A stretch of DNA of 61,162 nucleotides, the filler included, from Deltaproteobacteria bacterium (lineage in GTDB: Bacteria > JACQOV01): the NCBI GenBank assembly GCA_016202395.1. It is 4 parts of 4 records of this genome, joined end to end, with 100 filler letters (N's around TTAATTAATTAA, not from the genome) between each part and the next. Parts side by side here need not be neighbours in the genome. Positions count along the whole stretch, not along the records: positions 1 to 29,523 come from JACQOV010000011.1; 3 more parts are not named here. One strand, given 5' to 3'. A program made the translations under genes and the position numbers. Positions 1 through 61,162 of the stretch are shown piece by piece; position 1 is the stretch's first letter; each line of letters starts with the position of its first letter. The notes under the pieces were generated by a model. It saw only the letters and a list, made by a program, of their open reading frames with translations, was not told the origin of the DNA and made no database searches.

Positions 1-57
1 ATAGCAGATAGCGTTTAGCGTATAGTTTTACTTGCCTAAACGCTATACGCTAACAAG

Positions 58-960
58 ATGAATGCTTATGCCTTAATTATGGCGGGGGGGGAGGGGACTC
101 GGTTTTATCCTCTTTCGACTCCAGAGAAGCCAAAGCAATTTTTGAATCTTTATGGTCACGCGAGTTTGATTCAGCACACCTTTGGTCGCGTTCAGCCGAT
201 TTTCGGAGATTCTCAAATCTGGGTTGCAACGAATGAGCGTTTTATCCCTTTAGTTCAAGAGCATCTTCCGAAGATTTGTCTGCGTCAATTAATTGGCGAA
301 CCGATCAAGAAAAATACAGCCCCTTGCATTGCTCTGGCGGCCTACCTTATTTCATCTGTCAATCCGGAGGCCGTTATGGCGGTGTTCCCTGCAGATCATT
401 TTGTTGCGGACGAGGAGCAATTTAGAAAAACAATTTTGAAAGCGATTGAAGGAGCCAGCGACCAAAAGAAGTTAATTACCTTTGGAATCCGCCCCTCCTG
501 GCCTTCGGCCGAATATGGTTACATTCGATGTGGGGCCTCTTTTTTGGAGGATTCTTTTCGGGTGGTGGATCGATTCGTTGAAAAGCCAAACTCTAAATTA
601 GCTCAAGATTACATCAAGGAGGGGAACTATCTTTGGAATAGTGGAATCTTTGTTTGGAGAGCCGATGCCATTCTTCATGAGATCGAAAATTATTTGCCCC
701 GAACATTTAATTTATTGCAATCCCTTTCTGTAAAAAATGGGGCGCTCTCTCAAGAGGATCTTCATCGATTTTTTAATCAGGTGGAATCTGTTTCGATCGA
801 TTATGGTGTTTTAGAACGTTCAAAGAATGTGCTGGTGTTGCCTGTCGATTTTCGGTGGAGTGATCTGGGCTCTTTTGAGGCTTTAAAAAGATTGGCAGAC
901 CAAAAGGAGATTGAGTTAAGTCCAGAAGCCCTTTCCCACATTCAACGAGGGGTCCGATGA
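58..960 (+). CDS. manC: Mannose-1-phosphate guanylyltransferase (GMP domain only)
   Basis: IMAGGEGTRFYPLS..KPKQFL, KNTAPCI, PADH, FVEKP, WNSGIF, SIDYGVLE and WSDLGS motifs. Confidence 0.92.
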   Translation: MNAYALIMAGGEGTRFYPLSTPEKPKQFLNLYGHASLIQHTFGRVQPIFGDSQIWVATNERFIPLVQEHLPKICLRQLIGEPIKKNTAPCIALAAYLISSVNPEAVMAVFPADHFVADEEQFRKTILKAIEGASDQKKLITFGIRPSWPSAEYGYIRCGASFLEDSFRVVDRFVEKPNSKLAQDYIKEGNYLWNSGIFVWRADAILHEIENYLPRTFNLLQSLSVKNGALSQEDLHRFFNQVESVSIDYGVLERSKNVLVLPVDFRWSDLGSFEALKRLADQKEIELSPEALSHIQRGVR

Positions 961-1301
961 AAATCAACAAACCTTGGGGGAATGAATGGATTTGGGCTAA
1001 GACGGATCGGTATGTTGGGAAGATTCTCACCATCCGTCAATCCCATCGTTTGTCGTATCAGTATCATAACACGAAAGAAGAGACGATCTATCTCATGAAA
1101 GGGGAGATGGATCTCGAATACGAAGAAAATGGGGTTCGCAAGACTCTCCGACTGAAAGAAGGGCAAAACTTTCACATCCCTCCCAGAATGAAACACCGCA
1201 TGATTGCCGTTACCCATTGCCAGGTGGTCGAGGTCTCTACACCGGAGCTCGATGACGTCGTTCGCCTTGAAGATGAATACGGTCGTACCAAGCCTTCCTA
1301 A
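957..1301 (+). CDS. Cupin, mannose-6-phosphate isomerase type II C-terminal-like
   Basis: KPWG.E, LSYQYH.KEET, HRM and EVSTPELDDVVRLED motifs; ATGA overlap with the upstream gene. Confidence 0.85.
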   Translation: MKINKPWGNEWIWAKTDRYVGKILTIRQSHRLSYQYHNTKEETIYLMKGEMDLEYEENGVRKTLRLKEGQNFHIPPRMKHRMIAVTHCQVVEVSTPELDDVVRLEDEYGRTKPS

Positions 1302-1326
1302 AGGTGGACATCTTATAACTTATTGA

Positions 1327-1368
1327 AGTAATCGAATCTCCGCCCTTTAGGGCGGAGATTCGATTACT
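1327..1368. repeat. Perfect palindrome, 20-bp arms, with an IS200/IS605-end-like core
   Basis: agtaatcgaatctccgccct-tt-agggcggagattcgattact. Confidence 0.85.
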
Positions 1369-1369
1369 C

Positions 1370-2677
1370 ATGGATTGGCTTGGCGGACAGCCCACCATTG
1401 TTCAACTCCCTACGGAAGTTGCGGGGAGGATTCCGGATTATTCTTATCTTCAATTCCAAAATGGGTATTTTTATGCACTGACGGAGGAAGGGGATCTCAG
1501 CACGTTTGCAATCTGTGGGAACTCGATCCTCTTGACGGATGAGTTGAAGGATCTGGTGGCTTCTGAACACCAGATCGTCGCGGCTCGGTTCTTCAATGAT
1601 TGGCTCTATTTTAATGATAACGATCCTAAGAAAAACGGCTATGAAACCAATGTCATGGGGGCCATTGACTTGTCCACTCCTGCGATCCCTGCGGTGTATG
1701 GAACCATCAGCCTCCCCGGAGATACGTTCGACTTTATCCAGGATGAGGATTTTCTGTGGAGTTTTGGATTGATCACGGTGCGATCCGAACCGACCTTGTA
1801 CTCCTTAGGGAAGGTTTCTCTTTTTACGGAAAGGATTGAGGAGGTCGATCACTTGCTACTTGGAACGGATGGCAGACAATTCTCCTCTGCGTCTCGGTCC
1901 GACGATCAGGTGTTCCATTTTGATGAGAATCTTCATCGGCTTTTCTTCCCTTATACGGTTTCTGGATTCTTGAATGGGATCGGTTGGGACACGGAGTACC
2001 GCCTCTCGGTGATAGATCGAGTGGATCAAGATTTAATGGAGGTGGTGAGCGAGGACTTTCCAGTGTCTGTAGAACGATCGATCAGTTACGATTCTTCTAA
2101 CTTTGTCACTTTCTCCGATGCGTTTCTCTACCAGTTCCAAAAGATGGGGGAGGAATGGGAACGCGTTCCGTTGCTCGAAGCCCGTGTCCCCTCCTCGGTC
2201 TTTTTCGTTGAGGTAACAAACTGGGCTATCGTTACAACAGGGAAATCCGAGGGGTATCTCTTGGAGGTGTACCGTAAAGACAGGCTTTATTCGGGAGATT
2301 TGTCCGACCGGCAGCTTGTTCCTCGTGGAGAAAGCCATGTCTGTTTGGCGCCGGAGATCTTCTACACCGGTAATGTGGTGTTTGTTGTTCAAGAACAGGA
2401 AGGGATCTTTGTGACAACAGAGGATTGTCCTGATTCATTCTCCCCCGATCAACTCCGATTCATCGGATTTGAGGTTTCGAGCGATGGAAAATTGAAGGAG
2501 TTGGATCCCGAATCGCTTTGGGAGGTCTATGAGATTGTTCAGCGTCCTTATTGTGTCCAGGATTTGACGAACTGTGATGGGACTTTGGTTGAAGAGAGAA
2601 GGGTCGATGATGCGGAAGCCACCTGTTTTTCGGAAGAGGGTTATTGGAACCTGGCTTATCAGTGTTCAACTCGATAA
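1370..2677 (+). CDS. Beta-propeller-domain protein, possibly 5'-truncated
   Basis: 435-aa acidic ORF; GTISLPG and S.ASRSDDQVFHFD..RLFFPY resemble secreted beta-propeller proteins; no signal peptide. Confidence 0.55.
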   Translation: MDWLGGQPTIVQLPTEVAGRIPDYSYLQFQNGYFYALTEEGDLSTFAICGNSILLTDELKDLVASEHQIVAARFFNDWLYFNDNDPKKNGYETNVMGAIDLSTPAIPAVYGTISLPGDTFDFIQDEDFLWSFGLITVRSEPTLYSLGKVSLFTERIEEVDHLLLGTDGRQFSSASRSDDQVFHFDENLHRLFFPYTVSGFLNGIGWDTEYRLSVIDRVDQDLMEVVSEDFPVSVERSISYDSSNFVTFSDAFLYQFQKMGEEWERVPLLEARVPSSVFFVEVTNWAIVTTGKSEGYLLEVYRKDRLYSGDLSDRQLVPRGESHVCLAPEIFYTGNVVFVVQEQEGIFVTTEDCPDSFSPDQLRFIGFEVSSDGKLKELDPESLWEVYEIVQRPYCVQDLTNCDGTLVEERRVDDAEATCFSEEGYWNLAYQCSTR

Positions 2678-2853
2678 GAAGGGGCTCATTTTTCATGACA
2701 CAAAGTGTGTCGATCTCTTGTCCTGGTGGGTTGAACTGGACCTCACCCGCCAGGGCGAGGGGATTTTGGCGCTGTGTCAAAAAGATACAGAAAAGGCAAT
2801 TTTTGCGTGTATTCAGAGAGTTCACGGGGAACTTAGAATAAAAAGTCTTTATT

Positions 2854-2896
2854 AATCAATAGGTTATAAAAAGGTAGCGATGGCACGGCTATTGCA
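2854..2896 (+). promoter_or_regulatory. IHF site plus sigma54 (-24/-12) promoter
   Basis: AATCAAtaggTTA (2854-2866) fits WATCAANNNNTTR; TGGCACGgctaTTGCA at 2881-2896. Confidence 0.8.
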
Positions 2897-2932
2897 TGAC
2901 TAATAAGGGGGCAGGGGGGGAAGGAATGAACG

Positions 2933-5900
2933 ATGGGAGCAAGAATTAGCCAGAAAAGACCGATCCCATGGGTATCCATAGGGTTTTTCAGCATCGGCCT
3001 CGCTATAGCCTTTTGGTTTCAAGGATGTGGAGGATGTGATGATGACTCTTCAGAAATTGCCGAGTCTCTTTCTGTGAGTGACGTGGATCCTGCCTGTATC
3101 AAAATAGACACTCTTTCGACTTTATCCATCCAAGGATCTGGCTTCTCTTCCGACATGGTGGTTGAATTCCAATCGGGTGAGCTTTCCATGAATCCCACCT
3201 CCGAAAGTTTGGTTTCGTCCCAAGAGTTGAACGTGGAGATCACTTGTCCTGGTGAGGGAGCTTATGATCTTACGATTGTAAACGGGACGGAAACAACCCA
3301 AAAAAGTGGCATTCTAGAGTGTGCTTTAGAATGTGAATCCTCTCCACCGGGTCCGATAGTTTCAACATTGACTTACGTTCCTCAAGAAGGGACGGGGGGA
3401 ACGACAGTGCGTGTCATTGGGACGGAGATTGGAACGTATGGGCTTCAAGTCGGTCCTGTGGAGGGAGGGGAACTCGACCCCGAATATACTGTAATTGTAG
3501 AGCGGACTCAGAAGGTTTTAGACGATTTGCAAGCAAAATTTACACTGCCTGAAAATGAGACTTTCGGTGGAGTTCCTGGAGGGGAAGTGACATTAGGGAT
3601 TCAATGGGTTGATGCCAATGGAGAAGTTCTCCAAACAGAATATCAGGGAGAAACACTGGATTATCTGGAGTTTAACTACACCGTTCCTGAGGATGCGCTA
3701 ACCGATGTCGTGGTCCATTCTTTTACGGCTTGGGCCACTTGTGGTGATGTTGGGAAGATCCAAGGAACCGGTCTCAAAGATCTCGGACTTCAAATTGGGC
3801 CCCTCCAAGATGAGGACCAGGATGGGGATCTCGAGGTTACAAACGCTGTCGAATTCCAAAGGAAAGAGCTCTTGGCAGCAAATTGGCAAGTGAAATTTAA
3901 ATTTGATGAGGACAACTGCCCTAGTTTCCTCCCCGATTCTATCCTGGAGAATCTTCCAGAGGATCGAGTGGTGAAACTAGGGATGCAACTCGTCGATGAG
4001 AACGGGAATGTCGCAGATCTCACCGGCGGAACCGATGAAGGGACCCACGGTGATTATCTGGCGCTCGATTTTCAAGTTCCTCTCGTTGCGGATCGGAGCG
4101 TTTCTATCACCAATTACACCAACAGTGGGACCTATGGAACAAAAGTCAAGATCTTTGGTTCGGATCTCAGTAATCTTACGATGAAGGTGGTGGCTCTCAA
4201 TTCATCGGGGTCTGCTGTTGGGGAATATGTCTCAGTGACTCGTGATGAGAAAGATTGGGCTTCGAAGTGGTATGCCACTTTTGAGATGCCTTCTTTTGAT
4301 GATTTAGGCTCTGTAGGAAGTACGCTCACCGTCGCCATCGGTTTTTTCGATGAGGATGGAGACCTTGTGGATGTCACCTATGACGGGCAAACCAAAAAAT
4401 CGCTCTCCTTTACTTACACCATCGGTGATCCTGGTGTGGTGATTAGCTCCTTCACCACCTGGTCTACATGCGGCGAATGGGTAGAGATCGCAGGAGTCGA
4501 TCTTGGAGATTTTGGGGTTCGAGTAGGACGGGTTCAGAATGGGGTCGTTGTGAATCCAGTCACTTTTGAAAGAAAAGAGTTGCTCCTTAAAAACTTTCAT
4601 ATCAAGATATACTTTGAAGAGGATAATTGTCCTGACTTTTTGGGTTCAACCACAGCGGGTGAAACACTGGATTTGGGAATCGAGCTTACCAGTGGCAGTA
4701 GCGCCGTGGGGATCAAAGATAGAAGCCCCGATTATCTCCCTTTGACTTTTCGAGTGCCGGATGCGGAGGCGGGTCCATCGATCTCCATCACCCGGTACAC
4801 CAGCAGTGGGACCGAAGGGGATACGGTCAAGGTTGTGGGGACGGGCCTAAAGGACTTAAGTGTGGAACTTTGGGTTTTGAATTCTGAAACGGGGGATATT
4901 GATGAAACTTCTGTAACACGCACGGAGCTGTTGCTCCCCAATCTCCAAGCTAAGTTTGAGATGCCCTCCTTCAACGATTATGGAGATGCGGGTGAGACCG
5001 TGGAGGTCCATCTCTTTTTCTTTAATGAAGAGGGGGAACAAGTCGATCTTACATTCGAAGATGCCGATGGTGACGGGAACAAAGATACTCAAAAATCGCT
5101 CCCCTTCTCGTATCAAATTCCTCCAGAGAGTGGAGCCACAATTTCATCCTACGATGGTTGGGCCACTTGTGACGATCTTATTACCATTGAGGGCTCTAGT
5201 TTCCAAGGCCTCGAGGTGCAGATCGGGAAAATTTTAAGTGGGGTGGTCACCGATCCAGTAGGATTCAAGCGAAGAGAGATCCTGTGGAAAGATAAACAGA
5301 TCAAGGTCAAGTTCGATGACAAAAATGATCAGACCTGCCTCGATTTCTTAGGGGACTCCGCCCCGGGAGAAACAATAGAGTTTGGCATCCAACTAATCGA
5401 TTCGAATGGGGACCCGGTCAATCTCATTAATGCAACCAACGAGCCAACTCATGGAGACTACTTCTATTTGTATTTCAGGGTTCCTGATGAGGATCCTATC
5501 GATGTCGTCCCGGTTCTGAAGTATGAACCGACCCGGGGGAGTGCAGGGGACAAGGTCAAGATCGTGGGGAGTGGTCTCAAAGATCTTGAAGTGGAGGTTT
5601 GGGCGGTGGATTCGGATGGAAACAGTCAGGCCACTCCGATAGAAGAAAGGGAGGAGGCCGATCTTCTTTCAAATTATGTGATCCAATTTACGATGTCATC
5701 ACTGTCGCTTTACGATGAGACAGGGGAGCCAGGAGAGGAATTTCAAGCAGGAATCCTCTTCTTTACGGCCGAAGGGGATCCTGTTCATATGGAGTATGAT
5801 GACGATGGCGATGGAGTGGCAGAGGCGCGCAAGTCGTTGCATTTTACTTACGTCATTCCACCGGAGGAGGCGATTCCTGTTTCCGAGTATACGAGTTGGG

Positions 5901-6847
5901 CGACTTGTGGCGATTATGCGGTGATTGAAGGGACGGGGCTAAAGGGTCTGGAAGTTCGTGTCGGAAGGGTTACCGATATCGCGGCAGGAAACACACAAGC
6001 CTTAATCGAGTTTGAACAGAAAGAGATCCTCGATTCCAACTCCAAGATCAAGATCAAATTTGATGAAGGGAACTGCCCCGATTTCTTAGGGACGACCACG
6101 CCGGGGGAGACATTAGATCTTGGTTACCAACTGACCGATGAGGATGGCGACGCGCTGACTCTCACGGTGGGAGAGGGAACCGGAAATTACCTTCCTTTTC
6201 AGTTCAAAGTTCCGGAAGAGGTTATCGTCTCAGGGCCGAGTGTCACGCTCGACAAATATGAACCGACCTCTGGAACCGGTGGAGATCAGATTTTGATCCA
6301 AGGGAGGGATCTCAAGGATCTCGTTGTCAAAGTGGTTACATTGGATTCGAGTGGGGAGTGGGTTGGAACGGTGGCCACTCGAGAGGAGAACGTTCTTCTT
6401 TCGAATCGATATATGAAGTTTGCAATGCCCTCGTTTGATGTCTATGGAGATCCTCTTGAGACCATCGATGTCCGAATCGTTTTCTGCACCGATGCCTCGT
6501 GCGATAGCGCTGAGGAACAAGTGGACATCAAGTACGATTTCGATGGCGACGGTGAAACAGAAGTTCAGAAATCGCTCCTATTCGAATACTCGATTCCCAT
6601 CAGTTTAGGAGATCTCGTGGATGATCTCAATGGAATTCTGGAGGATGTCCGGGATCGCCTGGACGATTTTGATGTCTCTGATCTAAACGAGTTTTGGGAA
6701 GATTTTGTGGATAATCACACAAAAGAATTGGAGGGTAGAGGTGTCACTTGCGAAGATTGCAGTGCGCAACCCAATCTCTCCTGTTTAGGAACTTTTTCGG
6801 CACCGAATTCCAGCACGGTCTCCTTTACTCCCGATTCCGATTGCTAG
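2933..6847 (+). CDS. Large acidic surface (lipo)protein with tandem IPT/TIG-like Ig domains
   Basis: N-terminal hydrophobic segment followed by FQGC; about 10 repeats of roughly 115-125 aa; DxDGDG motifs. Confidence 0.75.
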   Translation: MGARISQKRPIPWVSIGFFSIGLAIAFWFQGCGGCDDDSSEIAESLSVSDVDPACIKIDTLSTLSIQGSGFSSDMVVEFQSGELSMNPTSESLVSSQELNVEITCPGEGAYDLTIVNGTETTQKSGILECALECESSPPGPIVSTLTYVPQEGTGGTTVRVIGTEIGTYGLQVGPVEGGELDPEYTVIVERTQKVLDDLQAKFTLPENETFGGVPGGEVTLGIQWVDANGEVLQTEYQGETLDYLEFNYTVPEDALTDVVVHSFTAWATCGDVGKIQGTGLKDLGLQIGPLQDEDQDGDLEVTNAVEFQRKELLAANWQVKFKFDEDNCPSFLPDSILENLPEDRVVKLGMQLVDENGNVADLTGGTDEGTHGDYLALDFQVPLVADRSVSITNYTNSGTYGTKVKIFGSDLSNLTMKVVALNSSGSAVGEYVSVTRDEKDWASKWYATFEMPSFDDLGSVGSTLTVAIGFFDEDGDLVDVTYDGQTKKSLSFTYTIGDPGVVISSFTTWSTCGEWVEIAGVDLGDFGVRVGRVQNGVVVNPVTFERKELLLKNFHIKIYFEEDNCPDFLGSTTAGETLDLGIELTSGSSAVGIKDRSPDYLPLTFRVPDAEAGPSISITRYTSSGTEGDTVKVVGTGLKDLSVELWVLNSETGDIDETSVTRTELLLPNLQAKFEMPSFNDYGDAGETVEVHLFFFNEEGEQVDLTFEDADGDGNKDTQKSLPFSYQIPPESGATISSYDGWATCDDLITIEGSSFQGLEVQIGKILSGVVTDPVGFKRREILWKDKQIKVKFDDKNDQTCLDFLGDSAPGETIEFGIQLIDSNGDPVNLINATNEPTHGDYFYLYFRVPDEDPIDVVPVLKYEPTRGSAGDKVKIVGSGLKDLEVEVWAVDSDGNSQATPIEEREEADLLSNYVIQFTMSSLSLYDETGEPGEEFQAGILFFTAEGDPVHMEYDDDGDGVAEARKSLHFTYVIPPEEAIPVSEYTSWATCGDYAVIEGTGLKGLEVRVGRVTDIAAGNTQALIEFEQKEILDSNSKIKIKFDEGNCPDFLGTTTPGETLDLGYQLTDEDGDALTLTVGEGTGNYLPFQFKVPEEVIVSGPSVTLDKYEPTSGTGGDQILIQGRDLKDLVVKVVTLDSSGEWVGTVATREENVLLSNRYMKFAMPSFDVYGDPLETIDVRIVFCTDASCDSAEEQVDIKYDFDGDGETEVQKSLLFEYSIPISLGDLVDDLNGILEDVRDRLDDFDVSDLNEFWEDFVDNHTKELEGRGVTCEDCSAQPNLSCLGTFSAPNSSTVSFTPDSDC

Positions 6848-6857
6848 CCATTCGTAA

Positions 6858-6886
6858 CGTCATCCCCGCGGAAGCGGGGATCCAGT
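6858..6886 (+). repeat. CGTC-type REP palindrome (family A)
   Basis: cgtcatccccgcggaagcggggatccagt; same family as 40470-40564 and 54380-54850. Confidence 0.9.
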
Positions 6887-6941
6887 AACCCATCGAAAGA
6901 ACTGGGTTTGTGTTTTGTAGGCGAACTGTGTAGATTTAGCC

Positions 6942-7766
6942 TTGATGAATAGTGTCGTCATTTTGACCGGCGCAGCCAGTGGCATTGGGCTTCATTTGGC
7001 GGGTGTTTTTGCCTCGAGGGGCTACCCTCTTTTGGTCACCGACATCCACGAACAGATCCTTCAGGAACAGGCTGAGAAGCTCCACTGGAGGTCGCCACAG
7101 GTTTTAATCCAAAAATTAGATGTGCGGGATCGTGAACAGTGGAAGCAAACGATCGATCTTGCGGTGCAAACGTGGGGGCGGGTCGATATCTTAATGAATA
7201 TCGCGGCTTATCTGAGGCCCGGTTTCATCCATGAAATTGACGCGAGTGAGGTGGATCGGCATATCGATGTGAATATCAAAGGGGTCCTCTATGGCACTCA
7301 GGCCGCCGCTCGCCAGATGATTTTGCAAGGGAAGGGCCACATCATCAACATCAGTTCTTTAGCGGGGATTGCGCCGACCCCCGGAATCTCACTTTATAGC
7401 GCCTCGAAATTTTCGGTGCGCGGTTTTTCTTTGGCAGTTGCCGATGAACTGCGTCCTCATGGCGTTTATGTTACGGTGGTTTGTCCGGATGCCGTCCAAA
7501 CGCCGATGCTCGATCTTCAGTTGGGTTATAGAAAAGAGACCGCGCTCGTCTTTTCAGGGCCTCATCCTCTTCGTGTTCAAGATATCGAAAGGGCCATTTT
7601 TGAAAAGGTGATCCCCAAAAGGCCGTTAGAAGTTCTATTGCCTGCCCATCGAGGGTGGCTCGCGAAGCTGGCGAATCTTTTCCCATCTCTTTTAAAAACG
7701 CTCGGTCCGATTTTCCGAAAGAGAGGCTTATCCAACCAAACAAAATATGAACGGGGTGAACTGTGA
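6942..7766 (+). CDS. SDR-family oxidoreductase
   Basis: TGAASGIG, NISS and YSASK motifs. Confidence 0.92.
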   Translation: MMNSVVILTGAASGIGLHLAGVFASRGYPLLVTDIHEQILQEQAEKLHWRSPQVLIQKLDVRDREQWKQTIDLAVQTWGRVDILMNIAAYLRPGFIHEIDASEVDRHIDVNIKGVLYGTQAAARQMILQGKGHIINISSLAGIAPTPGISLYSASKFSVRGFSLAVADELRPHGVYVTVVCPDAVQTPMLDLQLGYRKETALVFSGPHPLRVQDIERAIFEKVIPKRPLEVLLPAHRGWLAKLANLFPSLLKTLGPIFRKRGLSNQTKYERGEL

Positions 7767-8818
7767 AAAAAATCGCTCTAGGACTCATTGGGTTTCTTCT
7801 TTGGAGTTCTGTGGCTACAGCCCACGTTTACTATTCTCATACAGACCATTTAAATTCGGCGCAGTTGATCACAAATGAGGTGGGAGAAGTCAGCCAATTG
7901 GAAAGCTATACCCCTTTCGGCGAGATTTTGCAGGAAAAGGGCTGGGGTGATGGGCCCACTACTTATCTCTACACCCATCAAGAACTCGACCGCTCCTCGG
8001 AGCTCTACTACTATGGCGCCAGGTATTATGATCCAGTGACGGCGCGGTTTGCGAGCGCGGATCCTGTTCTAATGAATCTGCCTTATAGTTATGTTCTCAA
8101 TAATCCGATAAAATACACCGATCCAAACGGTTTAGAGGAAGAGGAAAAAACTCAGCCTCCTCCCCCCTCGTGGCGGGAGAGTTTACGAAATAGATTGGGC
8201 GCGACCTTTCCACCGTTCGGTCCTCCAGGGGAGTTGCCGGCGGTTCCAAATTCATGGGGTGGAGCTTACAACACCTCTCTCCCAGGTCCTGTTGTTTCCC
8301 CTCCAAACGGGAGACCTGGCGTGAAAACCGTCAGGAGTGCGGTTGATCGCATCCTGCCCATTTATTACGGGACAGAGCCTGTGACAAAAGAGGCTATTGA
8401 TCAGGCCTTAGGTGAGCTCATGAGAATGAGCTTTCAGATCGTGCCTTATCCTTTGGGTTCTCCTGAAGGGGAAGGAAGCGAAAAAGATACAGATGTAACG
8501 TGGATACGCAAACGATTTTACCATCCCATTAATCCCGAGGCGCGACAACTCCGGACGGACATCTACAATTACCTTGTGCAAGAGAGTCGGGATGCGGGAA
8601 CCGATCTGGATCCCTTATCCACGGTGCACGATCCTTTGGGAGTGAATAACCCAAAAGAATTTCAGAAAAAATTTCTTCATTTCGTCATGTCCCTTCATAA
8701 AGATATTGGTCGCTATCGGGATAATCCCGCGGGTCTTCAGGGGGATTTACAAGCACGGTCCGCCCTGGATATTGCTAACAGGTTACAAGAATTAACGGAA
8801 TCGAGCGAAGGAGGATGA
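7763..8818 (+). CDS. Signal peptide + RHS-associated core + variable C-terminus (mini-Rhs 1)
   Basis: MKKIALGLIGFLLWSSVATA|HVYYSHTDHLNS..YTPFGE..YYYGARYYDP..RFASADP..NNPIKYTDPNGL. Confidence 0.9.
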   Translation: MKKIALGLIGFLLWSSVATAHVYYSHTDHLNSAQLITNEVGEVSQLESYTPFGEILQEKGWGDGPTTYLYTHQELDRSSELYYYGARYYDPVTARFASADPVLMNLPYSYVLNNPIKYTDPNGLEEEEKTQPPPPSWRESLRNRLGATFPPFGPPGELPAVPNSWGGAYNTSLPGPVVSPPNGRPGVKTVRSAVDRILPIYYGTEPVTKEAIDQALGELMRMSFQIVPYPLGSPEGEGSEKDTDVTWIRKRFYHPINPEARQLRTDIYNYLVQESRDAGTDLDPLSTVHDPLGVNNPKEFQKKFLHFVMSLHKDIGRYRDNPAGLQGDLQARSALDIANRLQELTESSEGG

Positions 8819-8843
8819 GATGCGCGCAACGAGGGAGGTCTTC

Positions 8844-9674
8844 ATGAAAAACGGACAGGTTTACCGAGGGACGCAGGATTACATCGCCTCGGAGGATTTG
8901 CAGAGGGTGGTCAATGTCTCTTTAGCCATCGGTCGCCCACTTCTCCTTAAGGGAGAGCCGGGGACAGGGAAAACGCTCCTTGCCGCCTCCATTGCCAAGT
9001 CCATTCATCGTCCTTTATTGCGATGGAATGTCAAGTCGACAACCCAAGCTCAAGAAGGGCTCTGCGTTTACGACACCATTCAACGTCTCAACGATAGTCG
9101 TTTTGGCGACGGCGATGTGAAAGACATTAAGCGTTACATCAAGCTCGGAAAACTGGGGGAGGCATTTGTTTCGGAAGAGCCGGTGGTCCTTCTGATCGAT
9201 GAGATTGACAAAGCTGATCTCGAGTTTCCAAACGATCTCCTGGCCGAACTGGATGAGATGCGTTTTTATATTCCAGAGACGAAAGAGGAGATCGTGGCCA
9301 AACATCGCCCGATGGTCGTGATTACCTCCAATTCAGAAAAAGAGCTCCCCGATGCGTTCCTGCGGCGTTGTGTTTTCCATTACATCGCTTTCCCAGACAC
9401 TGCGCTCATGACGGAGATCGTCAAAGTCCATTTCCCCGATCTCGAGAAGAGGCTCTTGGAGGCCGCTCTTCAGAAATTTTATGAGATCCGCTCTGGGTCG
9501 CACTTGAGAAAACCCCCTTCAACCTCGGAGCTGATTGACTGGCTCCATGCCCTTTTGGCCATGGGGATCTCTTCCAAAGATATTTTGCAGGAGATTCCAC
9601 CGCTTCTGGGCTGTTTGATTAAGAAAACTGAAGACATGCGGATCTCCAGCAACCCTCTTAGAATGACATCCTGA
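8844..9674 (+). CDS. MoxR-family AAA+ ATPase
   Basis: GEPGTGKT, LLIDEIDKAD, FPNDLL and LPDAFLRRC motifs; RBS GGAGG before ATG 8844. Confidence 0.92.
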   Translation: MKNGQVYRGTQDYIASEDLQRVVNVSLAIGRPLLLKGEPGTGKTLLAASIAKSIHRPLLRWNVKSTTQAQEGLCVYDTIQRLNDSRFGDGDVKDIKRYIKLGKLGEAFVSEEPVVLLIDEIDKADLEFPNDLLAELDEMRFYIPETKEEIVAKHRPMVVITSNSEKELPDAFLRRCVFHYIAFPDTALMTEIVKVHFPDLEKRLLEAALQKFYEIRSGSHLRKPPSTSELIDWLHALLAMGISSKDILQEIPPLLGCLIKKTEDMRISSNPLRMTS

Positions 9675-9686
9675 GTCCTGTAAGCC

Positions 9687-10856
9687 ATGTTATTGCCCTT
9701 TCTTTACACACTTCGGGCTCATAAAATTCCTGTAGGGACGCAGGAGTGGCTTGCGTTGATGGAAGCCCTTTGCAAAGATACGGCGAACTCTTCCCTCACC
9801 GATTTTTATTACATCGCTCGATCGATTCTCGTAAAGTCCGAGGCCCTTTTCGATGCCTTTGATCAAGCTTTTCTAGTTTGCTTTAAAGGGAAAGAGGACG
9901 ATTTTAATCTTAAAAAAGAGCTTTTGGAATGGCTCGACCGCAATGTCGATCCCTTGCAGCGCCCCAAGATGCCTTTCGATATCCCGCCGCTTGCTTTGGA
10001 AGAGTTGCGGCGGCGGTTTTTAGAACGTCTCAAAGAGCAAAACGACGAGCATCACGGAGGCTCTCATTGGATAGGGACGGGAGGAACTTCCCCCTTGGGT
10101 CACTCGGGGGCCCATCCTTCAGGGATTCGTATAGGAGGGGCTGGAGGAGGACGTTCGGCGGTGCAGGTGGCCGAGGAGCGGCGTTTTGCCAATTATCGCT
10201 ACGATCGAGTTTTGGATATTCGCCAGCTTCAAGTGGCTCTCAAACGCCTTCGGAAGTTGGAACAAACAGGACCCAAAGAGGAACTTCAATTAGAGGAGAC
10301 CATTGATAAGACGGCTAAAAATGGTGGGGAGATAGATCTTATTTTTGACTCTCCCCACAAGAACATCTCGGAGCTTCTTCTCTTGATGGATACCGGTGGG
10401 AGTATGGACCCTTATGCCGAATTAGTAGAGACCCTTTTTTCCGCCGCGCATGCCTCCAAGCATTTCAAAACGTTTCGTCATTTTTACTTCCATAATTGTA
10501 TTTATTCTCGGGTTTATACCGATATGGTCCATGGGAAATACGTTGCGCTCGAAGAGCTTTTTAGAAACCACGGCAAGAACTTTAATGTGGTGCTTGTGGG
10601 GGATGCTTGCATGAGCCCTTACGAGTTGGTTTATGCCGGTGGATCGATAAACTACTGGGAGAATCCGCTCACCCCTGGAATCGACTGGTTCCAACGGTTC
10701 AAGCAGCACTATCCGCGATCCATTTGGCTCAATCCCCAGGAACCGCGCACCTGGAATCATCCCACTATTGCATCGATTGGGAAAGTTTTCAGGATGTTTC
10801 CCTTAACCGTTGAAGGGATTACAGAGGCCATCGATCATTTACGCGGTATTTTTTAA
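9687..10856 (+). CDS. VWA-domain (CoxE-like) MoxR partner protein
   Basis: HGGSHWIGTGGTSP, MIDAS-like DTGGSM, YFHNC and VGDA motifs. Confidence 0.88.
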   Translation: MLLPFLYTLRAHKIPVGTQEWLALMEALCKDTANSSLTDFYYIARSILVKSEALFDAFDQAFLVCFKGKEDDFNLKKELLEWLDRNVDPLQRPKMPFDIPPLALEELRRRFLERLKEQNDEHHGGSHWIGTGGTSPLGHSGAHPSGIRIGGAGGGRSAVQVAEERRFANYRYDRVLDIRQLQVALKRLRKLEQTGPKEELQLEETIDKTAKNGGEIDLIFDSPHKNISELLLLMDTGGSMDPYAELVETLFSAAHASKHFKTFRHFYFHNCIYSRVYTDMVHGKYVALEELFRNHGKNFNVVLVGDACMSPYELVYAGGSINYWENPLTPGIDWFQRFKQHYPRSIWLNPQEPRTWNHPTIASIGKVFRMFPLTVEGITEAIDHLRGIF

Positions 10857-11302
10857 AAGTACACCACGGCGATATAAAGAGCAACAAAAGCAAAGGGAAC
10901 TCCGAGCATAGAGAGATAAACATCTCGGGTCAGGTCCTTGCCTCGTTCGAGCTGGAGGGGCCAGGCGTCTTTGGCGATGCTTTTGGCCCAACGATCTCGG
11001 TCGAGAACTTTCTTGACACAAAAAAGATTAGCTGCCGCGGCAGCAAGTCCACAGCCGATCTTGACATAAAGAGGCCCTGACGGATTTGGATATTTCATGA
11101 GTAGGAAAAAACCGGTGATGAGGGTGACCAAAAATCCCGGAGTTTCTAAGGTTTTATCAATGATTGCATGAAGACGGATTAAGGTCAGTTGTCCCTCTCG
11201 GCTCGAGGTCTTTCTCAGAACGAGTTCAAGGATAATGTCGGCTGCGGCAGATCCGAACCAAAGAACGAGCGCTAAGACATGGAGGTACTTGATCCAGGAC
11301 AT
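10853..11302 (-). CDS. Small four-helix membrane protein (DUF2269-like)
   Basis: KYLHVLALVLWFG; four hydrophobic segments. Confidence 0.65.
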   Translation of the reverse strand: MSWIKYLHVLALVLWFGSAAADIILELVLRKTSSREGQLTLIRLHAIIDKTLETPGFLVTLITGFFLLMKYPNPSGPLYVKIGCGLAAAAANLFCVKKVLDRDRWAKSIAKDAWPLQLERGKDLTRDVYLSMLGVPFAFVALYIAVVYF

Positions 11303-11357
11303 ATCATTGACTCGACCTTATTCTCTCGGAAATGGGGCTCGTCGTCAATCGTTTTAT

Positions 11358-11386
11358 TTGACATGCTGCGTAAAATTTGATATAAG
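11358..11386 (+). promoter_or_regulatory. sigma70 promoter of the carD operon
   Basis: TTGACA-17 nt-TATAAG. Confidence 0.7.
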
Positions 11387-11545
11387 ATAAGGGCGCAGAG
11401 GTGGGATTTCTTTCTAATATTTCTTTCTAATAAAGAAGGTGGCTAAAGGTACGGTGGTCCCTAAATCCCGCTGTCTGAATTTCTTAGAATTATCAAATAG
11501 TTAAGCGAACAGCCCAGCTATCCTTCAAACACCAAAAGGGGGAAA

Positions 11546-12091
11546 GTGATGAGCATTATTGTGAGGAACGATGTGAAGGTAAACGGCTTTAAAGTGGGGG
11601 ATCTTGCGGTTTATCCGGCTCATGGAGTCGGGAGGGTCGAGAAAATCGAGAAGAAAGAGATCTCAGGAAGTATGAACACCTTCTATATCCTGAAAATCCT
11701 CGATAATGGCATGACCGTGATGGTTCCTAAAGAGACCGCGCATCAAGTAGGAATGCGGACTGTCATTCAAAGAAAAAAGGTCACAGAGGTTTATTCTGTC
11801 CTCAAGAGCAGCAAATCAGGCAATGGGGATTATCAAACGTGGAATCGTCGCTATCGGGAGTATTCTGACAAGATTCGGTCGGGCTCTGTTTTAGAGATTG
11901 CCGCGGTTCTGAGGGATCTCTATATTCTGAAGCACACCAAAGAGCTCTCCTTTGGCGAAAGAAAAATGCTGGATACGGCTCGGGCGTTGTTGGTAAAAGA
12001 GTTATCGATTGCTGAGAAGAGAAAGGAAGAGGAAGTGGAGAAGGGGATCCTTACTATCTTTAAAAGAAACGGGAGAGGGATCATTAATTAA
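11546..12091 (+). CDS. carD: CarD/CdnL RNA polymerase-binding regulator (true start possibly GTG 11573)
   Basis: FKVGDLAVYPAHGVG, WNRRYR and LSFGERKML motifs; carD-ispD-ispF-cysS synteny. Confidence 0.93.
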   Translation: MMSIIVRNDVKVNGFKVGDLAVYPAHGVGRVEKIEKKEISGSMNTFYILKILDNGMTVMVPKETAHQVGMRTVIQRKKVTEVYSVLKSSKSGNGDYQTWNRRYREYSDKIRSGSVLEIAAVLRDLYILKHTKELSFGERKMLDTARALLVKELSIAEKRKEEEVEKGILTIFKRNGRGIIN

Positions 12092-12270
12092 AGGGCACCT
12101 CTAAAAACTATGTTCGTAACGAAAAAACAGGATTTGAGCCGAGACGAGGAAGATGAGAGAAAAGCCCGCAAACGTACCTGGAAGGTACGTTGAGGACTTT
12201 TCCCGAAATCTGACAAAGTCGCAGGCCAAAGCATGTTTTTGTAGTAGAAGATAGTTTTTAGAGGTGCCCT
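12092..12270. mobile_element. 179-bp MITE with perfect 20-bp terminal inverted repeats
   Basis: agggcacctctaaaaactat / atagtttttagaggtgccct; internal cgtacc-tggaa-ggtacg hairpin. Confidence 0.85.
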
Positions 12271-12307
12271 GAAGGCGCCGCTTTGTTTTGGTATCATCCT
12301 CCAGTTT

Positions 12308-13009
12308 ATGAAAGAGCTTCAATGGCATCGCGCTCTTATTATTGTCTCCGCAGGGGAGGGGAAGCGTTTCCGAGGAGGGACGCTCAAACAATTTTTGAAG
12401 CTGGATCAGCGATGGATTGTTCATCATGCCCTTGAAGCCTTTATCTCCACAAATCTCTTTGAGCAGGTTATTTTAGCTCTTCCCGCCTCCCATGTTCAAT
12501 CCATTCGTAAAGATCTTCAAAATAAAGTTCCTTCTTCTATTCGATTCGAAACAGTCAGAGGAGGAGCCACTCGACAAGAATCGGTGGAGAAAGGGCTCGG
12601 CGCTATTCAGTCCCCGTGCAATCTCGTTTTGGTCCATGATGGAGTGCGTCCTTTTCCATCGCGAAAATTGATTGAATCGGTAGTGGAGGTTGCGCAGGAC
12701 CAGATCGCAGCGATTCCCGTCATCCCAGTCCGAGATACCGTTAAGCAATTGGATAAGCAAGGGCACGTTCTAAAAACAATTCCACGAGAGGATTTTTGGA
12801 TGGCTCAAACTCCTCAGGGATTCCATTATACTGTTTTAAAAAATGCGCATGCTTGGGGACAAGAAAAGGAGTACAAGGGAACAGATGATGCGACGCTGAT
12901 AGAAAAGATGGGAATTCCGGTCAAGACTGTTCCCGGAGAGGTGACTAACATTAAGATTACCACTCCAGAGGATTTCGAATTGGCAAAGCGTTTGTTACAA
13001 GGAAGGTGA
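12308..13009 (+). CDS. ispD: MEP cytidylyltransferase
   Basis: AGEGKRF, KQF, GGATRQES, VHDGVRPF, QTPQGF, TDDA and NIKITTPED motifs. Confidence 0.95.
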   Translation: MKELQWHRALIIVSAGEGKRFRGGTLKQFLKLDQRWIVHHALEAFISTNLFEQVILALPASHVQSIRKDLQNKVPSSIRFETVRGGATRQESVEKGLGAIQSPCNLVLVHDGVRPFPSRKLIESVVEVAQDQIAAIPVIPVRDTVKQLDKQGHVLKTIPREDFWMAQTPQGFHYTVLKNAHAWGQEKEYKGTDDATLIEKMGIPVKTVPGEVTNIKITTPEDFELAKRLLQGR

Positions 13010-13485
13010 AGATGAAAATTGGTTTCGGCTATGATATTCATCGATTGGTCCCGGGGCGGCCGCTGCGACTTGGCGCAGTGGAGGTGCCGTTCGACAAAGG
13101 ATTAGAAGGGCATTCCGACGGAGATGTGTTGTTACATGCCATCGGAGATGCCTTGCTGGGGGCTTCCAATTTGGGAGATTTAGGGAAATATTTTCCGTCG
13201 GGAGATCCCCAGTATCAGGGGATTTCCAGTGGCATACTTCTTGCTGAAATTCGGGCGATGCTAGCGTTAAAACAATGGGAGATTGTGAATATCGATTCTA
13301 CCGTGGTTGCTGAGCAGCCCAGGCTCCAATCGTGGATTCCAGCGATGAAAGAAAAGATCGCTCAGATTTTGGGAATCGAAGGATCTCAAGTGAGTGTCAA
13401 GGCCAAAACCAACGAAGGAATGGGGGTTGTGGGTCAAGGGGATGCGATGGCGGCCTTTGCTGTGGCGCTTCTGGATAAAAAATAA
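13006..13485 (+). CDS. ispF: MECDP synthase
   Basis: IGFGYDIH, GHSDGDVLLHA, GDLGKYFP and KAKTNE motifs. Confidence 0.96.
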   Translation: MKMKIGFGYDIHRLVPGRPLRLGAVEVPFDKGLEGHSDGDVLLHAIGDALLGASNLGDLGKYFPSGDPQYQGISSGILLAEIRAMLALKQWEIVNIDSTVVAEQPRLQSWIPAMKEKIAQILGIEGSQVSVKAKTNEGMGVVGQGDAMAAFAVALLDKK

Positions 13486-13488
13486 GAA

Positions 13489-14934
13489 ATGTCGCTCAAA
13501 CTCTACAATACGCTCACACGAAAAGTAGAAACTTTTGAACCTTTGGGAGGAAACAAAGTTCGAATCTACGTGTGCGGGGTGACGATCTATGATCGTTGTC
13601 ATCTGGGGCACGCCAGAGCCTTGGTGATTTTCGATCTTCTTTATCGGTTTCTAAAAGACAAGGGGTATGAGGTTGATTTTGTCCGGAACTTTACCGACAT
13701 TGATGACAAGATCTTGAGTCGAGCCCAAGAAGAGAAGGTTTCCTGGAAAGAAGTGGTTCAGCGAAATCTCCATGCCTTCCAAGAAGACTTCAAAGATTTT
13801 GGATTGCTAACACCCATGGTGGAGCCGAGAGCAACGGAACATATCGCCGACATGATTCATCTGATCGAGTTGTTGATGCAAAAAGGGGTTGCCTATGCCT
13901 CGGATGGAGAGGTTTTCTTTTCAGTGAAGAAGTTTCCAGCTTATGGGAAGCTCTCAGGGCAAACACTTGAGGAACTTCGCTCTGGAACTAGAGTTGAAGT
14001 GAACCCCAAGAAAAAGGATCCTGAGGATTTTGTTCTTTGGAAAGCCAGCCGCGAAGGAGAGCCTTCCTGGCCGAGCCCCTGGGGGCCAGGCCGTCCTGGA
14101 TGGCACATCGAGTGCTCCGCAATGAGTTTGAAATATCTTGGATCTCCCTTCGACATTCATGGCGGTGGAACCGATCTAATTTTTCCGCATCACGAAAACG
14201 AGATTGCTCAGTCCGAAGGGGCCACCGGAAAACTTTTTTCTCAATTTTGGATTCACAATGGGATGGTCACACTCCAATCCGAGAAGATGTCAAAGTCGAC
14301 GGGGAACCTCACCCGTGTTCAGGAGATTTTAAAGAAATATCCGGCCGAGGTGGCGCGATTTTTTTTATTGACAGCCCATTATCGGTCGCCACTGGAGTTT
14401 AGTTGGGAGCTTTTAGAACAAGCCGAAAAAGCGGTCTCCAGGGGTTACACGGCTTTGAAGAGTCTTAGAGAGGGATTGGAAGAAGATCAACTTCCGGACA
14501 AGATCCAGGACCTTCTTCCGTTGCAAAATATCTGGCAGCGATTCGAAGGGGCATTGGACAACGATTTAAACACCCCCGTCGCCATCGCTGTTTTTTTTGA
14601 AGCGGTCAAAGCCATCCATCAAGCATTTGCTAATTCGAAACGGATCTCTCATTCTTCTCATCAGCCCATTTTTGAAGAAGCCCAAAAGGGATTTCGGAAA
14701 ATAGCGTCCATTCTGGGGGCTTTTGAAAAAGATCCTAACGATTACTTCCAAAAGAGTCGCCTCACCCAAACCTCTTTAACCGATAGTGAGATCCATGCCC
14801 AGATCCGCTTGAGAGAAGAGGCCCGCAGCAGAAAAGATTGGAAACAAGCCGACATCATCCGCCAAAAACTCTACGACGAAGGGATTGTTCTCGAAGACAC
14901 TCCAAAAGGGACTATTTGGAAGATAAACTTCTAA
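13489..14934 (+). CDS. cysS: Cysteine-tRNA ligase
   Basis: YVCG, HLGH, GRPGWHIECSAM, DIHGGG and KMSKS motifs. Confidence 0.97.
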   Translation: MSLKLYNTLTRKVETFEPLGGNKVRIYVCGVTIYDRCHLGHARALVIFDLLYRFLKDKGYEVDFVRNFTDIDDKILSRAQEEKVSWKEVVQRNLHAFQEDFKDFGLLTPMVEPRATEHIADMIHLIELLMQKGVAYASDGEVFFSVKKFPAYGKLSGQTLEELRSGTRVEVNPKKKDPEDFVLWKASREGEPSWPSPWGPGRPGWHIECSAMSLKYLGSPFDIHGGGTDLIFPHHENEIAQSEGATGKLFSQFWIHNGMVTLQSEKMSKSTGNLTRVQEILKKYPAEVARFFLLTAHYRSPLEFSWELLEQAEKAVSRGYTALKSLREGLEEDQLPDKIQDLLPLQNIWQRFEGALDNDLNTPVAIAVFFEAVKAIHQAFANSKRISHSSHQPIFEEAQKGFRKIASILGAFEKDPNDYFQKSRLTQTSLTDSEIHAQIRLREEARSRKDWKQADIIRQKLYDEGIVLEDTPKGTIWKINF

Positions 14935-14946
14935 TGCTCCGACAAT

Positions 14947-16938
14947 ATGGCACAATTTGAACTTATCTCTGAATTCACCCCCAAAGGGGATCAGCCCGAA
15001 GCTATCCGAGCCCTGTCTGAAAATTTAAGGAAGGGGGTTTCTTATCAGACACTGCTGGGTGTCACCGGCTCGGGCAAAACCTTCACGATGGCTCATACCC
15101 TGGCTCGCATTCAGAGGCCCACCCTTGTTATTGCGCCGAATAAAACCCTTGCAGCCCAGCTCTATAGTGAGTTCCGTCAACTTTTCCCCAACAACTCTGT
15201 TCATTATTTCGTAAGCTACTACGATTATTATCAGCCGGAGGCCTACGTTCCGCAAACCGACACCTACATTGAAAAAGATGCCTCTATCAATGATGAGATC
15301 GATAAACTACGCCATGCCGCGACTCATTCGCTTCTCCAAAGATCCGATGTGATTATTGTTGCCAGTGTCTCGTGCATCTACGGTCTCGGTTCCCCCGAAG
15401 CCTATCATTCAATGCTTCTGCGTCTCTCAGCGGGTGAGACTATCTCCCGGGACAAGATTCTGCGAAAATTGGTGGATATCCGATATCAAAGGAACGATTT
15501 CGATTTTGATCGGGGGACTTTTCGTGTGCGGGGTGACGTGGTGGAGATTTTTCCCGCTTATGAGGAAGATCGAGCCGTTCGAATCGAGTTTTTTGGCGAT
15601 CAGATCGATTCCCTGGCTTGGATCGATCCTTTGCGCGGGAGGCGAATTCAATCCCTACGGGAGGTCGATATTCATCCGGCGAGCCACTACGTAGCTCCTG
15701 AAGAGACGATAAAAAAAGCGCTCCGATCGATTCAAAAAGAGCTCCAGAATCGATTGCAAGAACTCCGAGCTCAGGAAAAGCTACTGGAAGCTCAACGTCT
15801 CGAGCAACGGACTCTCTACGATATCGAGATGCTTGAAGAGTTCGGTTTCTGTCCTGGAATCGAAAATTATTCTCGCCACCTCGATGGGCGAGCGCCAGGG
15901 GAGCCTCCTTGGACGTTGCTCGATTATTTCCCAAAGGATTTCATCCTTTTCATCGATGAAAGCCACATTACGGTTCCGCAGATTCAAGGGATGTATCGCG
16001 GAGATCGATCGCGCAAGGAGACATTGGTGGAGTACGGTTTTCGACTCCCTTCTGCGCTCGACAACCGCCCCCTTCGATTTGAAGAGTTCGAGGCTCGAGT
16101 GAATCCCGTGATTTACGTCTCTGCAACCCCCGCAGAGTATGAACTTCGGAAGAGTCAGGGGCTGATTGTGGAGCAGATTATTCGACCCACGGGATTGCTC
16201 GATCCCGTCATCGAGGTCCGACCGGTTGTGCATCAAGTGGACGATCTCCTACAAGAGATACGACTTCGTGTGGAGAGGAAGGAGCGGGTTTTGGTCACGA
16301 CACTCACCAAGAAAATGGCTGAAAACCTGACCGAATATTACCAAAATCTGGGGGTTCGAGTCCGTTATCTCCATTCGGATATCGACACGTTGGAGCGGGC
16401 TCAGATTATTCATGATCTTCGCGTAGGGGCTTTTGATGTTTTGATCGGAATCAATCTCTTGCGAGAGGGATTAGATTTGCCTGAGGTTTCATTCGTGGCA
16501 GTTCTCGATGCCGATAAAGAGGGATTTCTAAGATCCACACGATCGTTAATCCAAATTTTTGGAAGGGCATCACGGAATGTGGAAGGGAAAGTGATTCTTT
16601 ATGCCGATCAAATGACGAAATCGATGCGAGTGGCTATTGAAGAGACAGAGCGGCGTCGGAAAAAGCAAGAGGAATACAATCGGCATCACGGGATCACTCC
16701 CGAGACAGTTCGAAAATCGCTCCATAGTCTTCTCGATTCTATCTACGAGGCGGATTATGCAAGAGCTCTGGAGCCTTCGGAATTTGAGGAGGTGGTTCAG
16801 GTGAAAGAGGTCTCTGAGAGAATCGAGGAGCTCCGCCAACAGATGCGGGAGGCTGCCCAAAAATTGGAGTTCGAAAAAGCAGCGGAGCTCCGCGACCGAA
16901 TCCACACCCTCCAATCTCAAGATCTCCTCCTGCGATAA
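14947..16938 (+). CDS. uvrB: Excinuclease ABC subunit B
   Basis: [18 protein letters not shown] and DESH motifs; C-terminal UVR domain. Confidence 0.98.
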
Positions 16939-17021
16939 CTTTCTCCATTTTTATTGGTTCGGTGAGAAAAGTTCACGGGGATGTTTTTTCTCGCTTCACT
17001 CGCAAGATTTTTGACCCGTGC

Positions 17022-17122
17022 TGTTTGGCCTCGCGGGTCCTGTCATGGGGCTTCCCCCAGGCGTGCTCCACGGTCCGCGCGCCTGGGGGTCCCCCGCCCC
17101 ATGCCACCCGTGAGGCCAAACA
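17022..17122. repeat. GC-rich hairpin element (family B), second copy at 49126-49221
   Basis: tgtttggcctcgcgggt / acccgtgaggccaaaca outer stem around ccccaggcg / cgcctgggg. Confidence 0.8.
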
Positions 17123-17159
17123 AGAAAAGACTATAGGTGAAGGTTAGGAAAAGTTTGCT

Positions 17160-17614
17160 GGAATGTTTTCTGAGCGAATGTTCACGAGATTTTTTGGAGT
17201 GTCCCCTAGAGGAGGCAGGTCTCTAAACGAGCGGTTCATTTCGAGCCGTGTAACTGTTAGCTCCGCAAAGCAGCGGAGCGGATGGCTCACAATCGGTGTC
17301 GATCCGTGAGACCTATCCTTTCCGTACGTGTTCCTCCAGGGTGAAATTGGGGGACGTAGCTGCTTTGCGAAGCCTATCCCGCCTTAGCGGGACCCCGCCG
17401 AAGGCGGTGGCAGTGGCTAGGCGAGAAATGCTAGCGAGTTGAAGATCCCCGAGAGCCAAGGCTCTCGGGGAATCTTCGAAATGGAAGGATAAAAGGCATT
17501 TTTGTTATTTCGCTCGCTAGCCGCTCGCGATTGCATTTTCAGAGACCTACCTCCCTTAGAGGGGTTAAAATTTCTTGTGTGAGCGAAAAGGATATCTTGA
17601 CCTAAAAACTGGGG
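17160..17614. mobile_element. Composite inverted-repeat-bounded structured element (family C)
   Basis: ggaggcaggtctct (17211-17224) / agagacctacctcc (17541-17554); related ends at 36346-36555 and 29462-29515. Confidence 0.55.
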
Positions 17615-17674
17615 GGTCAGCAAACCGCCCTTTTCCGTTGACATCGGGGGTGTGGATGTGGTCTAAAAGAGCCT

Positions 17675-19309
17675 ATGGCGTTTTTAGATGGTGGACAGCT
17701 GGTTGCTCGCGCCCTCAAACAGGAGGGAGTGGAATGCATCTTCACATTGAGTGGTTTTCATATCGCCCAGATCTACAACGGTTGCCTCGACGAAGGGATC
17801 CGGATCATCGATACCCGCCACGAGCAAGCTGCCGCGCATGCCGCCGATGGTTGGGCTCGGATCACGCGCAAAGTGGGGGTCGCGGTTGTGACTGCGGGGC
17901 CGGGGGTTACGGATGCTGTTACCGGGGTGGCCAATGCCTATCAAGCCGATAGCCCGATGCTTCTGATTGGAGGACAGGGGCCTCTGATTCAGGCCGAGAT
18001 GTGGCCGCTTCAGGAGATGGACCATGTCACGCTAATGCAATCGATCACGAAATGGTCCCGCTCCGTTCATGAAGCCCGTCGCATTCCGGAATATCTTTCA
18101 ATCGCTTTTCGACAGGCTCTTTCGGGTCGAATGGGGCCTGTTTTTTTGGAAGCGCCGTGGGATATCCTTACCAACTCCATCGATGAAGAGAACGTTTTAT
18201 TCCCCAAAAAATATCGGACGGAGGCTCAAACCTTAGGAGATCCTGTTTATATCCAAAAGGCGATTCAAACTCTTGAAAAGGCCAAAAGACCGGTTCTCAT
18301 CGCAGGAGGATCGGTGTGGTGGGGACATGCTGAGAAAAAAATGGTGGAGTTTATCGATCGATCTCAGATTCCGGTTTATCTCAACGGAATGGGGCGCGGT
18401 TGTGTCCCGACCGATCATCTCTGCTTTTTTCAATATACCCGAAAACACGCGTTAGCCGCGGCCGATGTCATCTTAGTGATCGGAACGCCCCTCGATTTCC
18501 GGCTCGGCTATGGAAAGGGCTTTAATCCGGAAGCGACGGTGATCCGAGTGGAGGTGGATGCCGCACAGATTGGCCACAATCGGGATATTGATATTGGGAT
18601 CGTAGGCTCGACCGGCGCGGTTTTGGAGCAACTGACACAAGGGATTTCAGCATGCGATACAAAAGAATGGCTTGCAGAACTTCGAACCGAAGAAAAACAA
18701 GCTCGCGCTCGAATGGAGCCAGCGATGCATGCGAACTCTTCTCCGGTTCATCCGTATCGATTCGCCTATGAGATTGATCAATTTATCGATGAGGAGACGG
18801 TGTTAATTGGCGATGGAGGCAATATTGTGGGGAATGCCTCGAAGGTGATTCGTGTGAACCGCCCGGGCCAGTGGCTCGATCCAGGGCGTTTTGGATGTTT
18901 AGGAGTCGGAATGCCATTTGCGTTGGCGGCCCAGGTGGCGCGGCCAAGGTCTAAGGTTTTGGTAATCTATGGCGACGGCTCTTTCGGTTTTAATGGAATG
19001 GAATTTGATACGGCGATTCGTCACAAACTTCCCATCGTTGCCATTGTGGGAAACGATGCCGCTTGGACGCAGATTCGGGAGCCTCAAATCTCTGTTTTTG
19101 GCGAGGATCGCGCTCCAGCCACCACACTTCTCCCCACACGGTACGATAAAATTGTGGAGGCGATGGGGGGGCATGGAGAGTATGTGGAGCGACCGGAGGA
19201 GATTCGGCCCGCGTTAGAGCGAGCGTTTGGTTCCGGCAAGCCTGCGTGCGTGAATGTGATGATTGATTCGAAGGAGAACAGGGGGAGCTACGGCGGAGTG
19301 GGATTATGA
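17675..19309 (+). CDS. ThDP-dependent enzyme (acetolactate synthase-like / 2-hydroxyacyl-CoA lyase family)
   Basis: RHEQAAAHAADG, TAGPG and GDGSFGFNGME..N motifs. Confidence 0.9.
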   Translation: MAFLDGGQLVARALKQEGVECIFTLSGFHIAQIYNGCLDEGIRIIDTRHEQAAAHAADGWARITRKVGVAVVTAGPGVTDAVTGVANAYQADSPMLLIGGQGPLIQAEMWPLQEMDHVTLMQSITKWSRSVHEARRIPEYLSIAFRQALSGRMGPVFLEAPWDILTNSIDEENVLFPKKYRTEAQTLGDPVYIQKAIQTLEKAKRPVLIAGGSVWWGHAEKKMVEFIDRSQIPVYLNGMGRGCVPTDHLCFFQYTRKHALAAADVILVIGTPLDFRLGYGKGFNPEATVIRVEVDAAQIGHNRDIDIGIVGSTGAVLEQLTQGISACDTKEWLAELRTEEKQARARMEPAMHANSSPVHPYRFAYEIDQFIDEETVLIGDGGNIVGNASKVIRVNRPGQWLDPGRFGCLGVGMPFALAAQVARPRSKVLVIYGDGSFGFNGMEFDTAIRHKLPIVAIVGNDAAWTQIREPQISVFGEDRAPATTLLPTRYDKIVEAMGGHGEYVERPEEIRPALERAFGSGKPACVNVMIDSKENRGSYGGVGL

Positions 19310-19435
19310 ACAAACGCAATAAATGCTCTGATACTTCGTTGGACTCCCTCGGCACTCGCTCAGCGTACGCCGCAAAGTACGCTTCGCTCGGCCTCGGTTG
19401 TCCGCCTCGTCTCAGAAGCATTTCTTGCGTTTGTT
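19309..19435. repeat. About 127-bp structured palindromic element (family D), copy 1
   Basis: aacaaacgcaataaatgct / agcatttcttgcgtttgtt termini; near-identical interior to 29167-29292. Confidence 0.88.
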
Positions 19436-19449
19436 TGAGGGCCATTTAA

Positions 19450-20019
19450 ATGGACCCAACATTGAGAAAATTTACGCCTAAGTGTGGGGAGAGCGTGCTG
19501 GTTGTGATCGATGTACAGGAAAAGCTTTCCAATGCTATGAACCCGGCAGAGATGAAGTGTGTGACGGAGAGTATCGTTCGGTCGATTGAAGGGGCTCACA
19601 CCTTGCGTGTGCCGGTTTTGGTGACGGAACAGTATCCGAAAGGTTTAGGCCCTACTCTTCCGCCCATCCAGCAGGCTTTAGGGGAGGCTCCCGTTTTAGA
19701 AAAAGTTGTTTTTAGCTGTTGCGGAGCTCCTAATTTTTTGGAGAGGCTCAAACAAACGAAGGCAAATACTGCCGTGCTTGTGGGGATGGAGACGCACGTC
19801 TGTGTGCTTCAAACAGCTCTAGATCTTTTGCAGAAAGGTTATCATGTACAAATTCTTGCGGATGCGGTAATCTCTCGCAGTCCGGAGAATAAAAGGATCG
19901 GTCTAGATTTGATGCGCGAGGCCGGAGCGGTGGTATCGTCTGTGGAAACAGTATTGTTCCAATGGACCGAAAAAGCTGGCACGGAAGAATTTAAAATGAT
20001 TTCAAGATTAGTTCGATAA
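19450..20019 (+). CDS. Isochorismatase-family hydrolase
   Basis: VIDVQEKL, TEQYPKGLG, FSC and ETHVCVLQT motifs. Confidence 0.92.
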   Translation: MDPTLRKFTPKCGESVLVVIDVQEKLSNAMNPAEMKCVTESIVRSIEGAHTLRVPVLVTEQYPKGLGPTLPPIQQALGEAPVLEKVVFSCCGAPNFLERLKQTKANTAVLVGMETHVCVLQTALDLLQKGYHVQILADAVISRSPENKRIGLDLMREAGAVVSSVETVLFQWTEKAGTEEFKMISRLVR

Positions 20020-20612
20020 TGAAACTTGAATTTTTCTACGATTTCAGCAGTCCCTATTCTTACCTGGCTTCCACTCAAGTTGAAGATCTAGCAAAATACT
20101 ATCCGGTTGAGATTGTGTGGAGGCCCTTTTTGCTGGGCGGGGTTTTTAACGCAATTGGGAGTGGTAACAACATGCGGGTTCCCGCCAAAGGTCGGAACAT
20201 GATCCAAGATGTGCAGGATTGGGCCCGTTACTATGGAATCTCTGTCAAATGGCCTTCGATTTTTCCTCTGAACTCCGTGAAGGCTTTGAGAGGCTGCTAT
20301 GTCGCGGAGAAAGAAAGGAAACAGATTCCATACTCTCAGGCTTGCTTCAAGGCTTATTGGGTCGATGACAAAGATCTCAATCAAGAACCGGTTTTAAGAG
20401 AGGTTGCCGCGCAGATTGGACTCGATCCCAACGTTCTGCTCGAACAGATCCAGAGCCAAGAGATCAAGGATCGCCTTCGAGCCGATACCGACGAAGTGAT
20501 TCAACGAGGAGGTTTTGGAGCCCCACTCTTTTTTATTAAAGATAAGATGTTCTGGGGTCAAGATCGTCTGCCATTGATTGAAGAATTCCTCAAAAAAGAG
20601 GCGCAACCATGA
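20019..20612 (+). CDS. 2-hydroxychromene-2-carboxylate isomerase / DsbA-kappa-GST family
   Basis: FFYDFSSPYSYLA, GFGAP and FWGQDRL motifs. Confidence 0.9.
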   Translation: MKLEFFYDFSSPYSYLASTQVEDLAKYYPVEIVWRPFLLGGVFNAIGSGNNMRVPAKGRNMIQDVQDWARYYGISVKWPSIFPLNSVKALRGCYVAEKERKQIPYSQACFKAYWVDDKDLNQEPVLREVAAQIGLDPNVLLEQIQSQEIKDRLRADTDEVIQRGGFGAPLFFIKDKMFWGQDRLPLIEEFLKKEAQP

Positions 20613-21193
20613 CGAAAACGGTTGAGTTCTTCTACGACTTTGCAAGCCCCTACACTTATCTCGCCTCCACTCAGATTGAGGAGATTTGCAAGCATCATGG
20701 AGCCAAACTTCAATGGAGGCCGTTTCTTTTGGGGGCCGTTTTTAAGGCCTCCGGCAATGTGCCTCCCTCTCAAGTGGCTCCCAAGGCTCAATATATGCTG
20801 CGGGATCTCCACGACTGGGCCGAGTACTTTGAGGTCCCTTTTAAATTTCCGAGCACCTTTCCCCCCAATTCTCTCAAGTCCATGCGAGCTGCTTTAGTGG
20901 CGGAGCGAGAAGGGAGGCTCGTCCCTTTTTCTCATGCCTGTTTCAAAGCCTTTTGGGTCGAAGATCGCAATATCTCTGAGTCTGATGTGATTGCGGCGAT
21001 TGGAGAACAAGTAGGGATTCCGCGTGAAAAACTTCTCGCAGGCGTTGAAGAGCCAGAGATCAAAGACAAACTCAAGGCCAACACGGAGGAGGCCGTTGCG
21101 CGCGGCGCCTTCGGCGCTCCCGCCTTTTTCATGGGTGACAGGCTATTCTGGGGTCAAGATCGCCTCGTCCTCCTTGAAGAGGCATTAAAGTAA
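20609..21193 (+). CDS. 2-hydroxychromene-2-carboxylate isomerase / DsbA-kappa-GST family (paralog)
   Basis: FFYDFASPYTYLA, GAFGAP and FWGQDRL motifs. Confidence 0.9.
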   Translation: MTKTVEFFYDFASPYTYLASTQIEEICKHHGAKLQWRPFLLGAVFKASGNVPPSQVAPKAQYMLRDLHDWAEYFEVPFKFPSTFPPNSLKSMRAALVAEREGRLVPFSHACFKAFWVEDRNISESDVIAAIGEQVGIPREKLLAGVEEPEIKDKLKANTEEAVARGAFGAPAFFMGDRLFWGQDRLVLLEEALK

Positions 21194-21199
21194 AGTGAT

Positions 21200-21598
21200 T
21201 TATATCTTGAAAATTTTGAGAGGGGTACAAGAGGCGATTTTGTCAAAATCGCGATCGTTATGGAATAGAGGCAAATCGTTCTCTATGGCAACAGCAGCTA
21301 CTAAACAATCCGCCGTTTTTCTCACCGTTTCCCCCTGTTGGCGACAAATTCTGTAGATCTTAGCTGCGTGTATGTAAGTTTGAAGGTCGTCGATAGGGAG
21401 GATGGGTAAGTTTAAAAGGTAACGCTTAGTCCTTTCAAACTCAATGTCGTTTTTGGTTCCCTGGAGGATTTCCGTGAGATGAAGTGATGTCAGGGCAGCT
21501 GGATTCCCTTCTTCGATCCAATCGTGGAGTTTATGTCGAAAGGGGGTTTCCTTTCCCTCAAAGAAATCAATCCAAACCGTTGTATCCACAAGGATCAT
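21200..21598 (-). CDS. vapC: PIN-domain VapC toxin
   Basis: MILVDTTVWIDF, E, DCLVAA and HNDRDF acidic residues. Confidence 0.92.
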   Translation of the reverse strand: MILVDTTVWIDFFEGKETPFRHKLHDWIEEGNPAALTSLHLTEILQGTKNDIEFERTKRYLLNLPILPIDDLQTYIHAAKIYRICRQQGETVRKTADCLVAAVAIENDLPLFHNDRDFDKIASCTPLKIFKI

Positions 21599-21795
21599 AC
21601 GCGGCTCTTGCGCATTTCGTCGAGATTCCCAACCCACTGGATTTTCCCTTCCAACTCGAGGATCTTCTTAAGATTTTTACGACGGACAAAATCGCGTAGA
21701 GCAGTATTCACAAGCTCTTTTTTCGTTTTAATGCCTGTCAATCTCATTCCTTTGTGAACTAAACGATCATCCAACACAATATTGGTTCGAGCCAT
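21595..21795 (-). CDS. vapB: VapB antitoxin
   Basis: MARTNIVLDD..TKKELVNTAL..W.GNLDEMR; ATGA overlap with vapC; RBS GGAGG. Confidence 0.9.
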   Translation of the reverse strand: MARTNIVLDDRLVHKGMRLTGIKTKKELVNTALRDFVRRKNLKKILELEGKIQWVGNLDEMRKSRV

Positions 21796-21857
21796 GTTTT
21801 CCTCCAATGTGTATAAAGTATCAGTTTTAGGTGTATATGTCAATGGCATTTGTTTTG

Positions 21858-22514
21858 TTATTTTCTTGCATAAGCAGTTTTGTCTTGAACCTTAGCTTGC
21901 TTGAAAGCTTTTTGTCTTTCGGCGCATTTGTTGCAGTGGCCGCAGTGTTTCCCATTTTTGGGGTTCAAACAGGAAAAAGTAAGCTCTAAGGGGAGTTTTT
22001 CTCCTCTTTGTATCACCTCCATCTTCGTCATTTGAAGATAAGGGGTTTTGATTTTTAGCGCGAACCCTGTCCCTTTGCGAATGAGCCGCTCGAACATCCT
22101 AAAAAATTGGGGCTTGCTATCGGAGAAGGGGTTTCCTTGAAGAGGCGCGAGATAAAGCTGAGGGATCTTTTTCTGAACGCAGTAAAGAGAGGCGAGCGCA
22201 ACCAGTCCGAGATTTCTTCCGGGGAGATAAACCGCTTGGTCTTTGGAGTGGAAACCAGGAACTTTTTTATTTGTCACACTCCAATGGTTCCCATAGATCG
22301 GTTGGATCGGAAACTCCAGGATCGTTAAGGGTTTTAGAGAAGAGGTGTGGATCGCTTTTAAAAAACGTTGCAGAGATTTTAATTCGTCAGTCTCCCAGCG
22401 AAGCCCTTCCCGAATGTAGAGGGGATAAACGATGTTATCCCGGCAGACCCGCTCCGCCAGAAGTGTGGCGCTATCGAGCCCCCCACTGACCAACACCGCA
22501 GATTTTTCTATCAT
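21858..22514 (-). CDS. queC: 7-cyano-7-deazaguanine synthase
   Basis: SGGLDS, YLPGRN and SC..HCGHCNKC motifs. Confidence 0.9.
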   Translation of the reverse strand: MIEKSAVLVSGGLDSATLLAERVCRDNIVYPLYIREGLRWETDELKSLQRFLKAIHTSSLKPLTILEFPIQPIYGNHWSVTNKKVPGFHSKDQAVYLPGRNLGLVALASLYCVQKKIPQLYLAPLQGNPFSDSKPQFFRMFERLIRKGTGFALKIKTPYLQMTKMEVIQRGEKLPLELTFSCLNPKNGKHCGHCNKCAERQKAFKQAKVQDKTAYARK

Positions 22515-22561
22515 ACCTTTCTTGACGCTCATTTTCACATCCACTATTATCCCTTTATCAC

Positions 22562-23296
22562 ATGAAAATCAAAGGATCTACGGTTTTAATTACGGGGGCT
22601 GCAAGAAGGGTGGGTCGAGAGATTGCTTTAGCCATGGCTCGCGCAGGGGCCCATGTCATTGTCCACTATCGAAATTCGCAGAAAGAAGCAAAAAGGCTAG
22701 CTGCCGAAATTCAATCGTTAGGCGTAAAAGCAAGTTTGATAAAAGCGGATCTTTCTCAGATAAGACAAGTCCACAGACTCTTGACAACGATTTCGAAGCG
22801 ATCTTCTCCCATCGATGTTCTCATCAATAATGCCTCTGTTTTTTATAGAACTCCGCTTCAAAATGTGACAGAGAAACAGTGGGACGAAATTTTCAACACG
22901 AATCTTCGGGCCCCCTTTTTTCTTTCACGGGATATCGGCTTAAGAATGAAAAAAGCGGGGAAGGGGAAGATTATTAATATTGCGGATTGGAGCGGCCTTC
23001 GCCCTTATAGTGGGTATATCCCTTATTGCCTTTCCAAGGGGGCTTTGATGACGATGACTCAGGCTTTAGCTCGGGATCTCGCCCCTGAAGTGCAAGTGGT
23101 TGCCGTGGCTCCAGGCCCCGTGATGTGGCCTGAGGGCTTGGGAGAAAAAGAAAAGAGAACTGTTATTGAGAAAACTCCGCTACGCCGTTTGGGATCGCCC
23201 AAAGATGTGGTGGAAACAGTGCGATTTTTAGTGGAGGGCTCTGATTTTATGACCGGCTCAACGATTTTTGTCGATGGAGGCCGACTGATTGCTTAA
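22562..23296 (+). CDS. Pteridine reductase/FolM-like SDR
   Basis: TGAARRVG, NNAS and YCLSK motifs; adjacent to queD. Confidence 0.85.
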   Translation: MKIKGSTVLITGAARRVGREIALAMARAGAHVIVHYRNSQKEAKRLAAEIQSLGVKASLIKADLSQIRQVHRLLTTISKRSSPIDVLINNASVFYRTPLQNVTEKQWDEIFNTNLRAPFFLSRDIGLRMKKAGKGKIINIADWSGLRPYSGYIPYCLSKGALMTMTQALARDLAPEVQVVAVAPGPVMWPEGLGEKEKRTVIEKTPLRRLGSPKDVVETVRFLVEGSDFMTGSTIFVDGGRLIA

Positions 23297-23716
23297 ATGT
23301 ATCGTGTGGTGAAACAGATCGATTTTTGCTATGGCCATCGTCTGATGAATTATGAAGGGATGTGCAAGCATCCCCATGGCCACAATGGGCGTGTCGAGAT
23401 TGAACTCTCTTCGGAGGGGCTTGACGAGCGTGGGATGGTTGCTGATTTTGGCGATATTAAAAAAGCGGTAAAAAAGTGGATCGACGAAAAAATGGACCAT
23501 CGCATGATTCTTCGCAGAGACGATCCCCTGATTTCAGTCTTCAGGAAGATGAAAGAGCCTTTTTACCTCATGGATGAGAATCCCACCGCAGAGAATATCG
23601 CGAAAGAGATTTACCAGTACGTTGCCTCTCAAAAATTCCCCGTAACAGAGATCCGTTTTTGGGAGTCGGTTTCTTCTTTTGCCGTCTATCGCCCTTCCTC
23701 TCAACGATCTGGTTAA
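23297..23716 (+). CDS. queD: 6-carboxytetrahydropterin synthase
   Basis: GHRL..C.HPHGHN, DH, NPTAENIA and WES motifs. Confidence 0.9.
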   Translation: MYRVVKQIDFCYGHRLMNYEGMCKHPHGHNGRVEIELSSEGLDERGMVADFGDIKKAVKKWIDEKMDHRMILRRDDPLISVFRKMKEPFYLMDENPTAENIAKEIYQYVASQKFPVTEIRFWESVSSFAVYRPSSQRSG

Positions 23717-24144
23717 AGATTTTCAAAGATTTATGTTGCATTGGGCCCTTTTTTGTGACAAACTGCGTTTGTCCTTTCGGATCCTCATGCTTTCTTAAGG
23801 GGATCAGGACACACCTCGCAAGGCTAGGGTTGGTTCGAGGGGCCAGCGTAGTTCGCCGGTTGCTTTTCAACCAGAAATTAACTTGTCGCGTCATAAAATA
23901 TGATGCGATGCGTCTAACTTAGTGATTCTAAAAGCTTTTTATCTGTTGGGTGTCAAGCTCTTTTGACAGTAGGGGTGTCAAGAAGTTCAACACCTTATTG
24001 ACTCTATTTTTCAAGGAGTTATCTCTTTTATGGGGTTTTATGTGTGAATTTTTTTTAACAGACTCGGTGAATCTTCAGGCATGGAAATTCCTAAAAACTA
24101 AGCAGATTCAATGCACTAGAAAGGGGAGAGTCCGATTATGAATA

Positions 24145-24160
24145 TGGCATAGTTTTTGCA
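24145..24160 (+). promoter_or_regulatory. sigma54 promoter
   Basis: TGGCATagtttTTGCA; upstream TGTCAA-N6-TTGACA palindrome at 23951-23968. Confidence 0.7.
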
Positions 24161-24218
24161 GCTTATAGGACCAGACTCGAGAGGATAATGATGCGCTGCA
24201 TCATTAAGAAAGGAGCTA

Positions 24219-26324
24219 ATGATGAAGTTAATTCCTAAAACTCTCACCTTCTTAGGGAAGGTACTGTTGGGGGCCCTGGTTTTTATGTTAGGGACCCCTC
24301 TTATCTTTGGGTCTAAGCTCTTTGAACGAGATTTGGATAGGCCAGGTTGGCCCGTCGATTTCATTTATAGGAATCCCAATCAAAGCATTAATCCTGCTGA
24401 TTTACCCCATCCCTATACTGACTTCAATCTTCTAAAATATAACAACCTTGAAAAATATCCTGCGTTTTTCAGTCCGGTCTTTCGATACAATGAGGAAGGG
24501 AGGGCCTACGTTGAAGCTTTATCCGTTGAAAACGAAACCGCCGTGTTACCTTCGCAGCACATCTACCGTTTTCCGGTGATGTGGGAGGACCGCAGCCTTA
24601 TTGACGGTGGCGAAGAATGGGCCAAGCCTCAATGCGTCACTTGCGGAGAGAATAACGGGACGTTCGAGACGAGAAATACTTATCCTGACTACACGCCTGA
24701 CGGTAATTATGTCATTTTTATTTCGAATCGTCACCGAGGGACTGGGATTACAGCTCCCCTCACTTGTGGGGAACTCTATCTGGTGGGGGTCGATGGCTCG
24801 AATCCAACCCGATTAACCAATACGACAGAAACTGGGTTAGGATGTATTCGGGTTCCACAGGTTCATCCCGCATTTATCGATGGAGAACCCACCGTGGGTT
24901 GGACTCAAGTGTCTCCGAATGGGGTGATGCGTCTGTTTTATACAAAGCTTGTGGATCGAGAAATGAACCCTTCAGAGCCCTGTTTCTATGATGATCCGAT
25001 GAAGCCTGAGGTGTTGCGTGGTTCATCTACTCGGCCTGGTGTTGCCCGTGGGGGTACACGCGCCCTTCCATCTCAAAAAACGGCCAAATATTGTTTAAGC
25101 GCCGATGTTCGGGAGTTACGGATTGGATATAAAGATGAAAATGAATCCCCCGAGGCGCTGGCTCGATCTCGAGCTTGGAAAGAGTGGCATTTTTACACGC
25201 CTGGACTTGGGGATTGGTGGGGGGTCTCCACAACGTTGGACTCCATGTTAAATGTTGATATGTTTTTTGTTTCATATCATCGACAGGAGGCCCGTCGAGT
25301 CACACAGAACCGTGGAGACCAAGAGGTGTGCATCCTGGATCCTTCGGGGTTAGGGATGTTTTGTCAGGAGGGGCCGGAAGAACAGGTGGCCCGAGTGATC
25401 CCTGAACCGCTCCCCTCCTTTTTTGATAGTTTCCTCATCGGCTTTGCAATTCTTTTCATCCAAACCCATCGGGCAGGGGATTGGACCTCGGATGCTGTAT
25501 ATCACGATTATTTGAAGCGTCAGAGTAAAATAGTGGGGGGGAAAGAGAAAGGGTATATGGTCGGGCCTGGTCCGTATATAGAACTCACCGATTGTCAAAC
25601 GTTTGGTCTATTCCGATCAGGATGGGCCAATTCCGATCCCGATCCGGACCAGTGGACATGGGAAAGGGGTTGCATTGTTTTGGAGGGGGACCCTGAACAG
25701 GTTTACACTCGCGAGGGGATTTTCCCTAGAGGGGAGGCTCCCAATAACGTGATTCCTCTCATCTTAACCCGAGACGATTTTGAGATTTGGCCCACAACAG
25801 AGGTTTCGATTCAGGAGATCGAAACGGATCCAGAACCACTTCGCCTAACCTTTACTCCGGATATTCCAGCGAATCCCGGAGATCGGTTCCCTATCAATCC
25901 GGGGGGAAGAATGAACATTATTTTGAATACGGTGCTTACCGAAACCGCGATTTATTCCGACAGTTATGTGGAGTTCTACGAATTCCCTTTTAAGGAATGC
26001 ACTATTACCGGAAGAATGGATTTTACTTATGAGACTAAGGACATGGAGATTTTGGGGTATCCCATTGCATCGATCCCCGATTTTAATCTGGACACCAGCG
26101 ACTTAGAAGGGCATCTCGGGCAGCCTCTTCTATTGAATTGCGATGGAATCGAAAAGAAGGTGACGATGGACTGGAGTATTTATCGAGGTCTCAAAACGAC
26201 TTTGGACATGCCCAGCACCACGCAGTACAAAACACATTTGAACCTACCCCTGTGTTATCTCATCGAAGTGGTTGCGGGAATCAATATTCCGGATGTGCTG
26301 GAACCTTTTCTAGGATGTGAATGA
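24219..26324 (+). CDS. Secreted protein with a TolB/PD40-like propeller repeat (paralog 1)
   Basis: N-terminal hydrophobic signal; YPDYTPDGNYVIFISNR..ELYLVGVDGSNPTRLT. Confidence 0.7.
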   Translation: MMKLIPKTLTFLGKVLLGALVFMLGTPLIFGSKLFERDLDRPGWPVDFIYRNPNQSINPADLPHPYTDFNLLKYNNLEKYPAFFSPVFRYNEEGRAYVEALSVENETAVLPSQHIYRFPVMWEDRSLIDGGEEWAKPQCVTCGENNGTFETRNTYPDYTPDGNYVIFISNRHRGTGITAPLTCGELYLVGVDGSNPTRLTNTTETGLGCIRVPQVHPAFIDGEPTVGWTQVSPNGVMRLFYTKLVDREMNPSEPCFYDDPMKPEVLRGSSTRPGVARGGTRALPSQKTAKYCLSADVRELRIGYKDENESPEALARSRAWKEWHFYTPGLGDWWGVSTTLDSMLNVDMFFVSYHRQEARRVTQNRGDQEVCILDPSGLGMFCQEGPEEQVARVIPEPLPSFFDSFLIGFAILFIQTHRAGDWTSDAVYHDYLKRQSKIVGGKEKGYMVGPGPYIELTDCQTFGLFRSGWANSDPDPDQWTWERGCIVLEGDPEQVYTREGIFPRGEAPNNVIPLILTRDDFEIWPTTEVSIQEIETDPEPLRLTFTPDIPANPGDRFPINPGGRMNIILNTVLTETAIYSDSYVEFYEFPFKECTITGRMDFTYETKDMEILGYPIASIPDFNLDTSDLEGHLGQPLLLNCDGIEKKVTMDWSIYRGLKTTLDMPSTTQYKTHLNLPLCYLIEVVAGINIPDVLEPFLGCE

Positions 26325-26392
26325 ACATTGAGAGGATCGTTATAAAGTAAAAAGAACACGTATCTAAAGGAGGGGCAGGAAGAGAGGCGCTA

Positions 26393-28441
26393 ATGATGAA
26401 GTTAATTCCTGAAAATCTCACCTTTTTGGGGAAGGTACTACTGGGGGTCCTGGTTTTTATGTTAGGGACCCCTCTTATTTTCGGGTCTAAGCTCTTTAAG
26501 CGAGATTTGGATAGGCCAGGTTTGCCCGTGGATTTCGTTTATAGGAATCTCAACCAAAGCATTAATGCTGCCGATTTACCCCATCCCTATACCGGATTCA
26601 CTCTTCAGAAGTATGATTTTGAGAAATATCCCGCGATGTTCAACAAATATTCCGCGATGTTCAACCCGGTCTTTCAGTATCACGAGGGGAGAGCTTACGT
26701 CGAAGCTTTAGCCGTGGACAGCGAGATCACGGAGGGTACCTCACAGCATGTTTATCGTATGCCAGCGATGTGGGAAGACCGCAGCCTTGTTGATGGTAAC
26801 GAGGAATGGGCCAATCTTCAATGTGTTACCTGTGGGGCCGATGGTGAGTCAACCCAGGGGACGAGGAATGCTCATCCGGACTACACGCCTGATGGTAATT
26901 ATGTCATTTTTGTTTCGAATCGTTACCGAGGGATTGGGATTAAAGATCTTATGTTTTCCTGTGGGGAACTTTATTTGGTAGGGACGGATGGCTCTAATCC
27001 AACTCGATTAACGAATACGACAGAAACCGGATTGGGATGTATTCGGGTTCCGGAGGTTCATCCGACATTTATCGATGGAGAGCCGACAGTCGGTTGGACT
27101 CAAGTCTCCCCCAATGGAGTGATGCGTCTGTTTTATACAAAGCTTGTGGATCGAGAAATGAGTCCTTCAGAGCCCTGTTTTTATGAAGAAGGGATGGCCA
27201 AATATTGTTTAAGCGCTGATGTTCGTGAATTGCGGATTGGGTATGAAGAGGAGACCGAATCACCGGAAGCGCTGGCTCGATCTCGAGCTTGGAAAGAGTG
27301 GCATCTTTACACGGCGGGTCCGGGTGGGAGGCCTGCTCTTGGGGATTGGTGGGGGGTCTCCACAACGTTGGACTCCATGTTGAATATCGATATGTTTTTT
27401 GTTTCATATCATCGACAGGAAGCCCGTCGAGTGACATACAATCGTGGAAATCAGGAGTGGTGTGTCTTGGACGATTCGGGGTTAGGGATGTTTTGTCAGG
27501 ATGGACCGGAAGAACAGGTGGCGCGAGTGATCCCTGAACCGCTCCCCTCCTTTCTTGATAGTTTCCTCATTGGCTTTGCACTGTTTTTCATCCAAATCCA
27601 TCGGACAGGGGATTGGACCTCGGATCTTGTATACCATGATTATTTGAAGCGTCAGAGTAAAATAGTGGGGGGGAAAGAGAAAGGGTATATGGTTTGGCCG
27701 GGGCAGTATGTAGGACTCACTCATTGTCAGATGTTTGGTCGAGTCCGGACGGGGTGGGCTAGTCCCGATCCGGGTGTGTGGAGCCTCGATGAAGGCTGTA
27801 TCGTTCTGGGGGGGGAACCCGAGTATACCTATACTCGCGAAGGGGTATTTCCTAAAGGGGAGGTTCCCGATGACGTGATTCCTCTCATCTTAACCCGAGA
27901 CGATTTTGAAATTTATCCCACAACAGAGGTTTCGATTCAGGAGATCGAAACGGATCCAGAACCACTTCGCCTGACCTTTAATGCGACTTCTTCGGGAAAG
28001 GGATCCCCTATTAATCAAGAGGGGACAATGGAAATTTTCTTGGATACTGAGCTTACCGAGACCGTGATTTATTCGGACAATTATGTGGAGTTCTACAAAT
28101 TCCCTTTTAAGGGATGCACTATTACCGGAAGAATCGATATGACTTATGAGACTAAGGACATAGAGATTTTGGGGTATACCCTTGCATCGATCCCCGATTT
28201 TAATCTGGACACCAGCGACTTAGAAGGGCATCTCGGGCAGCCGCTTCTATTTAATTGCGATGGGATTGAGAAAAAGGTGACGATGGATTGGAGCATTTAT
28301 CGAGGTCTCAAAACGACTTTGGAGATGCCCAGCACCACGCAGTACAAGACGCACTTACAATTACCTCTGTGTTATCTCATCGAAGCGGTTGCGGGAGTCA
28401 ATATTCCGGATATTCTTGAGCCACTTCTAGGATGTAAATAA
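26393..28441 (+). CDS. Secreted protein with a TolB/PD40-like propeller repeat (paralog 2)
   Basis: Collinear tandem duplicate of 24219-26324. Confidence 0.7.
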   Translation: MMKLIPENLTFLGKVLLGVLVFMLGTPLIFGSKLFKRDLDRPGLPVDFVYRNLNQSINAADLPHPYTGFTLQKYDFEKYPAMFNKYSAMFNPVFQYHEGRAYVEALAVDSEITEGTSQHVYRMPAMWEDRSLVDGNEEWANLQCVTCGADGESTQGTRNAHPDYTPDGNYVIFVSNRYRGIGIKDLMFSCGELYLVGTDGSNPTRLTNTTETGLGCIRVPEVHPTFIDGEPTVGWTQVSPNGVMRLFYTKLVDREMSPSEPCFYEEGMAKYCLSADVRELRIGYEEETESPEALARSRAWKEWHLYTAGPGGRPALGDWWGVSTTLDSMLNIDMFFVSYHRQEARRVTYNRGNQEWCVLDDSGLGMFCQDGPEEQVARVIPEPLPSFLDSFLIGFALFFIQIHRTGDWTSDLVYHDYLKRQSKIVGGKEKGYMVWPGQYVGLTHCQMFGRVRTGWASPDPGVWSLDEGCIVLGGEPEYTYTREGVFPKGEVPDDVIPLILTRDDFEIYPTTEVSIQEIETDPEPLRLTFNATSSGKGSPINQEGTMEIFLDTELTETVIYSDNYVEFYKFPFKGCTITGRIDMTYETKDIEILGYTLASIPDFNLDTSDLEGHLGQPLLFNCDGIEKKVTMDWSIYRGLKTTLEMPSTTQYKTHLQLPLCYLIEAVAGVNIPDILEPLLGCK

Positions 28442-28445
28442 TTCA

Positions 28446-29153
28446 CTAGAATAGGAGCTTGAACAAAATAAACAACACTGCAGTGAGCGCAAATCCGGCC
28501 GTGATGGCTCCCTTCACACTATCCAAAGGCTTCTTAGTGGGTCCCTGGGAACCGATCAAGGAATTCAGTTCTAGAGCGCCGATCACTACAGCTAAAAAGA
28601 AGGCTATTCCCCATTTGCAACCTTCGCTGGCATCATAAAATAGCGTGAAATGGCTTGCGGCCCCCATAAAGAAAAGCATCGGAATGGAAAAAACAAAATT
28701 GGTTCGTGAAGACAGGGCAGCTCGTCTTCCTGCAGCTGCGGCCGTGGGAAGGGCTTGGCCTCCTTGGGCGACTTGAGTCGTTGAAGCAATCACTATTTTT
28801 TGTTTAGGCCAGATGACGAGCCAAACATTGAGGAACATGAGAGTTCCGAGCAATCCCCCCGTTGTAATGGCCCAACCGTACGAGGTGTTGAAAAATCCAG
28901 AACCGCCCCCTAGCTGATGAAGCTTTGCCATGTACATAAGAATGCCGCTCAAGAAGGTGAACATCGCTCCCCAACGGAACCACCCTAGCGCATCTGGGAC
29001 GAGTTTTTGAATCATCCCGTTTTTAACCGGAGCCTCTGCTTTTGCGAAGAACGGGGTTTGGACGAGATTAAAATAGTAAAGCAATCCAATCCATGTAACC
29101 CCCGCTAAGAAATGAATCCACCTGAGTGTAAAAAGATAAGTTTCCATGGCCAA
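28446..29153 (-). CDS. Urate hydroxylase PuuD-family membrane protein
   Basis: RWIHFLAGVTWIGLLYYFN, WFRWGA, NVWLVIWPKQK and SRTN..SIPMLFFM..SH motifs. Confidence 0.82.
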   Translation of the reverse strand: MAMETYLFTLRWIHFLAGVTWIGLLYYFNLVQTPFFAKAEAPVKNGMIQKLVPDALGWFRWGAMFTFLSGILMYMAKLHQLGGGSGFFNTSYGWAITTGGLLGTLMFLNVWLVIWPKQKIVIASTTQVAQGGQALPTAAAAGRRAALSSRTNFVFSIPMLFFMGAASHFTLFYDASEGCKWGIAFFLAVVIGALELNSLIGSQGPTKKPLDSVKGAITAGFALTAVLFILFKLLF

Positions 29154-29166
29154 CTCCTTTCATTAG

Positions 29167-29292
29167 TGCAAATGCAATAAATGCCTTGATACTTCGTTGG
29201 CCTCCTTCGGCACTCGCTCAGCGTACGTTATCAAGTACGCTTCGCTCGGCCTCAGTTGGCCGCCTCGTCTCAAGTCATCTCTTGCATTTGCA
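29167..29292. repeat. Structured palindromic element (family D), copy 2
   Basis: tgcaaatgcaa / ttgcatttgca termini; interior shared with 19309-19435. Confidence 0.88.
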
Positions 29293-29318
29293 AGTGTGTT
29301 CGTTATTTAAACTTCAAA

Positions 29319-29404
29319 TGCCGAGGGGGGGAATCGAACCCCCACGGTCCTTGCGAACCTCAGGATTTTAAGTCCTGTGCGTCTGCCAATTCCGCCACCC
29401 CGGC
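29319..29404 (-). tRNA. tRNA-Leu(TAA)
   Basis: GCCGGGGTGGCGGAATTGGCAGACGCA-CAGGA-CTTAAAA-TCCTG, long variable arm, GGTTCGATTC; CCA not encoded. Confidence 0.96.
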
Positions 29405-29523
29405 TCCCAGTTGATAATATATCGAATTGTCTTTTTATATCAAGATAGGCCTTGTTCTGGTGTTCACTGGAATGTTTTTCCGTCACTCTCTCACGAAATT
29501 TTCGACCCCTCTAAGGCTCGGTC

Positions 29524-29623
29524 NNNNNNNNNNNNNNNNNNNNNNNNNNNNNNNNNNNNNNNNNNNNTTAATTAATTAANNNNNNNNNNNNNNNNNNNNN
29601 NNNNNNNNNNNNNNNNNNNNNNN
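29524..29623. other. Artificial contig linker
   Basis: N run containing TTAATTAATTAA (stop codons in all six frames). Confidence 0.97.
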
Positions 29624-29628
29624 GGCGG

Positions 29629-30519
29629 TTGCAGCTTTGTGACAAGGAGGGCCAAATTTATCAGGGGGCTGTCGTACTGTTCGGGAAGGAATTTTTACCG
29701 CACTACCCTCAATGTGAGCTGAGGATGGCCCGGTTTCGGGGTACGGACAAAACCGAATTTTTGGATCAGAAAAATGTTCGAGCTCCCGCCTTTAAACTTC
29801 TCGAAGAGGCTGAGATTTTTTGCCAACGACATTTTCCGCTCCCGGCCAAGATTGTTCCCACACAAATGCGTCGGGTGGAGAAGCCTCTCATCCCGCCCGA
29901 AGCAATGCGGGAAATTTTGGTCAATGCCCTGATTCACCGCGATTATTCTATTGTCGGAGGATCTGTTTCTTTGGCCATTTTTGATGACCGTGTTGAAGTG
30001 TGGAGCATCGGTGATTTTCCAAAGGGCATTACACCCGCAATGCTCAGCAAGAATCATCCCTCAGTATTGCGTAATCCGACCATCGCCGATCTTTTCCACC
30101 GGACCGGACTCATTGAAAAATGGGGTCGTGGCACAAATCGCGTGATTGAGATGTGCAAAGCCGCCGGCGTCAAACCTCCGAAGTTTGAAGAAATTGCAAA
30201 TGCAGCCGTCGTCACTTTTTATGTCAATGTCGGTGTGACAAGGCTCCCCGCCGCGGATTCGACCGCACAAGTCAGTGAGCAAGTCAGTGAGCAAGTCGGT
30301 GAGCAAGTTTTGCGTCTTCTCGATTATTGCGGTACGCCTCGCACCAAACACGACATTCTCGAATTTCTTGGTTTGGCGGCGGTTTATCTGAACTATAAGC
30401 GGCACATTTATCCGCTTCTGAAGAAAGGCTTGCTTGAACTTACCATCCCCGACAAGCCCCAAAGCCGATTGCAGAAATATCGGGTCACTGAGAAGGGACG
30501 GGGACTTTTGGCGAGATGA
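29629..30519 (+). CDS. RecG-C/HATPase_c_4 + HTH protein (AlbA/Schlafen-associated type), 5'-partial
   Basis: REILVNALIHRDY, RNP.IA, EKWGRG and PDKPQSRLQKYR motifs; 12-bp repeat at 30268-30308 encodes SEQV-like units. Confidence 0.82.
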   Translation: MQLCDKEGQIYQGAVVLFGKEFLPHYPQCELRMARFRGTDKTEFLDQKNVRAPAFKLLEEAEIFCQRHFPLPAKIVPTQMRRVEKPLIPPEAMREILVNALIHRDYSIVGGSVSLAIFDDRVEVWSIGDFPKGITPAMLSKNHPSVLRNPTIADLFHRTGLIEKWGRGTNRVIEMCKAAGVKPPKFEEIANAAVVTFYVNVGVTRLPAADSTAQVSEQVSEQVGEQVLRLLDYCGTPRTKHDILEFLGLAAVYLNYKRHIYPLLKKGLLELTIPDKPQSRLQKYRVTEKGRGLLAR

Positions 30520-30532
30520 ACTTGAGGATGTA

Positions 30533-30934
30533 ATGGCGAAAGCGAAAGCAAAAACCAGGAGAAAAACTCAACTGAACAATTTGGTCCGGTCTATTGGAAA
30601 AATCATTGCAGGACGAGATGGATTAGCGCGCCAGGCTGAGGAGCAATACACAGTTGAAGTCGAAAATATTCTGCTCACCCAAAGTCGCGATGCACGTCGG
30701 ATCCAAGAGTTGTTGGACGGTATTCTCGATTTTTGCTTCGACCCAAGCCTGCTTGGCTTATACAAAAAACTCTGCCGTTATTACTACAACATCGATCCTG
30801 TCGCGACCGCTTCCTATGTGTACGCCTACCGCGACATGTGGGAGGACGGGGATTTAAAGAAGAGCATGACCGCGGCTTCGCCCGCCGGAATCGCAACAAG
30901 GGTGGGAAGAAAGAGGACGGGTGGGAAGAAATGA
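30533..30934 (+). CDS. Conserved hypothetical protein
   Basis: LDGILDFC..LYKKLCRYYYNIDP.ATASYVYAYRDMW; RBS GAGGA. Confidence 0.7.
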   Translation: MAKAKAKTRRKTQLNNLVRSIGKIIAGRDGLARQAEEQYTVEVENILLTQSRDARRIQELLDGILDFCFDPSLLGLYKKLCRYYYNIDPVATASYVYAYRDMWEDGDLKKSMTAASPAGIATRVGRKRTGGKK

Positions 30935-30975
30935 AACGGTGATTAACAAGACCTCTGGGAGAAGTAGCTGAGGTC
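30931..30975 (+). pseudogene. Remnant N-terminus resembling type I RM specificity subunit HsdS
   Basis: ATGA-coupled start reading MKR*LTRPLGEVAEV; TGA sits where HsdS has W in W..x.LGEV. Confidence 0.45.
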
Positions 30976-31045
30976 ACGAATTCACTTCTACACCGGCCGT
31001 TTCAGGGGGAGTTGTGAAAAACATCATTCTCCAACCTTTACACCT

Positions 31046-33328
31046 ATGCAGAACACACTAAGCATTCGTATCAAATACAGGCCCATCAAAATCGGATGGT
31101 GTGTCCATGAAGGCAATTTTCAGGGACTTGATGAAGCGATGCGCCTCAGTCATACCCTTTGGGGAGGTAGGCATAATCCCATCATACCCATTAACGATCC
31201 CAATTATGCTCGCAAGCTCATTAATACGTTCCGTGTAGATGCTCTGTACCCAGTAAGCAGCGATCCTGAAATGGAGAAGTTCATCGGACAATTCCCCCAT
31301 TTGCCTTGGCCCTTATTCCATAAGGAATTATTTATTGATGGCAAAATCAACACCGTATTGGATGTGCAACATCCGTTAAGGTTCATTTACGAACAGCGTC
31401 AGAAAAACCTTCCAGTTCTTCGTGTGGCTCCTTCCTTGTTCCAATGGGATCAAGATGATCCTTTATCGAGAATCTTCTTGGCCACTATGGGGGCATATCC
31501 TCCTCAGGAGGAGACGGGACATCAGTACGAATCAATGTTTGAGAACTATCTTAACCCCGTGAACCTCACTCTCAGTAAACAGAACCCCGTCCCCGACGAT
31601 CTTCATGAAAGGTTTTTCCCCAACACACTGACCGAGGCTCTCTTGCATAGAGATTGCAATCCTAACGGAGAGAAAGCAGGCTTTTACTATGGGGACACAA
31701 ATAATTTTGAAGATGTGATTAATTTCTGGAACTTGCGTGCCTCTGACATTGATTTGTTTTTTTATGACCCAAGCCATGCACAACGTCTGGATGGTCTAAA
31801 AGACAACTACACCAAAGCTCTTTTGGCGCAGCCATCACGGTTTGGTGATGCAACTAAATGGGTTAATGTCTGGGGGAAGAATCATGAGGTGCTGAAGGAC
31901 ATTCCTGCTTTTGGATCAAATGGGATGAGGTGTGCAGTTGATTCAAGGCAGGGGGACGGCGGAATTTGGAATGGTCTAAACATTAAGCCTCCGGTAATGC
32001 ATTTTGATTCTCAATCATGCTTAGCAACCGTCTCAGAAAATCAAGATCAGCCCGTTGTGTCCTTTGAGTTTCCTGACAAACCATTTTTACAGGACGGTCG
32101 CCTCGCTCACCAACACGCAATCGCCTCCCTTTGGCCGATCACTGACATATCCAATGGGGGAGATTGGACATTACAGGTCCCATACATTCCGGAGTTGAAT
32201 GAATACTTCGGACGCGAATGTCACTTCCAATGGAACGGCGCAAGAGCTGAGAGGGAAGGATTGGGGGTTGTGGTTGGAATCAATCACGACATTATGACCT
32301 TGAAGGCTCTGCGCTGTAGAGAAGTCATCTCAAAAATGTTTGAGGCCTTTGGAATAAAATCCAAGCCCAGTCCAGCAGGATTGATTTGCAACCGACTCAT
32401 ACAACAAATGCACGGGCTTCAAGGTTGTCGGGTCTTTAAGATCAGCGGAGTACGTGAACTGATTGAAGAATATGGACCTGATAAGTCCTTTACTCGAAGC
32501 GGGGCAATCGAAGCCATACGTCAGAAAGATCCGCAGACCAAAGTAGTGGCATTTTCCAAGTTTGAAAACTTGTTCATAGAACCTCGTGAAACTCAAAAAA
32601 TATCTCCCGAAGATGCACTGAAATATCTTGTGAAAAATGGAGTATTCAGGGTCGGTTTGGAACTCGAATGCAAAAGTTGTGAGCTCACATTCTGGAAGCA
32701 TCTTGATGATGTTAAAACTGTTCTGAACTGCGAGTACTGTGGCAATGAATTCAATATTACTCCTCAGCTCCGTGACCGGGATTGGGCATATCGAAGATCA
32801 GGGTTGTTCGGCCGGGATGATAATCAATTTGGTAGCATCCCTGTCATTCTCACCTTGCAACAGTTGGATACTCATATGGACCCGGCCATTTATGCCACTT
32901 CAATGGAGATCGAACCAAAGACGGCTTCCATCGACAAATGTGAAACTGACTTTGTTTTGCTCACGAAGGCATATGAACCACGAGTGCAAATTGTAATCGG
33001 CGAATGTAAAACGAGAAAAGAGATTGCTGAGCAAGATGTCTCTAATCTAACCAAGGTAGCCGATGCCTTCCCAAGAGAAAGATTTGAGGTTTTCATTCTG
33101 TTCTCAAAGCTGGATGGTTTCTCGGACGAAGAGGTTGAAAGATGCAAGAAGGCTCAAGACCCATATAGGAAGCGTGTCATTATGCTCACCGACAGGGAGC
33201 TTGAACCATACTTCATCTATGAAAGGACGGAGAAGGAATTTGCCATAGACAAACATGCTATCTCTTTGGGCGATCTTGCCAAAAATACCGTGGATATATT
33301 TTTCACCCCGAAGCCAATTCCCTCATAA
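31046..33328 (+). CDS. 760-aa hypothetical protein with Zn ribbon and C-terminal PD-(D/E)xK-like nuclease
   Basis: CKSC..CEYC; ETDFVLL..IVIGECKT. Confidence 0.65.
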   Translation: MQNTLSIRIKYRPIKIGWCVHEGNFQGLDEAMRLSHTLWGGRHNPIIPINDPNYARKLINTFRVDALYPVSSDPEMEKFIGQFPHLPWPLFHKELFIDGKINTVLDVQHPLRFIYEQRQKNLPVLRVAPSLFQWDQDDPLSRIFLATMGAYPPQEETGHQYESMFENYLNPVNLTLSKQNPVPDDLHERFFPNTLTEALLHRDCNPNGEKAGFYYGDTNNFEDVINFWNLRASDIDLFFYDPSHAQRLDGLKDNYTKALLAQPSRFGDATKWVNVWGKNHEVLKDIPAFGSNGMRCAVDSRQGDGGIWNGLNIKPPVMHFDSQSCLATVSENQDQPVVSFEFPDKPFLQDGRLAHQHAIASLWPITDISNGGDWTLQVPYIPELNEYFGRECHFQWNGARAEREGLGVVVGINHDIMTLKALRCREVISKMFEAFGIKSKPSPAGLICNRLIQQMHGLQGCRVFKISGVRELIEEYGPDKSFTRSGAIEAIRQKDPQTKVVAFSKFENLFIEPRETQKISPEDALKYLVKNGVFRVGLELECKSCELTFWKHLDDVKTVLNCEYCGNEFNITPQLRDRDWAYRRSGLFGRDDNQFGSIPVILTLQQLDTHMDPAIYATSMEIEPKTASIDKCETDFVLLTKAYEPRVQIVIGECKTRKEIAEQDVSNLTKVADAFPRERFEVFILFSKLDGFSDEEVERCKKAQDPYRKRVIMLTDRELEPYFIYERTEKEFAIDKHAISLGDLAKNTVDIFFTPKPIPS

Positions 33329-33382
33329 ATAAATAGGGGAATATATTGCATCTTCATTGCACCAAAAAATTGATTGAGCTGC

Positions 33383-33686
33383 TTAGAGAAGTTTGAGGCC
33401 GGAGACACGAGTAAAATTTTAAAATCAGAGTCTCGTGTTATCAGGGGGAGCTGGTGATCGAGACACAGTTGGGCAATTAAGGTGTCTGCCAGCCGAGCTT
33501 TTTTGCGCAGAGAAAGCACCGATCTTCTCTCAGTTTCTTAAGATCAATGGAAAACTTTACTTTGCCTCTCCATTGCCTCAACCTTTCGTAGGCCCGGCTC
33601 GCCGCCACGAGTTCAAGCCCTTGTCGAATCGTCGAGGTAATTCCATGGCCCGTCGATTGGAGGGCTTTTTCGAGTGTAAATACCAT
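33383..33686 (-). pseudogene. Degraded vapBC-type TA pair (antitoxin fused to a PIN C-terminal fragment)
   Basis: ..AYERLRQWRGKVKFSIDLKKLREDR joined out of frame to KARLADTLIAQLCLDHQLPLITRDSDF; further frameshift before ..SGLKLL*. Confidence 0.75.
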
Positions 33687-33720
33687 AAGTCAATATGGGA
33701 ACTCACTTATGAGGCCGGTT

Positions 33721-34209
33721 CTAAATCTCGTCGATTCTCACTTCGAGGATTTCGTATTCGATGAGGCGAGCGGGAGTGGTCACTTCTACGGAATCTCCAG
33801 CCTTTCGTCCCACCAAGGCCCGGCCGACAGGGGATTGGACGGAGATCTTCCCGTTTTTAAGGTCGGATTCTTCCTGACCCACCAGTGTGTACTGCCTCTT
33901 TTCTTTGGACTCGAGGTCCAGGAGAATGACGGTGGCTCCAAAGGTCACTTTTTCGGCGGACAGCTGGGAGGCCTCAATAATCTGGGCGTTGGCAATCTTG
34001 TGTTCTAGATCTCGGATGCGAGCTTCAATGAAGCCTTGGCGATCTTTAGCGGCATCGTACTCCGCATTTTCACTCAAGTCGCCGTGGGAACGCGCTTCCG
34101 CGATATCTTGAATCACTTTAGGGCGCTCCACTTTTTTGAGCCTCTCCAACTCCACTCGGAGCGCATCGAGCCCTTTTTTTGTCATTGGGATCGGCATGGT
34201 CTTAGGCAA
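33721..34209 (-). CDS. greA: Transcription elongation factor GreA
   Basis: [17 protein letters not shown] and [11 protein letters not shown] motifs. Confidence 0.97.
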
Positions 34210-36283
34210 TCCATGGAGCGATAATCAGAGAGATCACCGCAATCAATTTAATTAGAATATTTAAACTCGGGCCGCTGGTGTCTTTTAAAGGATCTCCCAC
34301 GGTATCCCCCACAACGGCCGCTTTGTGGGCATCGGTCCCTTTCTTGTAAGTGACGCCGTTGATTTCGATCCCACCTTCAATCCGTTTCTTGGCATTATCC
34401 CAAGCTCCACCCGCATTGGCCTGAAAGATAGCCATCAGAACACCAGAGGCGGTTACTCCAGCAAGCAATCCTCCTAACATGTTTTTCGAAATGAAGCCAA
34501 TCACTACCGGTGTGGTAACGGCGAGCAATCCTGGCAGGATCATTCGGCGAATCGCGGCTCGAGTGGAGATGTCGACGCAGCGGGCATAGTCGGCTCGAGC
34601 CTTCCCTTCGCGCAGCCCCGCGATTTCGCGAAACTGTCGCCCCACCTCTTGAACCATCTCGCCGGCCGCTCGACCCACCGCCCCCATCGCCAGCGCGCTA
34701 AAGACAAAGGGGAGGGCAGCCCCCAGCAACAATCCGGCCATCACCACCGGATCGGCAATATTAATCGATCTCAAGTGCGCCTGTTGCATAAAGGCGGCAA
34801 ACAGGGCGAGCGCCGTCAAAGCGGCGCTCCCAATGGCAAACCCTTTTCCAATCGCTGCCGTGGTGTTTCCCACCGCGTCGAGTTTGTCCGTTCTCTCACG
34901 AACCTCTGGAGGGAGCTGCGCCATCTGGGCAATCCCGCCGGAGTTGTCTGAGATGGGGCCGTAGGCATCGACCGCCAACTGAATTCCGGTGACCGACAGC
35001 ATTCCTAAAGCGGCAATCCCAATTCCATAGAGACCGGCAAAGTGGTGGGCTCCGATGATCCCGATCGACAAAACGATCACAGGGAGGCCGGTGGAGAGCA
35101 TCCCCACGCCGAGGCCTTCGATGATATTGGTGGCAGGCCCTGTCACACTCTGCTCCGCGATTCGAAGTGTGGGTTTGTTATGAATGGAGGTGTAGTATTC
35201 AGTGATCAGTCCAATAAAGATCCCTGCGGCAAGTCCAATGATCACCGCAAGATAGACGCCGTAATCGGTGTATTGAACTCTCCCTATTCTCCATTCATCG
35301 GGGAGCATCCCCACGATAATAAAATAGGAGAGGATCGCCATGAGGATGGAGGCGCCAAAGACTCCAATGTTGAGGGCCTTCTGAGGGTTTCCGCCTTCTT
35401 TTACTTTAACAAAGAAGGATCCTGCAATCGAAACCAGAATTCCCACACCGGCCAAAACGAAAGGGAGGAGGATCGCGGAAAGAGGGTCGGCATCGGGGAT
35501 TCTTCGGAAAACAGGGATAAAACTCACCCCCAAAACAAGGGTTCCCACGATAGCTCCCACGTAGCTTTCGAAAAGGTCGGCCCCCATTCCAGCCACATCT
35601 CCAACGTTGTCTCCGACATTGTCGGCAATCGTTGCAGGATTTCGAGGGTCGTCTTCAGGGATTCCTTCGTAAACTTTTCCAGCAAGATCGGCCCCCACAT
35701 CGGCCGCTTTGGTGTAGATGCCTCCTCCCACGCGGGCGAAGAGGGCAATGGAGGAGGCGCCCAGAGAGAATCCAGAGATGACGTTGACCACCTTTGCGGG
35801 ACTCCAGCCGAAGGCGTTGTAAAGAAGGAAGAGGAGACCCAAGCCTAAGAGGCCGAGTCCCACGACGCAAAGTCCCATCACCAATCCTCCAGAGAAAGCG
35901 ACGTTTAAAGCCTGGGACAATCCGGTTCTAGCCGCCTCTGTAGTTCGGACGTTGGCTTGGGTGGCCACCCGCATCCCAAAGAATCCAGCTGCTGCGGAAC
36001 AAAGGGCTCCCAAGGCGAAACTGAAGGCGATCATCGAAGAAGAATCGCGTTGCCCACTATTGGCAAGGGCTAGAAGGAGCGCCACCGCCACGACGAAGAT
36101 TGCCAGAACCCGATACTCTCTTTTGAGAAAGGCCAAAGCCCCCTCACGGATGGCATTGGCGATCTCCACCATGCGAGGGGTGCCAGAGGGTTGCCTCACA
36201 ATCCATTGGGTTCGGGTGTAAGCGTAGGCAAGCGCAATGGCCCCTGCTAGCGGAATCAGATACGTTATCCATGGAACATTCAT
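34202..36283 (-). CDS. hppA: K+-stimulated membrane pyrophosphatase, probably Na+-translocating
   Basis: [36 protein letters not shown] and [10 protein letters not shown] motifs. Confidence 0.95.
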
Positions 36284-36345
36284 TTATTGCCTCCCCTTTT
36301 AAACGGGAAGGAGTATAGCGAGATTTTTTTGCAAGGGTCAAGAGC

Positions 36346-36555
36346 CCCCAGTTTAGAGAGGTAGGTCTCTGAACTCGCTAGTGTAGTGTCCCATTAATCT
36401 CTTTACAGGCCGTTCGTGGTGAGCATGTCGAACCATGAACGGAACCCCTTGATATATTTCACCCTTCGACAGGCTCAGGGTGAACGGGATATGTAGAGAA
36501 GTGTTGGTTACACTACACTAGCGAGTTCAGAACCTACCTCCCTTAAAAACTGGGG
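36346..36555. mobile_element. MITE (family C) with a nested CTTCGACAGGCTCAG-type REP doublet
   Basis: About 43-bp imperfect TIRs including tctgaactcgctagtgtagtg / cactacactagcgagttcaga; hairpins at 36410-36442 and 36458-36484. Confidence 0.8.
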
Positions 36556-36637
36556 ATGGGCAAACGTCTAGTTTCGTGACTTAGGAGAGTTTGTGATATA
36601 ATGTTGCCAATCTGTCACTTACAACAAGGAGTCCAAA

Positions 36638-37405
36638 ATGAAAAAAGGTCTTGTTTTAGGATTTGTCATAATGTTGGGATGCTCACCGAGCGCGGAGAAT
36701 ATCGGAAAGGTATTAGAGGAAAATCCGGAGATCTTGGCCCGGGTGATTGAAAAACACCCCGATAAGATTATGGCAGCCCTCCAAAATGCGGCTCGCACGG
36801 CTCAAGAACAAGAGGGAAAGAAAGCGCAGCAAGAAGAAGAAGGGCGTGTGGCGCGTGAGTTGGAAAATCCGTTGCAACCGACTTTGAGTGACGATCGAGC
36901 CTCCAAAGGGAAAAAATCGGCTCCAATTACCGTTGTGGAATATTCCGATTTTCAATGCCCCTACTGTGCGCGAGGTTTTGCTACCGTTCAGGAGCTTTTG
37001 AAAGAGTATGGGAGCGACATCTATTTCGTCTACAAACACCTTCCTCTCTCATTCCATCCCATGGCGATGCCAGCGGCCAAGCGATTTGAGGCCATTGCCT
37101 TGCAAAGCGCCGAGAAGGCCTATCGTTTCCATGACGAGGTTTTCACAAATCAACAGCGTCTAGGCCAAGATGGAGAGAAATTCTTAGACGAGGCTGCCCG
37201 TAAAGCGGGAGCCGATATCGCTAGGATGAAGAAGGACATGGAATCGTCGCAGGTCGCGAGTCGGATCGAGGCAGATACGCAAGAGGCCCAAAAATTTGGA
37301 ATCTCAGGGACTCCTGGTTTTATCGTCAACGGCGTCTCCATTCGCGGAGCCTATCCGGTTTCTGCGTTCAAGGATATCATCGAGAAAACCCGCCATCGCG
37401 ATTAA
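36638..37405 (+). CDS. DsbA-family thiol-disulfide oxidoreductase lipoprotein
   Basis: MLGC lipobox; EYSDFQCPYC; GTPGF. Confidence 0.92.
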   Translation: MKKGLVLGFVIMLGCSPSAENIGKVLEENPEILARVIEKHPDKIMAALQNAARTAQEQEGKKAQQEEEGRVARELENPLQPTLSDDRASKGKKSAPITVVEYSDFQCPYCARGFATVQELLKEYGSDIYFVYKHLPLSFHPMAMPAAKRFEAIALQSAEKAYRFHDEVFTNQQRLGQDGEKFLDEAARKAGADIARMKKDMESSQVASRIEADTQEAQKFGISGTPGFIVNGVSIRGAYPVSAFKDIIEKTRHRD

Positions 37406-40400
37406 ACAGGTTTCTGGCGCTCAAAACGGGAGAGGAGGCTGTAGGCAGCCGGAACTACATAGAGGGTGAGGAGTGTTGAGAGAAGCACTCCGCCAATCAC
37501 GGCAATGGCCATCGGCGCACGAACCTCCGCCCCTGGGCCAAAACCGATCGCAGCAGGGATTGCAGCAGCCACGGTTGATAACGAAGTCATTAGAATCGGA
37601 CGAAGTCGGATGGGGCACGCCTTTTCTAAAGCGGCAGTAACGGGCATCCCTTCTTGTCTCATCTGATTCGTAAAATCAACGAGCAAAATCGAATTCTTCT
37701 TCACGATTCCCATGAGTAAAATCAATCCAATCATGCTATAGAGATTGAGCGAACTTCCAAAGACCCATAGCCCTATCAATGCTCCGGACAGGCTGAATGG
37801 CAGGGCTAGCAAAATTGTGAAGGGGTGGAGAAAGCTATTGAATTGGGAAGCGAGGATCATGTAAGAGACGATAATTCCAAGCCAAAGAGCAAAAATAAGA
37901 CCGTGGAACGATTCCTGAAAAGTCTGAGCAGAGCCACTGAATACAAGACGATAGCCTTCTGGCAGAATCTCTTTCCCCATGTCCTTCACTTTCCTTAACG
38001 CCTCCGTTTGCGATCCTCCCGTGGCAATATTCGAGAATATCTGAACGGCCCGTTCTCGATCTCTGCGAGTGATGGTTAAAAGGGTGGGCTTTTCGGTTAG
38101 GGTTGTCACTTCGGAAAGAGGGACGAGTTCTCCCAGATTATTTCGGACATGAAGAGCTTGAATCTGCTCCGCCCGGATTCGTTCCTCCGCCTTGAGTTGC
38201 ACCCGAATGTCGTTTCTTCGCCCCCCCTCCGTAAATTTCCCAACGCGAATTCCCCCCACTGCGGCGTTGATCACTTGAGCGATGGTCTCTACACTCACGC
38301 CTCGTCGGGCAGCCTCTTCGCGATGGGGGCGAACTTGGATCTCCGGCATGTCGGTTTGGTAATCGGTATCGATATCGAGAAAAATAGAATCCGCCTCCAT
38401 TTTCCCTTGGATCGCTTGAGAATACTCCACAATCTTTTCCCAGTCGGGCCCTCGAATCGTAAATTCCACGGGAAAGCCTCGCCGAGCCGTAAATCCGCGA
38501 GTCGAAAGATCTTGGACGAAGGCTTTGGTATCCGGAATCTGAGCCAACTCTTTTCGAATCATGTCCATAAACTCTTGTTGAGAAAGTTTTCGTTCTTTTT
38601 TCGGCTGGAGTGTGACGAAAAGCATCCCGGTGTTGACTTCTCCCCCTCCAAAACCTCCGACTGCGGCGAAATAACGATTCACCTCGGGTCGATCCTTGAC
38701 CAAACTCTCTGCTTGTCGGAAACGATTGTCTGTAAAGGCCAGAGACGAGCCCGCCGGCGTCTGAAGTCGAACAAGAATCATCGATTGATCTTGGGAGGGG
38801 ACAAACTCTTTTCTTAAAAAGAATAGGCAAGCCAGAGAGGCGGCAAAAAGCGTCACAGAGAAAAAGATTACTTTCCATCGGTGCTTTAAGGCCAAAGATA
38901 AACTCTTCTCGTAGCCTTCTGAGAGTTTATCAAACAAGCGATCCATTTTTTGTCCCAAACGAGATCTCCTTTTTCCCACGGAGACGAATTGTGAGGCGCG
39001 CATCGGCGTGAGTGTCAACGCTTCTAGCAATGAAAGTAGGACCGCCACCGACATCGTCACGCCAAATTGGAAGAAGAATTTTCCGATGATGCCGCTCATA
39101 AAAGCGACGGGCAAAAAGATGGCAACAACGGCTAACGTTGCAGCGACGGCGGCAAAGGTAATCTGTCTGGCCCCCTTCAGGGCCGCGGTCACTCGATTCT
39201 CCCCCATCTCCTGGTGGCGAACAATATTTTCTAGAACCATGATGGCATCATCCACCACGATTCCCACAGCCAGAATCAATCCGAGCACCGTAAAATTATT
39301 GAGTGTAAATCCAGCAAAATAAAGGACCAAAAAAGTTCCCACGATCGAGGTAGGGATGGCGAGCCAGATATTCAATGTGCTTGTAAACGATCCTAAAAAG
39401 GCCCAGCAGACCAAGCCGGTGAGGATTGCGGAAAGGATCAAAGTGAAATTGAGCTCTCTTACGGACTCTTCAATAAAACGGGTGCTGTCGAAATTGATTC
39501 CAATTTCCAGTCCGGAAGGAAGATCGCTTCGCAATGCCTCAACCTTTTGTCGCACATTGCGGGCGACGGCCACCGCGTTGGCCCCTCGCTGTTTTCGAAC
39601 GCCGAGCCCGATCGCCATTTTTCCGTTCACACGCGAGATCCTTCGAAAGTCACTCATCCCGAGTTCCACTTCAGCGATCTCTCGCAGAGAGATCGGCTTG
39701 TAAATCGGCTGGCCTCCTCGTCGGAGAATCAAGATCTTGCCAAAATCTTCAGGGGTTGTGACCTCTCCCATGGCTCGGACATTGAATTCCTTTTCGGATG
39801 TTTCAATTCGTCCCGCAGGCATCTCAACGTGCTCCCGTTCTATGGCCGTGATGACATCTTCCACGGTAAGTTCATAGGCGAAGAGTTTTTTGGGATCGAT
39901 CCAGATTCGGAGATTCGGTTCTAGAAATCCTCCTAGGAATACTTCCCCAACACCCGAGACTGTTTGAAGCTGATCTTTGAGATAGTTTTGAGTGTAGGTC
40001 ATCAGCTCTCGAACAGGTCGGTCTCCCGAAAGGCCAATCCATAGAATGGGTTGGTCCTCCGGATTGGTTTTGGTGACAACGGGAGGTTCCATATCGTTCG
40101 GGAGTCGAGACTGTGATTGAGAGATCTTCGTCTGAACCTCTTGGAGAGCGGCATCGATATCTCGCTCTAACTCAAATTCCACAGTAAGGACAGCCTCCCC
40201 TTGACGACAGGAGGTATTAATCTCTCGAATCCCCTCGAGCGTCGTTAAAGCCTCTTCCACGACATCGGCCACATCGGTCTCCATAATCTCGGGGGCGGCT
40301 CCCTCTAACGACAGATGAACGGCGATCACAGGGAAATCGACGTCGGGCATCTCGGAGATCCCCATACGAGAGAATCCGATGGCGCCAAACAGGATGAGAG

Positions 40401-40458
40401 CGACCATCAACATCCACGCAAAAACCGGCCGACGTATGGAAAGATCCGATAATGTCAT
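37402..40458 (-). CDS. RND (AcrB-type) efflux permease
   Basis: SIRRPVFA, GIVVDDAI, VKKNSILLVDF and RLRPILMT motifs; the ORF-track extension to 40497 is REP-derived. Confidence 0.95.
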   Translation of the reverse strand: MTLSDLSIRRPVFAWMLMVALILFGAIGFSRMGISEMPDVDFPVIAVHLSLEGAAPEIMETDVADVVEEALTTLEGIREINTSCRQGEAVLTVEFELERDIDAALQEVQTKISQSQSRLPNDMEPPVVTKTNPEDQPILWIGLSGDRPVRELMTYTQNYLKDQLQTVSGVGEVFLGGFLEPNLRIWIDPKKLFAYELTVEDVITAIEREHVEMPAGRIETSEKEFNVRAMGEVTTPEDFGKILILRRGGQPIYKPISLREIAEVELGMSDFRRISRVNGKMAIGLGVRKQRGANAVAVARNVRQKVEALRSDLPSGLEIGINFDSTRFIEESVRELNFTLILSAILTGLVCWAFLGSFTSTLNIWLAIPTSIVGTFLVLYFAGFTLNNFTVLGLILAVGIVVDDAIMVLENIVRHQEMGENRVTAALKGARQITFAAVAATLAVVAIFLPVAFMSGIIGKFFFQFGVTMSVAVLLSLLEALTLTPMRASQFVSVGKRRSRLGQKMDRLFDKLSEGYEKSLSLALKHRWKVIFFSVTLFAASLACLFFLRKEFVPSQDQSMILVRLQTPAGSSLAFTDNRFRQAESLVKDRPEVNRYFAAVGGFGGGEVNTGMLFVTLQPKKERKLSQQEFMDMIRKELAQIPDTKAFVQDLSTRGFTARRGFPVEFTIRGPDWEKIVEYSQAIQGKMEADSIFLDIDTDYQTDMPEIQVRPHREEAARRGVSVETIAQVINAAVGGIRVGKFTEGGRRNDIRVQLKAEERIRAEQIQALHVRNNLGELVPLSEVTTLTEKPTLLTITRRDRERAVQIFSNIATGGSQTEALRKVKDMGKEILPEGYRLVFSGSAQTFQESFHGLIFALWLGIIVSYMILASQFNSFLHPFTILLALPFSLSGALIGLWVFGSSLNLYSMIGLILLMGIVKKNSILLVDFTNQMRQEGMPVTAALEKACPIRLRPILMTSLSTVAAAIPAAIGFGPGAEVRAPMAIAVIGGVLLSTLLTLYVVPAAYSLLSRFERQKPV

Positions 40459-40469
40459 AATCTCTTTGC

Positions 40470-40564
40470 TGTCATTCCCGTGCAAACGGGAATCCATGTC
40501 ATTCCCACGGAAGTGGGAATCCAGTCTATCGAAAGAACTGGATCCCCGCTTTCGCGGGGATGAC
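40470..40564. repeat. Cluster of three family-A REP palindromes
   Basis: gtcattcccgtgcaaacgggaatcca, gtcattcccacggaagtgggaatccag, and inverted ctggatccccgctttcgcggggatgac. Confidence 0.92.
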
Positions 40565-40569
40565 GCTCC

Positions 40570-41829
40570 TTATAGGACTTCTCCTGTGGCTACTTTCAAT
40601 TGTAAATAATCGAGTTTCGTTTGAAAAAAAGCTCCATTCCATTCTCGTTGACGCTCTTGCCAATCCCGCAAAGCTTGTAAAACATCGAGATTATTCACCC
40701 ATCCATCGCGATATTCTTTGACATGAGATTGATAATCGGACGCCGCATAGGATTCCGATTCTTCTAAGGATTTTTTGAGAGCTTCGGAGGCGGTCCAATT
40801 ATTGTAAACCTGCCGCACTTCGAGATCGCCTCGGCGCAAAGCCTCTCTTCGAGCGAGCTCTGCCTGACGCAGTGTGGCCTGCGCTTCCCGAATCCTCCCT
40901 TTAATTTCCCCTCCATAGTAAAGTGGGAGATTCAGGCTCAATGTTACGTCCCAATCAATATCCTCCCAGAATCCCACGCGGTACAAATAATAGTTTCCTC
41001 CCAAGTCCACCGTGGGCCAGCGAGCCCCTTTTTCGTAGAGGAGCCGTCCTTGAGCGATCTCCACCTCCTGCTCGATGGCTTGGAGATCGGAACGAAAAGG
41101 GAGAGGGGCCAAAAAACTCTCCGCAGAAGGGATTTCTGCGGGGGTTGTGATTTCATCGACCAGTGGCTCATCGGTTTCTTTGCCTCGGAAGAAAGAAAGA
41201 AGATCCCGCGCAGACTGGGCGAGCCCCCGAGTTTTTTCTATCTCTCCTTTCGTTCGGGCCAGTTCCGAGCGGATGGAAAGGATTTCGCTCTCACGAGATT
41301 TTCCGAGCCGGATCCGTTCCTGGAGCTCTTGCAATCGTTGATGGAGAGTTTGCTGGATTTCATTGAGAATCTCTAAATCCTTTTCAAGTTTGAGGGTCGT
41401 GATATAGGCTTGGGCCACATCGAGATAGAGAAGTTGGGTGGCTCGGTCTTTTTCGAGAGAGGTTCTTTTTTCTTCAGCGTGGGCGATTTTGAGAGATTGA
41501 AATTCTCGCAGCCCTTGGAAGAGAGGTTGCGTTACAGTTATGGCCGCCTCCGGAGTGCTCGATCGAGTGAACGTCGAGCTCACCGTACCGTTGGAGCCAT
41601 CATTTACCGTGTCTTGAAAACGATTCGAGGCCTGGAGCGCGAGATGAGGAAGAACGCTGCCGAGCGCTTGTTGGTACTGAGCCTGCGCGATTCGGATCGA
41701 TTCGTCTTGAATGGCAAGGCTTTCGCTTTGTTCGAGAGTTTCCTGAAAACATTGTTCCAGCGTAAGAGAGGCCTCCTCCGCTTTCGCTGTGGCAGCAAAA
41801 AATATCAAAAGCCACGCCCATCGTTTCAT
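40570..41829 (-). CDS. TolC-family outer membrane efflux protein
   Basis: Signal peptide; P-containing OEP repeats; position upstream of the RND permease. Confidence 0.9.
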   Translation of the reverse strand: MKRWAWLLIFFAATAKAEEASLTLEQCFQETLEQSESLAIQDESIRIAQAQYQQALGSVLPHLALQASNRFQDTVNDGSNGTVSSTFTRSSTPEAAITVTQPLFQGLREFQSLKIAHAEEKRTSLEKDRATQLLYLDVAQAYITTLKLEKDLEILNEIQQTLHQRLQELQERIRLGKSRESEILSIRSELARTKGEIEKTRGLAQSARDLLSFFRGKETDEPLVDEITTPAEIPSAESFLAPLPFRSDLQAIEQEVEIAQGRLLYEKGARWPTVDLGGNYYLYRVGFWEDIDWDVTLSLNLPLYYGGEIKGRIREAQATLRQAELARREALRRGDLEVRQVYNNWTASEALKKSLEESESYAASDYQSHVKEYRDGWVNNLDVLQALRDWQERQREWNGAFFQTKLDYLQLKVATGEVL

Positions 41830-41881
41830 GGCCTAGATCATTCCTTACCGCCCCTGTCCTGTCAAGTTCCACAATTTTCTG

Positions 41882-41919
41882 GTCATTGCGACCCCGCCAA
41901 CGGCGGGGGAAGCAATCTC
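41882..41919 (+). repeat. GTCATTGCG..GCAATC-type REP (family E)
   Basis: gtcattgcgaccccgccaacggcgggggaagcaatctc; related to 51988-52067. Confidence 0.75.
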
Positions 41920-41978
41920 CTTGCATTATAGAAAAAGGAAAGTGTAATAGCGGAGCCGGATCCCATCCTCATACTTCA

Positions 41979-43151
41979 TCAATCCATGTCATCAGCTAAA
42001 AATGGTTCGTCCGACAAGCGAATGCTTCCCCAGTTCCTTTGTCGTTGGATATAATCGGGCTGTCGCATAGTCCCTCTAGGTCCTCCGAAGTATTCTACAT
42101 CACTGGGAGAGAGACTTCTCTCTCGTGAGAGCAGCTCTGCTGGATTTGAGCTTTCAAGGTACGCTTCTTCTGGAATTGGAATCCCTGATAATTTTTCCGC
42201 AGCTTTTGCTGCTAAATATCGATGGCGGCTTAGGACCACTCTTTCACCTGTTTCCTCTATTCTGTACACAAGAACAGGGCTTCTCTGCCAGTCCCATTCT
42301 CTACGCAGCATTTCTAATGTAAATCGAGCAATCTTGCCTCGGTGCACGGGCCATCCTGTTTCTCCCGTAAACGGCGCTAGGTCTTGTTCACTAAAAAAAT
42401 TTGTAACAGGTTCACCTAAGTTGCCGAGTTTTACTTCTATTTCTTTTACTGAAGGCTCAGCCGGTGGATTTGTTTCGGAGCCTTCAGAGCTTGCCATCTG
42501 AGATGCTGCCCATGCGGCTGCTGCGGCACTTCCAACGAGAATCCCTGCTTTAGCGAGCCCCCCGAGGCTAATCTTTGAGCCGGCCACTATAGCCGGACCA
42601 CATCCAATCCCCGTATAACATCCCGCAACAACCACCACTCCTGCGGCCAAAAGAGTTCCTCCTACTACCGCATAGGCGGTGGGACCGGGGCCATTACGAT
42701 TAGAGAGATCGGGGAGGTCGCCTGGCCCAAAATTAACAGGATGATATTTCTTTTCTCGTTCATCCCTTCCGGAAGGATCGATGAGCCGGATAGGATTATT
42801 CGAAACGTAGCTGTAGGGAAGATTTTCCAAAACGGGATCGCGGGAAGTAAATCGGCTCAAAGTAAAATCGTAATATCGGGCGCCGTAGTAGTGGAGAGCG
42901 GATTCGGGATCGAGTTCTTGGCCGGTGTAGAGATGGTTTGTTGGGAGATTGCTGGCAGTTTCTTGGATGAGTTCTCCGAAAGGGGAGTAAGAGACAGATT
43001 CGATAACATCCCCATTTTGATCTGTAGTTAAATTTACGGAACCCAGATGATCCCCATAAGAATAGAGAACGCCGCCGTTCGCTGGCACGATGTTGGCCAA
43101 GACAGCCAGCCCCATTAAAAACAACAACTGAAATTTTCCTTTATAAATCAA
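41979..43151 (-). CDS. Mini-Rhs 2: signal peptide + RHS core + hydrophobic region + ParB-like C-terminus
   Basis: ..IVPANG|GVLYSYGDHLGS..SPFGE..YTGQELD..YYGARYYD..RFTSRDP..DPSGR; RBS GAGGAG before TTG. Confidence 0.9.
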   Translation of the reverse strand: MIYKGKFQLLFLMGLAVLANIVPANGGVLYSYGDHLGSVNLTTDQNGDVIESVSYSPFGELIQETASNLPTNHLYTGQELDPESALHYYGARYYDFTLSRFTSRDPVLENLPYSYVSNNPIRLIDPSGRDEREKKYHPVNFGPGDLPDLSNRNGPGPTAYAVVGGTLLAAGVVVVAGCYTGIGCGPAIVAGSKISLGGLAKAGILVGSAAAAAWAASQMASSEGSETNPPAEPSVKEIEVKLGNLGEPVTNFFSEQDLAPFTGETGWPVHRGKIARFTLEMLRREWDWQRSPVLVYRIEETGERVVLSRHRYLAAKAAEKLSGIPIPEEAYLESSNPAELLSRERSLSPSDVEYFGGPRGTMRQPDYIQRQRNWGSIRLSDEPFLADDMD

Positions 43152-43269
43152 GACTTAACTCCTCACGGCCCCATTAGCGCGGGTGAACTCTCCATTATGT
43201 AGCATTTTGACCCATCAAAAACAAGGCAAGTTGTCGAATCGAAACGGTTATGTTATACCTCCGCCCGTG

Positions 43270-43677
43270 ATGAAAAGGCGATATACCGACGAGCAGTCTC
43301 GGGCTGGGATCCAAACCAAACTTCCATCCATTGAAACGTGGCCAAATCAATATCGAGGCTACACCATTACGATCGCGGTCCCCGAATTTACCTCGGTTTG
43401 TCCCAAAACCGGCTTGCCCGACTTTGGAACGATCACCTTGGAGTATCAACCGGACAGATACTGTTTGGAGTTGAAGTCCTTTAAAGAGTATCTGCTCGCC
43501 TATCGGAACCTTGGTATTTTTTACGAAAACGGGGTGAATCGAGTGTTGGAAGACGTGGTGAGGGCTTGTAAGCCAGTTTATGCCGTTGTTCGTGGGGAAT
43601 TTCGCCCTCGGGGAGGGATTTCAGCGGTTGTGGAAGCTCGCTATCCAAAAAAGTATAAAAAAAGACTTGCATTCTGA
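43270..43677 (+). CDS. queF: preQ0 reductase (type I)
   Basis: PEFTSVCPKTGLPDFG, LELKSFKEY and RGGI motifs. Confidence 0.94.
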   Translation: MKRRYTDEQSRAGIQTKLPSIETWPNQYRGYTITIAVPEFTSVCPKTGLPDFGTITLEYQPDRYCLELKSFKEYLLAYRNLGIFYENGVNRVLEDVVRACKPVYAVVRGEFRPRGGISAVVEARYPKKYKKRLAF

Positions 43678-43719
43678 AAATTCTTTTATTAACTTATACC
43701 CCCTTAACTTTAGATAAAC

Positions 43720-44244
43720 ATGGCAGCCCGAATTTTCGCTCTCTTGAGCGTCACAGTTTTTTTGAGTATAGCGTTGTTTCTAGGATGTCAGAAGCTCGGC
43801 GGCTCGGGTCCCATCCAGCAGCCGATCGCTTTTAGCCATAAGATTCATGCGGGAGATAACCAGATCCCTTGTCTTTACTGTCACACCTACGCGGATCGCT
43901 CGCAAGTGGCGGGGATTCCAGCCGTAGAAACTTGTATGGGATGTCATAAAATTGTCGGTCTGGGTAAACCAGAGGTCCAAAAGGTTCATGACTATTGGAA
44001 CAAAAAAGAGCCCATTCCGTGGAAGCGAGTTCATGATCTCCAAGATTTTGTTTACTTCTCTCATAAACGGCATGTGAAAGCGGGGGTGGCTTGCGAGAAC
44101 TGTCATGGGCAGATTGCGCAAATGGATGTAGTGGAGCAGGTTTCGTCATTGAAAATGGGGTGGTGTGTGACGTGCCATGAGAGTCGCGCTAAGGATAAAG
44201 AGCAGCTAACGGTGCTGAAGGATTGCGCCACGTGTCACAAATAG
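43720..44244 (+). CDS. actA: Alternative complex III pentaheme cytochrome c
   Basis: QPIAFSHKIH; five CxxCH motifs. Confidence 0.92.
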   Translation: MAARIFALLSVTVFLSIALFLGCQKLGGSGPIQQPIAFSHKIHAGDNQIPCLYCHTYADRSQVAGIPAVETCMGCHKIVGLGKPEVQKVHDYWNKKEPIPWKRVHDLQDFVYFSHKRHVKAGVACENCHGQIAQMDVVEQVSSLKMGWCVTCHESRAKDKEQLTVLKDCATCHK

Positions 44245-44252
44245 GAAAGAGC

Positions 44253-47228
44253 ATGCAAGTTACACGACGTGATTTTATGAAAATCTTGGGGGCAACGGGG
44301 GCCGGTGTTGCGGCAACCTCGTGCGGCGCCAAACTCGACAAAACTCCCATTGAAGAGATTATCCCCTACGTTGTCCCTGAAGAGGATGTTGTTCCTGGCA
44401 TCGCGACCTATTACAGCAGCGTTTGCCGTGAATGCCCTGCCGGCTGCGGTTTAGTGGTTCGGACTCGAGAGGGGCGGGCCGTTAAGTTAGAGGGGAATCC
44501 AAATCATCCTATTAACAAAGGATCTCTCTGTGTGCGCGGGCAAGCGGGGCTTCAAGGGCTTTACAATCCAGACCGAATTAAAGGGCCTCATAGAAAAAAT
44601 GAGGTGGGGGAATGGGTTTCCATCACTTGGGAAGAGGCTCAAGGTCTCCTCGTTGAAAAACTGAAAGAGGTTTTGGCCCAAGGGGAGCGGCAAAGGGTTT
44701 CATTTCTCACAGGGAACATCAGCGGAAATTTAGACTCTCTGATCGATTCATGGCTCAAGATCTTCCGTTCCGAAAATCGCATTGTCTATGAGCCGTTCTC
44801 CTACGAAAGTATGAAGAAAGCGGGAGAGATCGTTTTTGGTGTGGAGGCAGTTCCGACTTTCCATATCGAGAACTCCGATTTTCTCTTGTCTTTTGGCGCC
44901 GATTTTATGGAGACATGGCTCTCCCCCGTTCAGTACGCCAAAGGGTTTGCTGAGATGCATCGGCCTAAGAAAGAAGGGGGCCAAGGAAGACAGATGGGGA
45001 AATTTGTTCAGGTCGAGCCTCGTCGTTCCATGACCGGCGCGAATGCCGATTTGTGGGTTTCTGTGAAGCCAGGGACTGAGCCGTTTTTCGCCTTGGGGGT
45101 TTTGAATGAGGCGCTTCTCCATCTTTGGAAAAAGGAGGGGGGAGACGCCCGCAAGGCGATGCTTCGTTCGTGGTTGAGCTATCAAGGGATCACCACACCC
45201 AAGGTTGCGGAGCTTACCGGTGTTGAAGAAATGACGATTAAGACGATTGGGAGGGAGTTTGCGTCAGCTAAACGCCCGCTGGCCATTGGAAGTGGAGTGG
45301 CTGGGAGCGGCACTAACGCGACAGCGACGTGGGTGGCCGCCTACCTCTTGACCGCCATCACAGGAAGCATGGGGAAAACGGTCGATTGGGGTCGAGTCCA
45401 AAATGTGGATCGCCTCACCCCTTTCACTCAGGTTGTGAGTTGGGTGGAGAGATTGAAAAAAGGGGAGGTGGATGTTCTTCTCGTTCATCAAGCCAATCCT
45501 GCCTACACCTTGCCAAAGTCGGCTGGATTCTCTGAGGCGTTAAAGAAGGTCCCCTTTGTAGTCAGCTTCTCTAGCTTTTGGGATGAGACGACAACGCAGG
45601 CCCATCTTGTTTTGCCCGATCATCATCCGTTAGAAAGCTTTGGGGACTATTCTCCTCAAACGGGAATCCATGGCCTTTATCAACCTACGATGCGTCCGAT
45701 TTTCAAAACTCAACCGATGGGTGACACACTCCTCTCTGTGGCGGCAGCGTTCCCTTCCAATCCATTCAAAGAGGGTCGCTATCTCGATTATCTGAAAAGC
45801 TCTTGGAGCGCGTTGTATCCAAAAGGTGGACAGAATGGGTCGTTGGAATCGTTTTGGCAAGAATCGTTGAGAAAAGGGGGGTATTGGCAAGAAACCCACT
45901 CCAAGGAGGTTTCTATCTCGAATCGATTGTTTACGTTTAAGGTGAAAGAACCGGTGTTAGAAGGGGATGGGGAATATCGTCTCGTGGTTTATCCTTCCGT
46001 GAAATTCTATGAGGGGCGAGGTGCCAACAAACCTTGGCTTCAAGAGATTCCGGATCCGGTGACCAAGGTGGTTTGGAATTCTTATGTGGAGATCCATCCG
46101 GAGGTTGCTGAAAAATTAGAGGTTCGACATGGATCGGTGGTGGAGCTCCGTTTGGGAGAGAGTTCGTTGAAGGGGCCGGTGTTGCTCAACCCATGGATCC
46201 AAAAAGAGACCATCGCTATTCCGTTGGGTCAGGGGCATGAAGAGTACGGTCGCTATGCCCAAGGGAGGGGTTTTAATCCCCTTTCCATTCTACCACTGCA
46301 GGTGGAGACAGTTTCAGGAGGGTTTGCCTGGACCTCCAGTCGTGTTCGAATGGCGCCGACAGGGGAGAGAGTTTTGCTTGTCAAAACCTCAGGGAGCATC
46401 GACGATCGGAATCGCGATATTGCGGGGCTTGTCTCTTTTGAAGATCTGAAAGCGGGGAGTGTGCATCGTGAAGAGGAAGAGATTCAAGACAAGCTCCTCT
46501 ACGATGAGAGCTGGCGTCATGAAAAAGGGATTCGTTGGGCTATGGCGATTGATTCTTCCAGTTGCACCGGTTGCTCGGCTTGTGTGGCCGCCTGCTATGC
46601 GGAGAATAATGTTCCGATCGTGGGGGAGCAAGAGTGTGCCAAGGGACGGGAGATGGCTTGGATTCGGATTGAAACCTACGAGGAACCCTCTACGAAGGGG
46701 ACGCATCCTGTTAACGTTCCGATGATGTGTCAACAGTGTGGCAATGCTCCGTGTGAATCGGTTTGCCCCGTTTACGCCACGTACCACAACTACGAGGGAT
46801 TGAACATCCAGGTTTACAACCGTTGCGTGGGGACTCGTTATTGCAGCAACAACTGCCCCTACAAAGTTCGCCGGTTCAATTGGTTTGCGTACAAGTTTCC
46901 GGACACCTTTAATTTGCAGTTGAATCCCGATGTGACGGTTCGAGACAAAGGGGTCATGGAGAAGTGCACTTTTTGCATCCAGAGGATTCGGGAGGTCAAG
47001 GACCATGCGAAGGATGAAGGGCGTCTCCCGCGGGACGGCGAGATTGTTCCGGCGTGCGCTCAAACGTGCCCAACAAACGCTATCGTGTTTGGAGATTTGA
47101 ACGATCCCAATAGCAAGGTTTCTCGGTTGTCTCGAAGCGAGCGCGGCTATCACGCGATAGAGTCCATTAATACAAAGACGGCAGTCACTTATTTAAAGAA
47201 GGTTCATAACGGTTTGAGGACAGCATAA
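44253..47228 (+). CDS. actB: Alternative complex III molybdopterin-oxidoreductase-like / Fe-S subunit
   Basis: Tat motif TRRDFMK; C-terminal ferredoxin motifs CTGCSACVAAC, CQQC, CVGTRYC and MEKCTFC. Confidence 0.92.
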   Translation: MQVTRRDFMKILGATGAGVAATSCGAKLDKTPIEEIIPYVVPEEDVVPGIATYYSSVCRECPAGCGLVVRTREGRAVKLEGNPNHPINKGSLCVRGQAGLQGLYNPDRIKGPHRKNEVGEWVSITWEEAQGLLVEKLKEVLAQGERQRVSFLTGNISGNLDSLIDSWLKIFRSENRIVYEPFSYESMKKAGEIVFGVEAVPTFHIENSDFLLSFGADFMETWLSPVQYAKGFAEMHRPKKEGGQGRQMGKFVQVEPRRSMTGANADLWVSVKPGTEPFFALGVLNEALLHLWKKEGGDARKAMLRSWLSYQGITTPKVAELTGVEEMTIKTIGREFASAKRPLAIGSGVAGSGTNATATWVAAYLLTAITGSMGKTVDWGRVQNVDRLTPFTQVVSWVERLKKGEVDVLLVHQANPAYTLPKSAGFSEALKKVPFVVSFSSFWDETTTQAHLVLPDHHPLESFGDYSPQTGIHGLYQPTMRPIFKTQPMGDTLLSVAAAFPSNPFKEGRYLDYLKSSWSALYPKGGQNGSLESFWQESLRKGGYWQETHSKEVSISNRLFTFKVKEPVLEGDGEYRLVVYPSVKFYEGRGANKPWLQEIPDPVTKVVWNSYVEIHPEVAEKLEVRHGSVVELRLGESSLKGPVLLNPWIQKETIAIPLGQGHEEYGRYAQGRGFNPLSILPLQVETVSGGFAWTSSRVRMAPTGERVLLVKTSGSIDDRNRDIAGLVSFEDLKAGSVHREEEEIQDKLLYDESWRHEKGIRWAMAIDSSSCTGCSACVAACYAENNVPIVGEQECAKGREMAWIRIETYEEPSTKGTHPVNVPMMCQQCGNAPCESVCPVYATYHNYEGLNIQVYNRCVGTRYCSNNCPYKVRRFNWFAYKFPDTFNLQLNPDVTVRDKGVMEKCTFCIQRIREVKDHAKDEGRLPRDGEIVPACAQTCPTNAIVFGDLNDPNSKVSRLSRSERGYHAIESINTKTAVTYLKKVHNGLRTA

Positions 47229-47229
47229 C

Positions 47230-48561
47230 ATGGCAGAAGAGTCGCTGACTTATCAAAGAATTGATCAAGACGTTCTCAAAACTCTCGAGAGGCCGGGGAA
47301 GAAGTATTTTATTCTATTGGGGGGAGTTCTCGCGGTCTTTTTGGTAGGGCTTGCTGCTTTTATAAATCAGGTGCGGATGGGATTGGGAATGGCGGGCTAC
47401 ACCCATCCTGTCATGTGGGCCGTCTACATCACCGACTTTGTCTTTTGGGTTGGTATTGCTCACTGTGGCACCTTAATCTCAGCCATCCTTTTCCTGTTTC
47501 GAGCTCGTTTCCGACGGGCAGTCTACCGCACCTCGGAGGCGATGACGGTTTTTGCTGTTATGACCGCAGGGCTTTTCCCGTTGATTCACTTGGGGCGCAT
47601 CTGGAACTTCTATTGGCTCTTTCCCTATCCGAACCAACGTCAACTTTGGGTCAATTTTAAATCCCCCCTCATCTGGGATGTTTTTGCGGTGAGCACCTAT
47701 TTTACGGTGAGCGCGACCTTCTTTATTGTCGGTTTGATCCCCGATATCGCTGTGGCTCGGGATCATGCAAAAAATCGGTTTCGGAAGACCCTTTACACGA
47801 TTCTTTCGCTCGGATGGCGCGGGACCGATCAGGAATGGCGGCATTATTACAAGGCCTATCTCTTCTTTGCTGCGTTGGCGACCCCGCTCGTTCTCTCGGT
47901 GCATAGCGTGGTCTCCTGGGATTTTGCCGTGTCGATCGTTCCCGGTTGGCACACCACGATCTTTGCCCCTTATTTTGTGGCCGGAGCGATTTTTTCAGGG
48001 GTGGGAATGGTCATTACACTCCTGATTCCCCTTCGAAAGGCTTTTCACCTCGAGAAGTACATCACGGTCGAGTACCACTTGGATCGGCTTGCCAAGCTCG
48101 TTCTTCTCACCAGTGGAATCGTAACCTATGCTTACGGCTGTGAATTTTTCTTGTCCTGGTATAGCGGCAATCCCATTGAAAAAGAGGCGTTTTTCAACCG
48201 AGCCTTTGGCGATTTTTGGTGGGCTACCTGGATTATGATTACGTGCAACTGTTTTATTCCGCCCCTACTTTTCATTAAGAAGGTCCGTCACAATATTAAG
48301 GCGTTATTTATTATTTCGATCTTTGTGAATATCGGGATGTGGTTTGAGCGATTTGTGATTATCGTGATCTCCCTTTCGCATGAATACATCCCCTATGCGT
48401 GGGGGAGTTACAAAATCTCTCCGACCGAGATCGCGATTACGGCGGGGAGTTTTGCGTGGTTTTTCTTATGGTTCTTGCTCTTTGTGAAACTTTTGCCGTC
48501 GGTTTCGATGACGGAAATGAAAGAGCTGGTGAAACCACCGAAGAGGATGGGGCAATCTTGA
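47230..48561 (+). CDS. actC: Alternative complex III NrfD-like subunit
   Basis: FVFWVGIAH.GTLISAIL, NFKSPLIWD, SVHSVVSWDF and GWHTTIF motifs. Confidence 0.95.
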   Translation: MAEESLTYQRIDQDVLKTLERPGKKYFILLGGVLAVFLVGLAAFINQVRMGLGMAGYTHPVMWAVYITDFVFWVGIAHCGTLISAILFLFRARFRRAVYRTSEAMTVFAVMTAGLFPLIHLGRIWNFYWLFPYPNQRQLWVNFKSPLIWDVFAVSTYFTVSATFFIVGLIPDIAVARDHAKNRFRKTLYTILSLGWRGTDQEWRHYYKAYLFFAALATPLVLSVHSVVSWDFAVSIVPGWHTTIFAPYFVAGAIFSGVGMVITLLIPLRKAFHLEKYITVEYHLDRLAKLVLLTSGIVTYAYGCEFFLSWYSGNPIEKEAFFNRAFGDFWWATWIMITCNCFIPPLLFIKKVRHNIKALFIISIFVNIGMWFERFVIIVISLSHEYIPYAWGSYKISPTEIAITAGSFAWFFLWFLLFVKLLPSVSMTEMKELVKPPKRMGQS

Positions 48562-49115
48562 TGTTGAAGTTTATTAGAAACATACTAGCTCGCTTTGATA
48601 AAACCTCTGGCCCCGGGGTTTTGGCGGTGTTTTATTATGTCGATGCCGCCGCCGAGGCCATTCAGGGATTGAAGCAACAGGGATACAAGGACCTTACCGT
48701 TTTTTCTGCGGTGCCGCATCATTCGATTGAAGAGATTTTGGATCACCGAGCGAGCCCTGTTCGCTATTTTACATTGTTCGGTGGAATCTTAGGTTGCTTG
48801 AGTGGTTATGCCTTTACGGTGTGGACCTCCCTCGATTGGGAACTCCCGCTTGCGGGAAAACCTGTTGTTTCTATCCCACCGTATACCGTTATTATGTTTG
48901 AGTTGACGATTCTGTTTGGAGCTCTTTTTACCCTTTTAGGGTTGGTTTTGACGGCGAGGCTTCCGCATCTGGGGAGTCATCGGGTTTATGATCCGCGATT
49001 TAGTGGAGATCGGGTGGGTGTTTTTGTGCGGTGTGAGAAGGGGAAATCGGTTCGGTTGGAGGAGTTTTTGAAGCAGGTGGGAGCGGAGGAGGTGCGATTT
49101 GAAGGCGGTGTGTAA
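48561..49115 (+). CDS. actD: Alternative complex III subunit (DUF3341)
   Basis: W.L..AGKP..P....FELTIL..YDPRFS motifs. Confidence 0.9.
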   Translation: MLKFIRNILARFDKTSGPGVLAVFYYVDAAAEAIQGLKQQGYKDLTVFSAVPHHSIEEILDHRASPVRYFTLFGGILGCLSGYAFTVWTSLDWELPLAGKPVVSIPPYTVIMFELTILFGALFTLLGLVLTARLPHLGSHRVYDPRFSGDRVGVFVRCEKGKSVRLEEFLKQVGAEEVRFEGGV

Positions 49116-49122
49116 AAAGAAC

Positions 49123-49689
49123 ATGTCGAACCAACGGATCCTGTCCTTCCGCTTCCCCCAGCCGTGCTCCACTGTCCGCGCGGCTGGGGGGCCCCCGCGA
49201 GATGCCACCCGTTTGTTCCGAAACGGGCTAATTATTTTTGTGTTACTGGGATTGGGGAATAGTTGGGGGATGCCGTGGAGCACCGATTTGTACGATCAAG
49301 AGTCTATGAAGCCTCAAGAGCTGCAGATTCAGGTTCCGGAGGATTCTATTCCTGTGGATGGAAAGACCGAGCGGGTTCCGAGAGACGTTGCGGACAAAAC
49401 ACTCAAAAACCCCATTCCTTCCACTTCAGAGTCTATTGAGATTGGGAAACAACGATTCGAGATTACCTGTTCTCCCTGCCATGGCCTTTCAGGGAAGGGG
49501 GAGGGGCCCGTGTCGAAGAAGTTTATTCCTCCTCCCGATCTCACAGGAGACTTCGTTCAAGCGAGGAGTGATGGCTACGTTTTTGGAACAATCACCAATG
49601 GAGGAGCGATTATGCCTTCGTATCGAGTTCAGCTTTCTCCAGAGCAGAGGTGGCATATTGTTAATTACATTCGGTCGTTGAAGAAATAA
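49123..49689 (+). CDS. actE: Alternative complex III monoheme cytochrome c
   Basis: CSPCHG and MPSY..RW.IVNYIR; the N-terminus contains a family-B repeat. Confidence 0.88.
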   Translation: MSNQRILSFRFPQPCSTVRAAGGPPRDATRLFRNGLIIFVLLGLGNSWGMPWSTDLYDQESMKPQELQIQVPEDSIPVDGKTERVPRDVADKTLKNPIPSTSESIEIGKQRFEITCSPCHGLSGKGEGPVSKKFIPPPDLTGDFVQARSDGYVFGTITNGGAIMPSYRVQLSPEQRWHIVNYIRSLKK

Positions 49690-49693
49690 AATT

Positions 49694-50941
49694 ATGAGCG
49701 CATCCGAAATCTTACAGTATCTGAGTCCAAGGCAAAAACAGGTTTCTAAAGGCCTGTTGTTTTTATTATCCGGCCTTGTTGCTGTTGGGGCCGTGGCTTT
49801 TATCGTTGGCATCCAAGGAGCTAGCCCCAGCCGGATCTGGACTGCCTATCTTGTTAACTTTGTTTACTGGACCGGGATTGCGCAAGGAGCCATCCTTTTA
49901 GCGGTAGCTCGCCAGATTGTTAATGCAGGATGGGGAAAAGCGATTCATCGAATCGCCCAAAGTTTCTCCCTTTTTCTCCCGGTCTCGTTTCTTCTCTTTT
50001 GGATCCTCTTTTTTGGACGTCACGAGTTATTCGAATGGGTTCGTCATCCTGTTCCTGAGAAAGCCGCATGGTTGAACACCCCTTTCCTATTCCTTCGTGA
50101 TGGGTTGGGGCTACTCCTCCTTTTTGGATTGAGCCTGCGATTTGTTCTTTTATCCCTAAGAGAAGATCTTATTCTTACTGTCGATCATCTCAGTGATTGG
50201 AGGAAGAATCTTTACACCCGTTTGATTCAGAGATGTCCCGATGAAGAAAAGACGAAGAGGCAACTTGCGATTCTCTCCCCTATTGTTGTCATTGCGTATG
50301 CCGTTGTTTTCACGATTCTTGCTTGGGATCTGATCATGTCGCTGGATCCTCATTGGGTGAGCACCCTTTTCGGAGCTTTCTACTTTGTGGGATCTTTCTT
50401 CAGTGGACTCATCCTAATTTCGATTGTGGCCATTTTTCTCCGTTGGAGGCTGGGTTTGGATCGTTGGATTGGGACATCGACTCTGCATGACATGGGGAAA
50501 CTGGTTTTTGCTTTCTCGATTTTCTGGACCTATTTCTTTTGGTCACAATATTTGGTTATTTGGTATGGCAACCTTCCCGAGGAAACAGAGTGGTTTGCTA
50601 AACGCCAGTTTGGGCCTTATCGGAATCTCTCCCACCTTGTTTTGTGCCTAAACTTTTTGGCTCCCTTTATTCTGCTCCTCGTTCGGAAGGTGAAAGAGAC
50701 GGCCTGGGCCTTTGGCGCTATCGCTTTTATTCCGTTGATTGGGATGTGGCTGGAGCGCTACGTTTTGGTAGCTCCTTCGGTTTTAGGGACGACACAGGTG
50801 TGGCTGGGGCTTCCAGAGGCTCTGATCAGTTTAGGCTTTGCGGCTCTATTCTTCCTCTGCTTTTTGGCCTTCTTCCGCACCTTCCCGATCCTCCCCGTTC
50901 AAGACCTCTCAGAAGGGAGTTCCACTCATTCTCATTCCTGA
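49694..50941 (+). CDS. actF: Alternative complex III membrane subunit
   Basis: DLIMSLDPHWVSTLFG, HDMGKL and QYLVIWYGNLPEET motifs. Confidence 0.92.
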   Translation: MSASEILQYLSPRQKQVSKGLLFLLSGLVAVGAVAFIVGIQGASPSRIWTAYLVNFVYWTGIAQGAILLAVARQIVNAGWGKAIHRIAQSFSLFLPVSFLLFWILFFGRHELFEWVRHPVPEKAAWLNTPFLFLRDGLGLLLLFGLSLRFVLLSLREDLILTVDHLSDWRKNLYTRLIQRCPDEEKTKRQLAILSPIVVIAYAVVFTILAWDLIMSLDPHWVSTLFGAFYFVGSFFSGLILISIVAIFLRWRLGLDRWIGTSTLHDMGKLVFAFSIFWTYFFWSQYLVIWYGNLPEETEWFAKRQFGPYRNLSHLVLCLNFLAPFILLLVRKVKETAWAFGAIAFIPLIGMWLERYVLVAPSVLGTTQVWLGLPEALISLGFAALFFLCFLAFFRTFPILPVQDLSEGSSTHSHS

Positions 50942-50944
50942 AAA

Positions 50945-51964
50945 TCAATAAGGGGCGATTTCTGGGTCTGATATGGTTTGCAAGGCTCTCAGGAGGTCCG
51001 ATAAGGGGGCGTTCAGAGAGTCGGTGTCCGTTGTTCGCAATTCATAGAAGAGGGTCTCTACCGTACTCGGGTCGATACCTCCTTCCCGATAAGCGATGGG
51101 CCCGTCTTTTCTCACAACGGCCGAAAAGCTTACGCGTCCAATTACAGGGTCCCCGCCATTCCCTGTGCCGCCAGCTGCATAAAAGTTCGTTGATAGAAGT
51201 CTGGGATTAGGATCGAGCTCAAATTCTTTTCCTTTCGGTTTGAGCGTTAAAGTGAGCGGGAAGAGGTCGTCGTCCAATGTGCGACGGCCGGGTGTAAAAC
51301 GGACTTCGATGCTTTCGATCGACCCGCCTGATGGGGCACTGGCCTTGATGATATATGGGATGCGGGGGATTTTTTCAATCATCTCTTTTCGTGAATATTG
51401 GAAGATAGCGCCTGCAGCAGGCCGATATCCCTGAGGCGGTTCCTTCTCGTTCCTGTTGAACCATCTCGCAGGATTAAGGTATTTGAGGAAATTAAGGATA
51501 GAGTGCCCCGAATCGGGTTCGTCGGAGGCCCATCCTTGTGGATCCGTCCAACGCAGAGGGTTGTTTTGGACGTAGAGATAGGAGTCTGCTTCCATGGGTT
51601 GGCGGAACAGGAGAGGGTCGACGCTCAAGAATCGGCTCAAAATAGGATCCTGGTATCGGGCTTCGTAATAGTAAAGTTCAGCCTCGCGATCGAGATCTTT
51701 GCCGGTGAATTGAAAGGAGACAGCCCCCTCACCCCAACCCTCTCCCCTCTGGGGAGAGGGCGAAGGGTGAGGGGTTAAAATCTCGCCAAATGGGAAATAT
51801 TGAGTTGCCTGGGCCACAGAGCCGGTTGTGTTTGTGACGACAGCCGTGGATCCAAGGTGATCGGTGTGCAGGTAGAAAGTTTCAGCGGAGGCCATGCCTG
51901 CCTTCCCTAAAACCCCTACAAGAATGATTATCGCTATTTGGAGAAGAGTTTTCATAAGCTTCAT
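50945..51964 (-). CDS. Mini-Rhs 3: signal peptide + RHS core (with in-frame palindrome insertion) + variable C-terminus
   Basis: ..GMASA|ETFYLHTDHLGS..PFGE..FTGKDLD..YYYEARYQDP..RFLSVDP..DPQGW. Confidence 0.9.
   Translation of the reverse strand: MKLMKTLLQIAIIILVGVLGKAGMASAETFYLHTDHLGSTAVVTNTTGSVAQATQYFPFGEILTPHPSPSPQRGEGWGEGAVSFQFTGKDLDREAELYYYEARYQDPILSRFLSVDPLLFRQPMEADSYLYVQNNPLRWTDPQGWASDEPDSGHSILNFLKYLNPARWFNRNEKEPPQGYRPAAGAIFQYSRKEMIEKIPRIPYIIKASAPSGGSIESIEVRFTPGRRTLDDDLFPLTLTLKPKGKEFELDPNPRLLSTNFYAAGGTGNGGDPVIGRVSFSAVVRKDGPIAYREGGIDPSTVETLFYELRTTDTDSLNAPLSDLLRALQTISDPEIAPY
51725..51774. repeat. CCCTCACCC..GGGTGAGGG palindrome (family F), inside a CDS
   Basis: cccctcaccccaaccctctcccctctggggagagggcgaagggtgagggg. 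Confidence 0.9.
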
Positions 51965-51987
51965 AGGCTGCTGAAAAAGCCACTTTT

Positions 51988-52067
51988 TGTCATTGCGAGG
52001 ACCCTGAGCGGAGCGAAAGGGGCCGAAGCAATCCCCTGGAGATTGCTTCGCTTCGCTCGCAATGACA
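51988..52067. repeat. Family-E REP doublet at a contig end
   Basis: tgtcattgcgag / ctcgcaatgaca with internal cgaagcaatc / gattgcttcg. Confidence 0.85.
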
Positions 52068-52167
52068 NNNNNNNNNNNNNNNNNNNNNNNNNNNNNNNNN
52101 NNNNNNNNNNNTTAATTAATTAANNNNNNNNNNNNNNNNNNNNNNNNNNNNNNNNNNNNNNNNNNNN
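52068..52167. other. Artificial contig linker
   Basis: N run containing TTAATTAATTAA. Confidence 0.97.
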
Positions 52168-52320
52168 ACACTATATAGCTCTCGGTTTTGAATAAAATAA
52201 GGGGATTATTGTAAATTTGAACAGCAGAAAGCATCGCTTCGCGAGCTTTCATGATTAAATCGACTTTTTCAGAATATATAGTTTTCCTCATTGCTTTCTA
52301 ATTCTACTCTTGTATACTAT

Positions 52321-52487
52321 AAATTCAGGGGACACGAACCTTAATTCAGAAAAGTTTGCATAGTTCCGAAAGGATCGTTTAACCAACAAGCGTGGCACCC
52401 CCCTTGGTATAACATAAATAACATATCTATGTTATTTGTGTTGCATAAATAACATATAGAAATTCAGGGGACACGAACCTTAATTCA
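52321..52487. repeat. 28-bp direct repeat pair enclosing an AT-rich palindrome
   Basis: aaattcaggggacacgaaccttaattca at 52321 and 52460. Confidence 0.85.
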
Positions 52488-52505
52488 AACTTGAGGCTCA
52501 AAATG

Positions 52506-52578
<73 letters not shown>

Positions 52579-52582
52579 AAAT

Positions 52583-53482
52583 TCATATACTTCCCCTCAC
52601 CCCAACCCTCTCCCCTTTGGGGAGAGGGAGTAAGGGTGAGGGGGATATCTCCCCTTGAGCAACGATCGTGTCTCTAATCCCCTCTTTCGATAGAGCCTCT
52701 TGCGCCTTTTTAGCCGTCTCCTCCGAAGAGAAAAGCCCAAAAAACGTGGATCCAGATCCGGACATTCCAGCAATCTCAGCTCCACAATGCCGCAATTGCT
52801 CTTTCATTTCTTTCAACTCCGGCCACTGCTCCGTCACCCAAGGCTCAAAATCATTAATAATATAAGATTTTAAGTCGCTCATCCCGTGGTAAATTTGGGG
52901 CAGGGTGACTGGCTCTCTTTCTTTTGTCAACCGAAGAGCCCCGTAGGCCTGCGCCGTTGAAACAAATATCTTAGAAAAGGCTAAAAGATACCAAAGACTG
53001 GGAAATTTGTCGATGGGCTCTAGCTCCTCTCCAATCCCTCGAGCGATAGCAGGAGAACCCCCTAGAAAAAAAGGGAGATCGGCCCCCAACTCTCGCGCGA
53101 TCTTTTGGGGGGAAAGATCGAGTGGAATCCCCCACAAAGAGGCGAGCCCCCGCAACACCGCTGCCGCATCGCTGCTTCCTCCCCCCAATCCTGCTCCGAC
53201 GGGGATCCTCTTTTGAAGCTCGATCTCAACTCCTCCATCGATTTTAAAGCGCTCAAAAAAATACTCTGCCGCGCGGTAAGCCAGATTCTCACGGTTGGAA
53301 GGGACCACCGACGGCGCCACCTTCAAGAGAACCCCCTTCACCCTCTTGCGAAGAAGAACCTCATCCCCCCATGAAAGCCGTTGCATTAAGCTCAAGATCT
53401 CATGGTAGCCATCCGACCGTTTTCGAAGCACTTGAAGGATGAGATTCACTTTCGCAGGGGCCAGCAGTTTGATTGCTTCCAT
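52583..53482 (-). CDS. ispE: CDP-ME kinase
   Basis: APAKVNL, GYHEI, IPVGAGLGGGSSDAAA, GADLPFF, NDFE and MSGSGS motifs. Confidence 0.96.
   Translation of the reverse strand: MEAIKLLAPAKVNLILQVLRKRSDGYHEILSLMQRLSWGDEVLLRKRVKGVLLKVAPSVVPSNRENLAYRAAEYFFERFKIDGGVEIELQKRIPVGAGLGGGSSDAAAVLRGLASLWGIPLDLSPQKIARELGADLPFFLGGSPAIARGIGEELEPIDKFPSLWYLLAFSKIFVSTAQAYGALRLTKEREPVTLPQIYHGMSDLKSYIINDFEPWVTEQWPELKEMKEQLRHCGAEIAGMSGSGSTFFGLFSSEETAKKAQEALSKEGIRDTIVAQGEISPSPLLPLPKGERVGVRGSI
52593..52643. repeat. Family-F palindrome encoding the IspE C-terminus
   Basis: cccctcaccccaaccctctcccctttggggagagggagtaagggtgagggg. Confidence 0.9.
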
Positions 53483-53527
53483 TTTTTTACCTTGCCTTCA
53501 AATTACGATTCTCTTATACTATCGCCC

Positions 53528-54373
53528 ATGACAAAACCCAAAGTTTTGGCATTGATCGATCTCCCAAAATCGCTCTCCTTGGCCTTGACCCAGGCCGGCT
53601 ACACCGTTCAAGTGATCCCAGAGCTTGCGACCCTGCCGGAAACTTTGGTTCCGAGTCAACCGATCCTCTTTTGCGATAGCTCCCTCTGGAAAAAGGAGGC
53701 AAAAAAGATCGGGAAGATCCGCCAATCCTTAGAACCCAGTTTCTGGATCGTTGTAGCACAAGGGAAGAAAACCGTGAAGATCCCCCAAAATTCCCCTTTT
53801 GATGAATACCTTCGCTGGCCCTGCTCCACCCAAGAGCTCCAAAACAGGATCCAAACGGGGTTCCGAATTTTGTCGCTCCAAAAAAAGATTGAAGAAGCGC
53901 GCCAAAAGATGGGAAATCTTAAAGATCCTGAAACGGGGTTAGCCAATGAATATCTTCTAGATTCCGTTTTGGCCTACGAGTTACAAAGAGCCAAAAGGTA
54001 TCAACTCCCTCTCGCCTGTTTAGTCACCCGTTCGGATGCCAAGAAAATCTCTCCATTTCATTTGGAGGAATGCTTAAATTTTTTCCAAAAAACGATTCGA
54101 GAAACCGATTATCTTTTTGAGATCGAGGATTCGAAGCTCTTGATCTTGATGCCACACACCGAAAGAGTCAACGCTTTGAGTTTTACGGAAAGGATCCGAA
54201 AGCAAACCGCAGGGGAATCTTCAAAAACCTCGGTCAGTTTTGGGATCGCCGCCTATCCTAACAATCCTGCCTCCGAGGGGCGTCAATTGCTCCAATGGGC
54301 CTCCAAAGCGTTGGAACAGGCAAAGAAGAGAGGCGGGAATCAGGCCTCGCTCTACCGCGAAACCGAATCTTAG
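53528..54373 (+). CDS. Degenerate receiver-like + degenerate GGDEF protein
   Basis: DPETGLAN, YELQRAKRY, RETD, SVSFGIA and AKKRGGN motifs; GG(D/E)EF replaced. Confidence 0.8.
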   Translation: MTKPKVLALIDLPKSLSLALTQAGYTVQVIPELATLPETLVPSQPILFCDSSLWKKEAKKIGKIRQSLEPSFWIVVAQGKKTVKIPQNSPFDEYLRWPCSTQELQNRIQTGFRILSLQKKIEEARQKMGNLKDPETGLANEYLLDSVLAYELQRAKRYQLPLACLVTRSDAKKISPFHLEECLNFFQKTIRETDYLFEIEDSKLLILMPHTERVNALSFTERIRKQTAGESSKTSVSFGIAAYPNNPASEGRQLLQWASKALEQAKKRGGNQASLYRETES

Positions 54374-54379
54374 TGGACA

Positions 54380-54460
54380 CTGGATTCCCGCTTCCGCGGG
54401 AATGACAACAAATACGTCATCCCCGCGTCCACCGTCATCCCCGCGAAAGCGGGGATCCAG
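54380..54460. repeat. Family-A REP cluster downstream of the GIY-YIG gene
   Basis: 54380-54406 (reverse), partial 54415-54427, 54433-54460 (forward). Confidence 0.92.
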
Positions 54461-54492
54461 CCCCTCTTCTGAACTCTTCAAAAACCCCTGTT

Positions 54493-54783
54493 TCAAAGAA
54501 TCTCCTCCCACAAGTCTCTCCACTCAGGGTTCTGCTCCTCGATCCATTTCAACTTCCAGGCCCTATTCCATTTCTTTACCTGTTTTTCCCTACGAATAGC
54601 CGACTCCATATCCTCATGCAACTCGTAGTAAACTAAACGATGAACTCCGTATCTCTTCGTGAAACCCTCAACCTCATCGTTTCTGTGTTCCCAAACACGT
54701 TTGGGGAGATCGCTTGTTACCCCAATGTAAAGGGTGCCGTTCCGCTTGCTGGCCAAGATGTAAACTGCTGGCTGTTTGGACAT
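54493..54783 (-). CDS. Small GIY-YIG nuclease
   Basis: AVYILAS.RNGTLYIGVT, R..EH, FTKRY, AIRREKQVKKWNR.WK and NP.W.DL motifs. Confidence 0.94.
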   Translation of the reverse strand: MSKQPAVYILASKRNGTLYIGVTSDLPKRVWEHRNDEVEGFTKRYGVHRLVYYELHEDMESAIRREKQVKKWNRAWKLKWIEEQNPEWRDLWEEIL

Positions 54784-54793
54784 AATAAAATTG

Positions 54794-54850
54794 CTGGATC
54801 CCCCTTTTCAGGGGGATGACGTTCTGGATTCCCGCTTCCGCGGGAATGAC
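54794..54850. repeat. Two family-A REPs upstream of the GIY-YIG gene
   Basis: ctggatcccccttttcagggggatgacg and ctggattcccgcttccgcgggaatgac. Confidence 0.92.
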
Positions 54851-54856
54851 ATTTTT

Positions 54857-57466
54857 TTAAACTCGCTTTTTGGCTTGGGTCGTTCGTTCAGAAAACGTGA
54901 ACTCCCCTTTGGAGTCGACATCGACCCGGATCGAGTTCCCCTCGTGAAACTCCCCTTCGAGAATCTTTAACGCCAGCGGGTCTTGGATACGACGTTGGAT
55001 TGCCCGTTTCAAAGGCCGAGCTCCGTAAACAGGATCGTAGCCTTCTTCCGCGAGCCGATCTTTTGCGCCTGGGGTGAGCTCCAAGGCGAGCCGACGCTCG
55101 GCAAGCCTTTTGCAAAGTCGCCCCAACTGAATCTCTACGATGCTGCGCAGATGCTCCTTTGCAAGGGGGTGATAGATGACGGTCTCATCAATCCGGTTGA
55201 GAAACTCTGGGCGGAAAGAGGTCCGCAAAGCCTCCATCACTCGAGAGCGGATCGTTTCATACTTCTTCTCGTCCAAGTCCGTGAGGTATTGGCTTCCGAT
55301 GTTGGAGGTCATAATCACCACGGTATTTCGAAAATCAACTAAACGCCCTTGACCGTCGGTAAGCCTTCCATCGTCGAGAACTTGCAGAAGTATATTAAAA
55401 ACCTCCGGATGCGCTTTTTCCACCTCATCAAACAAGAGAACGCTGTAAGGCCGCCGCCGAATCGCCTCCGTCAATTGTCCCCCTTCTTCGTAACCAACAT
55501 AACCGGGGGGAGCGCCAAGGAGTCGCGCGACCGAATGTTTTTCCATGTATTCCGACATATCGAAGCGAGCGATCGCCTGCTCGTCATCGAAAAGGAACTC
55601 CGCCAAGGCCCGAGCCGTCTCCGTTTTCCCCACACCGGTGGGACCCAGAAAAAGGAAAGAACCGATCGGACGATTGGGATCGGAGAGCCCCGAGCGAGCC
55701 CGCCGCACCGCGTTTGAAACCACGCGGAGGGCCTCTTCTTGTCCCACCACACGCGCGCCGAGTCGTTTTTCCATCTGGATCAGTTTTTCAACCTCTTCCT
55801 CCATCAGACGCGTGACAGGAATCCCGGTCCATCGCGCAACGACCTGCGCAACATCCTCTTCATCCACCTCCTCTTTCAACATCCGATGCCCCTTTTGCAT
55901 CTCCACTAAAGCGTCGTTCTGCTTTTTGAGCTCCTTCTCAAGCCCGATCAACACACCGTATCGAAACTCGGAGGCTTTCGCGAGATCACCACTCCGTTCC
56001 GCTGTTTGTTCCTGAGCCTTGGCCTGCTCGATCTTTTCTTTAAGAGATCGAATCTTCTGGATCGCCTCTTTCTCTTGCTGCCACTGCGTCTTTAGAGTTT
56101 GAGACTTCTCTTGAAGCTCCGCCATCTCTTTTTCAATCTTCGCCAACCGTTCACGAGAATCCTTATCTTTCTCTTTTTTAAGAGCCTGCCGTTCAATCTC
56201 GAGCTGCCGCGCCTTTCGTTCGATTTCATCGATCTCCACTGGGAGCGAATCGATCTCCATTCGAAGTTTGGATCCTGCCTCGTCGATCAAATCGATCGCC
56301 TTGTCCGGGAGAAAACGATCCGTAATGTAACGGTTGGAAAGGACGGCCGCTGCAACCAAGGCGCTGTCGAGCATGCGGACTCCATGATGAACCTCGTAGC
56401 GTTCCTTCAAACCGCGAAGGATGGCAATCGTGTCCTCGACACTCGGCTCAGCCACCGTGATCGGCTGAAATCGCCGTTCTAAAGCGGAATCTTTTTCGAT
56501 GTGCTTCCGATATTCATCGATCGTGGTCGCCCCGACACAACGAAGCTCCCCACGAGCCAAGGCCGGCTTGAGAAGATTAGAGGCATCCATCGATCCTTCA
56601 GCGCGCCCGGCCCCCACCAACGTGTGAAGCTCATCCACAAAAAGAACGATCTCCCCTTCAGCGCTCTGAATCTCTCGAAGCACCGCTTTAAGACGTTCCT
56701 CAAATTCGCCGCGGAACTTGGTTCCCGCCACAAGAGCCCCTAAATCGAGAGTGACGATCCGCTTCCCTTTCAGGCTTTCAGGAACATCCCCTGCGATAAT
56801 TCGTTGCGCTAAACCTTCAGCAATGGCGGTTTTCCCAACTCCAGCATCTCCGATCAACACCGGATTATTTTTGGTCCGACGCGAGAGAACCTGGATCACT
56901 CGACGGATCTCCGCATCCCTCCCAATCACGGGATCGAGCTTCCCTTTTCGAGCGAGATCGGTCAAATCTCGCCCGTAGCGCTCCAGAGCTTGATACTTTT
57001 CCTCGGGGTTGGGGTCGGTCACGCGAGCCGAGCCTCGAACGGTGGCAAGGGCTTTGTAGATAGCGTCTTGAGTTGCCCCTTGAGAGCGCAAGGCCTCCCC
57101 TGCCGTTCCTGGATCCGCGCTTAAAGCAAGGAGCAGATGCTCCGCGCTCAAAAATTCATCGTTGAGGCGCTCTGCATGTTGGAAGCCACTATCGAGGAGT
57201 TGCTTGAGCCGAGGAGAAAGAGCGGTTCCCCGTTCCATGCCGGAAACCTTGGGAAGCCTCTGAAGGGCCGATTCCATCGCCTGAGCTAAACCCTCAAGAT
57301 TCGCCCCAACCCTCTTGAGAACTGCGGGAACAAGCCCCTCTTGAGTTTGCAGAAGGGCCAAAAGAAGGTGCTCCGGCTCGACCTCCGGATTCTGAAACCG
57401 CTCCGCCAGCTTTTGGGCCGCCTCTACCGCCTCTTGGGTTTTAATCGTAAGCTTATCCCATCGCAT
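54857..57466 (-). CDS. clpB: ATP-dependent disaggregase ClpB
   Basis: Two AAA modules ([16 protein letters not shown]), coiled-coil M domain, GYVGYEEGG. Confidence 0.97.
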
Positions 57467-57486
57467 AAAAAAATCCTCTCAAGAGG

Positions 57487-57515
57487 AATATGGACACACT
57501 AGCGAGCCTTGTCAA
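57487..57515 (-). promoter_or_regulatory. sigma70-type promoter of clpB
   Basis: TTGACA-17 nt-CATATT. Confidence 0.6.
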
Positions 57516-57522
57516 AAAGGGT

Positions 57523-57696
57523 TTAACTCCGAATTGGCCGGAACCACACCAAAAGGGCCGGTAGAATTACAATATCCCCGATCAAAGCCGCCAACACTGC
57601 CACCCCCGATAGAAATCCAAAATTGAGCGCCGGCACATAAGAAGAAAAAATCAAAACCCAAAACCCCGCGGCAAGAACCAACGAGGTGTACACAAT
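57523..57696 (-). CDS. C-terminal fragment of an MMPL/RND-family exporter (partial)
   Basis: IVYTSLVLAAGFWVLIFSSYVPALNFGFLSGVAVLAALIGDIVILPALL. Confidence 0.8.
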   Translation of the reverse strand: MVYTSLVLAAGFWVLIFSSYVPALNFGFLSGVAVLAALIGDIVILPALLVWFRPIRS

Positions 57697-57796
57697 NNNN
57701 NNNNNNNNNNNNNNNNNNNNNNNNNNNNNNNNNNNNNNNNTTAATTAATTAANNNNNNNNNNNNNNNNNNNNNNNNNNNNNNNNNNNNNNNNNNNN
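57697..57796. other. Artificial contig linker
   Basis: N run containing TTAATTAATTAA. Confidence 0.97.
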
Positions 57797-57958
57797 AAGG
57801 CAAGGCTCCCAATACGAATCAACTGCCGATCTACTTTGATAGGCCATGGATGAAAGCCTTTTTTAAACCTCAAAGACATGAAAAAATCATTAACCTAAAA
57901 AATACGATCAGGACATTTTCACTGATCCATTAAAGGACATTTTGACTGATCTACGACA
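57797..57958 (+). mobile_element. Probable right end of an IS1202/IS481-like element
   Basis: Two 18-bp direct repeats aggacatttt(c/g)actgatc (57910, 57934) ending ..ACA; an open frame ..RPW..RTFSLIH* runs into them. Confidence 0.6.
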
Positions 57959-58008
57959 CACGGAAGATAAGGGTTGACAAAGAGAGATTTGAAAAATAAC
58001 TTTGCAAT

Positions 58009-58740
58009 ATGAGGAAGTTGATAAGCTTGCTACTTTTTGTGACGTTGAATACGCCTCTCTCAGAGGCAGAGGTTGGGTATCTGCATGGGGAACACCTCCA
58101 ATCCACCGCTGTGATCTCGGATTCGCGAGGCGGGGTTCAAGAAGCGCTCCAGTATAGTCCTTTTGGCGAGAGGATTTCTTTTGCGCCAGCGCAGAGGGTT
58201 TCCTATCAATTCACGGGTCAAGAGGTTGATTTTGAATCTGATCTCTACCATTACGGTTTTCGTGGTTATGACCCGTCGTTGAGTCGCTTCTTAAGTGTGG
58301 ATCCGGTTTTAGTGGAGCTTCCTTATGCCTATGTTCGAAATAATCCGGTTCGTTTATTCGATCCGGAGGGGCATCAGGCCGTGGGCCCCGACGATGATGA
58401 CGCACGATTTAGGGAAGGAGTTTTGAAGCGAGAGGAAGTTTTGAGAAGGCTAGAGAGGGAAAAGGAGGCCGCCTTGGGAGGTCGGGAGCCTCTTCTGAGG
58501 GAACTCTCTCGAAAACGGTTGGAGGAGAATCGTGGGAACAGGCTCGCTGAATTAAAAGACTTGCTGAGAATGTACGGAAGAATTCAGGAAAGGAGCGGAC
58601 GCAACGTTAGAGGCGCAACTAAAGGTATCGAGAGACGGATTAAAGCCGTTGAGGCCGAACAATACGAGGATTGGGAAGAGGCATCTCCAAAAATTCGTTC
58701 AGAGGTCCCTTATTCTGGTTTTTGGGGATCGGGGAGATAG
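58009..58740 (+). CDS. Mini-Rhs 4 (frame stays open past TAG to 59010)
   Basis: ..PLSEA|EVGYLHGEHLQS..SPFGE..FTGQEVD..YHYGFRGYDP..RFLSVDP..DPEGH. Confidence 0.88.
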   Translation: MRKLISLLLFVTLNTPLSEAEVGYLHGEHLQSTAVISDSRGGVQEALQYSPFGERISFAPAQRVSYQFTGQEVDFESDLYHYGFRGYDPSLSRFLSVDPVLVELPYAYVRNNPVRLFDPEGHQAVGPDDDDARFREGVLKREEVLRRLEREKEAALGGREPLLRELSRKRLEENRGNRLAELKDLLRMYGRIQERSGRNVRGATKGIERRIKAVEAEQYEDWEEASPKIRSEVPYSGFWGSGR

Positions 58741-59090
58741 GGGATTTTGATTACATCGATTGTGACCGTCATCATCCTAGGGGAGGGATTTTTTAATCCG
58801 GTGGCCTGTGATCCTGACGAGCTCTGTGGCTCTTCCTCTACTCGTACCGATTCGAACGATTCCAAGATGGGCCTGATCGATGGATCTTTAAATGGGGAGC
58901 AGTTCCCTTCGCCCAGAGTCTCCCCCCACTCTCAATGTGATTCCAATATTCAGAGCTGTCTCCCCTCCTTGGAGCCGCCGATGAGTATGCCGATAGGGGT
59001 CACCCATTAGCGAAGGTGTCAACTTGACCCCGAGTCTTAAAAGATTCTTGCCACGTGGCGAGAATCTTCCCACCCCGATTGGAATTCCCT

Positions 59091-59564
59091 TTAATGGGGA
59101 CCTCGTTCGAGCCAGCTTTGAATTGCGGCTCGATCTTTCTCGGAGAAGTTCAAGAATTGAACGCCGATGCCGGCCTCGAGTTTGCTTCGTGGATTGAAAC
59201 GGCGGGCCCAGGCCACTTGAACCTCAGTATGAATTTCGGCCTCTCCCTCGATGAGTTGGAATACAATCTGGAGTGGAGTCCCTTGTTGGGGAGGGGCGAC
59301 CATCTGGATGAAGAGCCCTCCCAAGCTCACATCTCGCGCATAGCCTAGGAAACCTCGTTTTCCATCCTCTGCTTGCGACCAAACGCGGACGACTTTAAGA
59401 GGGACTCGAACATCCTTTCGTCGTTCGATCTCTTGGGGAGTTGGACCCTCTTCTTTCTTTCGAAACGGGAGTTTTTCCTTAATTTTTTCAAAGAAGTTTA
59501 GTGGAATGAGGCTTCGAGCCCGTTCCCACGCTTTTGTGATCGACGATTTAAGATCCAAGGGCAT
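59091..59564 (-). CDS. Stand-alone PilZ-domain protein
   Basis: RRKDVR (RxxxR) and DVSLGG (DxSxGG) motifs, GIGVQF. Confidence 0.9.
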   Translation of the reverse strand: MPLDLKSSITKAWERARSLIPLNFFEKIKEKLPFRKKEEGPTPQEIERRKDVRVPLKVVRVWSQAEDGKRGFLGYARDVSLGGLFIQMVAPPQQGTPLQIVFQLIEGEAEIHTEVQVAWARRFNPRSKLEAGIGVQFLNFSEKDRAAIQSWLERGPH

Positions 59565-59567
59565 AGG

Positions 59568-59849
59568 CTAAGAGGTGGCTTTGGCCCCACCTGTTTTTTG
59601 CTCCTTTTTCGTTTCCTTCTTCTCGGTCTTTTCAGTCTTCTGGGGTTTCTCCTCTGCCTCTTTTTTCCCTTTCCGCGCGTAATCGGTGATGTACCAACCG
59701 CTCCCTTTAAGGATGAAGGCGGACGACGAGATCTTTTTCTTCACCCTCCCTTTGCATTTGGGGCATTTTTGGAGCGCTTTATCCGAAAACTTTTGCATGA
59801 TCTCAAAATCACGCCCGCATTTGGCGCAAACGTACTCATAAATTGGCAT
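59568..59849 (-). CDS. FmdB-family zinc-ribbon protein
   Basis: MPIYEYVCAKC..CPKC..KGSGWYITDY. Confidence 0.93.
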   Translation of the reverse strand: MPIYEYVCAKCGRDFEIMQKFSDKALQKCPKCKGRVKKKISSSAFILKGSGWYITDYARKGKKEAEEKPQKTEKTEKKETKKEQKTGGAKATS

Positions 59850-59900
59850 TTCCTTCCAAAATACGGACTTTCGCCGCGTTCGTCAAGGAAGAGGAGCAAA

Positions 59901-60200
59901 CTACCGAAGGTGGAAGGCGAGGTCGAGAAGAGATCGAATGAGGAATTTTTGGAGGAAGATGATGGTGAAGATCAAAAGCAAGGGGGAGAGGTCGATCCCT
60001 CCCGGAGCCAGGCGCAATTTTCTGCGAATGGGGCCTAAAACGGGCTCGGTTGTTTGATACAGAAAGCGGACAATAGGGTTGTACGGATCAGGGCTAAACC
60101 AACTGACGAGCGCTCTCCCAATAATAATAAATAGGTAGGCCGAGAGCAGAAGATTCAGGATCGTGGCAATCGCTTCTAGAAGATTTGAGAGTACAAACAT
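59901..60200 (-). CDS. yggT: YggT-family membrane protein
   Basis: SWFSPDPYNP..TEP.L.PIRR..GIDLSP. Confidence 0.93.
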   Translation of the reverse strand: MFVLSNLLEAIATILNLLLSAYLFIIIGRALVSWFSPDPYNPIVRFLYQTTEPVLGPIRRKLRLAPGGIDLSPLLLIFTIIFLQKFLIRSLLDLAFHLR

Positions 60201-60209
60201 GTTTTTTCC

Positions 60210-61028
60210 TTATGACAATTCGCGGCTCCGCTCAAAAGCGCGGCGGACCGCTTCCTTCACCATACCACGAAGGTCTCTCGATTCAAAGATCCGGAGCGCC
60301 GCTTCTGTGGTTCCACCCGGAGAAGTCACCTGTTTTCGAAGCTCTGCCAGTGGGCGTTGCGAACTCACGGCAAGGCTTGCAGAGCCCTGAAGGGTTTGGA
60401 GAACGAGTTCGGTCGCCGTTTTGGAATCGAGCCCTAGTTCTATGCCCGCCTCCACCATAAGCTCCGCAAGGTGGAAGAAATAAGCGGGGCCGCTCCCACT
60501 CAAAGCCGTGACCGCATCCATAAGGGATTCTGAATCGATTCGCACCGTTTTCCCCACAGCGTTAAAAATTGCCTCGGCAATTTTGGCCTCTTTCTCTCCA
60601 GATCGAGGTCCTATGAAAATGGCCGTGATCCCTTGGCGGTGGAGAGCAGGGGTATTGGGCATCACGCGCACTATTTTTGGCTTCGATGCCGTAAGCTTTT
60701 CGAGCTTTTGCGTGGTTGTTCCTGCGGCGATGGAGATCAAAAGATGGTCGCTCCGGAGCTGCATTTTTTCTAAAGCCCCTTCGACCTGTTGCGGTTTTAC
60801 AGCAAGGATCAAGATCTCGGCTTTTTCCGCGAGTTCATGGTTTCCAGAGGTTGAAGTGACTCGAAGATCTTTACAGATCGATTTGAGGCGTTGAGAATCG
60901 ATGTCAAAAACAAAAATCTGTTCAGCCTGAACCTGTTTGGAGGCAACTAACCCTGAAATTAGGGCCTGCGCCATATTCCCCGCTCCAATGAATCCAATGG
61001 TTTTCGATTTTAACACCTGTTCTTTCAT
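60210..61028 (-). CDS. proC: Pyrroline-5-carboxylate reductase
   Basis: GFIGAGNM, RVMPNTP, SGSGPAY and VTSPGGTT motifs. Confidence 0.97.
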   Translation of the reverse strand: MKEQVLKSKTIGFIGAGNMAQALISGLVASKQVQAEQIFVFDIDSQRLKSICKDLRVTSTSGNHELAEKAEILILAVKPQQVEGALEKMQLRSDHLLISIAAGTTTQKLEKLTASKPKIVRVMPNTPALHRQGITAIFIGPRSGEKEAKIAEAIFNAVGKTVRIDSESLMDAVTALSGSGPAYFFHLAELMVEAGIELGLDSKTATELVLQTLQGSASLAVSSQRPLAELRKQVTSPGGTTEAALRIFESRDLRGMVKEAVRRAFERSRELS

Positions 61029-61043
61029 AAAGTTCCTCGTTGT

Positions 61044-61092
61044 CCCCTCACCTCTTTCCTCTCCCCTTTGGGGAGAGGATGAAGGTGAGGGG
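61044..61092. repeat. Family-F palindrome, intergenic
   Basis: cccctcacctctttcctctcccctttggggagaggatgaaggtgagggg. Confidence 0.85.
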
Positions 61093-61102
61093 AAGTTGCT
61101 TA

Positions 61103-61162
61103 TTAGGGCCTAGGGCCGAAAAGGGCCGTTCCAATTCGCACCATCGTGGCCCCCTCTTCAAT
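61103..61162 (-). CDS. yggS: PLP homeostasis protein, 3' end only
   Basis: IEEGATMVRIGTALFGPRP*; yggS-proC-yggT synteny. Confidence 0.9.
   Translation of the reverse strand: MEEGATMVRIGTALFGPRP

Follow-up and report, generated by a model that had tools for sequence, protein, structure and literature searches.

Mini-Rhs proteins joining a putative secretion signal to a bare Rhs core and hypervariable cargo in a groundwater deltaproteobacterium

The DNA analysed here, referred to as the window, is a 61,162-nucleotide stretch of the Deltaproteobacteria bacterium genome JACQOV01, in which four contigs are joined with N spacers. Four genes of one plan, g1–g4, are spread over three of these contigs. 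Each encodes a putative Sec-type signal, an Rhs core of about 100 residues, and a C-terminal cargo. As the original prediction had it, all four are open reading frames at the given coordinates, and their lengths of 351, 390, 339, and 243 aa span the predicted range of 243–390 aa.

The gene g1 (7763–8818, plus strand; 351 aa, GTG start) opens with the putative Sec-type signal (aa 1–20, 7763–7822), recognised by eye as MKK, a hydrophobic stretch, and the site ATA↓H. The Rhs plug, or aspartyl-autoprotease core (aa 21–124, 7823–8134), is delimited by the match to TIGR03696 and by alignment; it contains the D100 codon at 8060–8062 and ends with a DPNG motif at 8120–8131. The cargo (aa 125–351, 8135–8815) is composed of a Pro-rich linker followed by a helical domain. 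Four groundwater metagenome runs from a single study contain the same organism with an identical g1 sequence, and the contigs of these four DNA runs show no variants within g1. Read depth in the four runs is 5–9 fold higher over the core-coding part of g1 only, which indicates that the community harbours many related cores. The UvrB protein of the window is only 61–64% identical to those of five candidate genomes, so that none of them is a close relative by this marker.

The other three genes were each identified as an open reading frame with a TIGR03696 match. The g2 gene (41979–43151, minus strand; 390 aa, TTG start) is divided into signal (43074–43151), core (42768–43073), and cargo (41982–42767); another gene caller places its start 12 codons later (P0122). 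The g3 gene (50945–51964, minus strand; 339 aa) consists of signal (51884–51964), core (51533–51883), and cargo (50948–51532). A palindromic repeat element (51725–51760, minus strand) lies in frame within a loop of the g3 core and encodes the peptide PSPSPQRGEGWGEG; the DNA palindrome at 51738–51760 has two further copies in the window, where none is expected by chance. The g4 gene (58009–58740, plus strand; 243 aa) is built of signal (58009–58068), core (58069–58374), and coiled-coil cargo (58375–58737), and terminates at a TAG codon (58738–58740). The same frame continues past this codon (58741–59010, plus strand) with a hydrophobic helix and a Cys-rich tail, as detected by tblastn of P0131, and was also scored as an 87-aa open reading frame at 58747–59010. 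P0131, which is 68% identical to g4, reads through, and its in-frame similarity extends to about position 58983. Because this similarity goes on in frame past the TAG, g4 may be interrupted by it.

The N-termini of the four proteins contain two Lys or Arg residues, a hydrophobic stretch of 10–16 residues, and a small-x-small site. Judged by eye, all four window proteins and their relatives have n-, h-, and c-regions and follow the −3/−1 rule, with putative cleavage sites ATA↓H, ANG↓G, ASA↓E, and SEA↓E in g1–g4. The hydrophobic stretches are helices in the AlphaFold models (residues 2–18 in g1). We infer from these features that the signals are of the Sec type. The first aromatic residue of the core follows the end of the signal by 1–4 residues in all four proteins, so the predicted junction just ahead of the core holds on inspection by eye.

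The cores of all four proteins pass the 32.5-bit cut-off of the TIGR03696 model (Rhs_assc_core) with 63.8–76.2 bits (E 1e-17 to 2e-21; 5.8e-21 for g1). The matches span aa 49–124 of g1, 55–128 of g2, 56–144 of g3, and 49–122 of g4. No match to the Pfam RHS_repeat family (PF05593) is present in any of the four, and g3 has a weak match to PF03527 (E 0.0037). Together with the short distance between signal and core, the lack of RHS_repeat matches bears out the expectation of a bare core without a YD cocoon. The four proteins are 29–34% identical in pairs, and 33 of their 35 invariant columns are located within aa 24–123 of g1. Nothing aligns past DPxG, and the C-termini are thus unrelated, as foreseen.

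Two putative catalytic aspartates (D100 and D120 in g1, D98 and D118 in g4) are invariant in all 76 aligned members of the family, g1–g4 included, which substantiates the proposal that both Asp motifs are kept. The residues Y49, P51, G53, R85, Y106, P113, and G121, in g4 numbering, are likewise invariant in the 76 sequences. The spacing of 20 between the aspartates fits the catalytic pairs D1324/D1346 of RhsA, as given in the accessible part of PMC8765631, and D1369/D1391 of Tse15, as given in the entry information for 8uxt; the equivalence is by motif and spacing only. In a PDB sequence search, all 28 matches of the core were confined to the last ~110 residues of the shell, in chains of known structure from Rhs, TcC, teneurin, and SGS1. 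The AF2 model of g4 has a mean pLDDT of 75, with values below 50 for the active-site stretch (aa 104–119) and of about 90 for the helices of residues 129–216. A Foldseek search with this model recovered the plug weakly (best E 2.9e-3, rmsd 6.2 Å over 83 columns), and no match was obtained at E ≤ 0.001. An AF2 model of g1 computed from a 7-sequence alignment was unusable (mean pLDDT 38.9).

Across the Pfam, ESM Atlas, and PDB searches, no known toxin family was recognised in any of the four cargoes. The g1 cargo has no Pfam family, no PDB match, and no usable ESM Atlas match; P0002 alone shares part of it (61% of g1 covered at 40% identity), and no longer proteins with the g1 cargo were found, which is weak evidence. 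The g2 cargo consists of a Gly-rich hydrophobic stretch and an uncharacterised domain. Its resemblance to ParB_N/MafB was rejected, as the ESM Atlas scores of 0.78–0.82 lie below the trustworthy level, and so was its similarity to the ParB-like tail of P0004 (BLASTP E 0.089, not significant). PDB sequence searches with the g1, g2, and g3 cargoes returned nothing meaningful.

The mini-Rhs plan extends to about 72 metagenome proteins from Deltaproteobacteria-labelled MAGs, DPANN archaea, and Patescibacteria. A protein was counted as mini-Rhs, by script, if it had an M-start, a hydrophobic N-terminus, a core within 60 aa, and a length of at most 500 aa. Among the best 150 of 389,489 core representatives (E ≤ 1e-3), 54 are mini-Rhs and 27 are signal-less short forms. 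A looser rule applied to 256 collected proteins yielded 73 mini-Rhs, one of them false. A scan of genome contigs with YYGARYYD returned mostly canonical Rhs genes and Bacteroidota orphans, with the signal-type short form only in L004, L026, and L074. The short frames of G039, considered in a phylum-wide search around G001, were rejected as signal-less orphans.

The family is polymorphic, as had been proposed: the cargo is swapped right after DPxG, and of 54 protein pairs that share 65% or more identity over their N-termini, 48 show no detectable resemblance at the C-terminus. P0010 and P0136 (93% identical N-termini), P0159 and P0173 (91%), and g3 and P0130 (66%) carry unrelated cargoes. Sixty-eight cargoes fall into 57 clusters. 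Known toxin domains occur in single members of the 76, Ntox8 (E 7e-25) in one and Tox-REase-9 in one, and P0028 has weak matches to PT-TG and a ParB-like nuclease. In a quick tree, g4 groups with P0131 (support 99), g3 with P0130 (97), and g2 with P0156 (97). The outside partner is a different one for every window core, which indicates that the paralogs are old and kept. The window cores fall in a clade of 33 mini-Rhs proteins that includes no long protein, and the signal-plus-core layout appears in three or more distinct clades of the tree.

These distributions bear on the idea that g1–g4 are decaying, functionless remnants of deleted full-length Rhs genes. Such a layout is reachable by one internal deletion, and the mini-Rhs protein P0053 and the product of the neighbouring shell gene have signals that are 67% identical; the in-frame stop in g4 would also suit decay. 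A tblastn search of the window with 24 long Rhs proteins gave 134 HSPs, of which 127 lie within g1–g4, five are the same core matches extended 12–93 nt upstream (that of g2 crosses a TAA stop), and two are chance matches (E 0.004 and 0.023). Since all non-chance HSPs trace to the cores, there are no frameshifted YD repeats upstream of g1–g4, in keeping with the original prediction. Intact frames are found in three of the four genes, and the motifs do not vary even though the sequences share only about 30% identity. Every paralog has an outside relative of its own, and the layout is spread over three or more distinct clades. All 76 aligned members retain the junction together with both Asp motifs, and cargo is exchanged directly after DPxG, as expected of a family and not of fragments. 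We therefore regard decay as very improbable.

The gene neighbourhoods of g1–g4 are largely as predicted. The start of g1 shares 4 nt with an SDR gene; a MoxR-like AAA gene begins 2 nt past the stop of g1, with VWA_CoxE next in line. Downstream of g2 are genes for a TolC-like OEP and AcrB, and a PilZ gene is convergent to g4. The predicted MoxR, tolC, and PilZ neighbours thus stand. The gene convergent to g3, which comes after ActD and cytochrome c, has no Pfam match, and its assignment as actF is plausible. No immunity-like gene accompanies g1–g4 in the window, nor do any of the six copies in one Woesearchaeota MAG have one. The predicted lack of immunity genes does not extend to the family as a trait: 8 of 18 relatives examined, including all five Patescibacteria copies, are followed on the same strand by an open reading frame of 107–185 aa located 1–63 nt past the stop. 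The originally suggested action on prey or host, and not on kin, is therefore no more than possible.

The missing immunity gene, the housekeeping surroundings, the coiled-coil cargo of g4, and the placement of g1 in an operon with MoxR and VWA would suit non-toxic surface or periplasmic proteins that stay uncleaved, with the core as a folding or anchoring module and C-termini of housekeeping or adhesive function. According to the accessible part of PMC8765631, the teneurin plug is the same domain and is not cleaved. Against such a role, both aspartates and DPxG are invariant in all 76 members, hypervariable cargo on near-identical N-termini is a signature of conflict systems, and some relatives have known toxin domains and immunity-like open reading frames. 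We consider non-toxic function unlikely.

Orphan rhs-CT genes of Enterobacteria, Snodgrassella, and Bacteroidota resemble g1–g4 in starting near the core and encoding a full C-terminal toxin, with the core as a recombination joint. Short Rhs genes that combine part of the core with a complete toxin have been described and are regarded as unexpressed, as far as the available text of the sources goes (bioRxiv 10.1101/2024.02.26.582050; PMC5727410). By analogy, g1–g4 could be silent cassettes, a reserve of cargoes and core homology on which C-terminal displacement draws; the mini-Rhs family clearly exchanges cargo at the core, and g4 carries a stop. Orphan rhs-CT genes are, in what is accessible of their descriptions, signal-less, located behind full-length rhs, and accompanied by immunity genes, whereas g1–g4 have putative signals, stand alone amid housekeeping genes, and are not accompanied by an immunity gene. 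A silent cassette would not be expected to keep a start codon of its own and a conserved signal with a small-x-small site, as g1–g4 do; the four genes are scattered and not placed behind full-length rhs, and g1 is translationally coupled inside an SDR–MoxR operon. Relatives keep their signals while the cargo varies. Storage in silent form is therefore improbable.

The original prediction also included a separately encoded YD shell. By tblastn, the 61-kb window contains neither YD-repeat coding nor a shell gene, but such shells exist elsewhere: at three unrelated loci, a gene encoding signal, core, and cargo adjoins a signal-bearing YD-shell gene without a core. The Patescibacteria-like locus L123 contains two mini-Rhs genes, each followed by a small open reading frame, upstream of the shell P0260. 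P0260 is 2430 aa long and composed of a signal, SpvB, FG-GAP, TcdB_midN, RHS repeats, and six fn3 domains; it has no TIGR03696 match, and the DHLGS, YYGARYYD, and DPxG motifs are all missing. Its homology to full-length relatives stops at aa 1741 ('KHIFAGNENVASI'), 7–10 residues ahead of the core start in P0261 and P0268. Most long relatives of P0260 (110 of 120) carry core and cargo in the same protein, which identifies P0260 itself as a derived, split form. At locus L136 of the Patescibacteria MAG G310, a 1930-aa shell of signal, SpvB, FG-GAP, and RHS repeats without a core is followed after 10 nt by a 346-aa gene for signal, bare core, and cargo, and then by a 107-aa open reading frame; the MAG has five cores and this one shell. 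The archaeal MAG locus L004 encodes a shell of at least 1938 aa with RHS repeats and LamG and without a core, and 10 nt past it a second gene for a separate signal, the final strand of the shell, a core, and a cargo. A 1707-aa neighbour at L067 was not counted as a shell, having LamG and an RHS_repeat match only below threshold (E 0.0067).

The three loci raise the possibility that the products of g1–g4 are plug-plus-cargo cartridges, exported separately by Sec, for which another part of the genome supplies a YD shell without a core as docking partner. They would then complete the cocoon as TcC completes TcB, with one shell serving many scattered cartridges. The pairing of shell and mini-Rhs gene in three independent loci supports docking, as does the end of P0260 homology at the point where mature mini-Rhs proteins begin. 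The AF2 uncertainty of the free g4 core would fit a domain that depends on a partner. A precedent is provided by Tc toxins: one TcB of Yersinia entomophaga packages TcC proteins from distant loci (accessible part of PMC11067744), and orphan tcC genes are known (accessible part of PMC7861908). Several observations oppose docking. YD coding is missing from the window, with no shell-like gene within 100–200 nt upstream of g1–g4; the clade of the window cores comprises 33 mini-Rhs proteins and zero long ones; and adjacency by itself does not show binding. We know of no precedent for the assembly of a cocoon around cargo after export, which likewise counts against it.

Two further genomes contain mini-Rhs genes without a detected core-less shell. 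G306, a 0.9-Mb Woesearchaeota MAG, has seven cores on seven contigs, all in frames of 275–480 aa, and only two YD matches, both on one 2.8-kb contig; one YD-plus-core fragment (L125) is present in this MAG. G307 has two cores and no YD match. Living without a shell looks possible from these two genomes, an impression weakened by the incompleteness of MAGs and, for G306, by L125. That the bacterium studied here runs a split system, as L123, L136, and L004 may do, in which shell and cartridges assemble outside the cytoplasm into loaded cocoons, is possible but less likely than not.

Comparison with known systems places the mini-Rhs proteins close to several of them. In TcB–TcC toxins, as the accessible sources describe them, the cocoon is split over two genes, the C part contains the core/autoprotease and a hypervariable cargo, and C may be encoded far from B. 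The L123 and L136 shells resemble TcB in having SpvB, FG-GAP, and RHS repeats, to which L123 adds TcdB_midN. According to the available text of PMC7861908, 97.2% of TcC proteins are 851–1050 aa long, making up about a third of the shell. Unlike TcC, which has an N-terminal RHS shell segment of ~600–700 aa, the 243–390-aa products of g1–g4 have zero shell residues. A second difference is that shell and mini-Rhs protein both carry putative Sec signals, and so the two would have to meet outside the cytoplasm. Sec-dependent full-length Rhs proteins (WapA; the 'T2SS' and 'TcdB/TcaC' classes of PMC3482391) share with g1–g4 the order of signal first and core with polymorphic toxin last, an order also seen in 110 of 120 long relatives of P0260; WapA-type proteins have a 900–3000-aa shell of SpvB, propeller, and YD elements between signal and core, in place of the 1–4 residues in g1–g4. 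PT-HINT-type releasing peptidases resemble mini-Rhs in placing a constant self-cutting module before a swappable toxin, as far as the accessible part of Zhang et al. 2012 (PMC3482391) describes them. Unlike them, mini-Rhs employs the Rhs aspartyl core, whose activity has to date been observed only within a cocoon.

On the sequence data, we tentatively favour the reading that g1–g4 are stand-alone, self-cleaving secreted pro-effectors. With the same reserve, we take them for working members of a widespread layout of Rhs/Tc polymorphic toxins, composed of a Sec signal, a ~100-aa core, and a hypervariable cargo. The precursor would be exported by Sec, and signal peptidase I would cut it 1–4 residues before the first core strand. 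The core would then act as a constant pro-domain and releasing protease, cutting itself after DPxG and freeing the cargo outside the cytoplasm without a YD shell. The cargoes would be effectors of several kinds, with the Gly-rich stretch of g2 possibly inserting into membranes ahead of its uncharacterised domain and g4 possibly delivering a coiled coil. Their target may be something that the producer itself does not have, in which case no immunity gene would be needed. A toxin freed in the periplasm of a two-membrane cell still needs an exit route. The layout may have originated from a secreted full-length Rhs or TcB–TcC-like toxin that lost its whole shell, joining signal to core, as suggested by the similarity of the P0053 signal to that of its neighbouring shell gene.

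The AF2-uncertain active site, the absence of toxin matches among the four cargoes in our searches, and the TAG in g4 count against stand-alone pro-effectors, and the pairings with core-less shells at L123, L136, and L004 favour docking instead. In the literature, we found no experiment on cleavage by an isolated Rhs core; the known structures show it as a spiral within the cocoon (accessible part of PMC8765631).

Our literature search found no description of a protein with a signal and a bare core, or of a shell and plug split outside Tc toxins. Supplementary lists may contain such proteins, and an archaeal polymorphic-toxin survey could bear on the matter. In our reading, mini-Rhs is a new architectural variant of the Rhs/Tc polymorphic toxins.

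Cocoons of Rhs, Tc, and teneurin proteins are thought to enclose their cargo as a single folding unit, and the usual view of short Rhs genes is that they are silent spare parts. The mini-Rhs proteins are a conserved, signal-bearing form with only plug/autoprotease and cargo, and they occur in many copies in this groundwater bacterium as well as in episymbionts with small genomes (DPANN, Patescibacteria). Should the core prove able to cleave by itself, it would be a minimal self-releasing module of ~100 aa that serves secreted effectors. Should it dock into a shell that is exported on its own, the view of cocoon loading would change: the Rhs cocoon would be closable and loadable in trans after export, providing a changeable arsenal, and tiny genomes could maintain a wide range of toxins at the cost of a single expensive shell gene. 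In both cases, the class is missed by current screens, as TcC screens need 851–1050 aa and T6SS Rhs screens count short forms as orphans, and dozens of uncharacterised cargo families are opened to testing.

The four mini-Rhs genes lie in a draft assembly of four contigs, in which N spacers occupy positions 29,524–29,623, 52,068–52,167 and 57,697–57,796. The open reading frames g1 (7,763–8,818, plus strand), g2 (41,979–43,151, minus strand), g3 (50,945–51,964, minus strand) and g4 (58,009–58,740, plus strand) were all found where the original prediction had placed them, and encode proteins of 351, 390, 339 and 243 aa, respectively. Each protein matches the NCBIfam profile of the RHS repeat-associated core, TIGR03696, at approximately residues 49–144 (E-values of 1.5e-17 to 2.1e-21; 64–76 bits against a cut-off of 32.5), and none of the four matches Pfam RHS_repeat. 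Database annotation of the family goes no further than 'RHS repeat-associated core domain-containing protein'. The overall identity among the four proteins is 29–34%, and 33 of the 35 invariant columns of their alignment are located between residues 24 and 123 of g1. Beyond the DPxG motif the proteins do not align with one another, which bears out the claim that their C-termini are unrelated. As read from the sequences, the N-termini resemble Sec signals: two basic residues precede a hydrophobic stretch, after which comes a small-x-small site; the candidate cut sites (ATA|H, ANG|G, ASA|E and SEA|E) are positioned 1–4 residues ahead of the first conserved aromatic residue of the core. The signal-like segments are predicted as helices in AlphaFold models. 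A profile built from the four proteins was compared with solved Rhs, TcC, teneurin and SGS1 chains, and 28 of 28 matches were confined to the final ~110 shell residues.

A tblastn search of the whole window with 24 long Rhs proteins gave 134 high-scoring segment pairs, 127 of them inside g1–g4. Five of the others are core matches extended a few codons upstream, the one at g2 crossing a TAA stop, and two are chance matches. Since all segment pairs represent cores, their extensions or chance, YD repeats are absent from the 61 kb, whether in frame or frameshifted, and so are the frameshifted upstream repeats that the original prediction had considered. The surrounding genes are unremarkable. An SDR gene overlaps the start of g1 by 4 nt, and a MoxR-like AAA gene, followed by a CoxE-type VWA gene, begins 2 nt past its stop; these four genes form a tight run at 6,942–10,856. 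Two genes upstream of g1, positions 2,933–6,847 encode a 1304-aa lipoprotein-like protein with many ~90-aa repeats, a weak IPT/TIG match (E-value of 9e-6) and no YD repeats. The gene g2 is flanked by a divergent QueF gene and, downstream, by genes for a TolC-like OEP and AcrB. An alternative complex III operon is convergent to g3, and a PilZ gene to g4. The starts of g3 and g4 are separated from contig ends by non-coding stretches of 103 and 212 nt. No small open reading frame occupies the immunity position after any of the four window genes. Among the 18 relatives examined, eight are followed by an immunity-like frame of 100 aa or more, including five of five Patescibacteria copies and none of the six copies from the Woesearchaeota genome G306; the claimed lack of an immunity gene holds for the window and may not extend to these eight relatives.

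The family extends far beyond this genome. A near-length search with g1 returned 678 relatives, and 389,489 core-bearing proteins were identified when 1.84 billion representatives were searched with a profile. The best 150 of these, classed by script, comprise 54 minis (Met start, hydrophobic N-terminus, core within 60 residues and at most 500 aa), 27 proteins with an N-terminal core and no signal (orphan type), 45 fragments or others, and 24 long proteins. A looser rule applied to 256 proteins yielded 73 minis, one of them false. Where sources are named, they include MAGs labelled Deltaproteobacteria bacterium (P0002, P0005, P0127 and P0128), a Nanoarchaeota archaeon (P0136) and Patescibacteria (P0051, which also carries a LysM domain).

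The invariant columns of a 76-member alignment are Y49, P51, G53, R85, D98, Y106, P113, D118 and G121 in g4 numbering, with D98 in the RF.S.DP motif and D118 in DPxG. By motif and spacing, this putative pair fits the catalytic aspartates D1324/D1346 of RhsA and D1369/D1391 of Tse15, as given in excerpts of PMC8765631 and PDB entry 8uxt. The AF2 model of g4, built from the 76 sequences, has a mean pLDDT of 75. It consists of a predicted signal helix, β-hairpins at residues 24–88 (pLDDT of 51–84 by 10-residue block), an active-site stretch at residues 104–119 modelled with pLDDT below 50, and a cargo modelled confidently as a helical coiled coil. A Foldseek search of the PDB with this model gave nothing at an E-value of 0.001 or lower; 19 of the first 20 rows are plugs of Rhs, Tc or teneurin proteins, the best with an E-value of 2.9e-3 and an rmsd of 6.2 Å over 83 columns. 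The free core is therefore recognisable, yet is not folded with confidence by itself.

Judged by its sequences, the mini-Rhs family is polymorphic in the technical sense. The signal and core parts are at least 65% identical in 54 pairs, in 48 of which no C-terminal similarity is detectable; N-terminal identity reaches 93% (P0010/P0136), 91% (P0159/P0173) and 90% (P0182/P0190) in pairs with unrelated cargoes. Clustering of the 68 cargoes with 40 aa or more gave 57 groups. Few members carry a known toxin domain: Ntox8 and Tox-REase-9 occur in one of 76 members each, and P0028 has weak PT-TG and ParB-like nuclease matches. In a quick tree of 153 cores, which has few columns and many open forks, g1–g4 belong to a clade of 33 minis, and the mini layout appears in at least three separate clades. 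Patescibacteria minis are nested among cores of long Patescibacteria proteins. The window cores pair with different outside sequences (g4 with P0131, support 99; g3 with P0130, 97; g2 with P0156, 97), and the window paralogs are therefore old and retained. Four metagenome runs from a single groundwater study contain the g1 locus, with no variants. Summed depth increases 5–9 fold across the core-coding part of g1 and there alone, a sign that the community harbours many related cores. The conserved core behaves as an assembly repeat, a possible reason for the location of g3 and g4 at contig ends. Within 7,837–8,170, contigs of the metagenome runs break or diverge at ~7,998–8,036 and ~8,109–8,138, in the core-coding part of g1.

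The gene g4 terminates at an in-frame TAG, a position at which its 68%-identical relative P0131 has no stop. Similarity to P0131 runs on in the g4 frame for ~80 codons past the TAG, through a hydrophobic helix and then a tail rich in Cys; in the interval 58,738–59,010, the TAG is followed by an 87-codon ORF (58,747–59,010) that matches P0131. Because the similarity carries on in the same frame, g4 may be interrupted; a nonsense mutation, an error in sequencing or read-through could each account for the TAG.

A short palindromic repeat, CCCTCTCCCCnnnGGGGAGAGGG, is present in three copies against none expected, at 51,725–51,760 (inside g3), 52,593–52,628 (3' end of an IspE-like gene) and 61,044–61,079. 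Within the g3 core loop its in-frame translation is PSPQRGEGWGEG, and it also contributes to the C-terminal end of the IspE-like protein. By reading of the alignment, this same loop, which separates PFGE from YxFTG, contains such element-derived peptides in ~25 of 76 members; they are of three or more types (PxPQRGEgwGEG, PPFxKGGxGG and VIARE..DRSNLPTNH), and we take them to resemble the palindromic elements that Rickettsia carries in frame. The 103 nt from the g3 start to the contig end are filled by a long inverted repeat, tgtcattgcgag...ctcgcaatgaca, at 51,990–52,067; some relatives have a peptide of this kind of element (VIARE...SNLPTNH) in their core loop, and its tail, SNLPTNH, is kept in g2. 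A second, intergenic repeat family at 6,859–6,885, 40,538–40,564, 54,380–54,460 and 54,824–54,847 gives VIPAEAGIQ when one strand is translated and DPRFRGDD when the opposite strand is. Summed depth over 6,835–7,001 is 35 to ~900 in the four groundwater runs against a baseline of ~5–11, and this element is therefore common to many community genomes.

Shells without a core adjoin minis in other lineages. The 6.2-kb Patescibacteria-like metagenome contig L123 (1–6,230) encodes on one strand P0028, a 146-aa ORF, P0053, a 111-aa ORF, a 157-aa ORF and the start of a long gene for P0260. This 2430-aa protein contains a signal, SpvB, FG-GAP, TcdB_midN, RHS repeats and six fn3 domains; a scan for a core found no TIGR03696 match and none of the motifs DHLGS, YYGARYYD and DPxG. 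Its similarity to minis is confined to the signal peptide (67% identity over 33 residues with P0053). P0260 is a derived form, since 110 of its 120 long relatives have their own core with a tail of ~150–235 aa behind it. Its homology to them ends at residue 1741 ('KHIFAGNENVASI'), 7–10 residues ahead of the core start in P0261 and P0268, at the point where mature minis would begin according to the predicted signal cut. In the Patescibacteria MAG G310, locus L136 (523–7,726) has a 1930-aa shell of signal, SpvB, FG-GAP and RHS repeats without a core, followed after 10 nt by a gene for a 346-aa protein of signal, bare core and cargo, and then by a 107-aa ORF. Small ORFs trail the mini genes at both of these Patescibacteria-like loci. 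In an archaeal MAG, L004 (3–7,029) encodes a core-less shell of at least 1938 aa with RHS repeats and LamG and, 10 nt later, a protein that consists of its own signal followed by the last strand of the shell, the core and a cargo.

Cores and shells were counted in five small genomes. G310 has five cores and G308 one, each with one core-less shell, and G309 has six cores and only a doubtful shell. G307 has two cores and no YD hit. The 0.9 Mb genome G306 has seven cores in frames of 275–480 aa on seven contigs; its YD hits number just two, and the single 2.8-kb contig that holds them also has its own core. L124 and L126–L130 (G306) and L131–L135 (G309) represent 6–7 scattered paralogs per genome, with signal, last shell strand, core and differing cargo; within either of these DPANN-type genomes of ~0.9 Mb, the paralog N-termini are near-identical.

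We tentatively favor the window genes as stand-alone pro-effectors, in which the core is a releasing protease or pro-domain that acts without a shell. The precursor would be exported by Sec, its signal removed just ahead of the core, and self-cleavage after DPxG would release the cargoes as effectors. That the minis instead are cartridges docking, as originally proposed, into a core-less shell whose gene would lie beyond the window is possible though somewhat less probable. The shell/plug gene pairs at L123, L136 and L004 give docking the better comparative support, from other lineages; stand-alone action matches the solitary, shell-free setting of the window genes, G306 and G307.

Excerpts of the literature describe three related systems. 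In TcB–TcC cocoons, one TcB uses orphan TcC genes (PMC11067744; PMC7861908), and 97.2% of TcC proteins are 851–1050 aa long (PMC7861908); the window proteins, of 243–390 aa, differ in size and in lacking a shell. Orphan or 'short' Rhs cassettes are thought to be unexpressed (bioRxiv 10.1101/2024.02.26.582050; PMC5727410) and have no signal and a place behind a full-length gene, unlike the window proteins with their predicted signals. Silent cassettes, uncleaved non-toxic proteins and remnants jointly take the probability left by the stand-alone and docking readings. Full-length Sec-dependent Rhs toxins are a further near system (PMC3482391). With Rhs toxins in general, the window proteins share the core, motifs and hypervariable tail, but not the YD repeats or immunity gene. 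Full-text searches of main article texts turned up no account of a signal and bare-core protein, and none of a division into shell and plug beyond the Tc toxins. Mini-Rhs proteins are real and widespread, and represent a new architecture within an already known superfamily of toxins. The 6–7 paralogs make up a large share of such small genomes as G306 and G309.
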